Shown piece by piece: positions 1 to 10,221 of a stretch of 10,221 nt of DNA. Position numbers and translations under genes: made by a program. Source of the DNA: Candidatus Aenigmatarchaeota archaeon (lineage in GTDB: Archaea > Aenigmatarchaeota > Aenigmatarchaeia > GW2011-AR5 > JAGGXF01); the NCBI GenBank assembly GCA_029932645.1, contig JAOZPR010000015.1, forward strand, positions 8,015-18,235, given 5' to 3'. Position 1 is the first letter of the stretch; each line of letters starts with the position of its first letter. The notes below the pieces were generated by a model. The model worked only from the letters and a program-made list of their open reading frames with translations. It made no database searches and was not told the origin of the DNA.

Positions 1-66
1 CACCTTAATTTATAATTATTACTTTTGTTCGGAATCATATAAAAAACTTCGGATTTTGTTCGGTCT

Positions 67-600
67 TTACCTAACAAAAACAAACCAGTAAATTGGATAT
101 GTTAGGACAAGCATTATGATTAATGCCTTCAGAAAGAACCACCAGCGCGGCTTTATCAGGTTGTATCTGAAACATAACCATCTAAAAGTGGGGCCGTCCA
201 TGAGTTCGATGCTTTTCTTTCTCGCATATTGTCTGGCGTTTCTTGTGAACGTACTGCTAGTTATGAATATGCCTCTGCGCACGCCAGCATCTTCGAGCTT
301 TGCATAAAAATTTCTGAGTTCTTTGATTCCTACGGGCCGAGACCAGTTTTTGCACTCGACAAAATATTTTCTCTTGAAAAGCCAACTGAATAGCAAACCT
401 TTCTCAGCCTTGATATCAACCTGGTGTTGTCCTGTGTATTTTCCCCGTGTCCACTCTGTGCGATAACCTTTCTTTTTCAAAACTTTTTCGCACGTTGCCT
501 CGAATTCTTTCGGTGTCAGGTCAAACGGATCGCGCCTGCTAAGCGCGTAGAGAGCAGGAAATATTATGAGTGCAAAACTGTAATATAGCATATGCGGCAT
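67..600 (-). CDS. Mrr-like PD-(D/E)XK restriction endonuclease domain protein with N- and C-terminal hydrophobic segments
   Basis: Mrr_cat pattern: 'LTPKEFEATCEKVLKKKGY', 'VDIKAEK...FVECKNWSRPVGIKELRNFY', 'RGIFITSSTFTRNARQYA', 'IELMDG'. Hydrophobic ends 'YYSFALIIFPALYAL' and 'WWFFLKALIIMLVLTYPIYWFVFV'. Alternative ATG at 591. Confidence 0.88.
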   Translation of the reverse strand: MPHMLYYSFALIIFPALYALSRRDPFDLTPKEFEATCEKVLKKKGYRTEWTRGKYTGQHQVDIKAEKGLLFSWLFKRKYFVECKNWSRPVGIKELRNFYAKLEDAGVRRGIFITSSTFTRNARQYARKKSIELMDGPTFRWLCFRYNLIKPRWWFFLKALIIMLVLTYPIYWFVFVR

Positions 601-633
601 AGTAATTTATTCTCAGCCGAAATAAAAATAGAT
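601..633. promoter_or_regulatory. Compact bidirectional archaeal promoter region
   Basis: TTTATT at 606-611 (+) is ~25 nt upstream of ATG 634. AATAAA at 621-626 (TTTATT on -) is ~24 nt upstream of ATG 600. AGTAATTTAT at 601-610 recurs at 922-931. Confidence 0.55.
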
Positions 634-921
634 ATGGACTGGGCGAAAAAGGCGGAAAAATTTCTGAAACCAAACTGGAGAAAGTTTTTCTCTAGTATAG
701 TCTTATTTGTAATCGTTATCTCGTTCATGAGCAATCTAAGTGCTGATCGGGCTCTTTTGATGTTGGGCCTAGCCTATATATATTCATGCCGACTTGACAG
801 AAAACTAGAAAAGAAAGAGCTGCACTCGCCCATGGCCATAATCATTGACCTGTTGGTGTTTTTCATAATCGTATTTCTTGGCATTCTCGCATTGGAGAAA
901 ATGTTCAGCGTTCTTTTGTAA
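634..921 (+). CDS. Small hypothetical membrane protein (about 3 hydrophobic segments, 95 aa)
   Basis: ORF 592..921 overlaps the divergent nuclease start; ATG 634 (MDWAKK) fits the TATA spacing. Basic N-terminus 'FLKPNWRKFF', then 'SIVLFVIVISFM', 'ALLMLGLAYIY', 'AIIIDLLVFFIIVFLGILAL'. Confidence 0.7.
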   Translation: MDWAKKAEKFLKPNWRKFFSSIVLFVIVISFMSNLSADRALLMLGLAYIYSCRLDRKLEKKELHSPMAIIIDLLVFFIIVFLGILALEKMFSVLL

Positions 922-953
922 AGTAATTTATCCTTATGCAGCAAACTATAATC

Positions 954-1358
954 ATGCTAGAAAAAATAACATTCAAAACAAAGCCGGACGAGATTATAGA
1001 CATAACAGATAAAGTACAGAGCGTTGTGAGCAAGTCAAAAAAAGACGAAGGCGCTGTCGTTGTTTTTGTTGCACACTCGACGTGCGCAATAACAACCATA
1101 GAATATGAGCCTGGGCTGAGAAAGGACATGCCAAGCATATTGGACAAAATAGCGCCCAAATCAGCAGATTATGAACACAACAAAACATGGGGAGACGGCA
1201 ACGGCTACAGCCATATCCGGGCATCGCTCATAGGACCAAGTCTCACTGTGCCTTTTGAGCACGGTGAGCTGTGTCTGGGCCAGTGGCAGCAAATCGTGCT
1301 CATGGAACTGGACACGCGACCAAGAGAGCGAACAGTACTGGTAAAAATTACCAGCTAG
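954..1358 (+). CDS. yjbQ: YjbQ/UPF0047 family protein (secondary thiamine-phosphate synthase-like)
   Basis: Motifs 'IIDITDKV', 'VFVAHSTCAITTIEYEPGL', 'YEHNKTWGDGNGYSHIRASLIGPSLTVP', 'LGQWQQIVLMELD..PRER'. Start 954 preferred over 936 because TTTAT at 927-931 lies ~25 nt upstream. Confidence 0.93.
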   Translation: MLEKITFKTKPDEIIDITDKVQSVVSKSKKDEGAVVVFVAHSTCAITTIEYEPGLRKDMPSILDKIAPKSADYEHNKTWGDGNGYSHIRASLIGPSLTVPFEHGELCLGQWQQIVLMELDTRPRERTVLVKITS

Positions 1359-1366
1359 TCGCGGCT

Positions 1367-1380
1367 GAAAAACTTTATAT
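1367..1380 (+). promoter_or_regulatory. BRE/TATA promoter of the antiporter gene
   Basis: A-rich run followed by TTTATA (1374-1379), ~27 nt before ATG 1404; no SD motif, consistent with a leaderless transcript. Confidence 0.6.
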
Positions 1381-1403
1381 TTTATCAATATAATTAATAG
1401 CAT

Positions 1404-2690
1404 ATGGACACCACAACAGCTTTTGGACTTCTTATGCTGTTCAGCACAACTGTAATTATAGGCTATATCGGGTCGCTGATTTTTGAGAAAACCAAGATTC
1501 CTGATGCAGTGTGGCTTTTGCTCTTTGGTGTGCTAATCGGGCCTTTTCTGGGTATGATAAGTAGGCAGAGTTTTATTGCATTTTCTCCGCTGTTGTCTGC
1601 CATAGCAATTGTGATAATACTTTTTGATGCGGGTCTCAACATGAACTTTTATCAGGTTGTTAGGGAATTTCCAAGAAGTATCCTGCTCGCTTTGTTGGGA
1701 ATAGGTTTTTCCATGCTTTGCGTGGGCTTGCTCGCCCAAACCTTCTTTGGTTTCAGCATGTTGCAGGGCCTGCTCCTGGGTGCAATTGTCGGCGGAATAA
1801 GTAGCCCTGTGGTTATATCCATAACCAAGGGCTTAAAAATCAAGGAGTCTGTAAAGACGTTGCTAAATCTTGAATCTGTTTTCACAGACCCGCTATGTAT
1901 TATTATCTCCATAGTCATAATAGAAACGATAGTATCAAGTATTTCCGGTTCTGTCATTGTGCACAATATATTCAGTGCTTTTTCCATCGGAGCGGTTGTA
2001 GGTATATTAGCAGGCCTTATTTGGCTTTTCGTGCTTGACCTTCTCAAGCAAAAACCATTCGATTACATGCTCACACTGGCTATACTTTTCGTGTTGTATG
2101 TGTTCACAGAAACCATTGGTGGCAGTGGTGCGATAGTGGCGCTGTTCTTCGGTCTTGTGCTTGGTAATGCAAAAGTGTTTTCAAGCATACTAAAACTAGA
2201 TAAAGAGCTCAAGCTTGACTATCTCATGAAAAGATTTCAGAGCGAAATCTCATTTTTCGTTCGGTCGTTTTTCTTCGTGTTTTTGGGTGCGATAGTTATG
2301 ATAAACCAGGCGCTTCTTGTTTACGCTATTATCATCTCCGCCACCCTGGTCGCCATCAGATTCGTGGTTGTTCAAATAAGCACAATTAAAATGAATCTGG
2401 CTAGACCAGAAATGAATACGGTGCGGGTTATGGCAGCAAGAGGGCTGGCTGCTGCGGTACTTGCGCAGCTGCCTCTGGCATATAACTTGCCCGGAGCCGA
2501 GATATTTCCAGATGTGGTATTCGTGGTTATACTGACAACTGTCATATATACAACATTCGCGATAAAGTTTTCTTTCATGAAAACAGCAGAAGAGAAGGAA
2601 AAAGAACAAAAAGGTGAGAAAGAAGAGACTGTGTCTAAAAAAGTAAACGAAATCCTGGCGGCAAAGGAGAAAAAAGAAGCTGAGAGATGA
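1404..2690 (+). CDS. Cation:proton antiporter, CPA1/NhaP-like (Na+ or K+/H+ exchanger)
   Basis: About 13 hydrophobic segments. Motifs 'KIPDAVWLLLFGVLIGP', 'IILFDAGLNM', 'LLNLESVFTDP', 'GGSGAIVALFFGLVLGN', 'EISFFVRSFFFVFLG', 'ARGLAAAVLA'. Glu/Lys-rich C-terminal tail. Confidence 0.92.
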   Translation: MDTTTAFGLLMLFSTTVIIGYIGSLIFEKTKIPDAVWLLLFGVLIGPFLGMISRQSFIAFSPLLSAIAIVIILFDAGLNMNFYQVVREFPRSILLALLGIGFSMLCVGLLAQTFFGFSMLQGLLLGAIVGGISSPVVISITKGLKIKESVKTLLNLESVFTDPLCIIISIVIIETIVSSISGSVIVHNIFSAFSIGAVVGILAGLIWLFVLDLLKQKPFDYMLTLAILFVLYVFTETIGGSGAIVALFFGLVLGNAKVFSSILKLDKELKLDYLMKRFQSEISFFVRSFFFVFLGAIVMINQALLVYAIIISATLVAIRFVVVQISTIKMNLARPEMNTVRVMAARGLAAAVLAQLPLAYNLPGAEIFPDVVFVVILTTVIYTTFAIKFSFMKTAEEKEKEQKGEKEETVSKKVNEILAAKEKKEAER

Positions 2691-2695
2691 TTTTT
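2691..2695 (+). terminator. Possible oligo-T terminator of the antiporter gene
   Basis: TTTTT immediately after the TGA stop and before the next promoter. Confidence 0.3.
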
Positions 2696-2710
2696 ACCCA
2701 AAGCAAGGCA

Positions 2711-2722
2711 AAGCTTTATATT
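2711..2722 (+). promoter_or_regulatory. BRE/TATA promoter of the por-like operon
   Basis: AAAGC-TTTATA-T, with TTTATA at 2716-2721, ~25 nt before ATG 2744. Confidence 0.62.
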
Positions 2723-2743
2723 ATTTCTTAATAAAGATAGACT

Positions 2744-3268
2744 ATGTTTACCATTCGCATTCATGGCAGGGCTGGCCAGGGATGTCATAAAGCTGCAAAA
2801 ATCATAGGAAGGGCGGCATTCTTATCAGGTTATTATGTACAGGACTCTGTTGTGTATGGACCAGAGCGCCGCGGCGCGCCTGTAGAAAGTTTTGTCAGAA
2901 TAGACAACAAGCCTATTACCGAAAGAGGGTTCATAATCAATCCGGACTTTATATTAATCTTTGACGACAGCCTAGAATATAAAACAATTTTACAGGACTG
3001 CTCTGAATCAATGCTCATAATAAATACAAAAATGCCCAAGAAGAAATTTCAAAAGTTTGTAAAGAGCATTTCTGTTATAGATGCTAACGACTTGTCGAAA
3101 GAAATTCTCGGTGAGACCTTGCCAAATACAATGATGCTTGGTGCGCTTGTTAAAAAATTTAACAAGCTTTCACTAAAGGTGATTGAAAAGGCTATTGACA
3201 TAGAAATAGGGGAGTTAAAAACAGAGAATAAAGAAGCCCTGCATCAAGGATATAAAAAGGTCAGATAA
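2744..3268 (+). CDS. porC: Pyruvate/2-oxoacid:ferredoxin oxidoreductase gamma subunit (divergent)
   Basis: 'IRIHGRAGQG' (canonical HGRGGQG), 'YGPERRGAPVESFVRID..PI', 'PNTMMLGAL'; first gene in gamma-delta-alpha-beta order. Confidence 0.9.
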   Translation: MFTIRIHGRAGQGCHKAAKIIGRAAFLSGYYVQDSVVYGPERRGAPVESFVRIDNKPITERGFIINPDFILIFDDSLEYKTILQDCSESMLIINTKMPKKKFQKFVKSISVIDANDLSKEILGETLPNTMMLGALVKKFNKLSLKVIEKAIDIEIGELKTENKEALHQGYKKVR

Positions 3269-3301
3269 AAGCATAAAGCCAGAGATTATAATGTGATAAC
3301 A

Positions 3302-3571
3302 ATGCGAGAAACACAAAAAATAAAATATGCTGGGAAGGCTGGCATTGGTTTTTCCAGAATAGCAGAACCGCGAAATATCGGCAGAAAAATAAAAAAGCTG
3401 AAAATAAATAAAAAGGCATGCACCAAGTGTCTTGTCTGCTATGCCCTTTGTCCAGAAGCCGCTATTAAAATCGCTGATGCATACCCTGTTATAGATTATC
3501 ATAAGTGTAATGGCTGTCTGATTTGTCTGAGAGAATGTCCAGACACGGCAATAGAAGAGGTAAGTGACTAA
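3302..3571 (+). CDS. porD: 2-oxoacid:ferredoxin oxidoreductase delta subunit, 2x[4Fe-4S] ferredoxin-like
   Basis: Two CxxCxxCxxxCP motifs (CTKCLVCYALCP, CNGCLICLRECP), located between gamma and alpha. ATG 3302 follows SD-like GTGAT; GTG 3293 is the alternative start. Confidence 0.88.
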   Translation: MRETQKIKYAGKAGIGFSRIAEPRNIGRKIKKLKINKKACTKCLVCYALCPEAAIKIADAYPVIDYHKCNGCLICLRECPDTAIEEVSD

Positions 3572-3572
3572 G

Positions 3573-4733
3573 ATGCCAACAAAAGGTGATTTATTAAGTG
3601 GGAGCGAAGCTGTTGTATTAGCCACCCAACTAGCGCATGTTCAGTGTGCACCTATGTATCCGATGATACCACAAGATGATATTGTTGAGCACCTATCTAA
3701 GCTACATGCTGAGCAACTAACAAGACCGACAAAAAAACAAACACCCATAGGGTTCTTCACGACAGAATCACCTAGTGCGGAACTCAGCGCAGCTATAGCA
3801 TCAGCTGCTACCGGCATTAGAACCTTCACCGCATCAACAGGGCCGTCGCTTGAAGCAATGAAAGAATTGATGTATGTTGCATCAGCCATGCGAATACCCC
3901 TTGTTATGGCAAACGTTTCCCGTTCGCTGGCTCCAGCCAATATCTGGAATGACCACACAGACATATTGTCCTGTAGGGATACGGGCTGGATAATATTTAT
4001 GACATCCAACAACCAAGAGGCTCTTGATACAATTATACAGACATATAAGATAGCTGAGAATCATAAGGTGTTGTTGCCTGCCATTGTCAATATAGATGCG
4101 TTTTTCCAAAGCCATACAAGAGAAAACGTGTTTGTGCCCTCTGAGAGGTCAATAGACAGCTTCTTACCCAAGTTAAAATTGTCTGTCTCTCTGGACATTT
4201 CTAACCCAGTATCTCTTAATCCACCTGTAAAATCAGAGTATATGGAATTCAAAGCACAACAGCATATTGCAATGAAAAATGCTGAAAAGATAATAAGAAA
4301 TATAGATGAAGAATGGGATAGAAAGTTCCACAGAAGATATGGCCTAATAGAAAGGTTTCATATGGAAGATGCTGATTATGCTATTGTAGTTGCCGGCACA
4401 GCTTCTGAAATAGCCAAGTCAGCTGTGTCAGAACTTCGTTCACAGGGTGAGAAGGTCGGTTTGCTGAGGCCCCGTGTTATAAGGCCTTGGCCAAAAAATG
4501 ATATAAGAGAGTCTCTGAAAGATGTAAAAAGAATAGCTGTTGTTGACCAGGATTTCATGCCAGGCTCTGGTGGTGTGTTATATCAGGAGGTTCGGGCCTC
4601 GCTGCCTGCAAACATATTTTGTACCAACTTTATAGCTGGTCTCGGCGGTCAAAGAATATCAAAAAAAGATTTTCTGGATATTTACAAACGACTGAAAGAG
4701 TCTGAAAAAGAGGAAGAGGTTTGGCTGTTATGA
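3573..4733 (+). CDS. porA: Pyruvate/2-oxoacid:ferredoxin oxidoreductase alpha subunit (divergent active site)
   Basis: 'SGSEAV', 'YPMIPQ', 'GIRTFTAST', 'RIPLVMANVSRSL', 'NIWNDHTD', 'RDTGWI', 'GEKVGLLRPRVIRPWP', 'IAGLGG'. ATG 3573 lies just after the delta stop; GTG 3564 is the alternative start. Confidence 0.9.
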   Translation: MPTKGDLLSGSEAVVLATQLAHVQCAPMYPMIPQDDIVEHLSKLHAEQLTRPTKKQTPIGFFTTESPSAELSAAIASAATGIRTFTASTGPSLEAMKELMYVASAMRIPLVMANVSRSLAPANIWNDHTDILSCRDTGWIIFMTSNNQEALDTIIQTYKIAENHKVLLPAIVNIDAFFQSHTRENVFVPSERSIDSFLPKLKLSVSLDISNPVSLNPPVKSEYMEFKAQQHIAMKNAEKIIRNIDEEWDRKFHRRYGLIERFHMEDADYAIVVAGTASEIAKSAVSELRSQGEKVGLLRPRVIRPWPKNDIRESLKDVKRIAVVDQDFMPGSGGVLYQEVRASLPANIFCTNFIAGLGGQRISKKDFLDIYKRLKESEKEEEVWLL

Positions 4734-5632
4734 ACGAGAACGAGCAAAGCGAAAAAATACAATCCTTAAATGACCTGCCAAAAAAGGATTTTTTTATAGG
4801 CGGCAGTAATGCCTGCCCAGGATGCGGAGCATTGATAGGGCTGAAACTCGCGCTGAAGGTTTTAGAAAAAAACACTATTGTCGTAAGTTCATTCGGTTGT
4901 GTAACATTACTAACAACCTATCCAAAAACCGCATTTAAGGTTCCCTTCATTCATATTCCATCTGAATCTGTTGCAGCCGCATCTGGTATATGGCACGCAC
5001 TGAAATCAGCTGGTAAGGATGCAAATATATTATGTTATGTTGGTGATGGGGCAACATATGATTCTGGCTTGCAGGCTTTGTCTGCTGCTGCGACGAGAAA
5101 AGATAATATAATATACATCTGCTACAACAACCAAAGTTATACAGGACACCACAGAAGCTCAGCAACGCCATATGGGGCAAAAACAACAACGACGCCACTT
5201 GGTTCGGTTGTGTTCAGAAAGTCTTTGGCAAAGATTATGGCTTCTCATAATCTGCATTATATTGCTACGGCCAATGTCGCCTATCCGATGGACTTTATAA
5301 AAAAATTGCAAAAGGCGCTGTCTTTTCCAGGTGTTAAGTTCATAGACCTGCTAACACCATGCCCTATTGGTTGGGGATTTGACTCGTCAAACACGATAGA
5401 AGTTGGACGAATGGCTGTACAGACAGGTGTGTGGCCTCTATACGAGATAGAAAACAAAAAATTCTCTCTGACCGTGGCCCCCCAAAGACTTGAACCAGTG
5501 GAACAGTATTTTGTCATGCAGAAAAGATTTTCAGAACTAAAATCAGGTCAAAAAGAGCGCATACAGGAGCATATCAAAAAGGAGTGGAAACAGCTTCTTC
5601 ACAACAAATACTGGGACGTCGCAGAATACTAG
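4730..5632 (+). CDS. porB: Pyruvate/2-oxoacid:ferredoxin oxidoreductase beta subunit (ThDP-binding, divergent)
   Basis: 'ACPGCG', 'FGCV', ThDP motif 'GDGATYDSGLQAL...ICYNNQSY', 'RSSATPYGAKTTTTP', 'TPCPIGW', 'AVQTGVWPLYEIEN', 'QKRF'. ATGA overlap with the alpha stop at 4730-4733. Confidence 0.92.
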   Translation: MNENEQSEKIQSLNDLPKKDFFIGGSNACPGCGALIGLKLALKVLEKNTIVVSSFGCVTLLTTYPKTAFKVPFIHIPSESVAAASGIWHALKSAGKDANILCYVGDGATYDSGLQALSAAATRKDNIIYICYNNQSYTGHHRSSATPYGAKTTTTPLGSVVFRKSLAKIMASHNLHYIATANVAYPMDFIKKLQKALSFPGVKFIDLLTPCPIGWGFDSSNTIEVGRMAVQTGVWPLYEIENKKFSLTVAPQRLEPVEQYFVMQKRFSELKSGQKERIQEHIKKEWKQLLHNKYWDVAEY

Positions 5633-6300
5633 TGTTCATATAATGTTTCTATGCTTCTTAGTTTATTTTTTACTTCATTAACATACTTGTGAGCCAGTCT
5701 TGTTGGCTCTGGCAATCGATACCCTGCAAGACAATGTTTTACTATCACAACCGAACTCTCAAGAGAAACCATATGACCTGATGATATGAAAATCGGTTTG
5801 CAACCGATTTTTGACACAAGCCTGTAACCTATCTTCTCATCATTCATAACTATATGATCACCTTTTTGCTCGCCACACAACAAACTCTTTGCCACGCCAA
5901 TAGTCGGTCTATTCAACAGTACACCAACATGGCTTGCCAAGCCAATGCGACGCGGGTGTAAAATACCATTTGCATCTATCATCAAGATGTCTGGCCTCAG
6001 CTTCAGCTTCTTGTATGCTTTTATAATGGCTGGCCCTTCTCTAAAACTAAGAAACCCTGGAATATATGGAAATGTCACTTTTGTTCTGATGTGTATTTTT
6101 TCAACAGGCTGTAGTGTTTTATAGTCGAGAACAACAATACCAGATATAATTGTGTCCTTGTCAGGAAATGCCTGGTCAATGCCAGCAATATAATTTATAC
6201 TAGCCATATCAAACCTGTCTTCTATAATTACCTTTTTTGCTAATTCTTTCTGCTTTTTCACGAGCTTATCCAGCTCTGTGACATTCACATTATTATTCAT
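5629..6300 (-). CDS. nfi: Endonuclease V (inosine/deoxyinosine 3' endonuclease)
   Basis: 'IAGIDQAF', wedge motif 'FPYIPGFLSFREGP', 'LMIDANGILHPRRIGLASHVG', 'PTIGVAKS', 'PIFISSGH', 'RLPEPTRLAH'. Confidence 0.95.
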   Translation of the reverse strand: MNNNVNVTELDKLVKKQKELAKKVIIEDRFDMASINYIAGIDQAFPDKDTIISGIVVLDYKTLQPVEKIHIRTKVTFPYIPGFLSFREGPAIIKAYKKLKLRPDILMIDANGILHPRRIGLASHVGVLLNRPTIGVAKSLLCGEQKGDHIVMNDEKIGYRLVSKIGCKPIFISSGHMVSLESSVVIVKHCLAGYRLPEPTRLAHKYVNEVKNKLRSIETLYEH

Positions 6301-6318
6301 GTTATCAAGCCTATGGAA

Positions 6319-7221
6319 TTAACAAACATAATTCAGACCGAGTTTGTCAGCCAGCTCAGTCGCCCTCTTGTGCTCATCTCCCAAGAATTTATTTATCTCT
6401 TGATATTCTTTGGCTTTGTATTGTGGCCTGTACTGTGACATTATATTCACAATGGCTTTTGGTGTGTTCTCAGCAGCCCATTCCAAGACTGGTTTTGCGC
6501 AGCAATCAAAATGATTAGGCAGGACAAGATGCCTTATCACCAGCTCAGCGTCCTTATAGGCAAGTTTATGGTTTCTTGAGACCACAGAAAAATAATTCTT
6601 AACTTTCGAAAGTCGCTCAGCGCATTTATCATTACCGTATTTGAAATCTGAAAGATAAACATCAACTATGCCATCCAACAAGTCCATGCTTTTCTCTGTC
6701 ATGTAAAAATTGGAGTTCCAGACAATTGGTATGTTTCTGTTTAGATGTTTCAAGACCTCTAAGATATACAGTAGGTTTGGTGTTGGTTCACCACCAACAA
6801 AGTTTACATTCCTAATATTCCTCTGCAGTTCGATTACTCTTGCCAGTTCCTTTGGCTCAAGAAAAAATCCTTTCTCATATCTCTGTGATATGCTCCAGTT
6901 TTGGCAATACTGACAATGAAAATTACAGCCAATAAAAAAGATTGTAAAACTTGGCACAAAAAACGGCTCTTCTCCCATGTGCCTGAAATAGGACGATATC
7001 TCTGGTTCGGTTCCAACACCACAAAAGCCTTTCTCGCCTTTTTTGCGGTTTACCCCACAACGTCTCTCACAAAGTTCGCATCTCTCTAAAATTTTTCTGG
7101 CCTGTTTTATTTTTTCATCAAGAAATTTAGTAACTAAGAATCTGGCCTTAGCTTTACCATCTAAAATCTTATAATACCGTGGCAAGAACATCTTATAATT
7201 TTCATGGTCTTCCAACATCAT
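6319..7221 (-). CDS. PflX-like radical SAM protein (COG1313 type)
   Basis: N-terminal 'CELCERRCGVNR...GFCG', 'HMGEEP', radical SAM motif 'GCNFHCQYCQNWSISQ', 'NVNFVGGEPTP', 'PIVWNSNFY', 'DVYLSDFKYGNDKCA', 'IRHLVLPNH', 'VNIMSQYRP'. ATGA overlap with the upstream gene. Confidence 0.92.
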   Translation of the reverse strand: MMLEDHENYKMFLPRYYKILDGKAKARFLVTKFLDEKIKQARKILERCELCERRCGVNRKKGEKGFCGVGTEPEISSYFRHMGEEPFFVPSFTIFFIGCNFHCQYCQNWSISQRYEKGFFLEPKELARVIELQRNIRNVNFVGGEPTPNLLYILEVLKHLNRNIPIVWNSNFYMTEKSMDLLDGIVDVYLSDFKYGNDKCAERLSKVKNYFSVVSRNHKLAYKDAELVIRHLVLPNHFDCCAKPVLEWAAENTPKAIVNIMSQYRPQYKAKEYQEINKFLGDEHKRATELADKLGLNYVC

Positions 7222-7658
7222 AACTTCATCTTTTTCAAAACAGACAAGAGCTTTTCTTTCGCCTGCTTATAGTCGTTCAACAGCTCGCTAATGCGCTCCT
7301 CTAACAGCTGCTCCTGCCCAGGTAAATAATACCAATAGGCATACTCGCCCAATTTGAGGCCTTTGATAACCCTTCTTTTGATACCAAGACCGCGTTGCCT
7401 AGCAATATGATAGAAATCATTGTGCTTTTTTATCTCTTTCTTTATCAAAGCTGCTGGCATAGGACCTCTGCTACGCAAGACTTCCTTGAATTTTATCAGA
7501 GCGCCCTTACCAGGTCTTCGACTCTTCGAAACCCAGCTATAAACAGCCGAGTAGCTAAGACCAAGGGTTTTGGCTATATCTTTTATAGCTATGCCTCTTT
7601 CATGTAAATCCAGGGCCTTTTTATAATTCTGTGAATAGAATTCCTTGCCCCTGCGCAT
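7218..7658 (-). CDS. Helix-turn-helix domain protein, 146 aa, function unknown
   Basis: HTH 'ALDLHERGIAIKDIAKTLGLSYSAVYSWV' followed by a very basic C-terminal region. ATG 7658 is preceded by GGTG. The longer ORF (to 7721) runs through the C/D sRNA. Confidence 0.8.
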   Translation of the reverse strand: MRRGKEFYSQNYKKALDLHERGIAIKDIAKTLGLSYSAVYSWVSKSRRPGKGALIKFKEVLRSRGPMPAALIKKEIKKHNDFYHIARQRGLGIKRRVIKGLKLGEYAYWYYLPGQEQLLEERISELLNDYKQAKEKLLSVLKKMKL

Positions 7659-7692
7659 CAGAGCACCACACAAAATAAAATTAATTAGCAAT

Positions 7693-7758
7693 AATGGCTC
7701 AGAAGCTACCCATGCGGTCATCGTTGCCTCTCACTGGGACAGTGTCTTCATCGCCACT
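7693..7758 (-). ncRNA. Archaeal box C/D 2'-O-methylation guide sRNA (dual guide)
   Basis: Minus strand: AGUGGC-G-AUGAAGA(C)-CACUGUCCCAGU-GAGA(D')-GGCAACG-AUGACCG(C')-CAUGGGUAGCUU-CUGA(D)-GCCAUU. Terminal 6-bp stem AGUGGC/GCCAUU, GAU bulge with tandem GA pairs (K-turn), two 12-nt guides; GC-richer island in an AT-rich spacer. Confidence 0.82.
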
Positions 7759-7776
7759 TAAATACTGGTTGGGAAG

Positions 7777-7787
7777 GATTAAAAAAC
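7777..7787 (-). promoter_or_regulatory. Candidate TATA box for the C/D sRNA
   Basis: TTTTTTAAT on the minus strand, ~25 nt upstream of the predicted sRNA 5' end; may double as the oligo-T terminator of acs. Confidence 0.4.
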
Positions 7788-7788
7788 C

Positions 7789-7839
7789 AATCAATAAACA
7801 AAAGTGACAAAAAAGACAATCAATAATAAAATCAATAAT
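7789..7839. repeat. Three copies of AATCAATAA downstream of acs
   Basis: Exact 9-mers at 7789-7797, 7818-7826 and 7830-7838. Confidence 0.6.
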
Positions 7840-7850
7840 CAAAGTAATCA

Positions 7851-9590
7851 TCAAGACTCTTCCAAGGTTGATGTATCACCCACAGGAAGTCCGAGTTCTC
7901 TTGCCTTTAGTATCCTTCGCACAATCTTTCCGCTCCTGGTCTTTGGCAACGAATTCACGAATTCTATTTCCCTAGGATAAGCATGGCCAGCAAGCCCTTT
8001 TTTTACAAAGACCTTTAACTCATCAGCAAGCTTTTGTGAAGGTTTGTAGCCTTTAGCCAGCTTGACAAATGCCTTGATAATTTCCCCCCTTATCTTGTCT
8101 GGTTTTCCTATGACACCTGCCTCTATCACTGCGGGATGTTCAACCAATGCTGATTCCACCTCGAACGGACCAACACGCTCGCCCGCTGTTTTTATCACAT
8201 CATCATCGCGCGCGACAAACCAGAAATAACCGTCCTTGTCTACATAAGCACGGTCACCGCTTAAGTACCAGCCTTTCTCAAAATAGCTGTTGTACTTCTT
8301 CTTGTTCTTCCAGATTGCTCTCATCATAGAAGGCCACGGTGGCTTTGCCACAAGCCTACCTTCTTTGTTCGGACCGAGCTTCTTGCCTTTTTCATCTATG
8401 ACTGCTGTCTCAACACCAGGCACAGGCTTGCCCATCGAGCCCAGCTTAATATCCATGCATGGATAGTTCGCTATCATGATGCCGCCTGCCTCGGTCTGCC
8501 ACCAGTTATCGTGAAAGGGTATACCGAAAACCTTCATAGACCATCTGATTGGTTCTGGATTCAGCGGCTCGCCAACACTTGCCATATGCCTCAAACTGCT
8601 GAGGTCATATTTCTTTGGTATGTCTGTTCCAGCAGCCATAAGCAACCTGACAGCAGTTGGCGCACTGTACCAGACAGTCACATTATACTTGTCCAGTATG
8701 GAATACCATTTGTCCGGATTAAACCGACCAGAGTAGACAACAGTTGACGCGCCATTGGACCATGAACCAAGAATACCATAAGCAACACCAGTAACCCATC
8801 CTGGATCTGCTGTGCACCAGTAAACATCTTTCTCATGTATGTCCAGAACAAGCTTGGCAGTAAGATGCTCCTGCAATATTGCAGCATGGGCATGCATCAC
8901 ACCTTTTGGCTTTCCTGTTGTTCCGGATGTATATAACATGAACGCATAATCTTCTGGGTCCATTTTTCTTATCTTAAAATTCTCAGATGCCTTTCCCATT
9001 TCCTTCTGATAGCTTATTTCCCCTTTCTTTTCTGGCTTCTCTTCATCAATCACAATTATATGCTCCAAATCTGGCAGCTGTCTTTTAACCTTATATATCC
9101 TGTTCTTGAGCTCGCTGTTAGTCACGACAATTTTTGCTCCACTGTCTCCAAGCCTGTCTTTTATGCCTGAAGGACCAAAAGCAGAGAACATGGTTCCGGC
9201 AACAGCACCTGTCTTGAGAATACCAAGAAAGCTTATGTACAGCTCAGGTACCCTTGGTAAAAACAGGAAAACGTGTTCTGCTTTTTTTACTCCCAAGCCT
9301 TTCAATACATTTGCAAACTTATTAGACTCGTTCGCCAATTCCATGAAACTGAACTCTTTCTTGTCATCATCACTTTCCCAATAAAGAGCAACCTTGTTTT
9401 TTCGCCAAGTTTTCAGATGCCTATCAACAGCATTATATGCAGCGTTAATTTTACCACCTTTAAACCACTCTAATTCCTTTTTTGCATCTTTCCAGCTGAA
9501 CTTTTTTACCATTTTTTCATAATTCTTCATATTCGGCTCAATCTTGAGCATTTTTTTCGTTTTTTTGATGACCTCAACCTTCATTGCCAT
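7851..9590 (-). CDS. acsA: Acetyl-CoA synthetase (AMP-forming acetate--CoA ligase)
   Basis: 'INAAYNAVDRH', AMP-binding loop 'LYTSGTTGKPKG', 'YWCTADPGWVTG', 'SVGEPLNPE', 'DNWWQTEAG', 'GERVGPFEVESAL', 'LPKTRSGKIVRR', C-terminal 'GDTSTLE'. SD GAGGTG at 9599-9604. Confidence 0.96.
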   Translation of the reverse strand: MAMKVEVIKKTKKMLKIEPNMKNYEKMVKKFSWKDAKKELEWFKGGKINAAYNAVDRHLKTWRKNKVALYWESDDDKKEFSFMELANESNKFANVLKGLGVKKAEHVFLFLPRVPELYISFLGILKTGAVAGTMFSAFGPSGIKDRLGDSGAKIVVTNSELKNRIYKVKRQLPDLEHIIVIDEEKPEKKGEISYQKEMGKASENFKIRKMDPEDYAFMLYTSGTTGKPKGVMHAHAAILQEHLTAKLVLDIHEKDVYWCTADPGWVTGVAYGILGSWSNGASTVVYSGRFNPDKWYSILDKYNVTVWYSAPTAVRLLMAAGTDIPKKYDLSSLRHMASVGEPLNPEPIRWSMKVFGIPFHDNWWQTEAGGIMIANYPCMDIKLGSMGKPVPGVETAVIDEKGKKLGPNKEGRLVAKPPWPSMMRAIWKNKKKYNSYFEKGWYLSGDRAYVDKDGYFWFVARDDDVIKTAGERVGPFEVESALVEHPAVIEAGVIGKPDKIRGEIIKAFVKLAKGYKPSQKLADELKVFVKKGLAGHAYPREIEFVNSLPKTRSGKIVRRILKARELGLPVGDTSTLEES

Positions 9591-9598
9591 GTTTTTTT

Positions 9599-9604
9599 CA
9601 CCTC
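9599..9604 (-). promoter_or_regulatory. Shine-Dalgarno motif of acs
   Basis: GAGGTG followed by AAAAAAAC and the ATG at 9590. Confidence 0.75.
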
Positions 9605-9613
9605 ATTAAATGC

Positions 9614-9634
9614 AATTATTGATAAATTATTGAT
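9614..9634. repeat. Tandem AATTATTGAT direct repeat (11-bp period) upstream of acs
   Basis: Exact 10-mers at 9614-9623 and 9625-9634. Confidence 0.6.
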
Positions 9635-9760
9635 TATAGATGATATAATAAAATTACGCACATGGGTCATATTTATAGTTTGGCTGTCTTTCACGTGGCT
9701 TCACTCAGTTAGTAGTTAATTATTTATATGGGTCAACCATAACTATTTTCAGGTGATATA

Positions 9761-10162
9761 ATGAAAGGTATCACACCTGTAATAGCTATAGTTTTGTTAT
9801 TGATGATTACTATTGCCTTGATAGGCTTCGCATATGTCTGGTTCAACCGAATGGCATTAGGACTCGGTGGAACAATAGAAAACCAAACCAGCCAGACCGT
9901 GGGAAGCATGGGTAAAAAAATAAGGATAGAGGCGTGTAATGCTACATCAGGCGATGTTGTAATAAGAAACGTCGGGACCGAAAATATTAACATAGACACG
10001 GAATTGTCATTTATAGTAGGAAGTTCTCCAGACACATCTCCTGGCTGTAGTGGGTCTTTGGCACCGGGTGGTGTAACCACCTGCGAAGACGTTGGTATTA
10101 ATAGTGGACAGAAACTTATTGTCTCAGCGCCAGGAAACTCAGATGAAATTACTTGTGAATAA
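9761..10162 (+). CDS. Archaeal type IV pilin (class III signal peptide)
   Basis: 'MKG|ITPVIAIVLLLMITIALIGFAYVW' prepilin-peptidase site plus hydrophobic helix; 'VIRNVGT' motif; four Cys; sequons NQT and NAT. SD AGGTGAT at 9751-9757, TTTATA at 9723-9728. Confidence 0.92.
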   Translation: MKGITPVIAIVLLLMITIALIGFAYVWFNRMALGLGGTIENQTSQTVGSMGKKIRIEACNATSGDVVIRNVGTENINIDTELSFIVGSSPDTSPGCSGSLAPGGVTTCEDVGINSGQKLIVSAPGNSDEITCE

Positions 10163-10198
10163 TGTTTTATTCATGCCATGAAAAGATGAGGTGATTCG

Positions 10199-10221
10199 AT
10201 GAATCTTGGAGCAATTGGGAT
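10199..10221 (+). CDS. 5' end of a truncated gene (MNLGAIG...)
   Basis: Strong SD GAGGTGAT just upstream of ATG 10199; the frame is open to the window end. Confidence 0.5.

Follow-up and report, generated by a model that had tools for sequence, protein, structure and literature searches.

A dual-guide box C/D RNA of Aenigmatarchaeota, conserved among relatives and with homologs in insertions of 23S rRNA genes

The stretch of DNA analysed here (the window, 10,221 nucleotides from a Candidatus Aenigmatarchaeota genome, of the DPANN archaea) carries on its minus strand, at positions 7693-7758, a gene of 66 bases with a complete box C/D guide layout; read from its own sequence and from those of its relatives, it encodes a dual-guide box C/D RNA that is conserved and was previously unannotated. 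The likely protein partners of the RNA are L7Ae, Nop5 and fibrillarin, with which it is predicted to guide the 2'-O-methylation of G2251 and U2438 in 23S rRNA, its homologs being either free-standing or lodged in 23S insertions that are likely spliced; I put the probability of this reading at roughly 0.85. Taken alone, the copy in the window is an ordinary unannotated C/D RNA, which also corrects a gene start. The family as a whole appears to be unusually old, to address two distant targets in the catalytic centre, and to occur either as a free gene or in a 23S intron at one of four sites.

The gene and its surroundings

A sequence-only reading of the window had proposed a dual-guide box C/D sRNA on this strand, and each part that it named, the closing stem, the boxes and the two 12-nt guides, was recovered in its place (Table 1). 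Box C, AUGAAGA, departs from RUGAUGA at one base; with the CUGA of box D it is able to form a kink-turn, and the C6-D1 pair is present in 34 of 36 aligned copies. The GCAA tetraloop described between D' and C' is indeed present, but it is closed by a single G-C pair and is not conserved in relatives. The register of box D' had been left between GAGA and GUGA. In the GAGA register, D'1 is paired with C'6 in 34 of 36 copies, 18 of them by double change, and the predicted target base is consequently G2251; the GUGA register was rejected, since no run longer than 8 pairs is obtained with it in the 16S and 23S rRNA of a genome of the same genus.

Table 1. Features of the sRNA locus in the window (upper rows) and 23S insertions of relatives (lower rows; sites in E. 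coli numbering, except the ranges of L018 and L007, which are coordinates of those loci)
Feature	Position	Strand	Basis or remark
Dual-guide box C/D sRNA gene, free-standing copy	7693..7758	-	Sequence, conservation, covariation
Closing stem, 5' arm, pairs with 7693-7698	7753..7758	-	36 aligned copies: stem covaries, 88.5% of cells paired
Box C, variant AUGAAGA	7745..7751	-	C6-D1 pair in 34/36 copies
D' guide, 12 nt; position 5 (7737) opposite 23S G2251, P-loop	7733..7744	-	
Box D', GAGA	7729..7732	-	Alignment column and covariation with C'
D'-C' loop, GCAA closed by one G-C pair	7722..7728	-	Length highly variable among relatives
Box C', AUGACCG; supplies the AUG miscalled as the start of the 167-aa ORF	7715..7721	-	
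D guide, 12 nt; position 5 (7707) opposite 23S U2438	7703..7714	-	Compensatory changes
Box D, CUGA	7699..7702	-	
Closing stem, 3' arm	7693..7698	-	Sequence, covariation; stem of 6 bp
Helix-turn-helix protein gene, 146 aa, downstream; true start 7658	7218..7658	-	
Acetate--CoA ligase gene, upstream	7851..9590	-	
Half guide, L018	5511-5659		
Half guide, L007	4056-4135		
Half guides, L008 and L009	2306/2307 insertions		
Target-cutting insertion, G023	after 2251		719 nt
Target-cutting insertions, G074, G108, G132, G146	after 2252		83-86 nt; C-box-like starts
Target-cutting insertions, G074, G076	after 2440		31-33 nt

The gene sits between protein genes, not in a bulge-helix-bulge intron, and a T-rich gap of 92 nt (7759-7850) separates it from the ligase gene. 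Close to the latter, the window also holds on its plus strand a four-gene cluster of the pyruvate:ferredoxin oxidoreductase type (2744-5632). On the other side, the ORF caller had masked the sRNA as an N-terminal extension of the helix-turn-helix gene, a suspicion of the sequence-only reading that proved right: the 167-aa ORF, as called, begins at the AUG of box C' (7721), and in the nearest relatives the corresponding frame is closed by stops. In a genome of the same genus, the open frame extends to only 150 aa around the 146-aa match, and in one of the same family it has 143 aa; the real start is therefore placed at 7658, and the 21-residue extension is not real. Searched from 7658, the protein is matched in 58 of the 61 genomes of the order and carries no family name.

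Searched against Rfam, positions 7693-7758 gave no match at E values up to 5. Their folding energy is not unusual (z -1.32), and a promoter and terminator scan with models of the sigma-70 type returned nothing on the minus strand.

The genome (718,593 bases, 89% complete) encodes L7Ae, Nop5 and fibrillarin, which had been named as the proteins to look for, and also the splicing endonuclease. The fibrillarin gene (C27:6696-7339) is broken by a one-base frameshift, both in the assembly and in its probable source run (X1); the absent base is carried by two other runs of the same species (X2 and X3), a further run (X4) being without coverage there, and the gene is unbroken in all five relatives inspected. 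A gene of the SpoU/RlmB family was found neither in this genome (G000, at its 89% completeness) nor in G001 or G026, while G186 gave a weak match and G192 a clear one. Run on the whole genome, ARAGORN called only 12 tRNA genes, 11 of them with predicted introns; many have probably been missed or mis-called.

Conservation of the family and its predicted targets

Box conservation, which the sequence-only reading had singled out as worth checking, is evident among relatives: boxes and guide cores are kept although the flanks are unrelated at 13 of 30 loci, the window's own counted. A first model built from 13 copies matched 39 of the 61 genomes of the order, with 40 matches in all, 31 of them free-standing, 7 inside 23S genes and 2 weak ones (G054 and G011:C5) that do not belong to the family. 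With a wider model, the family was matched in 77 of 151 genomes taken from the phylum, in 33 of 61 from a phylum with Altiarchaeota titles, and in 35 of 41 from a third phylum of DPANN archaea (one genome of which is titled Nanobdellati archaeon), nearly always as one copy per genome. Both guide cores are present in every match read individually (59 of 63 outside the order, 12 of 33 with Altiarchaeota titles and 8 of 37 in the third phylum). A scan with the pattern of the family yielded 37 loci, mostly under Aenigmatarchaeota titles and four under Altiarchaeales or Altarchaeum; six loci with bacterial titles, having neither C box nor stem, were dropped as chance. Against Rfam, the homologs gave sub-threshold matches only (sR1, sR44, SNORD31).

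Stem and boxes covary as well. Over 8 pairs of stem and boxes tested in 36 aligned copies, 68 double changes were counted, a number equalled in none of 500 shuffles and compared with at most 22 in controls with slid partners.

No 16S or 23S gene was found in the assembly of this genome, and targets were read from the 16S and 23S rRNA of the same-genus genome G001, with E. coli numbering taken via K-12 rrlB. The best site of the D guide there is 2434-2442, with 9 Watson-Crick pairs (-14.0 kcal/mol) and position 5 on U2438, the very base that the sequence-only reading had predicted; the duplex is as long as PMC4644070 asks for in the part available, namely an unbroken run of 9 or more Watson-Crick pairs that takes in position 5. 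The best site of the D' guide consists of 11 consecutive pairs, 2 of them G-U (-17.6 kcal/mol), with position 5 on G2251; two G-U pairs are tolerated in the scan of the same source, but its strict rule, which counts an unbroken run of 9 Watson-Crick pairs, is not reached by this duplex. Shuffled guides equal the real match on the same rRNAs in 30/300 and 12/300 trials, and with 10% and 4% of shuffles succeeding, the evidence from pairing in a single genome is modest. Stretches of 9-11 nt exactly complementary to the guides also occur at other places in their own genome, at chance level, and were set aside.

Each guide was also compared with the rRNA of its own genome, for which 43 genomes were entered and 42 parsed (G080 was not); six of the 42 rows are without a P-loop site, one is without a 2438 site, and two (G094 and G169) were mapped to wrong letters. 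Position 5 of the D' guide forms a Watson-Crick pair with G2251 in all 36 relatives that have both the guide and its own target, and position 5 of the D guide does so with U2438 in 40 of 41, the sole miss being the wrongly mapped G094. Guide and target change together at several places: in the D guide at position 3 with 2436 (G093) and at position 4 with 2437 (G120, G181), with position 9 facing 2442 as G-C in 15 genomes, A-U in 15 and G-U in 8; in the D' guide at position 8 with 2254 (G161, G181). The D' guide varies at positions 6, 7, 9 and 10 mostly between C and U, as is expected opposite G. Mismatches occur at position 8 in 7 of 41 D guides, five of them on correctly mapped targets (G008, G117, G120, G151, G161), and at position 3 or 7 in a few D' guides. 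Permuted targets reach the observed pair count in 0/5000 trials for D and 20/5000 for D', figures whose significance is inflated by kinship among the genomes. In the peptidyl-transferase loop, the 23S rRNA of G001 (L006 2858-2870) differs from that of E. coli in having U for C at 2452 and G for A at 2453, a trait that is order-wide.

In archaeal C/D particles, both kinks are bound by L7Ae, Nop5 and fibrillarin join the complex, and methylation falls on the nucleotide opposite position 5 (PMC4644070, in excerpt). Along the same line, the sRNA of the window would be made, either by read-through of the ligase gene or from a promoter of its own, and processed, L7Ae would settle on the C/D and C'/D' kinks and be joined by Nop5 and fibrillarin, and fibrillarin would methylate G2251 in the P-loop through the D' guide and U2438 through the D guide.

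Copies inside insertions of 23S genes

Thirty-four homologs lie inside insertions of 23S genes, 19 after position 2306, 7 after 2477, 2 after 2534 and 6 after 2597, sites which I take to fall in helices H84, H89, H91 and H93. Within the order, nine genomes have the whole guide in a 23S insertion, on the sense strand (7 after 2477 and 2 after 2534). The 59 matches read outside the order comprise 19 after 2306, 6 after 2597, 33 away from rRNA and one (G128) near a 23S gene; in the other two phyla, none of the 20 copies read is near rRNA. The copy of G128 (L213) precedes the 23S start by about 200 nt and may belong to the precursor spacer. It was considered that model matches in 23S genes might be false hits on look-alike rRNA, and this was rejected, full guides having been found in the insertions.

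The ends of all 34 insertions can be drawn as two 3-nt bulges flanking a central helix, of 4 pairs in 31 cases and of 3 pairs in three, with 5-8 of 8 pairs in the intron stem throughout; in 32 of the 34, no more than 1-2 of 4 pairs form in the exon-side helix beside the bulge. A bulge-helix-bulge rule, set after the fact, is passed by 34/34 insertions as against 117/1156 slid controls, whereas an earlier and stricter rule, with at least 3 exon-exon pairs beside the bulge, is passed by only 2/34 as against 47/476 controls.

Among the 23 genomes of the order with a 23S gene covering domain V (24 less G010; 67-93% complete), 9 have the free form only, 9 the intronic form only, 4 half a guide, 1 nothing and 0 both forms. 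The four half-guide genomes belong to one family, and their 2306 intron retains one UGA box, the U2438 guide and the D box (Table 1); the P-loop half is missing, and these genomes yielded no full copy. On a tree of 23S exons (22 rows, unrooted, the direction of moves not being given), the 2477 state requires two changes and the free state three.

As to the species of the window, runs X1, X2 and X3 hold contigs that are 90-98% like the 23S gene of G001. The depth of these contigs is 12-18 in X1 and 71-80 in X2, in agreement with that of the fibrillarin locus of the species (13.3 and 69.6), and does not fit in X3 (4-6 vs 16). The X1 contig is ungapped over approximately 2240-2450 and 2478-2760, with 83 extra letters between, split into an insertion near 2449 and one near 2477; with so limited an extra length, there would be no room for an intronic guide in this species.

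The target sites are themselves interrupted in six relatives (L023, L201, L203, L200, L202, L212), by other insertions that follow 2251, 2252 or 2440 (Table 1), and several guides pair fully only on the spliced 23S sequence. A target that is interrupted in this manner could be paired only after splicing, which favours action in trans, and it is in trans, on pre-23S rRNA, that the sRNA would act.

The rRNA genes of the order are rich in insertions (L005-L027, L138-L153), with up to 16 per 23S and up to 14 per 16S gene. A scan of 161 rRNA insertions for other dual guides returned three members of the family and one other candidate, with no reverse-strand match, and missed known members. An insertion of G023 near 16S position 1363 (L152, 94 nt) is C/D-like, with predicted targets near 23S 91 and 142. 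A hairpin with an internal pocket and a kink-loop, resembling an H/ACA guide, is common to insertions after 2477 (L020, L021, L011) and after 2534 (L023, L017), and those at 1926/1927 (L005, L007, L008, L009, L019; 47-52 nt) form a kink-loop-like hairpin with two UGA motifs each.

How might these two placements be related? The 23S insertions would be spliced, the excised intron then serving as the guide. The copies read in the other two phyla being away from rRNA, the free-standing form may be regarded as ancestral, with the guide captured into introns several times and the free copy subsequently lost; four insertion sites would mean at least four captures. I lean towards a single ancient guide for the P-loop and peptidyl-transferase centre, present in at least three DPANN phyla, which would have been drawn repeatedly into introns of its own target, the 23S gene, at four sites, the free gene being lost each time. 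The introns would thereby have become indispensable and would supply one guide per transcript, as do snoRNA host introns, and the window would preserve the ancestral state. This evolutionary account is held at somewhat better than even odds.

Rival readings and known systems

The strongest competitor of methylation guidance keeps the C/D particle as real but makes it mainly a folding chaperone for two distant segments of domain V, with only U2438 or neither base methylated. The two target sites lie 187 nt apart, and double guides of such reach have been proposed as chaperones (PMC4644070, in the part available); most copies of the D' guide retain at least one G-U at positions 6-7, and the four half-guide genomes keep the U2438 half only. 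Yet every one of the 36 D' guides, like every correctly mapped D guide, has a Watson-Crick pair at position 5, at a fixed distance from the box, as methylation needs and chaperoning does not, and the G2251 equivalent is methylated in bacteria, yeast (Gm2619), plants and humans (Gm4196), according to the portion of PMC11542601 at hand. A mainly chaperoning RNA is thus improbable, although the two roles are not mutually exclusive.

Much less credible still are two readings that dispense with one or both of the proposed targets. That the D' guide is directed to the flank of helix 75 (about E. coli 2222-2230), as the sequence-only reading had it, or to another RNA, draws on the resemblance of its exact complement to the E. 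coli stretch and to a few relatives (runs of 9-10 in the 23S of G018 and G031), and on the conserved U at guide positions 6-7, which would pair perfectly there. On the same-genus 23S, however, the run at that flank is of 6 nt as against 11 on the P-loop, and it is the shorter of the two in 17 of 17 relatives; the C/U pattern of positions 6, 7, 9 and 10 and the covariation of position 8 with 2254 also speak for the P-loop, and the helix-75 assignment was given up as very unlikely. Equally hard to sustain is the notion that the stretch is no guide at all and serves the helix-turn-helix gene as a leader or as additional N-terminal coding sequence, perhaps as a cis element bound by L7Ae. It has in its favour the in-frame AUG at 7721 and the fact that 30 of the 31 free-standing copies of the order lie within 2 kb of this gene. 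Against it, 10 of these 30 linked copies are on the opposite strand, stops close the extension in the nearest relatives, none of 19 loci tested outside the order has a helix-turn-helix neighbour, and the guides covary with rRNA.

If the dual-guide methylation reading holds, the retention of both guides in three phyla with reduced genomes makes it likely that Gm2251 and Um2438 belong to the core modifications of the ribosomes in these archaea. The alternative placement in a free gene or an intron would give ORF-less archaeal rRNA introns a concrete job and a reason for their persistence, and the guides in 23S introns would be an archaeal parallel to intron-hosted snoRNAs.

One intronic homolog (L214) has a weak Rfam match to SNORD31 (21.2 bits vs a cut-off of 40). 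SNORD31 is presumably the guide for the G2251-equivalent site. Eukaryotic snoRNA guides and the bacterial RlmB, a stand-alone protein, have the predicted nucleotide in common with the sRNA of the window, and the comparison shows no homology beyond the target.

Among archaea, the available part of PMC4644070 catalogues 489 box C/D sRNAs from seven species, in three of which methylation of G2251 is predicted (alignment position G2520; guides Tte sR7, Pca sR36, Mka sR13 and sR45), that of U2438 (alignment position U2712) being predicted only for sR14 of Nanoarchaeum equitans. The family described here has in common with those sRNAs the four-box layout, the 12-nt guides, the plus-five rule and each target site taken singly. 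In the catalogue rows retrieved, the G2520 guides are partnered with guides to nearby positions (2490, 2544, 2546, 2564) and the second guide of sR14 is without a target; none of these rows pairs the two sites, whereas the present family does so, 187 nt apart and in three phyla. The repertoire of C/D guides is regarded as quick to change in archaea, and long-range dual guides as rarely conserved beyond the genus (PMC6009581, from the sections available).

The junctions of the relatives' insertions resemble the bulge-helix-bulge motif of the archaeal rRNA introns of Desulfurococcus, Staphylothermus and Pyrobaculum, and the splicing endonuclease gene is present in the genome studied here. In the accessible text of PMC3608112, the cargo described for those introns consists of homing endonucleases or ORFs of unknown function, and this 2013 review leaves open whether functional non-coding RNAs arise from rRNA introns. 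The literature searched, with subscription papers and bioRxiv supplements mostly outside its reach, held no report of a guide borne by an rRNA intron, and the portions available of PMC6125680, PMC12124282 and PMC12918454 contain nothing on intron-borne guides. The intron hosts of archaeal guides given in the available part of PMC7994747 are tRNA introns. The nearest precedent is the guide in the pre-tRNA-Trp intron (Haloferax volcanii and sR50 of Pyrococcus; same source, likewise in part), which lies in a bulge-helix-bulge intron of its own target, as the copies of the 34 relatives probably do. Unlike the tRNA-Trp type, the relatives of the present sRNA have as host the 23S gene, with four sites of insertion, and elsewhere the same guide forms a gene of its own, as it does in the window.
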